Shown here: in pieces, positions 1 through 64,000 of the stretch | Layout: each line of letters starts with the position of its first letter | How positions within the stretch are numbered: position 1 is the stretch's first letter | Origin: Octopus vulgaris | Lineage: Eukaryota | Assembly (NCBI GenBank): GCA_951406725.2 | Contig: OX597840.1 | Coordinates: 3,720,001 to 3,784,000 of the forward strand | Direction: 5' to 3' | Length of the DNA stretch: 64,000 bases | Notes under the pieces: generated by a model | Told to the model about the DNA's origin: nothing | Database searches by the model: none | Seen by the model: only the letters and a program-made list of their open reading frames with translations | Made by a program: the position numbers and the translations under genes

Positions 1-168
1 TACATATATATGTGTGTGTATGTGTGTGTGAGAAAGAGAGAGAGAGAGAAAGTGTGTGTGTGTTTGTGTGTGAGTCCGTTTATATAAAGATATATATATA
101 TATACATATACATATCTATTTTATGTACACCTTTTTATGTATTTGTATTAATATATATTCATATATAC

Positions 169-212
<44 letters not shown>

Positions 213-435
213 GTATATTATATATATACATATATACATATATAAGTATATATGCACGCATATATATATATATACATATATACATACATGTATTATTCAC
301 ATATATAATTTTATATACATACATATGCAATTATGTATATGTATGCAAATATATATGTATGTATGTATATATATGTATACATATGTATATATGTATATAT
401 ATGTATACATATGTATATATGTATATATATGTGTG

Positions 436-481
<46 letters not shown>

Positions 482-1726
482 TGTATGTATGTATGTACGT
501 ACGTATGTACGTATATGAGTGAGTGTGTGTGTGTGTGTGTATACATATATATGCATATATAAACGTAGGGAATCACCCCTCTCCCTCTCCTGGCCACACT
601 TCCCTTTCATCTCTGCCCATCTCTCGCCTATAAAATATAAACAAAATTTGAACGTAAGCAATATTATAGAGTGTGTAGTGGTGGTGGAGGGGGAGTGACG
701 TTGATAATAAAGGGAAGCAACCTTATCAAAGAGACCAAAACAACAACAACAACAACAACAGCAGCAGCAGCAGCAACAACAACAACAACAACAGCAATAA
801 GAAGGACGATGTAGTTGACCATGACAACGATCAGCCTTAAGAGAGCCAAGAACGATAACAACGACGACCACAACAACAAGATCAGCAACACGATAAGAAC
901 AGCGATTATACATACAGGAATAATGACAAGAACAGCATCAAAAAGCGACGAGAACAACAACAACAGAAACAGGTGGAAAGATCGATAAGAACAACATCGA
1001 TAAGAACAACAACAACAACAACAATAACGAAAGCAACAACAGTGACTTCGTGACTTCAATAAAACAAAGACAATGACACCAAGGGAGGTCTCTGTATTCG
1101 CCCTGTAGAAATAGCAGCTAAATCTCCTGGAAATTACTCACTTGCTTGAGAGTTGCTGGGCATGCTGGATAATATTTGTGTTCCTCTAAATGGGAAAAAA
1201 AAATTGACGGGAACGTCACCGTTGGATTGTGTAAAATCGTTGGATCATTCAGTCGAGACTCGCTGGCTCGGGGCTAAACAACAACTACTACTGCTGCTGC
1301 TGCTGCAGTTATTGCATGAACAATGATATAATAACACCGCGAAGAAGAGGAGGAGGAGGAGGAAGAAGAAGAAGAAGAAGAAGAAGAAGAACGATGAGGA
1401 AGAGGAGGGGAAGGATGAGGAATTCGATAACCACGACCACCACAACGAAAACGTAAAATACAGGAGTAACAAAACTCGAATTAGAAACCGCTCTCGTTCT
1501 CCCTCTTTCTTACTCTATCGCCTTATGAAAGAATGAAACATCGACCAGAAGGTCGTAGTTAGAACGCCGTCGGTGAGACGTATGTTGAAAGAGGGCTTCC
1601 CTGGCCCTTAACTACGACTATGACACCAACGCTAACAATACCAAGGAAACAATAACTACACTAGCAAATATGACAACAGCAACGTTAACGTCAACAACAA
1701 TAATTCCTTCTACGATTGGTACAAGT

Positions 1727-2030
1727 GGAGGCACATGGCGTAGTGGTTAGAGCAGCGGACTCGCGGTCGAGGGATCGCGGGTTCGAATCTCAGACCGGGC
1801 GATGTGTGTATTTATGAACGAAAACACCTAAGCTCCACGCGGCTCCGGCAGAAGGGAATGGCAAAACTTCTGCTGACTCTTTCGCCACAATTTTCTCTCA
1901 CTCTTTCCTCCTTCATCTTGCAGCTCATCTGCGACGGACCGGCGTCCTGTCCAGGTGGGGAACCTATACGCCAAGGAAACCGGGAAACCGGCCCTTATGA
2001 GCCAGGCGTGGCTCGAGAAGGAGCAAACAA
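1727..2030 (+). mobile_element. tRNA-derived SINE family A (tRNA-Arg-like head; octopus OR-type)
   Basis: A box TGGCGTAGTGG, TCG anticodon-like loop, B box GGTTCGAATCT; homologous heads at 8036-8292, 28805 and 48078; partial tandem copy at 2031-2130. Confidence 0.85.
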
Positions 2031-2604
2031 GGTCGAGGGATTGCGGGCTCGAATCTCAGACCGAGCGATGTGTGTGTTTATGAGCGAAACACCTAAGCTC
2101 CACACGGCTCCGGCAGAAGGTAATGGCGAATTACTACTACTATTACTTCTACTACTGCTGCTACTGCCACTACTTCTACTACAACTTCTACTACTACTAT
2201 TACTTCTACTAGTACAACTACTGCTTCTACTACTACTATTACTACTACTACTACTACTACTACTACTAGTAGTAGTAGTAGTAGTACCACAACTACAACA
2301 GCAACACAGATGACAGCACCACAACTGCTTCCAATACACCAATCAGCACATCAACAGCACCGCCAACAACATCCAATATCACCACAGAAATTCGAGCCAA
2401 CGAGGAATTATAAATATGGGCCAAATTGCCAAAAGTTGGCAAACCACGAAGAATTACTGCCAATCTGGCAAACAAATCTACTTTAAATTTAAAATAAGAC
2501 AATACAGAGTGTACCTGTCTAGTCTATCACTCTACATACTCTCCGTAAGATTTATCAGTGCATGTCAGAGCGTGGTGTATGGCTCGAAGCTAAGACGTGA
2601 TGCA

Positions 2605-3478
2605 ATATGTCCAGACTGTCCTACTGTAACCAATGCGACTCATCATATCAACCCACACCCTCCCTGTACTATTTACCGCGTCTTATCATAATATGTCCAG
2701 ACTGTCACATTTCCCCCTTTACGATTCATCATATGTCCAGATTGTGGCATTTCTCCCTATACTACTCATTACGTGTCTAGACAGTCACACAGCTATGGCT
2801 TATGACATATTCCTTATACAGTTCGAAACATGTCCAAAACGACACCCTTCTCTCAATGCTATACATCACATGTCCATACAGTCACACTACAACCTATGTT
2901 CAGACTGTCACAAAACCTCCGATATATGTAATCACATGTCAAGATTGTCACACAGCTCCCTATACAACTTATCCTATGTCCACACCGTCACACTCTTCTC
3001 TATGTTATTTATCAGATATCCACGGAGGCATACTGTAACTTATGGCTTATCATAAGTCCAGACTGTCTCAAAACTCCCTACACAACTCATCCCATGTCCA
3101 AACCGTCACGCTACTCCCTATATGACTCACCACATGTCAAAACTGTCTCACAACTATGGTTTATCAGACACCGTCAATGTTCCTTTTACAATTCATAGCA
3201 TGTCCAGATTATCACATCGATCCCTACATAACTCATCATAAGTCCAGACCGTCACACTGTTCTCTATGCTATTCATCAAATGTCCACTCTGTCACACTAC
3301 AACTTATGGTTGATCATGTCCAACCTGTCACATAGTTCCCCATACAGTTAATCACATGTCCAGATTGTCATACAGCTCCCTGTACAACACATCGTAAGTC
3401 CAGGCTGTCACACAGCTTTCGATGTGGTTCGGCACATGTCCACGCTGTCACACTACAGCTTATGTCTAGACTGTCACA
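2605..3478. repeat. Degenerate ~40-bp tandem repeat (consensus ~CATGTCCAGACTGTCACACAGCTCCCTATACAACTCATCA)
   Basis: ATGTCCAGACTGTCACA-like core recurs about 20 times, mostly 39-40 bp apart. Confidence 0.85.
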
Positions 3479-4059
3479 AGAAACAAAATCAAACGCAAAG
3501 GAGATATATGGGCCGCAACACATCATTCTGCAGATTAACTGCATGACAAAGGAATGTTCGATCACAGCAGACTCGGCACAACACAACAATAATAACAACA
3601 ACAGCAGCAACAATATCAACAACACGACACCCCCTTACCGTCGGCATTACCACCAACATTCACAGCTAAAGATATCCAATATCGCCGCCGTCGACATCAC
3701 CAACAATGTTTCGCTCACTACCTCCCTCTCTCTCTCTCTCCCTCGCTCTTGCTCTCCACCACCAAAGGGTACGGTGTAGAGGTCATAACACTGCCTTTGG
3801 TGTTTGTGACTCACGCCCCACGACTTAACACTATGACACAATGACGCACACCTAACACACATCAAACACTCATTAAACATGTGAGTGTGTGTGTATGCAT
3901 GTGTGTGTGTGTGTGTGTATGCGTGTGTGTGTATTCATGTGTGTGTCTGTGTGTTATGTGTACGTGTGTGTTTATACATGAAAATTTTTAGGAATGCATA
4001 TACCGATACATATAAATGATGTATAAGCATACATGCATTACATGCATAGGTACGAGTAC

Positions 4060-4129
<70 letters not shown>

Positions 4130-4132
4130 GTA

Positions 4133-4163
<31 letters not shown>

Positions 4164-4390
4164 GCATGTGTTGTATACACGAGCAAATGAGTCAATGCTT
4201 AAACTTGATTTATATTCGGAAACCTGACTGGTTTCTGCAACAAGTAAATATGTACAAGCTACGTGAGTGTGTCTTTGTGTATGTATATAACATTTATGTA
4301 TATATGTATAGGTTTGTGTATATATATGTTTGTGTGTGTAATGGTGCTTGTGGTAATACAAAAGGAAAAACAGAATGCAATGTATTAGTA

Positions 4391-4424
<34 letters not shown>

Positions 4425-4794
4425 GTTTTTAACTTGATAGAAGTTAAAAACGTGACTCGAACCCCGAGAGTTTCGTGTATGCTTTATTAAACATTTTGAT
4501 GAGTTCTATGCATGAAACCCCCAACCAGTGAGCCACTTAGTAACGTCTACCGATTGCGTATAGTTATATACTCTTTTACTCTTTTACTTGTTTCAGTCAT
4601 TTTGATTGCGGCCATGCTGGAGCACCGCCTTTAGTCGAGCAAATCGCCCCCAGGATTTATTCTTTGTAAGCCTAGTACTTATTCTATCGGTCTCTTTTGC
4701 CAAACCTCTAAGCTATGGGGACGTAAACACACCAACATCGGTTGTCAAGCGATGTTGGGCAGACACACACGCACAAACATACACACACACGCAC

Positions 4795-4838
<44 letters not shown>

Positions 4839-4843
<5 letters not shown>

Positions 4844-5052
4844 ATCCAAACATGAAAGCACAAAAGAAACACAACAACGCGAGGACGTGGAACAAATATA
4901 GTATTATTGGACGTTCAGTAAAGAACGAAAGAAGGAGGGTTTAACGTTTCGAGCGGAGCTCTTCGTCGGGAACATAGGAGAAGGAAAGATCCAGAGAAGG
5001 GAAGACAGAAGAAAAAAAATCGCCAACGGTACACACGCGGTCACATTTTGAA
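4839..5052 (-). mobile_element. (TA)n-flanked short HHR-bearing element, family H1 (Penelope pLTR/retrozyme-like)
   Basis: Near-identical to 26579-26786 and related to 40595-40771; TA repeats on both sides. Confidence 0.75.
4939..4973 (-). ncRNA. Minimal hammerhead ribozyme-like motif (U4C core variant)
   Basis: Minus strand GUUC CCGACGA A GAGC-UCC-GCUC GAA ACGU U AAAC. Confidence 0.65.
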
Positions 5053-5922
5053 CATATATATATACGACGAGCTTCTTTCAGTTTCCGTCTACCAAATCCA
5101 CTCTCAAGGCTTTGGTCGGCCCGACGCTTGCCCAAGAAAAAGAAACACACTATCCCATCCAAAAATACATAAAAGTTATTATTTATTTTTTTTTCATTAA
5201 AGAATATCAACAAGATTATGGTTGGGGCGATAACAGTGTATTCGAAGTAGCTACTCATACATATATATGTGTGTGTATGTGTGTATTCATGTGTGTGTGT
5301 ATCTGTATCTGAGTGTGGTGTGTGTGTGCGTGTGAGTATGTCTTTGTGTGTGTGCGCGTGAGCGGGTGGGTGCGTGTGTGTGTGTGAATACGGGTGTGTA
5401 AACGTATACAGAATTAAGTATACATAACATTCTTCCGGACTGTTTCCGTGTACGAAGTTCTGATCGAACAATAATGTTCTACCCGAAGCTGTCGTGGAAA
5501 ACATCTGCTGTTACAAGAGAAACATGAATCCAGGGGATGAGAAACACACACATACACACACAAACACATGAGGATGTTTCTTTGCAAATTTAATACAAAT
5601 GATAAACTGTAATGAAAAACTCAATATTTCTTAACAAGAACAAATAAAAATTTATGCGTGTTTGTGTGTATATAATATTTATAGAGGATACATAATGATT
5701 TTCGAGAAATTAACTCGAGGAAACCTCTTTTCCGGTGTAAGCAAATTATGTGTGCATGTATATATATAATCAAAATAAGCAACAGGGATGTCCAGAGGTA
5801 ATGCAGTACGATCGTTTCATGCAACTCCATTTAATTGAACAATGGAATCATTACCCCAATTTAAAATGCAGAGCAATCCTCAGCTTCACAAAACTATGGA
5901 ATTTAATTAAATTAGAACAGAT

Positions 5923-5965
<43 letters not shown>

Positions 5966-6161
5966 CGATTAAGAAAACATAAGATGGATTTGGTATTAGT
6001 TTTTATTCCGTACGACGATCGTTTCAAACCATCCTGCGAATGTCCGTTATGGGTGGGATTTTGTGTACCCTACTGTGTTGTACTAATTTTGCAATGCATG
6101 CATCAGGTGCATGCATATTAATTGACATATGCACATTAGCATAAAAATTACATGTATATAT

Positions 6162-6501
6162 CTCAGACCTCCTTCGGTCACGACACTGACTATGGGATTG
6201 CACCTAGAAAGTTACCCTCCCAGACACAAGTCCGGGCAAGGTTCTTTATAGAAGACCAGCAGTCGTCCATGTATACTGGCCTCCTCTTTCCAAGCCAACA
6301 GTATTATCGAAGGGAAAGGCAAAGGGGCCGATACAGCTTGGCACCGGTGATGTTGCAACTCATTTCTACAGCTGAGTGAACTGGAGCAACGTGAAATAAA
6401 GTGTCTTGCTCAAGAACACAACACGCAGCCAGGTCCGGAATTCGAGCTCACAACCTCACGATCGTAAGCTCGACGCTCTAACCACTGAGCCATGCGCCTT
6501 C
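6162..6501 (-). mobile_element. tRNA-derived CORE-type SINE family B
   Basis: Head GAAGGCGCATGGCTCAGTGGTTAGAGCG; CORE-like GTGTTCTTGAGCAAGACACTTTATTTCAC..CAGCTGTAGAAATG; several copies in window. Confidence 0.85.
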
Positions 6502-6517
6502 ACATACGCACGCACAT

Positions 6518-6552
<35 letters not shown>

Positions 6553-6577
6553 CATAGAGAGAGAGAGAGAGAGAGAG

Positions 6578-6626
<49 letters not shown>

Positions 6627-7031
6627 TATTTATATATGTGTATGTGTTTGCTTTTATGTTCAGTTACATAAACAATTTCACATTAAACTCAAGGGCCATT
6701 ATATACTTTTGTCAAGTACAAACTTATTATTCTTAAACAAGAATATTGTTGACAGTGACTTCGAAATGTTGATCAGCTAAGCGATCGTCAGACTGCTATG
6801 CATTGAAGTTCGTGGGCTTTGAGTGGTGTAGAAATTAGATTATAGGGTAGATTGTGGGAGAAGGGTGTTTGGAGAAAATTTTGGTGATTCAATTTAGGAT
6901 CATGTTATTGGTTAGAATTTATTCATGCATCAAGAATTTTGTAAGTATGTGTGAACATTTAGGTGTGTCAGCTTTAGGCCATAGAACAGTGTTATCATGG
7001 TTCACAAAAATGAAGTAAATACAGAGGTATA

Positions 7032-7094
<63 letters not shown>

Positions 7095-7491
7095 TCTGTG
7101 TGTGTGTGTGTTCATGTGGTTCTAAGTTATCCTTCGTTGAAATCATAGCTCTTGTAGTGTTAAAGCTATTTAGGAGTTCTAGGTTTCTAGGTTGCATACA
7201 CATACCATAAATTGATATAGTGAAACGCGTTTATAAGAATTCTGGGAATGGTAATATCTGTTTAGTGGTTTCTAGTTTATGGAGGTTCATTTACATACAC
7301 TCACATTAATACTTTCAAAAATACTCAAAGGAATTCGCTACTTATAAAGAAACATCTTTGCTCTAATTTCGAACCTAAACGCAACATAGATTGACTTGAT
7401 TCTATCGTTGTAAACTTATGTAAATCATTTTTTATTTATTGTATTGAATGTCCATCGTTTTGACATATTATTCTTCCGTGCACACACGCGC

Positions 7492-7534
<43 letters not shown>

Positions 7535-7537
7535 AAC

Positions 7538-7923
7538 AGTGTAGATTTAAACACAAGAGAAATTACCTTTAACAGGTAATTTTACACTAGAAGAAGCAGT
7601 CAAAACGACCGAAACCACATTTGAGAGCAATTTCGAAGGAAATGGAAAATAAAAACTTTTACCTTGTTATATTTTTACGGTTATACCTAGGTTTCAAATT
7701 TTTTTAGCAAATAAAATAATTAACCAGGCGAAATTCTCATCAGTAACCGCGGCATAACACTAACATATAATTTAGAGACAAATAACATGTGTCTCATCAT
7801 TATATGTTATAATTTTTCAAATTCAAATTGCGCTTAAATGTGGTTTCGGTCGTTTAGACTGCTTCTTCTGGCGTGTAAAATTACCTGTTAAAGGTACTTT
7901 CTCTTGTGTTTAAATGTACGCTA
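7538..7923. repeat. Inverted repeat (~96-bp arms, 7538-7633 and 7825-7923), each arm with a degenerate HHR-like motif, between (TA)n tracts
   Basis: Arms are reverse complements with few mismatches; each contains AGAAGAAGCAGTC..GACCGAAAC. Confidence 0.8.
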
Positions 7924-7984
7924 TTTTATATTGAGCATATTTTGTCTATTGACCTTTTATATATGCTAGGCCACTGGTAGTGAA

Positions 7985-8024
<40 letters not shown>

Positions 8025-8035
8025 ACGATAAAAAC

Positions 8036-8292
8036 GTCGCCCTTTTCAAGGCTAGCCAGACTCATGGGCCTGGTTTCCTGGTTTCTGTGGCGTATGTGTT
8101 CCCCCAGCTAGACAGGACGCCAGTCCATCGCAGAGAAATTTGTGGCGAAAGAGTACAACAGGGGTCACCACTACTCCCTGCCGGAGCCTCGTGGAGCTTT
8201 TAGGTATTTTCGCTCAATAAGCACACACATCGCCCGGTCTGGGAATCGAAACCGCGAGTCCGCTGCCCTAACCACTGGGCCATTGCGCCTCC
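8036..8292 (-). mobile_element. SINE family A
   Basis: Reverse complement begins GGAGGCGCAATGGCCCAGTGGTTAGGGCAGCGGACTCGCGG. Confidence 0.85.
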
Positions 8293-8452
8293 ATATCTAT
8301 ATATGAAGAAACTACACCGGTATTATAGCAAAGTTGCAAAATGCAACAGATACAAACCGAGGTAGTGGAAACATATGTAGGTCAATATTAAACTGTATTT
8401 AAATCAAAATGTAAATTAGAAATGCTACTTCATCTTACTCCATAATATTATC

Positions 8453-8549
<97 letters not shown>

Positions 8550-9329
8550 GTGTGTGTTGGTCTTAATTCTACAATTTAATTTTATTAGCATGCTGAAAGC
8601 TTTCGCCGTTTTCACTGCCACATAACACGCTATTTAACCGATTGAGTACATATCAACTTGTTTCAGTAATTTGCTCCCATTCAGTCGGTTTTGTATTCTA
8701 TCCCCCGTGACCGACTGCTATGTATTCACAGAATAGCACGAAATACGGTCTTTTCTACAACGTCACATGATTCGAATGGTCACAAGGACTAATGTTTATC
8801 GTGAAAGAGATAGTGAGGAAAGAGATCCTATAATTTATTTTTGTAGTGTATCCGAAACTTGTTCAATTCTTTATTATTTCATCACCTTAGGCATATGTCA
8901 TAGCTCCGGAGTACTTTATAATTAGATATGATTAGCCGTTGAGCACTTTCACCTAGGCAATTAAAATAGACCATTTTGACGATTTGTGATTTACCCTTTT
9001 GCGTTTTTGATACTTATATGTGTGTGTGTATGCATTTATATGTACATATATATATATGTGTGTGTGTGTGTATGTATATATGTATATTTCTTTATATGTG
9101 TGTGTATATATATATATATATATATACACTCAAATACATATATATATATATATATATATGTACATATAAAAAAACAAACATATCTATATACAGAAATACA
9201 TAGACAGGCAGGCTGATAGACAGACAGACCGATAGACAGACAGATAGATAAATATATAGATAGATACATACATACATACATACATACATACATAAATAGA
9301 AAGACAGACAGATAGATAGATAGATAGAC

Positions 9330-9450
<121 letters not shown>

Positions 9451-9943
9451 TGAATATATTAGTAAAGGCTGTCAGAAACAGCGTATTATTCTTACTGCCA
9501 GATAAATCTAAAGGGAAACGTCTCTTGAATATTTATTGCTTTGAGTCAACAAACGAACTTTCTAATTATGTATTGGTGTTTCGCCGGAGCTGTATATTCT
9601 ATACTTACATATATATATACATAAATACATATACATATTCATACATAAACACACACATATATATACGTATCCATAAATATACATATATGTAACTGTGCGT
9701 ATATACATATATATATATACACACATATATACATGTATATAAGTGCATACGATCATATAGAGGTTATGTTATTCATTTGCGTGTTACTGTCATTGGACTG
9801 CGGCCATGCTGTAGCACCGCCTTGAAGGTTTAAAGTCGAAGAAATTCGCCCTATTACTTTTGAACATTTTTACCCCTGCTATTAACTCTATCGGTTTCTC
9901 TGACCGAACCGCTAGCTTATATGCGCGCGTGTGTATATACATA

Positions 9944-9993
<50 letters not shown>

Positions 9994-10700
9994 CCACACA
10001 TATATATGCATACATATATAAGTATTTTTGTATGTATGCACATATATGTGTGTGTGTGCAAGTAGGATGGAGAGGTTCTGTGAGACGTTGTACAAACCTT
10101 ATTGCACCTCAAACGTTAGATTGTGCAATCGCCGGCGAGATAACTATCCGCTGCCCGCACGAATAGGAGTACATGGCAGCGAGCATAGTAACCGCGGGTG
10201 CAATAACCTCTTGCACGAACATTGCTGACATTTTGCATGGTCCATAGTTAGTGATGGTCTTTCTGGGTCACGGATAGACAGTCTGATGTCGATCCATAGG
10301 TCTGTCTGTCTATAGGCATGAATATCATTTTTTTAAATTTTCATCTAGTTTCAGCTCACGAGCTGTGGCCATGCTGGGGCACCGCCATTATTCAGTTTTT
10401 TTCCCAAAATTCTTTGCCAATAGAGAAAGAGCCAGTTTATAATCCAGACCAAAGGTTTCTTCATTGGAATTTCAACATCAACAGGGTGTTTTTGTATGTA
10501 TGCATGTATGTATGAATGGATGGATGGATGGATTAATGGATGGATGGATTGATGGATGGATGGATTGATGGATGGATGGATTAATGGATGGATGGATTGA
10601 TGGATGGATGGATTGATGGATGGATCTGTGCAGATATATATGTTTTGTTTCATGTATGTATTCTCATGCATATAGTTTCATATCTAGACATGCTCATATA

Positions 10701-11103
10701 TACTCTTTTACCTGTTTCAGTCATGTGACTGTGGCCATGCTAGAGCACCGCCTTTAGTCGAGCAAATCGACCCCAGGACTTATTCTTTGTAAGCCTAGTA
10801 CTTATTTTATCGGTTACTTTTGCCGAACTGCTAAGTTACGGGGACGTAAACACACCAATATCGGTTGTCAAGCGATGTTGGGGGGGACACAGACACACAA
10901 ACATATACACACATACATATATATATATATACATATATACGACGGGTTTCTTTCAATTTCCGTCTACCAAATCTACTCACAAGGATTTGGTCGGCCCGAG
11001 GCTATAGTAGAAGACACTCGCCCAAGGTACCACGCAGTGGGACTGAACAAGGAACCATGTAGTTCGTAAGCAAGCTACTTACCACACAGCCACTCCTACA
11101 CCT
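10701..11103 (-). mobile_element. SINE family C, full length
   Basis: tRNA-like head, internal TA/TG microsatellite, GTAAAAGAGTA tail. Confidence 0.85.
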
Positions 11104-11105
11104 GT

Positions 11106-11423
11106 CTAAATGATAAACTTTTGAAAAGTTTTACAGATTTAAGCATTTCCAATGATAGCTTGAATCTGTAGTTTTCGACTCAGCTTTCTCCTTTCTGATT
11201 TTGAAAAGCCTATTTTCTCAAGACTGGTATTTACACATGCCAGATCCCCAATAATTACAGGTACACATCTAAACTTGTAATCTGGTTAGAGTAACTACAA
11301 ATTTCTCAATAGTTTAGCATAGGTATTTTCTCTTTTGCTGATCTTCAGCTTTACGTTAACATCCGCTGGACAGCTAATTTCCATAACAGTAAACAGTTTC
11401 TCTTCTCTATCCCAAATCATTAT
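11106..11423 (-). pseudogene. Non-LTR retrotransposon restriction-like endonuclease C-terminal fragment (R4/Dong-like)
   Basis: Manual translation IMIWDREEKLFTVMEISCPADVNVKLKISKRENTYAKLLRNL*LL*PDYKFRCVPVIIG... fits the RLE E..K..Y pattern; three internal stops. Confidence 0.7.
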
Positions 11424-11730
11424 GTATGCATTCATGTATGTATATATTTACACGCTTGTTTATAGTCAGACAATTGGAAAATAAATTTCTTTCGTGATTG
11501 TCAGACGATTTGTATGCTCGCCATGCTGTCTGTATAGGGTGCATCAACATGTTACATCTATTGTGTATCGTCTGCTGTTGTTGAATACCGAAGCAAATAT
11601 ATCAGATGAAATAATGGCTACCGAGTCAAACGCTGTGTTCTTTTTCTCTTGTTATTGCTTGGCTCGTCTTGTTGCATCGACTGCAGAGTTCAACGCGATA
11701 AACATTAGACGTGCGTCGAGCGTATCCAAG

Positions 11731-11770
<40 letters not shown>

Positions 11771-11796
11771 TGCGCGCCTGTGTGCATATTTATGTA

Positions 11797-12197
11797 TACT
11801 CTTTTACTGTTTTACTTGTTTCAGGCATTCGACTGCGGCCATTCTGGAGCACCGCCTTTAGTCGAATCAAATCGATCCCCCAAGACTTATTCTGAAAAAA
11901 GTAAAAGAATATAAGAATATATATATATGTCTGTCTGTGTGTCTGTGTATACCGCTAAGTTACGGTGACGTATACACAGCAGCATCGGTTGTCAAACGAA
12001 GTGTTTAATCCCATCACCACCATCGCTTGACAACCGATGTTGGTGTGTTTACGTCCCCGTAACTTAGCGGTTCAGCAAGAATATCGATAGAATAAGTACT
12101 AGGCTTACTAAGAAAAAGTCCTGGTGTCTATTTGTTCGATTAAAGGTGGTGCTCCAGCACGGCCGCAATCATATGATTGAACCAAGTAAAAGAATAA
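11797..12197. mobile_element. Two oppositely oriented 3' fragments of SINE family C
   Basis: Tail on minus strand at 11797-11892; 3' half on plus strand at ~12015-12197. Confidence 0.7.
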
Positions 12198-12319
12198 AAT
12201 AATTAAAAAATACTACCACCACCACCACCACTATGTCTGTCTGTGTGTCTGTGTATATATATTTATGTGTGAGTGTCTTTGTGCCTGTGTGTTTCTCCTA
12301 CTCCCCTACTCACCGACAA

Positions 12320-12622
12320 CTTTACTACTACTACTACTAGTAAAACTACTGCAACTACTTTCTCTACTAATACTACTATCACTAATACTATTCCTACTAC
12401 TACAACAACTATACTACTACTACCAGTAAAACTACTGCAACTCTACTTTCTCTACTACTACTACTACTACTACTATCACTAATACTATTCCTACTACGAC
12501 GACCACTTTACTACCACTACTACTACTACTAGTAAAACTACTGCAAAGCTACTTTCTCTACTACTACTAGTAAAACTACTACTACTACTACTACTACTAT
12601 CACTAATACTATTCCTACTACC

Positions 12623-12653
<31 letters not shown>

Positions 12654-12735
12654 TCACTAATACTATTCCTACTACGACGACCACTTTACAACCACTACTA
12701 CTACTACTAGTAAAACTACTGCAAAGCTACTTTCT

Positions 12736-12766
<31 letters not shown>

Positions 12767-12887
12767 CACAACTACTATTACTTACTACTACTACTACTAC
12801 TACTATCACTAATACTATTCCAACTACTACGACAACTTTACTACCACTACTACTACTACTAGTAAAACTACTGCAACTCTACTTTCT

Positions 12888-12945
<58 letters not shown>
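12320..12945. repeat. (CTA)n-derived compound minisatellite
   Basis: Repeated CTAGTAAAACTACTGCAA and TATCACTAATACTATTCC blocks within CTA runs. Confidence 0.85.
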
Positions 12946-13740
12946 AAACACTTAATAACAATCAGAAACAATAATAAGGACAATATAAGGCCATAATAGA
13001 CATGTTGGGCTTATCAATAAATAAACAGAAAGATAATAGATAGACACATAATGAGTGGGATATCGATTAGGTTGGAAATGGGTGGATGTGATTCATCACT
13101 TTGATTTTCATGCCGTCATCAATAATATATTATATATTACATGTACATGTGTGTATATTATATGTGTTTGTATATGTATATATGTATATATATATATTTG
13201 CATGTATGGATATGTTTTATGAGAGCATGTGTGCTTACGCTAAAGTGCGTGCTACACACAATTCCACACGCGTATATACATGCATATATACATGCATGTG
13301 TATGTATGTATATATATATAAATATATATATATATATACACGCACATGCACTTGCATGCATGCATAAATACGGATACAATTTCACTGAGAAACAGGACAT
13401 GAAAAACCTCTTTTTATAGGTGCTTAAATTCTAAAACGGATAAGTCTTAAATAATACACATATACACGCATGCATACACACCATAGATGCGTAAATATAT
13501 ATGTGTGTATATCTACATATATATGTACACATACACACACATATATATATATATATACATACATATGCACACATATATAACCCTTTTTTCTGTCGAGGGA
13601 TTATATGCGCCGTTATTAGACTATTCTTCTTAGTCATTGCACAGTGATCGCTATAAGCTTTAGGCTCATATAAAAATACCATTATTATTATTTACAGGAT
13701 TGTAAAATACGGCTCCGTATAAGAAAACCATTCGCACCAA

Positions 13741-13786
<46 letters not shown>

Positions 13787-14097
13787 AACCTTTACATAAA
13801 TAAATAACGTGAAATATGCGAAGGGACGAACAAAAAGACAAACGGTCATTCAAAGCCTTCATTCTTCAGTCAGAAACTGATCCCTCATTGCAGATTTTGG
13901 CTGTTTAATTCTGAGATCCGCTCTGAATCAGCCAGCCACAGAAGGAAAGAATGCAACGCAACAGAGACGAACATGAAACGAAAAATCTTTTTTGGGGACA
14001 GTAACGGTTAAAAACATGGATGACACAGGCGCCCTACGGCTTTGAGACAAAAAGAGAGACACAAAAACAAACAATGTTGGCTAACTTCAGTGTATAT

Positions 14098-14501
14098 ACT
14101 CTTTACTCTTTTACTTGTTTCAGTCATTGGACTGCGGCCATGCTGGAGCACCGCCTTTAATCGAGCAACTCGACCCCGGGACTTATTCTTTGTAAGCCCA
14201 GTACTTATTCTATCGGTCTTTTGCCTAACCGCTAAGTGACGGGGACATAAACACACCAGCATCAGTTGTCAGGCAATGCTAGAGGGACAAACACAGACAC
14301 ACAAACATATACACACACATACACATATATATATATACATATATACGACAGGCTTCTTTCAGTTTCCGTCTACCAAATCCACTCACAAGGCATTGGTCGG
14401 CTCGAGGCTATAGCAGAAGACACTTGCCCAAGATGCCACGCAGTGGGACTGAACCCGGAACCATGTGGTTGGTTAGCAAGCTACTTACCACACAGCCACT
14501 C

Positions 14502-14505
<4 letters not shown>
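14098..14505 (-). mobile_element. SINE family C, full length
   Basis: Close reverse complement of 29143-29562. Confidence 0.88.
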
Positions 14506-14545
<40 letters not shown>

Positions 14546-14567
14546 GTACCAGTTACGCACCAGGGTC

Positions 14568-14619
<52 letters not shown>

Positions 14620-14772
14620 GACCCTGGTGCGTAACTGGTACTTAATTTATCGACCCCGAAAGGTTGAAAGGCAAAGTCGCCCTCGACGGAATTTGAACTC
14701 AGAACATGACTGCAGACGAAATAGCGATAAGCATTTTGCCTGGCATACTAACGATTCTGCCAGCTCACCACC
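14620..14772 (-). mobile_element. Meta/MESC-domain SINE family D, 3'-truncated at (TA)n
   Basis: Contains GCCTTTCAACCTTTCGGGGTCGATAAATTAAGTACCAG on minus strand. Confidence 0.8.
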
Positions 14773-15278
14773 GTTATAGTGGATTATATATTGCGTACAA
14801 GAACAGGAGATTAGTAATTTACCATAACGATTCTGTTTCATGGCTTTGATATCCAAAAGGGAGGATACGTTACTGAAGACGCAGTTTTTTTAACCTCCTA
14901 TATTCAGCATGAACAACGAAAATATGACACTTGAAGACAGGGTATAATCAAGTGTAACTGCTATAGATTCCACCTTTCGGAGATTCTTCAAAGAATAAAA
15001 GAATTAACATTGAACATGTGTAGATGGAAATAAAATATACAAACATAAACACACACAACACACACACACATACACACACACGAATTCATTTATGTGTGTG
15101 TATGTGTACATACATATATAAATATATATATATATATACATATATATATCTATATATGTACACACACACATATATATATATATATATACATATAAAAATA
15201 TATTTATATATGAATATATATGTCTGTATATATATATACATATACATATATATATATGTATATTTATATATATGTATA

Positions 15279-15370
<92 letters not shown>

Positions 15371-15632
15371 TATCATTTAGAGTGTAGCTCATTTGTTATA
15401 AAGTGTTTGAAAAATGACATAGCTAGGATTTGAATAATTGGCAAAAAATAGGAAAAGATTGTGAATATGGAAAGGGGAATAAAAAATGTGAGCGAAAAAG
15501 GGTTGGAGGAAAAAATTAAGAAATTGAAAGAAAGATGTAAAGAGAGACAGAACGATCGCATAAATGAAAGGACTTATAGAAATGTAATGCTAACAAATGT
15601 GGTTTCATTTTAACGCTTAAAGAGAAGAGAAA

Positions 15633-15670
15633 GTGTGACGTTTCGAACGGTAGTCTTTCATCAGAAAACA
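15633..15670 (-). ncRNA. Minimal hammerhead ribozyme-like motif with canonical core
   Basis: Minus strand UGUUUU CUGAUGA A AGAC-UACC-GUUC GAA ACGU C ACAC; stems imperfect. Confidence 0.6.
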
Positions 15671-16067
15671 GAAGAATGAATAAAAGTGGTTAGAAAGAAG
15701 TGGACACGTGTTTTTGTGCGTGCGGGCGTATGTGCGTGCTGTGTATGTCTGTGTACAGGCATCGTGCTTGTCCTTCAATCCACCATTTTACAACCGATGC
15801 TGGTTTGTTTGCATCACTGTAACATAGTTGTTCGGCAAGAAAGAATCAATAAAATAAGTACCAGACTTAAAAGTATGCACCTGGATCAGTCTGTTCGAGT
15901 AAATTCTTCACGGTTTGTGCTCCAGCATTGCCGCAGTCAAATCTCTGTAAAAAGTAAAAGATGAAAGGTATATATATATATGTGTATATATATATATATA
16001 TATATACAGAGAGTGAGAGAGGGGGGAGAGAATGAAATAAGCTGAACAAGAGTTCACACGAAGACGG

Positions 16068-16097
<30 letters not shown>

Positions 16098-16101
<4 letters not shown>

Positions 16102-17110
16102 GCAATGCATCACGGCGTTGCCCGGGTGTTATGACATAAATCCATGTTGTATAATTTGTTCCTTTCTTATGGGTAGAGTCAACAGAGCTGATATATAGTG
16201 ATCTGATTATTGTTTATTTAAAAGTTATAGGGGAGGGTACAATTTGCATGGGTTTGCATAAAAGTGCTTTCTGTTCTTAAGATGAATCACAAATTATGTA
16301 TTGTTTTATCGTATAAAAGGCGTTTAATACGACTTTTTCCAGAAATCACGTTTTCAAAATTTTAATTTCCCCCCGTCCACAACTCTTTTACGAATCATAT
16401 TTTTTTAACCATGTAGAAAAATAAAGAGATTGCGAATCTGGGAAATATATATATATATATTTTTTTTTTTAAGTTCAATTTTTCTTAAAGAAAAACGCAA
16501 TACCCCTTCCACCGTCACCTACCCGCTTTCAAAAATCTAAAAACACTCAACGTTTCACTTTCGTCTGATCTTTCACGTATACGTAGAATTGTACTGAAAT
16601 AGCAGACGTGAAAAATATTAGTGCATCACCAGAAAACCCGACATGCTAGAAACAACAGGTAAATGACATTATTTCTGACGAAACTTAACCACTTTCCAAA
16701 AAGCTAAAATTTAAACATTGGGAATTTGTAGCTTTTTGAAAGTGAATGTTTGGGAAAGAAATTTTAATGTTTCTTTCAGAAAAAAAAAGGACATTCTTAA
16801 AGATTCGTATTCCCTGTTTGTTTTTTCTCTGTGGATTACCAAGGAAAAAAATTGAAAAAAGTAAAAGAAAAAGGAAGAAATTGGTATAGGGATGAAGAAG
16901 ATTAAAATATTGACAACGTAAATTTTGGGGCGAAACCTTAATTTCTTGCATTGAAGATAAAGGAATTGGAAGAAATTTTAGAAAAAAAATCTGAGGCATG
17001 GGGGCGTTATAGTAACAACAGGTAAAGGACAGGGTTTCTGGGGGAACTTCCTTTGAATTTATATCGAAGATCAGGTTTTTAAATACACTCATCACTAACA
17101 CGAATTACAG
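16098..17110. mobile_element. Possible Helentron-associated (DINE-1/HINE-like) non-autonomous element; far boundary uncertain
   Basis: Terminal ACTAGCA...CGGCGTTGCCCGGG motif; internal AACAACAGGTAAA duplication. Confidence 0.4.
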
Positions 17111-17574
17111 AATACAAAAAGGTGATTTCATTTGAATTTGAGCTGTAATTTTGCGCGTGCACATAGTAAGAAAGAACATAATTCAAACAGAAGTTTTACC
17201 CAGTGTGTGTGTGTGTGTGCCAAAGGAAGTTATTTTATAGCATTCTTTCGTTTGAAGCAGGAAAGTTGTATACTCTATAAGATGGTCGATCATATGGGAT
17301 CATATGATTCTTCGTTAATTTCCGTAAATTTATTTTATTTCATTATGCTCTGAAGAGAGGATAAATTGAAAGAGAGGAGAAAGTGAAAAGGTGACATTTG
17401 CTTTGAAGTAAGAGCAGAAAGTGAAAGAGAGGAGAAAGTGAAAGATGTATGTAAGTGTGTATGAAATGGACGTGTGTTTGTGCGTGTGTGCGTATGTGTG
17501 AGAGAGAGAAGGAGAAAGAGAGTGGGTGAAGGTGTGAGTTGTCATGTATGTGGATGTGGTACTTAATCGGTCTC

Positions 17575-17609
<35 letters not shown>

Positions 17610-17903
17610 GCCATCACGTGATTCGATTTCCTTTTCATTATTTCATATTTTATTTACTTTATTTAAATTTCATTCGATTTTTCTTAGCTACAATTTGCTT
17701 TCGCGCCATTTGCACAGGTTTGCGTGTCTATAAAACATGGAGCTAACATCCTAGCATCCGTTAACTGCTAACCTACAAATATACACTCTACATGATGTAT
17801 TGAATCCTCTGTTCTCTTAACTTCTATACTATACATGCACGTGCATAGATACACACACACACACACATACATACATACATACATACATACATACATACAT
17901 ACA

Positions 17904-17937
<34 letters not shown>

Positions 17938-17998
17938 CGTGTGTGTGTGTGTGTATACGTAGCTCAATTTATAGGCATACATTCATAATACATGCATG

Positions 17999-18030
<32 letters not shown>

Positions 18031-18047
18031 CATATATACATACATAC

Positions 18048-18080
<33 letters not shown>

Positions 18081-18165
18081 TGCATGTATTATGAATGTAT
18101 GCGTATAAATTGAGCTACGTATAGCATACTATTATTTATATTATATTGCATGATGTATACAAAAA

Positions 18166-18197
<32 letters not shown>

Positions 18198-19160
18198 ACG
18201 TTATATATACATATATGTATGCATATGTATATGCGTGTGTATGTGTGCGCATGTGCGTATTCGTGTGTATAAAGCATTATATATATATATATAAAACATT
18301 ATAGGTATTTATATCTGTGTGTGAATATTATATGTATATATGGTAAATGTCTCTTTACATATATAGTACACACATACACACACACACATGTACACATACA
18401 CACGTGCACGCACTATCATGCACGCACATGCATCTTCATGCAGCTCCATATACACAGAAGAAGGTGGGGTGACTTTGCAGTCAATAGACGTGAAAGGAAG
18501 GTATAAACATCCGGTAGAATTTTCTGTTGCGTGTTGGAGATGCTAAGATGCTCTTCTGCACAGAGGTAGACCCAAATACATATATATGCACACATGCATA
18601 CACACGCATACATATATATGTACAGACACATAGACGCAAACATGGCCCCTAAAATACTCATACATCATGGCGTATGTTATACACACAAAAGCTTTGTGTT
18701 CAACGAGAAATCCAATGGATGCACTTCAGCATATATATATGTGTGTGTGTGTGTGTGTATGTAAGTATGTATATACACGCTTATAAACATACGTGTACTT
18801 GCATGCACACGGTCTACGCATGTGTTTGTATACATGTATATACATATATATATATATATATATCTGTATGTTCGTATGTATGTATGTATATATATACGCA
18901 CATGAAAGACAAGTACGATGTATATAATTGTATATAGTTATATACAACATTGATGTATGTATGTATATACGCGTGTGTGTATATATATATATATAAGTGT
19001 GTGTGTGTGTATACATGCATATACATACATATAAATGCACATATATGCATATATATATATGCATATATACTTATGCTTGCAAATACATTCTTGTACCTAA
19101 TCAGACTTAAACATATGTATATATACATATATATATACATATACATACATATACACACAC

Positions 19161-19194
<34 letters not shown>

Positions 19195-19266
19195 ATACAT
19201 ATACATACATATATATACATATACATAAATATATATATATATATATATACGTATATATATATATAT

Positions 19267-19322
<56 letters not shown>

Positions 19323-19695
19323 ACACATATATATACAATTATCGAATGAAACGTTTTATCGAAAGCAATCGATTTGATGAGATTCAATTAGATGACATTT
19401 CGTGATTTCGCAGGTATGTGCCAATAGATGATCACCTCTATTCATCTGTAGCCCTTTCCTGTCTACGATCAGCTGCTGCCGAGGCTGCTACTGCTGCCTA
19501 TTCACTGTTTACCTACTTCACCTACTTCTAGCAGCACTGAAGTCATTTTGTGTTCTTGGAGTATCTGATCAACGGACTGAAGAATGCTACAGGTTAAATT
19601 CTTGAATTCTCGTCTCCAATGGTCTAAGAGAGGAAAAAACATACGGAGAATTTTATGAAGGGTCATGCTTAGGTGTGTGTGTGGTTGTGTGTGTT

Positions 19696-19737
<42 letters not shown>

Positions 19738-19788
19738 TGTGTGTGTGTGTTTGTGTATGTGCGTGTGTCTATCTATTTCTCTATCTAT

Positions 19789-19970
19789 TGAGCTGGTAGA
19801 ACCGTTAGCACGCTAGATGAAATGCTTAGCGGTATTTCGTTTACCGCTAGGTCGTCTTTACTTTTCATCGTTTCAGGATCAATAAATTAAGTACCAGCTG
19901 AACACTGAGGTCGATGTAATTGGCTCGACCCCTCCGCCAAAATGGCTGCACTTGTTGCAAGATTTGAAAC
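19789..19970 (+). mobile_element. Degenerate SINE family D
   Basis: GAGCTGGTAGAACCGTTAGCACG head and Meta-like domain. Confidence 0.7.
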
Positions 19971-20146
19971 CATTATTGTTGTTGTTATTGGTGCTGTTAG
20001 TGATGGTGGTGGTACTGTAGTTATTGTTATAATAATAATTATTATATATATGTGTGTGTGTGTATACACAACATATATACACGCAAGTATATATGCAGGT
20101 GTGAGTGTAAATGTATAATATATATAAATATATACATATACATATG

Positions 20147-20464
20147 CTGAGACCCCTTTCGGTCAAGTCTGACCATGGGATTGCACCTAGAAAGTTACCC
20201 TCCCAGGCAAAATCCGGGCAAGGTTGTTTATGGAAGACCAGCAGTCACTCATGCGTACCGGCCTCCTCTCTCCACGCCACCAGTGTTATCCAAGAGATAA
20301 GGCAAAGGCCGATACAGATTGGCACGTGCGACTCATTTCTACAGCTGAGTGAACTGGAGCAACGTGAAGTAAAGTGTCTTGCTCAAGAGCACAACACGCA
20401 GGATTCGAACTCACAACTTCACGATCGCAAGCTCGACGCTCTAACCACTGAGCCATGCGTCTTC
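20147..20464 (-). mobile_element. CORE-type SINE family B
   Basis: Homologous to 6162-6501. Confidence 0.85.
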
Positions 20465-20535
20465 ACAAAAGACGAAGACAGGTGGTGTACAAAACAAACA
20501 GATGTATTAGTATAACGCTCAGGAATGGAAAAAGT

Positions 20536-20571
20536 CTTTTACGTTTCGAGCCTACTCTCTTCTACAGAAAG
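20536..20571 (-). ncRNA. Minimal HHR-like motif, family H2 (CUGUNGA core)
   Basis: Minus strand CUUU CUGUAGA A GAG-AGUAGG-CUC GAA ACGU A AAAG; element ~20465-20607 abuts (TA)n. Confidence 0.6.
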
Positions 20572-20605
20572 AGATACAGAAAAAAAACAAGGAGAGAAAC
20601 AAGGA

Positions 20606-20661
<56 letters not shown>

Positions 20662-20793
20662 TTTATTCAAAAGCAGCAGAAATTCAACAAAACTTGTTGA
20701 ATTTCTGCTGCTTTCAAATAAAGCATATTACTCTATCCCTGGTATTTGAGTACTCATTTTTTCCACCGTGTTTCACATTTATGTGTTTACTCC

Positions 20794-20913
<120 letters not shown>

Positions 20914-21145
20914 AGACATGCAGACATGCGTGTGAAGCTCTGTTTAAGTGCATCAACGAAGGACTACACCAATGTAAGTGTGCTTTTGTATGTGTACCTG
21001 TATGCGTGCGCGCTTGTTTATTGGGGAAACATGGTGGTCGGAAACTACAGAGTTCACAGTAAAATCAAACGCGCAATATCGTACAGAAATTTCTCTTTTG
21101 AAATTATATCATAAAGAACATAAATTATATACTTATATGCGTTTA

Positions 21146-21194
<49 letters not shown>

Positions 21195-21409
21195 TTACCG
21201 ATATTTACGAATATGTATATATGTATATATATGTGTGTGCATATACGCACACACACACACATATATATATATATATTTAAATGTATATTTATAAACATGT
21301 ATATTTGTGTGTGTGTACGTATATACACAGAGAGGGGAGGAGGGGAGAAGAAACGAAAAATAAGTCAATAGATAGATATATTGTTCATTATGTAGAAAAA
21401 CAGACAGAC

Positions 21410-21990
<581 letters not shown>

Positions 21991-22553
21991 TATATATGTA
22001 TAGGTATGTAGATACATTGAAAGAGAGAGAGGGGGGAAGAGAGAGATTAGAATCAAAGCGACAGGTTGAAAGGGAGAAGGAAATAAATGAAGAGAGAAAG
22101 ATGGAGGAAAGAAAAAGGTGAAAAAAAAAATTGGTCGTATTAAGGTGCTCATGATTCTATAGGGTTCTAATTATTGAAATAGATGTGAAAGAGTTATTGA
22201 TGTTTTGGAAACGAGGCTATTCATCTAGTGTGTGTGTGTGAGTATGTGTATGTGTGTTCGCACGCGGGGGTGTGGGTTTTGTATGTTTGCGTGTGTGTTT
22301 GTGTGTATGTATGTGTATATGTGTGTGAATATGTAAGCCATGTTGCTGGGTTTTTTTTATATTTTTTGTTTTCGCATTCGTTGCAGCTATGGTACCTTTG
22401 TAACTGTGTAAATGTTTGCGCATGCGTGTATGTGTTCCTAGGCGCATGTGTGAGTATATATGTTGGTTTGAAACTACGATGGCTTTAGTAATTTAAGTGC
22501 TTGCATGAGTATATATATACATCATATATATATATATATAAATATATATATAT

Positions 22554-22614
<61 letters not shown>

Positions 22615-22797
22615 GTTATATACAATATATTTAATGTTCTATATCATATATTATACATTAAATCAATAGATTATATTATATATTATTTAATCAATACACT
22701 ATGTATTTATTCGGTTGTATATGTATGTGTGTATGAGTGGGTGTATATACACACACACACACATACAGACACACACATATATCTAAATATATATACT

Positions 22798-22850
<53 letters not shown>

Positions 22851-23143
22851 GTTTATATATATATTTATTTAGATACATATAAGGATGTATGTGTGCATGT
22901 ATATATATGCATATATATATATATGCATTTGTGTATGTGTGTGGTAGTGTGCCGGTGGTGGTGGTAGTGGTGTGTGTGTGCGTGTGTGAGTAAATAAGTC
23001 ATGCTACTATGATGTATGTATGCACTTATGTATGTATGTATGTATGTATGTATATGTATTTGTATATATCTATCTTATATTCATACATAGATAGAAACAC
23101 CTATGTGTATATACATATTCCAAAATATATTTCATTATTATTA

Positions 23144-23213
<70 letters not shown>

Positions 23214-23347
23214 GCACATGGAGTGTGTGTGTGCATTAAAATCAACGACGTATTTTTTAACTATATATCAATATTTGTGTGTATATACATATATACAGAC
23301 ATATATATACATATATATATACGTATATACATATATACAGACATATA

Positions 23348-23393
<46 letters not shown>

Positions 23394-23740
23394 ACCTAAC
23401 TATATATTATATAATATTATAATTAAGGTATACATATGCATATATATAACTTCATGTATGTATGCGCACGCATTCACATACACACACACAAAAACACATA
23501 TATACATGCAGAACACCAACATAGAATCTATTTGTGAGTCTGAAATGAAAGTGTTTGTAAGTCAGTTGTTCTTGTTCTTGATGTTGCCGCTCTCTCTGAT
23601 TATGACGATGCTGATGATGATGCGCATGATGATGATGATGATTAAGATGATGATGGTAATCGTCTTTCCCCAATTGCCTGTCTTTGTGCGTTTGCGAGTG
23701 GGTTTGAGTTGATGTGTAAGTGAGTGTGATCGTGTGTCGG

Positions 23741-23818
<78 letters not shown>

Positions 23819-24178
23819 TGTATGTATACTTATCAATAAGTATACATGTGTGATTGTGTGTATGTTTGTTTCTTTCATATGTCTTGTATCAATGGATTCC
23901 ATATAACTAGGAGTGTTAGCGACTAGCCACTATGCTGTCGCTTTCAAAGTGAGCATGTTTCTGTTAATATATATATATTATACATAAACCCGTATGTGTA
24001 TGTTTATTGATGTATGTACCTACTTTGATGGATAGTCGAGTGTATGTGTGTGTGTGTATGTTATGTATGTCAACGTATGAGTTTTTTATGTATGTATGGA
24101 TATGCTTATTGGTTCCTTCATATTCTAATATTTAACAGGTGACATATGTATCTGATGGTAGAGCGCTATTGCGTAACG

Positions 24179-24555
24179 TACGAGTTGCATTCCAGAAGAT
24201 TTGAGACTGTTTCAGTTGAGATATTTATTAATTTCGTCGCAGTACAATCTAATCTCCTTTGAAGTGAAATCCACTAAATTCAGTGCAGTTGTATTACTTT
24301 AGCCACTTTGTGACAGTCTCTTGGAAAGCCTCAAAAGTGAAGATATCCAGGGCTCTTGTCACGGCCTCCATATTCTTCTTCAGCTTAGGGAAACCAACAA
24401 TCTTTGGGATTAAGGTCTGTACTGTTTGGGGTGTAGAAGACGGTTCCTGTGCCCATCTCTGTCAAGTAGTTGATTGCCAGGATGGAATTGTGCATTGTCC
24501 TGGTGTACGTGTTTTGGACCTCAACGAGTTGGTAGACAGCACACTTTTAATGTTT
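24179..24555 (-). pseudogene. Mariner transposase C-terminal remnant with probable TIR (irritans-like)
   Basis: Minus-strand HQDNA, PNSTDLNPKDCWFPKLKKN (YSPDLAPxD-like) and ..KWLK..GFHFKGD*; TACGAG.. TIR-like end at 24179. Confidence 0.7.
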
Positions 24556-24569
24556 TAATTAGCCAAAAA

Positions 24570-25154
24570 GAATGGATAGATGGATGGATGGATGGACGGA
24601 CGGAAGGACAGACATACGGATGGATCGATCGATCGATTGATCGATGCATCGATGGACGATGGACGGACAGAAGGATGGAAGGATGGGTGGATGGATAGAT
24701 GGATGGATGGATGGATGGAAGGAGGGATGGATGGATGGACGGACGGACGGATGGATGGACGGAAGGACGGATGGACGGATGGGTGGATCGATGGATCGAT
24801 GGACGATGGACGGACAGATGGATGGAAGATGGATGGATGGATGGATAGATGGATGGATGGATGGACGGACGGACGGACAGACGGACGGAAGGAAGGACGG
24901 ACGGACGGACGGACGGATGGGTGGATCGATGGATCGATGGAAGATGGACGGACAGATGGATGGAAGGATGGATGGATGGACGGGGTGCATGGATGGACGG
25001 ACGGACGGACGGACGGATGGATGGATGGACAGATAGACAGACGGACGGATGGATGGATGGACGTATGGATGGATGGATGGACACATAGACAGAGACAGAT
25101 ATGCAGACAGACAGGCAGACAGACAGACAGAAAGATAGACAGATAGATAGATAC

Positions 25155-25191
<37 letters not shown>

Positions 25192-25290
25192 AAAACAGAT
25201 AGATAGATACATACATACATGCATACAAGCATACATACATACAAACGTAGGTAGGTAAGTAGGTAGGTAGGTAGGTAGGTAGGTGACAAA
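24570..25290. repeat. (GGAT/GGAC/GACA)n compound tetranucleotide repeat
   Basis: Seen directly. Confidence 0.95.
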
Positions 25291-25887
25291 CAGACAGATG
25301 GACAGGTGGACAAATACATAGCTTGGTAAACATACAGATAAAAAAAACAGATAGACAAGAGGCAGATAAATTACCAGACAAACAAACATACACGAAGTGA
25401 TAAACAGAGCCAGACGACGAATGTGCTTGTAAGATAATATGAAATAAACGTAAACAATAACAACAAACAATACGAAAACAAAAACTGAAAATTTAAAGAA
25501 AAATTTCAATGAAATATTTTTAAAAACAACAGCGTTATCAACAACAGCAACAGAAACAAAGACAAATACTGCTGCAGTAGCATTAGCAACAACAACAACA
25601 ACAACCACAGCACCAGCAACAACAATAATTACTAATCTATTGTATATAGTAATTAACGCTGGATTATCGTAAGAAAAGACTAAAGCAAAATGGCGCCCTT
25701 TAACGCCGTTTTATCTTCGCTGACATTAAGGTAAATGTGAGAATATATCGGATTAACGATGTTAGTGAAGAATTATAGGATAATCCAGTAATTTATTTCG
25801 GTAATGAATGGTATAACTGAAAGAATAACTGTGATGATAATAATAATAATAATAACAACAACAACAGCAATAATAATAATAATAATA

Positions 25888-26323
25888 CATGCCCTGATGC
25901 AGTACAAGGCAATGGCTGTCATGGTTTCTGATCTTAACTGATTGGAAGTGTTATCATGTACATTGTTTTGTCTTGCTATTAAAGATAGGCTACAGCAAAT
26001 ATTCTGCTCAATACCACAGATTTGCTTGTCAGTTGTTTGACCTTAACCAGTTGACCATGTCCCTTAGTGGCTGAAGATATGTGCATCTCTGATCACGAGC
26101 AGAGGTAGTGGGGGAGCATCATAGCCATGTGTTGAGAGGAATTCTTTGGGGTTTGAATAATTCACCTCTGGAAACATGGGTGGTTTTTTCAACGTCCTTA
26201 AACAACCCTTATTCAGGGACCGTTTGAGCGGGATGGGTTACTCGACCAGAAGAAATTTTTAACTGGGCCCCACCGGCAAGGTCATGCGCTGTTTATCTTC
26301 ATATGAGATAACCATGTTGCGCA
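25888..26323. mobile_element. Probable interspersed repeat (possible LINE 3' UTR) starting at a (TAA)n tract
   Basis: High-complexity block bounded by (TAA)n and a SINE, no ORF; class is inference. Confidence 0.3.
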
Positions 26324-26512
26324 GTCATGTGACTGTGGCCATGCTGGAGTACCGCCTTTGGTCGAGCAAATCGATCCCAGGACTTATTCTTTGTAAGCCT
26401 AGTACTTATTCTATCGTCTCTTTTGCCGAACCGCTAAGTTACGGGGACATAAACACACCAGCATCGGTTGCCAAGCGATGTTGGGGGAACAAACACAGAC
26501 ACACAAACATAT

Positions 26513-26575
<63 letters not shown>

Positions 26576-26787
26576 CATAGTTGATCCAAACATGAAAACA
26601 CAAAGAGAGAGCACAACAACGCGAGGACGTGGAACAAATATAGTATCATTGGACGCTCAGGAAAGAAGGAGGGTTTAACGTTTCGAGCGGAGCTCTTCGT
26701 CGGAAACATAGAAGAAGGAAAGATCCAGAGAAGGGAAGACAAAGGGAAAAAAATCGCCAACGGTACACACGCGGTCACATTTTCAAT

Positions 26788-26818
<31 letters not shown>

Positions 26819-26990
26819 CATATATACGACGGGCTTCTTTCAGTTTCCATCTACCAAATCCATTCACAAGGCTTTGGTCGACCTCAGGCTATAGTAGAAG
26901 ACACTTGCCCAAGGTGCCACGCAGTGGGACTGAACCCGGAACCATGTGGCTGGTAAGCAAGCTACTTACCACACAGCCACTCCTACGCCT
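26324..26990 (-). mobile_element. SINE family C with nested H1 HHR element (26579-26786)
   Basis: Same composite architecture as 4571-5131. Confidence 0.85.
26673..26707 (-). ncRNA. Minimal HHR-like motif (H1, U4C)
   Basis: GUUU CCGACGA A GAGC-UCC-GCUC GAA ACGU U AAAC; stems I and II perfect. Confidence 0.7.
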
Positions 26991-27319
26991 GGGCATTGGG
27001 CATTTAATGTAAAAGTTCTAATTTTCAGACATATATTCAAAAACTTTTGGCCGCAACTGTATATGTGTATGTGTATGAGTGAGTATATGTACCTATGTAT
27101 ATAAATGTATAGTGGTGGACTACATTGCGACTTCTTAATCTGTGACCTTATAATGTGATTTGATATCATTTCTCTCTTATTTCTATCGGGTTTCGTGCTC
27201 AAACAGAAGCTATTTCGTTGAATGCTGTGAGGCCAACTGACATAGTTGCGACCTGATATGTGAGAAAATATTGTTAAGCGGGAGTAACGTCTGCTATCGA
27301 CTTCCATAGCACAGCTCTG

Positions 27320-27860
27320 TTTCTCTCTATCTCTCTCACTCTCTCTCTCTTTCTCTATCTCACTTTCTATCTCTCTCACTCTCTCTCACTCTCTCTCTTT
27401 CTCTATCTCTCTCACTCTCTCTCTCTTTCTCTATCATCCTCTCTTTCTCTCTCACTCTCTCTCTCTCTCTTTCTCTATCTCCCTCTCTTTCTCTCTCACT
27501 CTCTCTCTCTTTCTCTATCTCCCTCTCTTTCTCTCTCACTCTCTCTCTCTTTCTCTATCTTCCTCTCTTTCTCACTCACTCTCTTTCTCTTTCTCTATCT
27601 CCCTCTCTTTCTCTCTCACTCTCTGTCTCTTTCTCTATCTACCTCTCTTTCTCTCTCACTCTCTCTCTCTCTTTCTCTATCTCCCTCTCTTTCTCTCTCA
27701 CTCTCTCTCTCTTTCTCTATCTCTCCTTCTTTCTTTCTCACTCTCTCTTTTTCTCTACCTCCCTCTCTTTCACTCTCACTTTCTCTCTCTTTCTCTCTCA
27801 CTCTCTCTCACTCTCTCTCTCTTTCTCTATCTCCCTCTCTTTCTCTCTCATTCTTACTAT
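27320..27860. repeat. ~36-38-bp CT-rich minisatellite
   Basis: Unit CTCTCTCACTCTCTCTCTCTTTCTCTATCTCCCTCTCTTT repeated. Confidence 0.9.
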
Positions 27861-27891
27861 CTCTCTGCCTCATACACACTCTCTCTATATA

Positions 27892-27931
<40 letters not shown>

Positions 27932-28338
27932 CCTATTTATCTATCTATTTCTCACTCTATCTATCTATATTTCATACTCTTATTTGATTTAATGGTGGTG
28001 GTGGTGGTGGTGGTGGTGTCGTCGTCGTCGTCATGGTGATGGTGGAGATGGTGGTGGTGGTGGTGGTGGTGGTGGAGATGATACTGGTGGCTTCTGTGAT
28101 CGTCGTGGTGATAGTAGTCGTAGTAGTGGTACCTTAATAAGGATAAAATGAATTATTCTCCTTTTACCTGCCTGGGGACAGAAAATGCTTATACATTTAT
28201 ATATACAGACACACACACACACACACGTATATATGTGTGTGTATGTGGCTGTGTGTATGTCTGTATGTATGTGTGTGTTTGTGTGAATGAGTAAAAATAT
28301 AAATTCTGCTCGTGTTTATGCATGTATATATGTATGTT

Positions 28339-28492
<154 letters not shown>

Positions 28493-28561
28493 ATACATAT
28501 ATACATGCATAAACACGAGCAGAATTTATATTTATATTATTTATATATATATATTTATATT

Positions 28562-28619
<58 letters not shown>

Positions 28620-28804
28620 GTGAAATTTGACTGGTAACCATCGCTGCTGCCACCTGCAGTATATATGTATGTAAATGTATGTGTGTGTGTGTGTGTGTGT
28701 GTGTTTCTGTGTGTGTGTCTATAGAATGCATATTCATACCTATACAAATATATGGTGCGTGTACATTGGTATGTAACTATATACATTCGTATATACACTT
28801 ATGT

Positions 28805-29097
28805 GGAGGCGCAATGGCCAAGTGGTTAGGGCAGCGGACTCGCGGTCGGAGGATCGCGGTTTCGATTCCCAGACCGGGCGTTGTGTGTGTTTATTGAGCT
28901 CCACGAGTCTCCGGTAGGGGTTGGTGATCCCTGCTGTACTCTTTCACCACTCTTTCTCCCACGCTTTCTTCTGTTGGCCTGCTCGCTTAACCAGCGGGGT
29001 GGCGTCGTTCGAAGGCTATAAAAACAATGCGAACGCATTGTGACCAGCGATGTGTAGCAACATCTGATGGTCTGGTCGGTCATGTGATCATGTGATA
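28805..29097 (+). mobile_element. SINE family A head with an alternative tail
   Basis: Head as at 1727 and 8292; tail ends CATGTGATCATGTGA. Confidence 0.85.
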
Positions 29098-29142
29098 TAC
29101 ACTTATATATGTATGTATGTTTGTATTTTTGTATAGATATAT

Positions 29143-29561
29143 AGGCGCAGGAGTGGCTGTGTGGTAAGTAGCTTGCTAACCAACCACATGGTTCCGGGTT
29201 CAGTCCCACTGCGTGGCATCTTGGGCAAGTGTCTTCTGCTATAGCCCCGGGCCGACCAATGTCTTGTGAGTGGATTTGGTAGACGGAAACTGAAAGAAGC
29301 CTGTCGTATATATGTGTATATATATATAAGTGTGTGTGTGTATATGTGTGTGTGTCTGTGTTTGTCCCCCTAGCATTGCTTGACAACCGATGCTGGTGTG
29401 TTTACGTCCCCATCACTTAGCGGTTCGGCAATAGAGACCGATAGAATAAGTACTGGGCTTACAAAGAATAAGTCCCGGGGTCGATTTGCTCAACTAAAGG
29501 CGGTGCTCCAGCATGGCCGCAGTCAAATAACTGAAACAAGTAAAAGGGTAAAGAGTAAAGA

Positions 29562-29562
<1 letters not shown>
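29143..29562 (+). mobile_element. SINE family C, full-length reference copy
   Basis: A box TGGCTGTGTGG, B box GGTTCAGTCCC, CCTTGGGCAAG-like segment, internal TA/TG tract, GTAAAAGAG-type tail. Confidence 0.9.
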
Positions 29563-29605
<43 letters not shown>

Positions 29606-29759
29606 ATATGCGTGCACGAATGTATGTTTTATATGTAGGATGGATCTCTTCATTGGAACAAGGTTATTCCCAAACTGAATAAATCTGATCCTTTAAAAAT
29701 TAGAACTGAATATATGTGTGTAAGTGTGTGTGTATATATATATATATATACTCACATAT

Positions 29760-29792
<33 letters not shown>

Positions 29793-29795
29793 CAT

Positions 29796-29864
<69 letters not shown>

Positions 29865-30174
29865 TATACGTATATATATATAAGCATATACGTATATGTG
29901 GAAATATATATCACAAATATATTATTTTATGAATCAAAAACTAATTTTCACAACTATTATTATTATTATCATAATTATCGTTATTATTATGATTATTATT
30001 ATCATCATCATCATCATCATCATCATTATCATTATTAGTATTGTTCTTATTTTTATTCTTCTTCTTATTATTATTATCACTACCATCCCCGCCAACATAG
30101 TAATATAAAAAGTAATATTGTTGATGTATTCATCCATAGACGTACAAACATTATATATATATATACACGCTTAA

Positions 30175-30208
<34 letters not shown>

Positions 30209-30485
30209 ATGTGTGTATGTGTGTGTGTCTGTGTATGTCTATATAGGTATATATATGAACGTGTATGACTATGTGTTTCTGTATACTCTCGTAGAATCAC
30301 GGCTCTCACTCTCTCGTTTTTCCCTTTCTGTGTTCATATATGTCGGCATGCGCGAGACTGTGTCCATTGCATGTATTTGTAGGCACGTGATTGCATGCAT
30401 GTACGTGCGTGAATGCACGCTTTTATATGTGTGCATGAATTTACATGTGTGTACGTGACCGCATGAATGTTGCTATTAGTATGTG

Positions 30486-30534
<49 letters not shown>

Positions 30535-30609
30535 GCTCAAATATATATATGTGTGTGTGCGCGTGTGTTTCTGTATATATGCATATACATATATATAAGC
30601 ATATATACA

Positions 30610-30648
<39 letters not shown>

Positions 30649-30689
30649 CGCATAGATATATATACGAATATAAATATACATATATACGC

Positions 30690-30723
<34 letters not shown>

Positions 30724-32044
30724 ATACATATAAACATATACATATATATGCGTATATATGTATATATATATATATATTCTTATATATATCTATGCGTGTG
30801 TATATATATATACATATATACATATACATATATATGCGTATATATGTATATATATATTCGTATATATATCTATGCGTATATATATATATATATATATATA
30901 TGAATGTATATATGCTTATATATATGTATATGCATACATACAGAAACACACACATATATATATTTAAGCGTGTATATGTATATATATATATATGTATGTG
31001 TGTGTGTATATATATATATATAGAAGTATACGTGAAGGAACGTATATATGCAGGCTCCAGCTATGTGTACATGTCTCTACACGCTCACACATACACTCAA
31101 ACTCACACATACATGTACATGCATGTTTATGTACACATACATACGCACTAATTTTGTATTCGTACGTGTATACCTTTGTGGAGGTATGCACTCCTTTATT
31201 CGTTAATGTGTGAATGCGTGGAGGGGAGTGTACGTGTGTATGTGAAGATGTACGTATAATACTGTATATCGCCTCAGGTCTATAAGTGCTGCAAGACAAC
31301 ACAACCTTTCATTATAAAAGACGGCTACGTGTCTGTAAGAGAAACTTGATAAGATTACTAACTTTCAGTCGCCATTTTGCTGGTCTGCGCATTTCAGTAT
31401 AAAAGCCAATACATACATAGACGCACACATATTTGAGCTTACAGGCATATATACACACACACACATATATATATATATGTGTGTAGGTGTGTCAATATGC
31501 ATAGCTGTCTGTCTGTATGCGTCTATATGCTGGTATCTAGGCCGTATGATTAGTTTCACATGCAGGCAGTGTAAGTAGTAATGGCGGCCGTTTGTACTGT
31601 GATGATAGAGTAAGTGGACTGGAGAGTGGCGGAGAAGGGGAGCTAATCCACTCGAATTAATTCACAGAGGATTAGTTCATTTGCTGTTTGACATCTTCTT
31701 AACACTCATCAACAGCGTGGTGGCTTTTTTCTTCTTCTGTTTATTTTGTTTTTATTGTGATTTTGTTTGCTTTTCCGTGAGTTTTCTTATTGTTGCTGTT
31801 GTTGATAACGGTGGTGGTAGGGCTGTTGCTGGTTTTGTTGATACTAGTTGGTGGCGGCAGTGGCGGCGGTGGCGGCGGTGGCGGCGGTGGCGGCGGTGGC
31901 GGCGGTGGCGGCAGTGGCGGCAGTAGTGATGTTCTTTATTAATATACGCAGAAAGGGCAAACAGTAGACTATTCCGCAGGAATAATATTGACTTTAATTA
32001 ATAGGTACTTGCGTACATAAGTATATACTTACATATATACATAC

Positions 32045-32131
<87 letters not shown>

Positions 32132-32142
32132 AATATATATAC

Positions 32143-32199
<57 letters not shown>

Positions 32200-32240
32200 C
32201 AGACAGATAGACAGACAGATAGATAGATAGATAGACAGAC

Positions 32241-32319
<79 letters not shown>

Positions 32320-32373
32320 AAGACAGATGGTAAATGAAAGACGGAAGATGGAATATACTAGAATTTTTATTAC

Positions 32374-32483
32374 TTATCACAACAATTGTTTCGACACATC
32401 CAGCATCGCTCCCTCACGCAGGGGACACTTAACAACTGATTCAGGAGCACCCGGCGGTGTAGATGTGTCTCAACGGGTGGTAA
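32374..32483 (-). ncRNA. HHR-like motif with extended stem II
   Basis: UUACCAC CCGUUGA GACACAUC..GAUGUGUC GAA ACAAUUGU U GUGAUAA; palindromic stem III, 6/7-bp stem I. Confidence 0.55.
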
Positions 32484-32604
32484 ATAAATACAACTCGTTA
32501 AGATAACAGTTCTGCAATGTTATCTTCTCATTACGTAGAAAGAAAAGCGGCAAAACGAAAGGAATATATTCATGTACATAGAGGAATCGACGTTAGTTTA
32601 AATA

Positions 32605-32649
32605 ATAAACCGCGATATGTGAACCGCGATATGGCGAGGGATTATTGTA
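32605..32649. mobile_element. Tigger/pogo-like element terminus
   Basis: AACCGCGATAT repeated, followed by GGCGAGGGATTATTGTA; related to 43802-43981. Confidence 0.5.
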
Positions 32650-32654
32650 TTTAT

Positions 32655-32720
<66 letters not shown>

Positions 32721-32800
32721 GGGCGGAGGGACGGACGACAGATGGTCAAACAGGCAGATAAACAGACAATAGATATATACATAGACAGACACACACACAC

Positions 32801-32869
<69 letters not shown>

Positions 32870-32954
32870 CATACATACATACATACATACATACATACAT
32901 ACATACATACATACATACATACATACATACATACATACATACATACATACATAC

Positions 32955-32991
<37 letters not shown>

Positions 32992-33002
32992 TAGATAGAT
33001 AT

Positions 33003-33117
<115 letters not shown>

Positions 33118-33478
33118 TACATTGTAGACTATGCTATGCTATATACCCATAACATAATGAACTATACATATATAATATATTGTACTACACGTGTGTGTGT
33201 GTGTGTGTGTGTATTCTCTTGTATGCGAATGCGCACACGCATCTGCGTGTGTTTCTCTTTACGTTAATTTACGCTAATCACCTTGCGAACAATGATACGC
33301 CTTATACAATAAATCATTTTCACGCCTTTCAATGCAACATTGGTTAACGTAGGAAGTAAGCAACCCATTATTAATCACGACATCAGTAACGAATTCATCG
33401 CTTTTCTTTCTGCCGGTGGTGATACGGACTCGGGAGTATAATGTATGTATTGTTCATACAGCAAAATACCAGTAATAC

Positions 33479-33895
33479 CTATTTCTTTACTACCCACAAG
33501 GAGCTAAACACAGAGGGGACAAACAAGGACAGACACACGGATTGAGTCGATTAGATCGACTCCAGTGCGTAACTGGTACTTAATTTATCGACCCCGAAGG
33601 GATGAAAGGCAAAGTCGACCTCGGCGTAATTTGAACTCAGAACGTAACGGCTGATGAAATACCCATTTCTTTATTACCCACGAGGGGCTAAACACAGAGG
33701 GGACAAACAAGGACAGACATAGGTATTAAGTAGATTATATCGACCCCAGTGCGTAACTGGTACTTAATTTATCAACCCCGAATGGATGAAAGGCAAAGTC
33801 GACCTCGGCGTAATTTGAACTCAGAACGTAACGGCTGACGAAATACCGCTAAGCATTTCGCCCGTCGTGCTAACGATTCTGCCAGCTCGCCGCCT
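33479..33895 (-). mobile_element. SINE family D tandem dimer with 14-bp TSD
   Basis: Two ~183-bp units under one head; AATACCAGTAATAC at 33465-33478 and 33896-33909. Confidence 0.88.
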
Positions 33896-34404
33896 AATAC
33901 CAGTAATACATTGTGTCGTTGTACATTGGCCGTGGGTCGGAAGGTATTTGGTGCAATCTGTTAGCAATTTTTAGTTCTTTTTTTCCATTTCACCTTCGTT
34001 CCTTCATTATGAATTTTCGGCGTTTTGCCAAAAGCGAAATGATCATTATCATCCTTGCCGTCATCATCGTCGTCGTCGTCTTTATTATTTCAGCTATTTT
34101 TACAGCGCCATCGATTGGCTGATTCAGTCGTAGAGTGAAGGACAAAATTTGCCTTGAGAACGGGTATTTTCTCCGGGCTTTTTGCGTTCTGAGTTCAAAT
34201 CGTAGCTAGGTCCAAATTGCTTGACTTTTTTCCAGGCGTTGGTAACATAATATACCCATTTTGTATCATAGTCTTCCACGTGTACAAACACGTTTTATTT
34301 CTCACTTAACCCTCAGGGTGATCAGTTGATCTGTTAGAAATATCAGTCATATTTCCATAACATTCATGTACGCACACATATATAGATAGACACATATACA
34401 CAGA

Positions 34405-35002
34405 CAGCGAGCTGGCAGAAAGGTTAGCACGCAGGGCGAAATGCTTAGCAGTATTTCGTCTGCTGCTACGAACTGAGTTCAAATTCCGCCGAGGTCGACT
34501 TTGCCTTTCATATTTTCGAGGTCGATTAAATAAGTGCCAGTTACGTACTGGGGCCGATATAACCGACTTAATTCGTTTCTCTGTCCTTGTTTGTCCTTTC
34601 TGCGTTTAGCCCCTTGTGGGTAGTAAAGAAATAGGTATTTCGTATGCCGTTACGTTCTGAGTTCAAATTCCGCCGAGGTCGACTTTGCCTTTCATCCTTT
34701 CGGGGTCGATAAATTAAGTACCAGTTACGCACTGGGGCCGATGTAATCGACTTAATCCCTTTGTCTGTCCTTGTTTGTCCTCCTGTGTTTAGCCCCTTGT
34801 GGGTAGTAAAGAAATAGGTATTTCGTCCGCCGTTACGTTCTGAGTTCAAATTCCGCCGAGGTCGACTTTGCCTTTCATCCTTTCGGGGTCGATAAATTAA
34901 GTACCAGTTTCGCACTGGGATCGATGTAATCGACTTAATCCCTTTGTCTGTCCTTATTTGTCCCCTCTGTATTTATCCCCTTGTGGGCAATAAAGAAATA
35001 AG
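34405..35002 (+). mobile_element. SINE family D tandem trimer with 17-bp TSD
   Basis: GTATTTC at 34451, 34635 and 34818; AGACACATATACACAGA at 34388-34404 and 35003-35019. Confidence 0.9.
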
Positions 35003-35199
35003 AGACACATATACACAGAGACACTGTTTTATATCGATTATCTATGAATCCATCACCACCACTACCACCGATATCACTGACGGCAATTTATTCAACAAAT
35101 TTCGAAGTCCCAGTAAAAACTAATCTTCTAAATTGTGTGTGTATATATGTGTAGGTGTGTGCGTGTGTGGGTGTGTGCGTGTGTGGGTGTGTGTGTGCG

Positions 35200-35422
35200 T
35201 ACTTGTCTTCCGTGCTTCATAACTTGATGGATCTGGGGTCATCCCAGGTGAGTGGTCCCAGACGCGCCATCCTATATAATGGCGACCAAGTCGAACAGTT
35301 CTCTCCATCGCAGGCGTTTCCATCCAGCCCCTCTATATCTTCCAAATGCAGAGGGAGATTTTCCTTAATCACGTCCGTAATCACATCCTCTGAAAAATTT
35401 TCCTTAATCAAGTCCAGCCATC
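35200..35422 (-). pseudogene. Probable 3' remnant of an RTE-like LINE ORF
   Basis: RWLDLIKEN..DVIKENL..ACDGEN resembles the RWxDxIKED..DRxxW C-terminus of RTE-type ORFs. Confidence 0.4.
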
Positions 35423-35799
35423 TGTGCGTGCGCTGGCGCATGTGCGGTGTGTTTGTGTGTGTGTTGGGGGGGGGGTCATTGCTAAACTTAGATAAGCTGG
35501 ACACCAGCGCAATGTGGTTAGTTAATATGATGTTTCTTCTTCTACAAGACATCTTTTGGCCGAAATACGCACAAAATTATATACACTAAAACCTTTTTCT
35601 ATACGAAAGTCTCAAAGTAAAATATGATTTTATTTTCCTCATTTCCTTTCTACATGTGTTGTGTGTTAAACTTCCTTTGCGAATATATTTCGTAAAACGA
35701 ATACAATGAAACATTTAAAACGTAATTTATATTTTTATTTTCAAATATATGCATACAAGGGCATAAATATATTTACCCCTTATGTTAGAAAATTTTCTA

Positions 35800-37420
35800 C
35801 AACTACTTCACCGACACATTAACACCAAAATATTTCTCCAGTCACCACATCCACTATCATCGCCACCAATACTTAGGTCCCTAACAACCATCACAAACTC
35901 TTTCCAACAAAACTCAACGCAGTCACCGTCACCATCACCAACAACAGTCATCAACGGTCCACCGTTTTTCCACGACCACCACAACCGACCCTTCCTTTCT
36001 CTGTCATCTACCACCAACACTATTAGCAACAACAACCATCCAACGTTTTGTATCAGTACCAGCACCGCTGTAACAAACGCAGCCGTCACCACTGCTACAA
36101 TATAACCATCGCTACCAACACTTAGATCCCATAAGTATCGCAAACCCATTACACAACCATAAAAACCAACAGCATCGCCGACAACAATTGTCAACGTTTT
36201 TCTACGTCCACGACCTACATAGCCATCACCACCAGCACCATCATCATCACCATTTCCATCGCAACCAAACTTCACTTTCTCTGTTATCTATCAACGCCAC
36301 CACTATTAAAAAAACCAACACCGTTACCAACAACAAACGTACAACAGTTTTTTTCCAGCCATCAACAACGCTATTACAAACGTCATCACCGTACCACCGC
36401 CACATCAACACCACCATCGTCAAACGTTTACCATTACCATGAAAATCCCAACACCATAACCAACAGTAATCGTCAACCGTTCACCGTTTTACTACGATCA
36501 CAACCACCACCACAAGCACAACCAGCATAACCACAACAAACACCATCCACAAGAAGAACCACCACCATCACAACTTTTATTCTCCGTTCCCGTTTCCCAC
36601 CACCAGCACCATCACAACCACTACAGCCACCACCATCACAACTAACCCTACTTTTCTCTGTTATTCGCCATCACCCCCAGAGAGTTATCTGGCCATCGTT
36701 ATTCTATGACCATACCCACCAACGCCATCACCACAACCACTACTACAGTTACCACCATCACAACCAACTCTACCTTCTTCTATTATCCGCCACCACCTCC
36801 ACCACCAGAAATACCTACTTTCACCAACGTCATTACCAGCAACAATCGTCAACCGTCCACTTTTCTCTACGAAGATCACCACCAGCACATCCAACACAAC
36901 CACATCCACTGCAACAAGAACCACCATCACAACCTATCCTAAGTTCTCCTGTTATCCCACCACCAGCACCATCCGAAACCAATGCTGTCATCATCATCAT
37001 CATCAACAACAATCGTCAAGCGTCCACAACCAACACAACCACAACTACCATCATCACCACATCCACCACAAGAAGAACTACCACCATCACAACCTATCCT
37101 CCGTCCAACGTGTTATTTACGCCATCACCACCACCACCACTATCAGAAACCAACGCTATCACCCACATCACCATCAACAGCACTCGTCAACAATCCACCG
37201 TTTTTGTATGCTCACAACCACCACCACAAACACAACCAATACAACTATCACCACTACAGCCAACCACCACCACCACTACCACAACCAGCACCTCTACAAC
37301 CAAACACCAGCACGACCGACCCTCCGTTTCACTGTTATGCACCACCACCACCCCATCACCGCAACCACCATCATTAATAATATCAACACCGCCACCATCA
37401 GCCATCAAAAACGGTCCGTT
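35800..37420. repeat. Degenerate ACC/CAT-rich long-period repeat
   Basis: CGTCAACCGTCCACCGTTTTTCTACG-like motif recurs near 35950, 36190, 36470, 36847 and 37185. Confidence 0.65.
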
Positions 37421-38036
37421 ATCAGCGTGAAGAAAGCTGCTGGAAGCTATGTGCCGGTCTATTGTTGTCTCATATCACTGAATTTAATGTCGGCCATTTT
37501 CTAATATATTGGTACGGCGGAATTCCGATATTACTGTATATTATCAGCTTCACCCATTAACATAAGTGTGAGTATGTGTGTGTATGTGTGCGGTAGAGGG
37601 GTCTGTATGTGTAGTGTAGAGGTGTAAAGTGTGTGGATGGGTGAGTGACGGTGTTGTGTGTCTCTGTATATATGAACGTTTCTATGTGTATACCAAATGA
37701 TATTGTGTGCATGCATTTACATACACACATGCATACATACATTTATATATATACACACTTATATGTAGATATATATATATATTTGTGTGTGTGTGTATAT
37801 GTATGTAAGCGTGTCGACAAGTGAGGCAGTATTTAAACATATTTTATATCCGTAAACCTGACAGATTTATTCAAGTAATACATAAACTATATATATACAT
37901 ACATATACATATATATACATATATATACATATATATGTGCATATATTTAAAAATATGTGTGTATGTGTGTACACACACATATATACCTATACATATATAT
38001 ATATGCATAGGTGTAATATAATATATAATATATATA

Positions 38037-38092
<56 letters not shown>

Positions 38093-38789
38093 ATATCTAT
38101 ATATATGTATCTGTATATATATATAAATATACATTTACATATATATAGGGACCAAATATATATGTATATATAGGTATATGTATGTGTATGTATGTATGCA
38201 TGTATGTATGTATAGTGAGAGAGAGTGAGAGAGAGAGATAAGGAGAAAACTGGAGAAAGAGTGATATCTTTTGGGCACGTCCATTTTTCCTTTAAACGTT
38301 CTTCTCCTTTTAACACAACCGACACCCTAACCGGAACCCACCACCCTATACCCACCATACCACACACACACACACATACACATCGCTCTACACCGCCCCA
38401 AATGTCCCCCACACCCGCATCTTCACACTTCCGCCCACTATTCAACTTCAAAAACAAAAACAAAAATTGACCACCGTTGCCCTACCACCAACACCATACC
38501 ACCATACCACCATACCACCACCACCACCACCACTATCACTGACCAACACCATCAACGCCCCATGCAGAATTCCACCAAACACCGCCAACATTACCGCTAC
38601 CGCCATCGCCGCGTTAACTGTCAACAACGTCACCGCCGCAGCGAATCTACGGCAGACATTTTGTTCGTAACCGCCACAGCTATGTTTCATCGCCACCAGA
38701 ATCAGTCAACGGCATATCTTCCGTTCTCAACGCCATCGTCACGCGATGTCTTTCTTTCGCCTTGTCTTAAACTTCGACGTGGCTTTTCA

Positions 38790-39490
<701 letters not shown>

Positions 39491-40256
39491 CATCACTACC
39501 ACCGTCATTACTATCACCGCTACTACCTCACCGATACTTCTACTACCAACTGTAAGAACAATAGCAACAATTCGACAATACCAATTTACTCCGCCGCTGC
39601 GAAATCGCCGGCAAAACCAATACCACCGCCAACGCCCCCGCCACCACAACGTTCGTTCACTTGTTTTAGTGCCAATGGCACCGACACCGCCGCCAGTATC
39701 ATTGCTAGCATCACCACCACCAACACTGTCACCGGTACCATCACCATAACTCCACCGTTAATTTTTACCAACTGTGACACTCCTGTGCCGCAAACATCAC
39801 TAACAAGACCAAACACCAACGCCGCCAGTACCACAACCACCACCACCACCACCACCACTAATACTAATACTACTACGACTTCTACTACTACTACTATTAC
39901 GACGAATATACTCAGATTTTTGCTTCTACTCCTGCCGTAGCTGCTACTACTACCGCTACTACTAATCATAGTACTACCATTATTATTACTGCTCCTACTA
40001 CTACTACTGATACTACGACTAGTAGTAGTAGTAGGTATGGTGGTGGTGGTGGTAGTAGTAGTAGGTATGGTGGTGGTGGTGGTGGTGGTGGTAGTAGAAG
40101 TGGTAGTAGTAGTAGCAGTAGTAGTAGGTAAGGTGGTGGTGGTGGTGGTGGTGGTGGTAGTAGTAGTGGTAGTAGTAGTAGCAGTAGTAGTAGGTAAGGT
40201 GGTGGTGGTGGTGGTGGTAGTAGTAGTAGTAGGTGGTGGTTGTCGTCGTCGTCGTG

Positions 40257-40288
<32 letters not shown>

Positions 40289-40295
40289 TGTTGTT

Positions 40296-40373
<78 letters not shown>

Positions 40374-40594
40374 CAACCATCACAAGCACCAACAACCTCA
40401 ACGACGTTATTCCAGTTATTCCAGATTTAGTGTATCTAAACTTTTATTGTTCAACGTGTTCTTCAGATGATAAGGCTTTGATTTGAGGGGAGATTTCGCT
40501 GCTGTTTCATGCAATATCGGTGACGTCATGGAGCGACTTATGTTGGCTATTATTGATGTTTATAAATATATGGACATGTATATACATACATATA

Positions 40595-40771
40595 CTTGGC
40601 TATTTTTTTCATCCTCCTTCCTTTTCTTTTGGACTTTCCTATGTCTCCTGTTTCCGAAGAAGAGCTTTGCACGAAATGTAAAACAACCATTCTTCCTTTC
40701 CTTCTCTGAGCGTGTCTTATTAATACTTCGCATGTACCACGTCCTCGCGTTGTTAATTTTTCCTGTTGTCT
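40595..40771 (+). mobile_element. Solo H1 HHR-bearing element (motif at 40650-40684)
   Basis: GTTT CCGAAGA A GAGC TTT GCAC GAAATGTA AAAC; shares CTGAGCGT and CCACGTCCTCGCGTTGTT with 4839 and 26579; ends in (TA)n. Confidence 0.7.
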
Positions 40772-40773
40772 TT

Positions 40774-40840
<67 letters not shown>

Positions 40841-40872
40841 TGCATTTCTATATGTATGTATATATATATATA

Positions 40873-41025
40873 GTGACGCATATTTGCCATTTGAATATGG
40901 CTAACCCCTAAGGGTGGATGCTACTGTAGTTTGTAGCCCCAGGAAGATATCTCCTCCTGGGGCTACAAACTACAGTAGCATCCACCCTTAGGGTTAGCCA
41001 TATTCAAATGGCAAATATGCGTCAC
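40873..41025. repeat. Near-perfect palindrome (72/71-bp arms, 10-nt loop)
   Basis: Arms are reverse complements except for one 1-nt indel. Confidence 0.92.
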
Positions 41026-41203
41026 GATGTGTTACCGCTACTGTTTATAACTCGCTCTGAGATTTATCATTGTATATATATATTTATCTATATATAAATA
41101 TAAATATCCACGATTCCTATAAAATAAAGCTGAAGCAAATGAACACCAAATATATAGTGCATGTGTTTTTATTAGCTAAACTGGCAACATATATATACAT
41201 ATG

Positions 41204-41243
<40 letters not shown>

Positions 41244-41282
41244 CATTCATACATGTATGTACACATATATATACATACACAC

Positions 41283-41355
<73 letters not shown>

Positions 41356-41464
41356 TATATGTATGTACTTATATATGTATATATATTTGTGTACGTTGTT
41401 AAAGTCATGAGAAATTTATAAACTTCAGACGAAGCGTTAAGTATATATGTATGCATACACATAC

Positions 41465-41496
<32 letters not shown>

Positions 41497-41737
41497 ATGC
41501 AAACATATATACATGTATATATGTATATATCATTTAGTGTACACAGTATAAAGGATACTGAGCATATGGTCTCAGAGCCTAAAAATTTCTTGGAGACACA
41601 AGGCTTGGTAAAATTTTTTAAAAACTGTTTAACCACATGTTTCCACAGCCAGAAACTATTAGTAGCTCCGATATTTATTTCTCTCCTGATCGAATACATT
41701 TTATTGATCCTACCTCAACAGAACAGTAAACTATATA

Positions 41738-41784
<47 letters not shown>

Positions 41785-41785
<1 letters not shown>

Positions 41786-41974
41786 GCCATGATAGATCGT
41801 TAGTCACTACACACATTTTTTCTCTCCTTTTTTTCTCTCCTTGTTTTTTTCTGTCCCCTTTCTGTGGAAAAGCATAGGCTCGCGAAAGACTTTTTCAATT
41901 CCTGAGCGTTATACTAATATATCTGCTTGTTTTGTACAACACCTATTTTCGTCTTTTGTTTTTTTCGTGAACTC

Positions 41975-41978
<4 letters not shown>
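41785..41978 (+). mobile_element. H2 element with damaged HHR motif (41858-41888)
   Basis: CTTT CTGTGGA AAAGC ATAG GCTC, then a deletion in GAAACG; downstream CCTGAGCGTTATACTAAT as in other H2 copies. Confidence 0.65.
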
Positions 41979-42033
<55 letters not shown>

Positions 42034-42101
42034 GCGTATTCAAACTTTATGTATGTATATATATATATATATATATATATAAATATATATATAAAGGGTA
42101 A

Positions 42102-42424
42102 AGATCCCCTTCGGTCATGAACGACCATGTGATTGCACCTAAAAAGGCACAATACCGAGCAAGGTTGTTTGTGGAAGACCACCATTCAGCCATGCATGCT
42201 AGCCTTCTCTCTCCACACCACTGATGTTACCCAAGGCAGAGGCAAAGGCCGATACCGCTTGGCACCAGTGGCGTCGCAACTCATATCTACAGCTGAGTGA
42301 ACTCGATTAACACGTGAAATAAAGTGTCTTGCTCAAGAACACAACACTCAGCCTGGTTCGAGGATCGAACTCACTACCTCATGATTGTGAGCCCGACGCT
42401 CTAACCACTGCGCCATGTGTTTTC
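42102..42424 (-). mobile_element. CORE-type SINE family B
   Basis: Homologous to 6162-6501. Confidence 0.82.
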
Positions 42425-42783
42425 ACACACACAAACACATATGCGTATCATTTTATCTCATCCCTTTTCTCTTCCACTTCCGACTCCTGTGATCTTGTAC
42501 ATCATTTATATTCGCGAAATGGCTCCTGGCTCTTGGCTCTTCTTCTCATCCTCCTCCTTGATCGTCATCCTTGTATCCTTGCTCTCCTTTCATCGTCGTT
42601 GTTTTATTTTTCATGTTTTCTTTTCGGCTCTTCCTTAGCTTTTCTTCTGCCCTTTGTTATCGACTTTGTTATCGTTTTCTTCGTTCGCTTCTTCTTCTTC
42701 TTCTTCTTCTTCTTCTTCTTCTTCTTCTTCTTCTTCTTCTTCTTCTTCTTCTTCTTCTTCTTCTTCTTCTTCTTCTTCGTCTT

Positions 42784-42888
<105 letters not shown>

Positions 42889-42970
42889 CTTTCGTCTTTT
42901 TTCTTCTTCAGTTTCTTTTTTAGCTTTTTTTCTTCTTCTTCTTCATTTTCTTCAGCTTCTTCATCATCAG

Positions 42971-43007
<37 letters not shown>

Positions 43008-43023
43008 TTCTTCTTCTTCTACT

Positions 43024-43055
<32 letters not shown>

Positions 43056-43224
43056 TTCATCATCATCTTCTATTCTACTTCTTCAGCTTTTTCTCTTCCT
43101 CCTCCTTCTTCATCTTCTTCTTCTTCTCATCCTCTCCTTCTTCCTTCTTTTCTTCTTCTCCTCCTGTTCCTTCCCCTCTATTGTCTTAAATACTTTTGCG
43201 CCCCTTATAGCAAATAGTAAAAAT

Positions 43225-43462
43225 TAACGTTTCTCCTCGAGTCATAAGGGCTAGTTTCCCTCTTTCCATGGCGTATCCATTCCCCACCTGGACGAGATCC
43301 TTGTCCATCCCAGGGTTACTCATTTTCGCCAGCTTTGTGGACTGGAGCAACGTGAAATGAAGTGTTTTGCTCAAGAACACAACGCGTAGCCCGGTCCAGG
43401 AACCGAAACCACAATCTCACAATCATGAGCCCAACACCCTAACCCCTAACCATGCGATTCCA
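43225..43462 (-). mobile_element. Chimeric SINE: B-type head/CORE with A-type tail
   Basis: CORE segment as in family B; tail GTCCAGGTGGGGAA..GGAAAC..GCCCTTATGA as at 1945-2000. Confidence 0.7.
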
Positions 43463-43490
43463 CCTTATAACGAATAAAGAAGGGATTACT

Positions 43491-43703
43491 GAGGTGGCGA
43501 ACGGGTCAAATCGTTAGCACGAAGGACAAAATGCTTAGCGGCGTTTCGTCCGTCTTTACGTTCAGAGTTCAAATATCACCGAGGTCTCCTTCATCCTTTC
43601 ATCTTTTCGGGGTCGATAAAATAAGTACCAGTTGAATACTGGGTCGATGTATCAGACTTACTTCCCCCCTTCCGAAATTGCTGGCCTTGCGCAAATATTT
43701 GAA
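43491..43703 (+). mobile_element. Degenerate SINE family D
   Basis: CGTTAGCACG..TTCAGAGTTCAAAT..TTCGGGGTCGATAAAATAAGTACCAG. Confidence 0.75.
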
Positions 43704-43723
43704 ATTATTATTATTATTATTAT

Positions 43724-43777
<54 letters not shown>

Positions 43778-43801
43778 CAGCAGCAGCGGCAGTGTTAGTA
43801 G

Positions 43802-43981
43802 TACAGTAACCCCTCGACAATCGTGGGTGTTACGTTCCAAAACCTCCCGCGATAGGCGAACCGTGACATACGAACCGCGATAGTCGAACCGCGATAGGCG
43901 AACCGCGATAGGCAAACCGTGATAGACAAACCGCGATAGGCGAATCGCGATATGGTGAGGTATTGCTAAAATAGTACTGTA
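43802..43981. mobile_element. Tigger/pogo-like MITE with internal 14-bp tandem array
   Basis: TACAGTA...TACTGTA ends; about 8 copies of CCGCGATAGGCGAA. Confidence 0.6.
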
Positions 43982-44055
43982 ATGCACTCTTCGTTTGTTG
44001 CCCCCATGGCAAATAAAAGAAATTATTATTATTACTATTATTATTATTATTATTA

Positions 44056-44086
<31 letters not shown>

Positions 44087-44514
44087 CATTATTATCATCA
44101 TCATCATCATCATCATAATTATTGTGTTTCTTCTTTTGTAGTCTTTCCCAGGTTTCTTAATGTTTTAATTTATTTCTTGTTTTCTTTCTTTTGTGTCATA
44201 CTTTATTTTTTTTCCTTCATGTTAAGATTTTCGCTTTCTTCTTCAGCCTCCATCTTCATTCCTCTCTCTCATCCCGTACGTTATTCTCCACCAACGCCTC
44301 CTTCTCCTCTTCCTCCTCATCCTCCTCCTCCACACCCACCCACCTCCACACACCCTATCCTAAACCCACCACCACCACCACCACCGCCACCACCGCCGCC
44401 ACCGCCGCCATCACATAAAAACATTCTTTCATCATAATTTTCTTTCTCATCTTTGCATTCAGCCCTGCTGTTGCATCAACTGTCATTGATTCCATATCAT
44501 AACTCTCTCTCTCT

Positions 44515-44515
44515 C

Positions 44516-44555
<40 letters not shown>

Positions 44556-44890
44556 CCACACATACACACACACACATACACACACATACACACACAGACA
44601 TACACACACACACACACACACATGCACAGACACACATACACACACATACACACACAGACATACACACACACACACACACATATGCACAGACACACATACA
44701 CACACATATACACACACACATACACACACATATACACACAGACATACACACACATACACACACAGACATACACACACACACACATGCACAGACACACATA
44801 CACACACATATACACACACACATACACACACATACACACACAGACATACACACACATACACACACATATACACACACATATACACACACA

Positions 44891-44935
<45 letters not shown>

Positions 44936-45476
44936 ACACATACACACCCAGACTCTCTCTCTCCTCTTCTCTGTCTCCCTCAGTTTTTCTCTCCCTCTAT
45001 CTTTCCCTCATTCTATCCCTCTCTGCCTCTCTCTCTCTTTCCCTTTATCTATCTCTCTCTCTCTCTCTTCCTACCTCCATCTCCCTCCCATCCCATTCTC
45101 GACCCCATCTTTAAACCCTTCTCTTTCTATTCTCTCATATTTTTCTTCACCCTTTCTCTCCCCCGCTCTCTTTCTCTCTGTCTCTTTCTATACATATTCT
45201 TTTTCTCTTTCGGTTTTCTTCTCACTATCTCTCTATTTTCCCCTCTCTCTTTCTCTCTCTCTGTTTTCCTTCACTCTTTCCTTTTCCATCTCGCCTATCT
45301 CTCTCCCTCCCTCCCTCCCTCTCTTTCTTTCTCTCTCTGTCATTTCAAAATTTGTTCTCTCTCTAATCCAATCTTTCTCTTTGCCTCTCTCTCTCTCTCT
45401 TTCTCCTTTTCTTTCTCCCTCTATTATCCCCCCTCTCTGTCTTTCTCTACCCCCATTCTATTTATTGTCATGTCTC

Positions 45477-45540
<64 letters not shown>

Positions 45541-46069
45541 CGGTCTTATCTTATCTCTCTGTCTCTCTATTTCTCTCTCTCTCTCTCTGTCTCTTACTGA
45601 TCTCTCCTATCAAATCTCTCTCTGTTTCCCTCCCTCTTATCCAGTCTCTTTCTCTCTCTCCCTCTCTCTCTTCCTCTCTCTCTTTCATTTCAATTTGCTC
45701 TCTAACCCATACTATGATTTTCACTTTCTCTCTCTGTCCTACGCTATTTCTAATGGTCTCCCTCTATAAGTTTCTCACTCTCTCTTTCTCTCTTTCTCAT
45801 CCTATCTCTCTGTTTCTCTCATTGTCTCTTTTATACTCTCTCTATCTCTGTCACACTTAATCTCACTCTCTCTCTTTCTCTCTTTCTTTCTCTCTCTCTC
45901 TCTTCTTTCCCTCTCTCTCTCTCTCTCTCTCTCTTACACTATTTCCCTATTTCTCTCATTGTCTCTTTTATCTGCTCTCTATCTCTCTCACACTTATTTT
46001 CTCTTTCTCTCTCTCTCTCTATCTATCTATCTCTCGCCCTTATTCTCCCTATCTCTCTTTGACACTGAC

Positions 46070-46151
<82 letters not shown>

Positions 46152-46170
46152 ACGCTCACACACATCCTCA
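44515..46170. repeat. CA-derived minisatellite followed by a long CT-rich low-complexity tract
   Basis: Seen directly. Confidence 0.9.
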
Positions 46171-46359
46171 TCATTATTCCTTTCATCCTCCCCGCTACGC
46201 CCACCGCACCCACCTACATATAAAACATTAAAAAAAAACATATTTGGCGAGGGGAGGGGTTTGAAGAATCGAAACACGGCATCTTCGAGAAATAAAAGCA
46301 ATCTGCTTCACAGATAACAAGATTTGCATGCACGCACGCACACACGAACGCACGCAAAG

Positions 46360-47340
46360 CACGCATGCACACACACACACATACACACACATGTGGGTAC
46401 ACAATGACATACACATACACGAGGGTACACGAAGACATACATACACATACGCGCACGCACACTCACACATACACACACAAACATAAACACATACGTGGGT
46501 TTTCAAAAATATACATATACACATACACACACACACACAGACGTGAGTACAGAGACATATACATACATACACACACGTATACACACGCGTACGTAAACAC
46601 ACGTGGTACACAGAGACATACATATACACACATGCACACACACACACGTGAGTACACAGACATATACATACATACACACACACACACATACGTAATCACA
46701 AGTGGGTACACAAAGACATACATATACACATACGCGCACATACACACATATACACACACATCGGTACACAAAGGCATACATATACACATATGCACGCACC
46801 CCAACACACACATACACACACATGTAGGAACACAGACATACATATACACATACACACGCACACAAACACACACACACACACACGTGGGTACACAAAGACA
46901 TACATATACATATATGCACGCACACAAGTATACACACACACGTAGGTACACAGCTATACCAATACACATACGCGCATACACACACATACATACACACACA
47001 CACGTAGGCACACAGACATACATATACACATACACACGCACACACATACACACACACATGGGTACAAAAAGACATACATATACACATATGTACGTACACA
47101 CACACGATACACAAAAACATACATAAACACATACGCACACACGGGTATGCAAAGACGTACATATACACATACACACATACATGCATACACACACGCATAC
47201 ATACACGCACATGCACAAACCCATATACACGGATCCAACCACACATATACATATGTATGTACGCTCATACATACACATACACAAATACATATGCACACAT
47301 ACACACTACCTACACACATGCTCATACACATACACACACA
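46360..47340. repeat. ~60-bp CA-derived minisatellite
   Basis: ACACGTGGGTACACAGAGACATACATATACAC-like motif repeated more than 12 times. Confidence 0.85.
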
Positions 47341-47430
47341 TGCATAATATTGGTTTAAAATTTCGGCACGAGGCCCGCAACTAAGGGTAAAATGTTCAAT
47401 CAATTATATTGGCACACGCACTCATATTGT

Positions 47431-47546
47431 GGAAGCGCGTGGCTTAGTGGTTAGAGTGTTGGACTAATGATCGTAAGACTGTGGTTTCGGTTCCTGGACC
47501 GGACGACGCGTTGTGCTCTTGAGCAAAACACTTCATTTTACGTTGC
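47431..47546 (+). mobile_element. Truncated SINE family B head plus CORE
   Basis: TGGCTTAGTGGTTAGAG..CTTGAGCAAAACACTT. Confidence 0.75.
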
Positions 47547-47684
47547 GCGCGTGTTGTGTGTGCTGGGGGGAGGGCGTATGGGTCTATGTATAAGTATGTA
47601 TATTAATTAGTAATATTTAAAGAAGATACAAATCTAATATACATCTACCTTCATACATACACGTAAATATATATACATATATTC

Positions 47685-47760
<76 letters not shown>

Positions 47761-47953
47761 GCTTATATATATGTATACGTAGATAGTATGTTTCTTTTTT
47801 TATTTATACGCGAAATTTACCGCGGGATAGCGTCCAGGGAAAACTCCCTACTCGACGCTGAGTTTCATAAAAGGAGTATTCCCTTGACGCTATCACGCAG
47901 CAAATCTGGCTTTTAAACAAAACGTAACTTATCTTCTATGTGCATACGACTGG

Positions 47954-48043
<90 letters not shown>

Positions 48044-48077
48044 TGGTAAAAAGCGCGTCGTGTATCTTCTGTTTCTT

Positions 48078-48183
48078 TAAGTGTTTTCGCTCGATAAACA
48101 CACACAACGCCCGGTCTGGGAATCGAAACCGCGATCCTCCGACCGCGAGTTTGCTGCCCTAACCACTGGACCATTGCACCTCC
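48078..48183 (-). mobile_element. SINE family A head fragment
   Basis: Reverse complement of the head at 28805. Confidence 0.8.
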
Positions 48184-48514
48184 ATTAACATATTTATAAC
48201 TACATTTAAGATACTGCAATTTTCTGCAATACATAGTGTACATCAATTACATCATTTACCATTTATATATGGCAATTATATATGGCTTGGCTTTTTCGAT
48301 AATATTCTGTTTTATAGTAACACTTTTGTCTCAAGTGACTGTCTTTTTGTTTCCATATATATTAAAACAAAAGAGTAAAGCAGTCTTTTTTTCTTCCAGA
48401 AAATAATGAATTATATTCAGTCATCATCTACCGCTCTAATACATACACATATAAACACAAATACACACACAATCACGCATATACAGAAACAACTATGCAT
48501 ACACAAACACACGG

Positions 48515-49020
48515 TAGGTTTGCTACATGGAAACTGGAAGAATCTCGTCGTATGAGTATGCTTGTGTATGTATCGGTATGTTTGTGAGATTGTGAGTGTG
48601 TTTCTTTATGTGTGTATCTTTGTGTTTGTGTCCAGCGCACCAACCACCGCATGATAACCGGTGTTGGTTTCTTTACGTCCCCGTAACTTAACGTGATTTA
48701 ACAAATCCATGTGAATGGGTTTGGTAGATGGAAACTGAAAGAAGCTCGTCGTATGTATATGCGTATGTGGTAGGGAGGCTTTTGTGACTGTATTGCCCGC
48801 CCCCGTCATCGCTTGTCAACTGGTGTTGATGTGTTTACGTCCCCGTAATATAGCGGTTCGGCAAAAGAGACCGATAGAATACGAAGCTTACAAAAAATGA
48901 GTTTGATAAAATACTAGGCTTACAAAGAATAAGTCCTGGGGGCGATTTGTTCGACTAAAACCCTTCAAGGCGGAGCTCCAGCATGGCCGCAGTCAAATGA
49001 CTGAATCAAGTAAAAGTGTA
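48515..49020 (+). mobile_element. Degenerate SINE family C with internal duplication
   Basis: GGAAACTG..AAGAA..CGTCGTAT and TTTACGTCCCCGTAA each occur twice; C-type tail. Confidence 0.7.
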
Positions 49021-49047
49021 ACAGAATAATAGAATATATATATATTT

Positions 49048-49384
49048 GAAGGCGCATGGTTCAGTGGTCAGAGCGTAGAGCTTACAATCGTGAGGTTGTG
49101 AGTTCGATTCCCGGACCGGGCTGCGTGCTGTGTTCTTGAGCAAGACACTTTATTTCACGTTGCTCCAGTTCACTCAGCTGTAGAAATGAGTTGCGACGTC
49201 ACAGGTGCCAAGCTGTATCGGCCCTGTGCCTTTCCCTTGGATAACACTGGTAACGTAGAGGGGAGGCTACTATGCATAGGCGACTGCTGGTCTTCCATAA
49301 ACAACCTTGTTTGGACTTGTACCTGGGAGGGTAACTTTCTAGGTGCAATCCCATGGCTTGTGTTGCGACCGAACGGGTCTCAGC
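49048..49384 (+). mobile_element. CORE-type SINE family B, full length
   Basis: A box TGGTTCAGTGG, B box GTTCGATTCCC, CORE segment. Confidence 0.88.
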
Positions 49385-49475
49385 ATATTTGCGTATGTGT
49401 GAGTGTATGCATGTATATAGTCTTTTACACTTTTATGCTTAAATTTATTTGTCACATATATACAAATAGAAAAAA

Positions 49476-49706
49476 AGGCGGCGAGCTGGCAGAATCGTTA
49501 GCACGCCGGGCGAAATGCGTAGCCGTATTTCGTCTGCCGTTACGTTCTGGGTTCAAATTCCGCCGAGGTCGACTTTGCCTTTCATCCTTTCGGGGCCGAT
49601 AAATTAAGTACCAGTTACGCACTGATGTCGATATAATCGACTTAATCCGTGTGTCTGTCCTTGTTTGTCCCCTCTGTATTTAGCCCCTTGTGGGTTGTAA
49701 AGAAAT
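49476..49706 (+). mobile_element. SINE family D monomer with 17-bp TSD
   Basis: ATATATACAAATAGAAA at 49456-49472 and 49707-49723. Confidence 0.9.
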
Positions 49707-50303
49707 ATATATACAAATAGAAATACCTAAGCCATGCTTTACTTAGCCAAGGACGGATGCGCGCACGTTTCTGAAGATAGCATATTTGGCAAAGTCAACT
49801 TTCAGTTTCCTCTTCATCAGCGGATGGCCGAAGAGTTGGCAGTCAAAGCCAAATAGACTAGGATGATCGGACCGTTATAAAAAAAGATACATGCCCTAGC
49901 TTGGCCACGGCTCGTGAGCTGAAACTAGTTCAATTCAATTCACGTGTGTCTTTGTGTATGTGTGTGTCTATGTATGAGTGTGTATGTGTGTGTCTGTGTA
50001 CCGAAAGAACTGTTATTCAGACACGAATAGTCTATGTTGTAAATATCATTAGTACAAGAGGCGGAATCGTTAAACAGTGACAGAAAAACCACTTAAAATG
50101 TATTTATGTGAGGACTTTGACAAGGTTAATGCTAAAATATAACTTTTAGCGAAAAGAAATATTTCCTCTCCCTATTTCTCCTTTTATCAACGTCTTTTCT
50201 TTATGGGTCTACTCTCTGCTTTATATTAGTATTATTTCACAAACACTGAGAGACGAATCGTCTTCTTCCACCAGCCTTTCTTTCGGTTTGCGTACGCATT
50301 CAT

Positions 50304-50405
<102 letters not shown>

Positions 50406-50432
50406 ATATATATGTGTGTGTGTGTGTGTGTG

Positions 50433-50547
<115 letters not shown>

Positions 50548-50619
50548 AGGTGGTGCTATTAAGTTAGACATGGCCTGGGCCAATAATGGCCGAAACCTAT
50601 CAAAGTATCAAAGTATATA

Positions 50620-50658
<39 letters not shown>

Positions 50659-50756
50659 TGTTTTAATACAGTTTTATATTTAAGAGATGATGTATTATTT
50701 ACATTATTTACATTATTTACTTTTGACGGATATTTGTTCTCATCTTGTTTGTTGTT

Positions 50757-50802
50757 AACACAACGTTTCGGCTGATGTACCCTCCAGCCTTCATCAGGTG
50801 TC
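50757..50802 (-). ncRNA. Minimal type-I hammerhead ribozyme, canonical core
   Basis: GACAC CUGAUGA A GGCUG-GAGGGUACAU-CAGCC GAA ACGU U GUGUU: 5-bp stem I, 5-bp stem II, palindromic ACGU stem III. Confidence 0.8.
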
Positions 50803-51083
50803 TCGGAGAAATTTTGAACCCGGGTTCTCATTGTGACTAACGCTAACACTAACTGATAGTGTGGCCGGTAACGTGATCGCGTAATACATACATACATACA
50901 TACATACATACATACATACATACATACATACATACATACATACATACATGAAGGAGCCTTGGATCTAGGTTAGAAACCGGCTCTTTCATTATTGGCAAGA
51001 AATCTTAAAATAAAACTGAACACATACATACGTACATGGATGGATAGTAAGGGAAACCGACAAAAAAGGGGGAGACAGGTAGG

Positions 51084-51174
<91 letters not shown>

Positions 51175-52074
51175 GGAGAGAGAGAGAGAGAGAGGTTTGA
51201 GCCCTCACATGAGAAGTACCTCAACGGAAGCAAAGCTGAACAGACTGCTAAACACGGACATAAAATATTCAATGATTTTCTTCCAAAAGATTCTATCTAA
51301 AAAAATTGCACATCCTCACAGCCCCTATTTGTGATAAGATGCACGTGGTTATTTAAATCTGCGACTGTCAGGACTGCTTTCTGTATTTTTGTAGTCGTTA
51401 AATAAATAATAACTTCCATTTTTATCAGACAAAGTTACTTACACATGAAGTTTGTGCATTCTTAGGAAGCCCTTGTGGCTATCATCAGACGGCAGCGATA
51501 TAAACAGACGATAAAAATCTTGTGCGTGCGTGATTTGGGGCTCATATGTATGTGATTAAGTGTTTGTATGTGTATGTGTGTGAGTCTGAGTGTAAGTCAG
51601 AGTGTGGGCGGGGTTTTGGGCGTCATAATTTAGCTTTGCAACCACGTGGTATTAGGTTCAGTCCCAGCCCGTGTGCAAGAGCTTTTCGTGCTTTAGCCCT
51701 GGGCACACTAATCCTGCGGGACTGAAAGTGGGTTTTTTACAGTGAAGGAGGACGAGGATTTTAGTTTTCTTGATTTCGTTCCTACTCGTTCCATTTTTTG
51801 TATGACCCTTCTTCACGATTTTTCCTTTTTTTTTTTTTTTTTGCTCTTATTTTCTCACTATCTGGTATCATTGTTTCTAAAAGTATATGTAACGCATAAA
51901 TAGACCCTTGAAAGATTGCTTGCAAAGACATGGCTTATTTTATAAAAGTGCCTAGCTAAAGTATCATAAAAGCATGAAACTTTTAATAGCTCTTTCGCTT
52001 GTGTATTAAATAGATATAATCTGTAAATTTCGTCATGTTGAACTGTTACTCCCTACACATTTTTCTCTCAGTTT

Positions 52075-52130
<56 letters not shown>

Positions 52131-52152
52131 CTCCATTGATTTTATATAAATC

Positions 52153-52188
52153 CTTTCTGTCGAAGAGCATAAGCTCGAAACGTCAAAG
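52153..52188 (+). ncRNA. Minimal HHR-like motif, family H2
   Basis: CUUU CUGUCGA A GAGC-AUAA-GCUC GAA ACGU C AAAG; perfect stems, GUC triplet; element ~52130-52285 ends at (TA)n. Confidence 0.7.
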
Positions 52189-52281
52189 ACTTTTCCATTT
52201 TTCCCGAGCGTCAAACTAATACACCTGCTTATTGTTTCCTCACCTACCTTCGTCTTTCGTTTTCTGTAAGATTGAACTTTC

Positions 52282-52334
<53 letters not shown>

Positions 52335-52335
<1 letters not shown>

Positions 52336-52527
52336 TGGGTTACAACATAATTATTGCGGAGTTTTTTTCAACAAATTTTATTCATCAAAAGCAATAACAA
52401 TATTTAAGAAAAAACATCTTTAAATGACGGTTTGACCGTCTGTCAAGCAAATGGGAAGCAGTAATTGAAATAGATGGTGAATAAAATTTGTTTAAAAAAA
52501 ACCCGCAATAATTATGCACCAACCCCA
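52335..52527. mobile_element. Mariner-derived MITE with Hsmar1/MADE1-like TIRs
   Basis: TIR ~TGGGGTTGGTGCATAATTATTGCGG; internal DRLSSKWEAVIEIDGE resembles a mariner transposase C-terminus. Confidence 0.75.
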
Positions 52528-52847
52528 TATGCCCATACATACATACATACATGCATATATACGTGTATGTGTGTGAGTGTTATATATAACCAAATTTAAC
52601 TTTAGACATTCATTCATTCAAATGAGAGCGACGTCACTGAATAAGTAATTTACTTTATAAAAATAAAATATAAAAAATGCCATACTAATTCCTTATTTTT
52701 TCACAATTTGAAATCTACATAGAAGAAAAAAAAACAAAACATGACGTTAAAAAATTAGTTTATTGGTGTGTCTCTCTGTATATACGCATAATGCATATAT
52801 TTGTAGGTGTATATCTATATTTATTTTATTTCTTTTCTTTTATCTAG

Positions 52848-52913
52848 GCAATATCAAGAAACAGTCAAGAAGATTTTTTAGAGAAATGTGGATCATACGG
52901 TCGATGTAAAGCG
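52848..52913 (+). CDS. Candidate 66-nt internal exon (AISRNSQEDFLEKCGSYGRCKA in phase 0); host gene unknown
   Basis: Long pyrimidine tract plus TAG acceptor, GCG|GTAAGT donor, length divisible by 3, only frame 0 open. Confidence 0.45.
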
Positions 52914-52986
52914 GTAAGTACCGAGTTCAATTCCACTCAGTTACTCTCGTATGTTATTAAAATGATATCATCTCTTGCAGCAGAAC

Positions 52987-53018
<32 letters not shown>

Positions 53019-53106
53019 GTACGTGTGTGAGTGTGTGTGTGTAACTAGTTAAGGACTAAACTCAGAATACACCATAAACTTTTATTCTATATGTGTATGA
53101 GTATGC

Positions 53107-53182
<76 letters not shown>

Positions 53183-53259
53183 AAAATAAATCAAAAGACA
53201 TTCTAATTAATTTTTCGAGAATTATTTTTTCTCGTGAATTGTTTGCACTTGTATCGAGA

Positions 53260-53321
<62 letters not shown>

Positions 53322-53669
53322 CCTTTTTCAAGTGTGTCTGATTACAAATCTTTCCTCCTCTACCTTGATCACCGACTAAAGAAACACCTTTTCACACTTC
53401 CTTTCCACTGCTTCCAACCTTCTATTAAGCTTTCCCTACTAATTTTCAAAAACACATGGTTCTCTAACCACGTTTCCTTTGTCAGTCACTGCCTCGCCAC
53501 CACCTCATTCCCAAAGGTCTCCGCCTCCATTTCCACCCCCACTTTCCACTCTGTTTCTGCCATTTACCCATACTCAGTACTACTTCCTACCGCCTTATGC
53601 GTTCCACTATTCGTTCCATAGTTTGCTTCCTACTACATTTATTCTCACTCTGTTGATTTCCTCGTGATC

Positions 53670-53705
53670 CTTTCTGTTGAAGAGCGTAGGCTCGAAACGT
53701 AAAAT
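53670..53705 (+). ncRNA. Minimal HHR-like motif, family H2
   Basis: CUUU CUGUUGA A GAGC-GUAG-GCUC GAA ACGU A AAA; inside a ~470-bp block (53320-53793) between microsatellites. Confidence 0.65.
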
Positions 53706-53813
53706 ACTTTCTCACCTTCCCGAGTCAAACTAATACACCTGCTTGTTGTTTATACACATGTCTTCGTCTTTTATTTTTCTGTAAATTTCAACTATACGCA
53801 CACACACACACAC

Positions 53814-53868
<55 letters not shown>

Positions 53869-54922
53869 CATACTCATACACTTATAGGATGACAAAAGTT
53901 GAAGGTGCATTCCGAGTTTTGTCGTTAACTGTTCACACACGCATATACTATATGCTGACAGTTGGGATTTAGCCAATCCATCCAGCGATGGAGTAGTCAC
54001 CACTGATGAGCTTTAATTTTAAGCGAAACTAGACTAGTATAGTGACCCTGCTCGCTGTGGGGCGGTTATCTCCCATTTCAGTACATAGATCTGTGCTTCT
54101 TTGCGGCTCTAAGGAGTTTCTTGCAATATACACCCTACACCATCAGTCACAATTAATGAGAACTGAATTTTTGCTTTTTGTTTTATATTGCGTATAGCCG
54201 CCTTTGTTATTTTCTATTTATGTGTGCGCGCGCATGTTTATGTTTATGTATGTATTTATGTATAGTAAAAGTTTTGATAAAATTATTTTCCACGTTATGA
54301 ATTATAGTAAAAAAATATAAAAATGTTGGACACTATGTATGTATATTTTTATGTAACAAAATATTTACATAGTCGACCGATTTCACTTGTGCTCATCATT
54401 ATCAAGAAGCATTAATGTTAAAATTGCATGCTATCGTAAGACGTTTTCTATATTAGTTATTGTTATAGGAATAAGCGAAACGGCAAATAAAAAAGCGAGA
54501 TACTTTCTCAAAAGTCGCCTGAGGAGACGAATCTGCACCTGAGGTGCATCACCAATGTCTATACAACATCTCACCGGCAAAGTGCCAGTGCATGTTGGGT
54601 TGAAACAATCCTAATGGTTCTGCATAAAGAGTCTCGCGAATTCCATTTTCTTTCTTTCATATTTTTTTGTATAAACTCAACGGACATAATGAATTCCTGA
54701 ATTCTAGTGGTATAAACATCCGTAGAGTCGATGACATCAGGTAGTCGAATACTGTGAACAGGCTTTGTGTGTACCCAAATATGAATTAATTATATATATG
54801 TGTGTGTGTGTGTAAGTGTGCGTGTGTATGTGTGTGTGTATGTGTGTGTGTGTGTGTGTGTGTATGTGTGTGTGTATGTGTGGAGGGTCAACAATCTTGT
54901 GTAGCTCTGAAAAAATATAGTA

Positions 54923-55108
54923 AAAAGTGAAAGGGGTATAGTGAACTGGCTGTGTGGAGTGGAATATCAAACGTTTCGAATTCACTCTTTCGTCAGAGGA
55001 TAGAAGAACAGAGATGTTCTCTTTTTCTCTACCTCTGATGAAGGATTAAATCCGAAACGTTGGATATTACACTCCTCACGGCAAGTTTACTCTACCCTTT
55101 TCACCTTT
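54923..55108. repeat. Diverged inverted repeat with an HHR motif in each arm (54966-55000 minus, 55031-55065 plus)
   Basis: CUGACGA..GAAACGUU and CUGAUGA A GGAU-UAA-AUCC GAA ACGU U. Confidence 0.75.
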
Positions 55109-55117
55109 ATGTATATG

Positions 55118-55178
<61 letters not shown>

Positions 55179-55222
55179 GTGTGTGTATGTATTTGTATGT
55201 ATGTATGAATATATATATATAT

Positions 55223-55261
<39 letters not shown>

Positions 55262-55289
55262 TAGATATGTATATATATATATATATATA

Positions 55290-56505
55290 TCAAGTTGAGT
55301 AAAAAGTAAGCAAGGTTTTGAACCATGAAGAATTTGGATCGATCTTTTGCAGAGTTTAGAACTTTTTAAACATTTTTTAAAAAATTGTCTGATAATACAG
55401 ATATAAACTTGCTCAAAAGCACCAATAAATTAACATTGAATTAACATAGAATTTTTTTCACCGTTGTTATGATCATGTGAAATGGAACTGTCAAAGCGCA
55501 ATATTCGAGCAATTTTGCTATCCAACTTCTAAAAAGGACGTAAAGCAGCTGAAACTGTTCGCGATATCAACGAAACGTTTGGTGAGGAAATGACCAGTGA
55601 GTGGTTACCTCGAAAATGGTTTTCACACTTTTGCAGTGGAGACTTGAGCTTTGAAGATCGTGAGCGTAGTGGATGCACATCTGTCATCACTGACAGTCAA
55701 TTAAGGACCATCATCGAGAAAGATCCACATAAAACCACTCGAGAACTGACAAAAGAATTTAAAGTTAGCCAGAAAACTGCCTGTAACCATTTGCATGTGA
55801 TCGGAAAATCAAAAAAGCTAGACAAATCGATACCACATGATTTGAATGAAAATCAGAAAATGCGCAGGTATGAAATTTGCTCGTCGCTTCTTCTCTGTAA
55901 TCAGACAGATCCATTTCTCGATCGTATTGTAAGCTGCGATGAAAGTGGATTCTCTATAATAATGAAAAACGTTCTCCGCAGTGGTTGAACTAAAATAAAG
56001 TATCGAAAACCTTCTCTAAACCCGAGCTCTTCAAAATGAAGGTTATGGTGACTTTTTGGTGGTGCACCGCTGGAGTCATCCACAATAACTTCTTAAAATC
56101 CAGTAAAACCATTACTGCAGAAACATTGCTGTAAAATTGCTAAAATGAACAAAAAAATGCTACTCATCTATCCTAGACTGGTCAACAGAAAAGGGTCAAT
56201 CATTTTTCATAATGCTTGATCACACGTTTCACTAATGACGCTCCAGAAGTTGAGGGAACTTGGATACGAAGTTCTTCCCCACCTAGGTTATTCCCCAGAC
56301 CCTTCCCCTACTGACTACCACTTTTTCAAACACCTTGATGGTTTCCTGTGAGAGAAGGAGTTCAAAAAATCAACCCAATGCTGAAAGTGCATTTAAAGAG
56401 TTCATCAGCTCCAGAACTCCAGGTTTTTATGTTACTGGAATAAACAAGCTTGTAACACGTTGTCAAAAATGTGTTGATTGTAATGGCACTTACTTTGATG
56501 AATAA
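55290..56505 (+). mobile_element. Mariner transposon (Hsmar1/cecropia-like), decayed; 5' TIR present, 3' TIR not seen
   Basis: TA|TCAAGTTGAGTAAAAAGTAAGC TIR-like start after (TA)n; transposase pseudogene inside. Confidence 0.85.
55482..56505 (+). pseudogene. Mariner DD34D transposase pseudogene
   Basis: MELSKRNIRAILL..KGRKAAET; SIPHDL (WVPHEL-like); DRIVSCDE; YSPDPSPTDYHFFKHLD; GINKLVTRCQKCVDCNGTYFDE*; stops and frameshifts. Confidence 0.92.
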
Positions 56506-56640
56506 AATTTCCGCATTTGATGTAAGGTGTGATGCTAGAGGGGAAATGAAATAAGGAGAAAAGAAAAAAGAGAAATAAAGGAAGTAAAGGATAAAGGAAC
56601 AAAGCAAAGAGACAAAAAAGCAAGACGCTGATAGAGTAAA

Positions 56641-56695
<55 letters not shown>

Positions 56696-56719
56696 ATGAA
56701 AATGGACACATTGATATAT

Positions 56720-57113
56720 ATGAAAAAACAAGTCAAGATAGAAAATGCTAAAATAATTTTATAAAGAACATTTCAGTACCGGTTTCGGTCATTTGATACT
56801 TTTTCAACTGTAACTATTAAATAATTACATTTAGAAAAATTAAAAGAAAAGTTTTTTTTTAAAGAATATTTGTATAGTGTTCAAATATACCACAAGAGTA
56901 AACAAGAGAGAAAGAGAAAGGCAAAAACAAGGAAAATTCCACTTATATTTTAACAATATACAAATATTCTTTAAAAAAAACTTTTCTTTTAATTTTTCTA
57001 AATTTAATTATTTAATAGTTACAGTTGAAAAGGTCTCAAATGACCGAAACCGGTACTGAAATATTCTTTATAAAATTATTTTGGCATTTTCTATCTTGAA
57101 TTGTTTTTTCATG
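56720..57113. repeat. ~170-bp inverted repeat with degenerate HHR-like motifs (56774-56810 minus, 57022-57058 plus) near (TA)n
   Basis: CAG UUGAAAA GGUC-UCAAAU-GACC GAA ACCGGU A CUG; arms reverse complementary with few mismatches. Confidence 0.8.
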
Positions 57114-57345
57114 TGTATATATATATATATATCAAAAAGGAGATGTGGAACACGAGTTGTGATATATAAAAAAAGGAAATGAGGAAAATGATAAGAGTAA
57201 AAAATCTATCAGAAAGGAACATCTATCTCGCTCAAAATATCTTTTGATAAGTCATAACAAATGCGCAACCGGTAAACATAACTTTCACCTAATTAAATAC
57301 ACTCTCCCTTACTTAAATTATTTTTCAGCATTTTCTTCAATATAT

Positions 57346-57408
<63 letters not shown>

Positions 57409-57876
57409 TATATTTATCAGCGTGGGAATAAAAGAAAAGAGAACTCAGTCTTGTAGCAGAATAATTAAGCGTGTATTGAAAATTATGCTTGTTACTCATC
57501 TATTGTTGCACAGTTTCACCAGTAAGGATTTTGCTAAAGTGGTGCAACTAGTCCAAAGTATACCGTTTAAAAGCTACACGCATATGAAATTGCACAGTAA
57601 TGGAGGAGTACTTATTATATTGCTTATTACGTATAAACACATATACACACTTGCACGCAGAATGGCTCATATACGCACACAGAGGATTGTTGATACAAGA
57701 TCAAACGTTGTGTTCAGAAGTATTGTTTATATATTTACTGTAAAAACCTCTACATTTAGCTATCATCTCTCTGCCACACATCGCTCTCTCTCTCTCTCTC
57801 ATTCTCTATCACTGTCTCATTTTCTCGTTAAATATATACACACACTCACACACACACAAATATATATACAGTTACA

Positions 57877-57913
<37 letters not shown>

Positions 57914-57931
57914 GTAAATATTTATATATGA

Positions 57932-58003
<72 letters not shown>

Positions 58004-58005
58004 TA

Positions 58006-58044
<39 letters not shown>

Positions 58045-58075
58045 CATCATACATACATATATATATATATATATA

Positions 58076-58118
<43 letters not shown>

Positions 58119-58398
58119 TATATATATATATATATGTGTGTATGTATATATATGTATGTATATATATATGGACGAATGATTCTTTGTAGTCCTCTTTCTC
58201 GATTCTTTGAAATTGTTTATATTATTTTTGTGTTGTTTTTGCTATTATTGTTTCTTTGTTATTTTGTTTGTTTGTCACGGAGTCTTTCCTTGTTCAATCT
58301 CCGTTCTTTCTTACCTTATTTGGTTTTCATCCAATCTTTCATCGGTGCCAAATATTTTAGGCTTTGTCGAAGTAGAGCAAACACCTCAAATATTTATA

Positions 58399-58449
<51 letters not shown>

Positions 58450-58493
58450 TTATGTATGTATGCATGTATGTATGTACGTATGTATGCATGCAC

Positions 58494-58533
<40 letters not shown>

Positions 58534-59717
58534 TTATGTATGTATGTTCGTACGTATACATATATATATACATATATACGCGCGTAGTTATATGAATTTA
58601 TGCATGCATATATACTATAGATACACGCATACATTGTTGTACCTATATATATATGTGTGTCTATATATCTATATTCATAACGCGTATATATATATATGTG
58701 TGTGTGTGTGTATGTATGTATGTATATATATATGTATACATATATATACATATACATATACGTACAGATACACATATATACAAATATATGTATATATATA
58801 TATGTATGTATATATGTATGTATGTATGTTTGTATGTATATATGGATATGTGTGAGCGTTTGTGTTTGTATATGTGTGTGTGTATATATATTTATATATG
58901 TATGTATATATGTATATATATTATATATACACACACATATACATATATATATATATATATATATAGATAGATAGAGAGAGAGAGAGAGAGATAAGCATAT
59001 ATAAACAGACATATATGATGTAAAGATGTAATAAAAAATACGCTGATGTCGTGTCACGTGATAGGTCGAAGTCTTTTACCAAACAAACGGTTAGTTGAAG
59101 GGAAGTTTTGTTTCGTTTCCCCTTCTGTATTTGTTGTACTGTTTTTGTTTACTTCATTTTACATGTGTTTTTTTTTTTTACTATTATAAATATTTTTTGT
59201 CTCCTGGAACTGAATTTCTGAAAGAAGAAAATATTTATCATTTTAACTGTAAAAATTGGTCAAAAATTTCTGGACAAAAGCAACCAAAAAACTTTGGTCA
59301 TTTTCCAGGCATTCACAAATAGGGTCTTTTTTTAGGGGCTCTTCTTGGCGATCGTCGCTGTTACTCTTATTCTCCATACTATTATCGTTGTTGTTGGTGG
59401 TATTGTTGTCATCGTTGTTATTGCATTTCATTATATACAGCAAGTTCCTTTATTCTTCTACGTTTTAGCTTGTTTTAGTCATAACATCTGAGACCATTCC
59501 GGTTTCAGTCTTATGAGTCATGCTATTTATTTGTCCGAGCGCACATGTGTACGTGCTCGTGTGTGTATATATATATATATATATGTAAATGTAAAAAAAT
59601 ACAAACTGGGACAAGAACGTGAAACATTTAGACGACGATACAAAAAACACGGACGGGACATTCGAAGCCTTCAATCTTCAGTCAAGAACCGGATCATCTT
59701 CGCAATTTCGGCTGATT

Positions 59718-59762
<45 letters not shown>

Positions 59763-59909
59763 CGCCGATGTATTGTTGTCCCATTTTTGTATCACCTAAC
59801 TGTCCGGATGTTTTGCGTTCTTGTCCCGGGCATATACATGTATGTATATATCGTATAAATATATATAAAAGATATATATGCATATATATATACATTTATA
59901 TACGTATAT

Positions 59910-59944
<35 letters not shown>

Positions 59945-60082
59945 CATATATATACACATTCACCCTCACATATACATAAATATATGTATGGATATTATGT
60001 ATGTATATTTATATATGTGTATGTATACATATGCATATACATATATATGTATATATATACATATATAAATATATATATATAC

Positions 60083-60138
<56 letters not shown>

Positions 60139-60419
60139 ACATATATGTATATGTGTATGTGCGCGTGTGTGTGTTTCTATTTATGCATATGTATGCATGA
60201 GAATGTATGTATGCACGGTGGTATGAATGATTGAGTATTAAAAAAAGTGACAGATGCAGAAATGCGGCGGAGGCGAATCCAAGTACACAGTCTTCGGTGA
60301 CATGACGCTGCAGACAATAAAAAAATGTCTGATACAGGTTACAGTGTGCAGCAGCCTATAGCTTGTTTAATCCGTCACGCGCTGTTGCTTACAGGCGGAA
60401 ATTATTGTTATCAGTTCTT

Positions 60420-60487
60420 ATCTTGTCATCATTGCAATCATCACCATCATCGTCATTATCATCGTCGTCATCATCATCAACATCATT

Positions 60488-60543
<56 letters not shown>

Positions 60544-60800
60544 TATCATCATCACCATCACCTTCACCATCACCATCATCGTCATCATCGTCATCATCCT
60601 CATCATCATCATCATCATCATCCTTATCGTGATCATCATCAACAACAACGACAACAGCATCATTATTAGTACCCAATTTCATCGTCTTCATCCTTATCAT
60701 CACATCAGCAGCAGCATCACCATCATATTTATCATCATGGCCATCACTACAACAACCACCACCACCACTACTACTACTACAACTACAACTACTGCTGCTT

Positions 60801-60852
<52 letters not shown>

Positions 60853-60878
60853 AACTGCTGCTGCTACTGCTGCTACTG

Positions 60879-60921
<43 letters not shown>

Positions 60922-61075
60922 TACTACTACTACTACTACTAATACTAATACTGCTGCTGCTGCTTCTGCACTACTACTGCAGCTATCATCACGATCGTCA
61001 TAACCATGACTTTCGCAAACATCTTCAGCTTCAACGTCACCATCATCACCAACATCGCCACCACCTCGACCATCT

Positions 61076-61108
<33 letters not shown>

Positions 61109-61273
61109 TCGTCATCATCATCATCATCATCGTCATCGTCATCGTCATCGTCGTCGTCATCATCATCATCTCCATCATCATCGTCATCATCATCATCATC
61201 GTCATCATCATCGTCATCGTCGTCGTCATCATCATCATCTCCATCATCATCGTCATCATCATCATCATCATCA

Positions 61274-61308
<35 letters not shown>

Positions 61309-62160
61309 ATCATCATCATCATCATCATCACCACCATCATCATCATCATTATCATCATCACCGTCGTCATCATCATCATCATCGTCATCGTCATCGTTGT
61401 GGTCGTCGCCGTCGTCGCCGTCGTCGGTGCTGTGATTAACATTCTCTGATGTCGAGTTGAAATTTTAATTGGATTTTAAAATCTGTGGACTCTACTTTGA
61501 TGAGAGATTCTCTCGTATGGTGGCGGCGGCTCTGTTGGCGATGGTGGTGGTGGTGGTGGCGGTGAGGGTAATTGGGGGTTTGTGGGGATGGGGTGAATGG
61601 TGGTAGTCGTCGTAGTCGCGACAAATATGATGATGATGGTTGGGTTCTTGGGAGCGGTGCTGGCAACCATCATGGTTTGGTGGTGGGGTGCGGTGTTGGT
61701 GTTGGTGGTATAGGCGGTGGTGATATTGGCGGTGGTGGTATTGGCGGTGATGGTGGTTGAGATGTTGGTGGTGATGTTGATGTTGGTGGTAGGCGTGATG
61801 TGGTGATGGTGATGCTGGTTGTGATGGTGATGGTGGTGGTGGTAGTGTTGGTGGTTGTGATGGTGATGATGGTGGTGGTGGTTGTGATGGAGATGATGGT
61901 AGTGGTGGGGCTGGTGTTGGTGGTGGTGGTGGTGGTTTTGGTGGTGGTGGTGGTGGTCATAGTGTTGGTAGTGGTGGTGTTGATTGTAATGGTGATGGTG
62001 TTGGTGGTAGTGGTAGTGATGGTGTTGGTGTTGGTGGTGGTAGTGGTGTTAATGATAGCTGTGGCTGTCTTAATAGTGTCGGTGTTAGTGGTGCTGTTTG
62101 CGATAGTTATGTCGACGGCGGCTCTAGTTGTACCGACAGCAGCGGTGGTGACGAGTTGCA
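60420..62160. repeat. (CAT/CTA/GGT)n trinucleotide low-complexity region
   Basis: Seen directly. Confidence 0.9.
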
Positions 62161-62346
62161 ATGTGGAGTGGTGCTGTTCACGTCGTGGTGGAGGCGTACA
62201 GAGGCCATATTTCATCTTACTTTTTATGGTTTCAATTATTATTGCTTAATTTCACAGTATTTCATTTCATAACACACAATTACAGATTAACACATACACA
62301 CATGCACACATGTATATATGCATACATACGTTCTTATACATATATA

Positions 62347-62401
<55 letters not shown>

Positions 62402-62767
62402 GTATATATACATATATATATATATGTATATATATATATACGTGTATATATATGTACATATATATACATGTATACATATATATATATATAGGTATACATA
62501 TATATATGCATATATGATACATATAAGTATATATGTATGTACATATGATATATATGTGCGTATATAATACATGTATATATACATTACATATATATATTTA
62601 CATATGTACGTGTGTGCGTGTGTGTTTATGTTTATATATATATATATATACATACATACAACCTCAAGGCTGCAACATACAAAAGAATATACATAAATGT
62701 ATATGTAATACCTATACTCATGCGTATGTATATATATATACATATATATGCGTATGTATATACATAT

Positions 62768-62835
<68 letters not shown>

Positions 62836-63109
62836 TTATATATATATATTATATATGTATATATGTATATACATATATATATATATATATGCATACATAC
62901 AAGCGTATTTTATTTATTGTTTTAGGCGCGATGTCTAAGATAATCTAAAGTACATATGTATTCATGTACGATAATTGTGTTTGTGTATATATATATATTT
63001 ATATTTAAACATGTTTACACATATCTGTGCATCTATGAGTATATACACATATCCACATATACTATATACGTACATTCATATACATATACTTATATATATA
63101 TATATATAT

Positions 63110-63156
<47 letters not shown>

Positions 63157-63225
63157 TACATACATATAGATAGATATATATACATATAGATAGATAGATA
63201 TATATATACATATACACACATATAT

Positions 63226-63279
<54 letters not shown>

Positions 63280-63324
63280 ATGCCGATAGCTATACATATA
63301 TATATATACATACACAGAGAGATA

Positions 63325-63361
<37 letters not shown>

Positions 63362-63799
63362 GCATGTATGTATGTATGTGCGTATGTGTGTATGTATGTA
63401 TGTGTGTGTGTATATGTAAGTTTAAGTCATATTTTCTTCAGAGTGAAAGAAAAAAATAATCACATCAAGACGTGTAAAAGAAATTATTAATCTTCGGCTT
63501 CATAATTAAATGAAGTGAAGATAAAAGAGATGATCCGCGGCCCCCCACCCGCCCGCCCGCCACCTTCCTCCGCTATCTCCACCACCACCACCACTAGTAC
63601 CCACCTTTACCCATGCCACCCGCTCTCTCCCCTCCCACCTTCCCGCTTCGCAACCCAACCCTCCCCCTCCCACATACATACCCCTATCACTCAACTTTCC
63701 AATATTCTCGAAGATTCCCCCACCCCACCCAATATCTACCTACATCATTACCATATCACGTTCCTCCACATCTCTGTACATCTGGAACCCGCAGCCTCC

Positions 63800-64000
63800 A
63801 TTCTCTCTCTCTCTCTCTCTCCCATCGTCTCGCTCTCTCCCATCCTCTCTCTCTCTCTCCCATCCTCTCTCTCTCTCTCAACCTCTCTCTCTCCCATCCT
63901 CTCTCTCTCTCCCATCCTCTCTCTCTCTCCCATCCTCTCTCTCTCCCATCCTCTCGCTCTCTCGCATCCTCTCTCTCTCCCATCCTCTCTCTCTCTCTCT
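63800..64000. repeat. ~18-bp CTCTCTCTCTCTCCCATC minisatellite
   Basis: Seen directly. Confidence 0.85.

Follow-up and report, generated by a model that had tools for sequence, protein, structure and literature searches.

Is the hammerhead motif at 50757..50802 an active ribozyme belonging to this locus, and what kind of element carries it? The window, that is, the whole 64-kb stretch of Octopus vulgaris DNA that was analysed, has this motif on its minus strand, and a preliminary description made from the letters of the window had presented it as the best-preserved canonical hammerhead and the prime candidate for activity. We found that it is a real hammerhead motif of a known kind, placed correctly by that description. 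The locus is very probably the 5′-truncated, 167-nt end of an old, abundant, protein-coding Penelope-like element (PLE) with a minimal hammerhead in its pseudo-LTR (pLTR), and is likely inert.

Results

A minimal hammerhead of the PLE type

The features of the locus, in window coordinates, are as follows.

50757..50802, minus strand: minimal type I hammerhead motif, from strand reading and motif scan; it fits the description of minimal hammerheads in the available text of PMC4209133
50666..50832, minus strand: 5′-truncated 3′ end of a PLE pLTR, of the "long" 3′ end class, without the tRNA-like head and (AAT)n tract of fuller copies
50666..50831, minus strand: open frame from an ATG at 50831, the presumed start codon, across the entire hammerhead
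50751..50764, minus strand: competing hairpin that takes in the cleavage triplet as well as the 3′ strand of stem I, predicted by folding and common to the family
50830..50884, plus strand: 3′ tail of a different tRNA-headed SINE, 80% to L032
50884..50949, plus strand: (TACA)n microsatellite after the SINE tail, from direct reading
50614..50658, no strand assigned: (TA)n microsatellite past the 3′ end of the element, from direct reading

On the minus strand, stem I is formed by GACAC (50802-50798) and GUGUU (50761-50757), 5 bp with a terminal G-U, and the core CUGAUGA occupies 50797-50791. Stem II pairs GGCUG (50789-50785) with CAGCC (50774-50770), 5 bp with a possible sixth G-U pair. GAAA is located at 50769-50766 and the ACGU palindrome at 50766-50763; this palindrome is the whole of stem III, which has no terminal loop. 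The cleavage triplet is GUU and the predicted cut lies at 50762/50761. This strand reading confirmed the core nucleotides, the two 5-bp stems and the GUU triplet listed in the preliminary description, and the same cut position was derived from the sequence.

An unpaired A at 50790 lies between A9 and G10.1, and the G10.1-C11.1 pair is G50789-C50770. According to the available text of PMC4209133, an unpaired nucleotide between 9 and 10.1 is a hallmark of PLE minimal hammerheads. The motif has the other characters of that class as well, namely the core CUGANGA/GAAA/UH, the G10.1-C11.1 pair, a palindromic loopless helix III and a helix I of 4-5 bp. Its place in a PLE pLTR was established through locus L167, which bears an ORF, and 20 ORF-end loci. 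Canonical metazoan type I hammerheads have a helix I of 6 bp, a helix II of 4 bp and a small-looped helix III, whereas here we found 5 bp, 5-6 bp and no loop. The term canonical was thus wrong, as the unpaired A50790 and the loopless stem III are those of the PLE minimal type. The earlier reasoning that a stem III of ACGU only would need two copies appears right for such a hammerhead.

Rfam gave zero hammerhead matches and three chance matches (E 1.1-8.8) in 225 nt around the motif; over the whole window, microsatellite-driven miRNA matches dominated among the matches listed. A relaxed hammerhead scan of the 64-kb window returned five matches, and only 50757..50802 combines an exact CUGANGA core with a loopless stem III. 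The rank of best-preserved therefore stood inside the window but not genome-wide, where the identical 46 nt occur 24 times, i.e. at 23 other loci. The pattern of intact core, stem II and ACGU was found 3,178 times in the 2.8-Gb genome and 0 times with the reversed control, indicating that it is above chance.

Other hammerhead-like motifs were seen in the window. A second repeat family has a minimal hammerhead-like motif at 20535-20572 (minus) and 52153-52188 (plus) whose core is off at one position (CUGUAGA / CUGUCGA); related pieces lie near 41824-41944 and 53642-53771, and relatives occur in 12 fetched loci. A third repeat family, at 26673-26707 (minus), has a CCGACGA core and a loopless ACGU stem III, with copies near 4850-5056 and 40596-40754. 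The hammerhead-like sequence at 7677-7750 (minus) has an exact core; its stem II is long and AU-rich, and a palindrome of 6 nt is inserted in stem III.

The element fragment and its surroundings

The fragment at 50666..50832 is 90-93% identical to the best other copies, and 93% identical over 124 nt to the 5′ repeat of L167. It begins just at the ATG, the head and the (AAT)n tract being missing. In L167 and L166, the frame of ATG 50831 extends into the N-terminal part of the PLE protein. The motif had been placed between (TA)n and (TACA)n; the (TA)n tract does lie a few nucleotides past the 3′ end, whereas a SINE tail of ~54 nt intervenes before the (TACA)n. This tail joins the PLE fragment head-to-head with a 3-nt overlap (50830-50832), and a relative of it is found at 29037-29099. 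No second copy of the hammerhead repeat was detected in the 64-kb window, no clear flank duplication was visible around 50666..50832, and no PLE ORF was found in the window by ORF list, tblastn or blastn.

Several other repeats were observed in the window. Short non-repetitive pieces between microsatellites at 50545-50612 and 50950-51025 (plus) resemble hammerhead-bearing element ends, and the latter has a 76% copy at 10391-10462. An abundant SINE-like repeat forms tandem arrays, with units of 183-184 bp, at 33474-33847 and 34451-35000. Inverted repeat arms of SINE-like sequence flank a (TA)23 tract at 14541-14646. A 151-aa frame at 55533-55988 (plus) presumably resembles a mariner transposase fragment.

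The parent family is a coding PLE

Fuller copies extend upstream of the hammerhead segment with a tRNA-like head of 77 nt and an (AAT)n tract. There the ORF stop is followed, after about 30 nt, by the tRNA-like head, then by (AAT)n and the hammerhead-bearing segment, and the last part of this end repeat also encodes the start of the PLE ORF. L167 shows the arrangement around a coding region: repeat end, a frameshifted ORF of about 2.4 kb, head, (AAT)n and hammerhead segment. Its ORF matched RVT_1 in Pfam (E 5.8e-8) and another PLE ORF of the same genome at 29% (E 2e-34). With the Pfam GIY-YIG model, the C-terminal piece of L167 matched 0 families; PF26215 was present in 18 of 18 longer homologues. 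The C-terminal region of the L167 translation contains what we take to be GIY-YIG-like motifs. By resemblance, the family would fall in the Penelope/Poseidon clade, given the hammerhead over the ORF start, these GIY-YIG-like motifs and tblastn similarity.

Twenty loci were fetched by the ORF C-terminus (one of them the query locus); in all 20 the ORF is immediately followed by the head, and 16 of 20 also have part of the tail. Among the first 100 listed of 1,065 head matches, 13 continued upstream into common sequence; for the 3′ end, 3 of the first 100 listed (of 3,421) continued downstream into common sequence. The 150 ORF matches scored out of 4,903 candidates were 76-92% to the query, apart from the self-match, and contained many stops, the longest open frame being 569 aa. 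The PLE family is old and decayed, and an intact copy may exist beyond these 150.

Two other candidates for the coding partner were rejected. The route through Pfam GIY-YIG led to other PLE families; their 781-aa frames are intact and they have hammerhead variants of their own, and no common repeat was found next to the ORF. PLE fragments next to L026, L041, L049 and L138 were unrelated neighbours or insertion targets. L087-L091 (e.g. G000:C16:20835000-20841500) represent a young PLE family in which many 781-aa frames are intact; it has a long promoter-like repeat and, near the 3′ end, a hammerhead variant whose core, as read by eye, is of the U3-A8 type. That family is the likelier place for live PLE activity in this genome. 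LINE fragments, which we presume to be R4/Dong-like, adjoin or sit within (AAT)n tracts of the family studied here at L003, L022, L025 and L095, which suggests that the tract is their target.

Copies decay without visible selection on the ribozyme

The 225-nt neighbourhood of the motif gave 3,724 first-look candidates, and among the 40 scored the best other copies aligned only query positions 53 to about 220, at 90-93%. We estimate the family at roughly 50,000 copies, with a wide margin. Decay was followed in 63 hammerhead-spanning copies from loci picked by 3′ end, head or ORF, and not on the ribozyme. The intact core/stem II/ACGU pattern was retained in 4/63 and the core with ACGU-H in 13/63. 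At non-CpG positions these copies diverged by 0.080 (core), 0.097 (stem II), 0.034 (GAAA) and 0.057-0.065 (flanks). The CpG of the palindrome diverged most (0.34), and by a crude measure, summed depth in contigs of the large run, the same two palindrome CpG positions were changed in about 31% and 29%. Hence no selection on the ribozyme is visible in the decay of the copies, and ACGU is a CpG hotspot. Because the decay is neutral, an intact core is not a sign of activity. The intactness of 50757..50802 is the luck of neutral decay, and the flagged copy is an ordinary one, a single fossil among an estimated tens of thousands.

Predicted folding and ribozyme activity

The bare 46-mer was more stable than 195 of 200 shuffles (z −2.14); in 91- and 141-nt contexts the motif folded no better than shuffles. 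The four inner pairs of stem I had predicted probabilities of 0.96-0.99 in the bare 46-mer versus 0.02-0.03 in the 168-nt native context, in which a hairpin across the cut site was predicted at 0.93-0.95. Median values for 45 intact copies were 0.91 for the competing hairpin versus 0.04 for stem I. In its native context the cut site is therefore predicted to be masked by the competing hairpin. As folding models ignore co-transcriptional folding and protein help, the mask may be bypassed, and in the parent RNA masking would fit a switch assisted by protein. The hammerhead of Poseidon_Ac cleaves only with its protein, according to the available text (PMC11167929). With two bare 46-mers, the active strand-swapped dimer was computed at −22.3 kcal/mol, two monomers at −29.2 and the most stable inactive cofold at −32.2; the active dimer is thus not predicted to be the lowest-energy form. 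At the inverted pair L007 the hammerhead was predicted to lie entirely inside a long duplex.

These results bear on whether the ribozyme of this locus is active or host-exapted, acting in trans with another copy to cleave a read-through transcript. The core nucleotides are all intact, GUU is an accepted NUH site (PMC3138052, available part), and the thousands of intact copies would be possible trans partners. Against this, there is no selection signal on the core across copies, the copy has neither a head nor a neighbouring copy, and both the masking hairpin and the dimer energies predicted above argue for an inactive state. In the portions of the sources available, published minimal hammerheads cleave weakly even as dimers (PMC4209133), and RNA-seq ends were not found at the Poseidon_Ac site (PMC11167929). 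We consider an active ribozyme here very unlikely. With thousands of copies equally intact, and on the same grounds, the motif's standing as the prime candidate for activity is unsupported. Weak cleavage may well be seen with an excised dimer, but it would be a property of the family, not of the locus.

Insertion signature

The 3′ ends of copies are bimodal, at about 138-161 or 183-188 on a 188-nt tail reference. They cluster 40-90 nt downstream of the cut site and not at it, indicating that uncut RNA was copied. Head-to-head pairs were present in 58 of 100 loci. Sixty pairs comprised 53 long+short, 4 short+short and 3 long+long combinations; choosing the 100 loci for high identity, an intact ribozyme or the long 3′ end makes one long member inevitable in many pairs, so what carries information is that long ends are almost always partnered by short ones. 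Outer-flank duplications of at least 8 nt were found in 41/60 pairs versus 66/3,536 mismatched controls. The hallmarks of PLE insertion were present, namely a pLTR partial tandem, an inverted 5′-truncated copy and a 30-40 bp tail. For Poseidon_Ac, the available text describes two reverse transcription start sites, a 30-40 bp tail, both-strand nicking and a dispensable, protein-assisted hammerhead (PMC11167929). By analogy, the long/short pairs and flank duplications would fit both-strand nicking with two internal reverse transcription starts (PMC11167929; PMC8557442, as far as their available parts go).

The same ends and pairs speak to another origin, in which the locus would be a monomer of a non-LTR retrozyme that spread via small circular RNAs from double hammerhead cleavage. 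The full repeat, about 300-350 nt, is within the retrozyme size range (PMC7229834), and a pLTR origin of retrozymes has been proposed (bioRxiv 10.64898/2026.07.22.740005), both taken from the accessible portions. However, head-to-tail tandem hammerhead units, which define retrozymes, were not found in the window, same-strand hammerhead copies lay within 600 nt of each other in only 2/100 loci, and the 3′ ends do not coincide with the cut site. This origin is extremely improbable, and we return to the truncated PLE end.

A further hint was seen at L017:1492-1667, where contigs of two guessed-RNA runs had 4-5 A>G and 6 T>C sites each and the large run had nearly none. This is the pattern expected of A-to-I editing on transcribed inverted pairs; a third guessed RNA run was without it, and individuals differ.

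The tRNA-like head and possible Pol III transcription

A- and B-box motifs of the head were matched by pattern in 2/4 loci; the window copy lacks them. With relaxed settings, ARAGORN recognised the head in 2/8 loci, alongside spurious calls. As a tRNA, the head was recovered in 0/9 default ARAGORN runs and 0/2 Rfam scans. Its cloverleaf is degenerate. The tRNA that it resembles we take to be tRNA-Arg. In 100 loci there were 79 head-containing matches; 42 ended at −12..+5 of the first base of the head, 7 at −13..−40 and 1 further upstream. This pile-up reflects either a transcription start or a strong reverse transcription stop at the short palindrome there. An origin of that palindrome from fold-back only was dropped, since part of it is present in the parent sequence.

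The sense strand of the L167 ORF has zero TTTT runs in 2,370 nt versus 3.0 expected (P 0.027 with dinucleotide shuffles, P 0.017 with triplet shuffles). In 23.9 kb of aligned copies, five runs were found versus 17 expected, all at different positions; since the copies share one ancestor, the depletion amounts to one modest test. No depletion was seen in three other PLE ORFs and an R4-like ORF, and two fragments of a headless, more similar PLE, a weak control, had 4 runs versus 6 expected. The boxes, the 5′ pile-up and the scarcity of TTTT suggest that the whole element may have been transcribed by Pol III.

A stand-alone SINE was our first reading, dropped once head and tail were shown to be the end repeat of a coding element. 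A weaker form is that the short copies are a separate, non-autonomous SINE with tRNA head and hammerhead tail, mobilised by the PLE and amplified from Pol III transcripts, the window copy being a truncated one. The pile-up at the head start would be expected, the A and B box motifs are present, and 87 of 100 listed head matches do not extend into the ORF end. Yet a tRNA-derived SINE is non-autonomous and separate from a coding element, whereas the head followed the ORF in all 20 ORF-end loci, and a separate SINE-only subfamily would be putative. Reverse transcription that began internally in the 5′ repeat of the full RNA would yield the same short copies (PMC11167929, available text). A separate SINE is rather unlikely. 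It and the PLE end repeat are not exclusive, as solo repeats with an intact head could have been SINE source genes. The PLE end repeat is the reading carried forward below.

Discussion

We propose the following course for the family. The protein of the element would nick both DNA strands about 9-14 bp apart, and reverse transcription would start past the uncut hammerhead, on its downstream side, at two internal positions separated by about 35 nt. Short copies would result, as would back-to-back pairs in which one end is long and the other short. By default, the competing hairpin would hold the hammerhead of the parent RNA in the off state; cleavage would require a dimer in which two ACGU palindromes pair, probably with protein assistance, and the cut would part the presumed start codon from the remaining ORF. 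At the family level, and less securely, the tRNA-like head may have acted as an internal Pol III promoter fixing the 5′ end of the RNA. The window copy would then have lost its head and have no partner, its core being kept by chance.

A further scenario is tentative. The parent might have been an autonomous PLE with a captured tRNA-derived promoter, transcribed end to end by Pol III into an RNA of ~2.7 kb from which TTTT terminators had been purged; the uncapped RNA would have been translated, and the hammerhead would have been able to remove the start codon. Solo repeats would then be ready-made SINEs, a route from PLE to SINE. If true, a tRNA-type Pol III promoter would here drive a protein-coding retroelement, no case of which was found in the literature searched, and the family would be a model for SINE origin from PLE end repeats. 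In the accessible portions of the literature on PLEs, SINEs, pLTRs, Pol III promoters and octopus hammerheads, no PLE with a tRNA-type head was found. The words "hammerhead" and "ribozyme" are absent from the available main text of the 2026 octopus repeat annotation (PMC13282606).

The family is thus of more interest than the flagged copy. Thousands of dated inverted long+short insertions with flank duplications form a natural data set, one that supports priming on two strands during PLE integration, and the use of uncut RNA as template bears on the purpose of PLE hammerheads.

Comparisons with known systems are limited to the available parts of the sources. The locus shares with PLE minimal hammerheads the full core, the unpaired nucleotide 9/10.1, the G10.1-C11.1 pair, a 5-bp helix I and the palindromic loopless helix III, and these, like the copies of this family, are mostly lone motifs within truncated PLEs or close pairs on opposite strands (PMC4209133). 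Helix II, known here from sequence, is 5-6 bp, in contrast to 7-8 bp in the Schistosoma families (PMC4209133). Poseidon_Ac of Anolis carolinensis (Frangieh et al. 2024) also has a hammerhead over the ORF start, two 3′ end classes defined by the tail, and copies of uncut RNA, and its cut falls downstream of the presumed start codon (PMC11167929). Its cut site is 26 bp after the start codon, whereas the octopus family has the whole hammerhead inside the presumed reading frame; the octopus repeat also opens with a tRNA-like head and (AAT)n, which the available text on Poseidon_Ac does not describe, and the octopus family is decayed (PMC11167929).

The schistosome SINE-like repeats Sm-alpha and Sj-alpha share a Pol III-type promoter upstream of a hammerhead and a dispersed distribution, but they are non-coding and often tandem, while the octopus head and hammerhead form the end repeat of a coding PLE in solo or inverted copies (PMC6765202). 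Helenus, Ajax and Cassandra likewise have small-RNA-derived sequence within a retroelement terminal repeat; they are non-autonomous LTR elements bearing tRNA or 5S sequence, in contrast to the ORF-bearing octopus PLE with its hammerhead (PMC10886601). In the portions available, these schistosome Pol III SINE-like repeats and tRNA/5S-bearing LTR elements are the closest precedents for the combination of head and hammerhead (PMC6765202; PMC10886601), and the tRNA-like head makes the parent family a variant of known PLEs.
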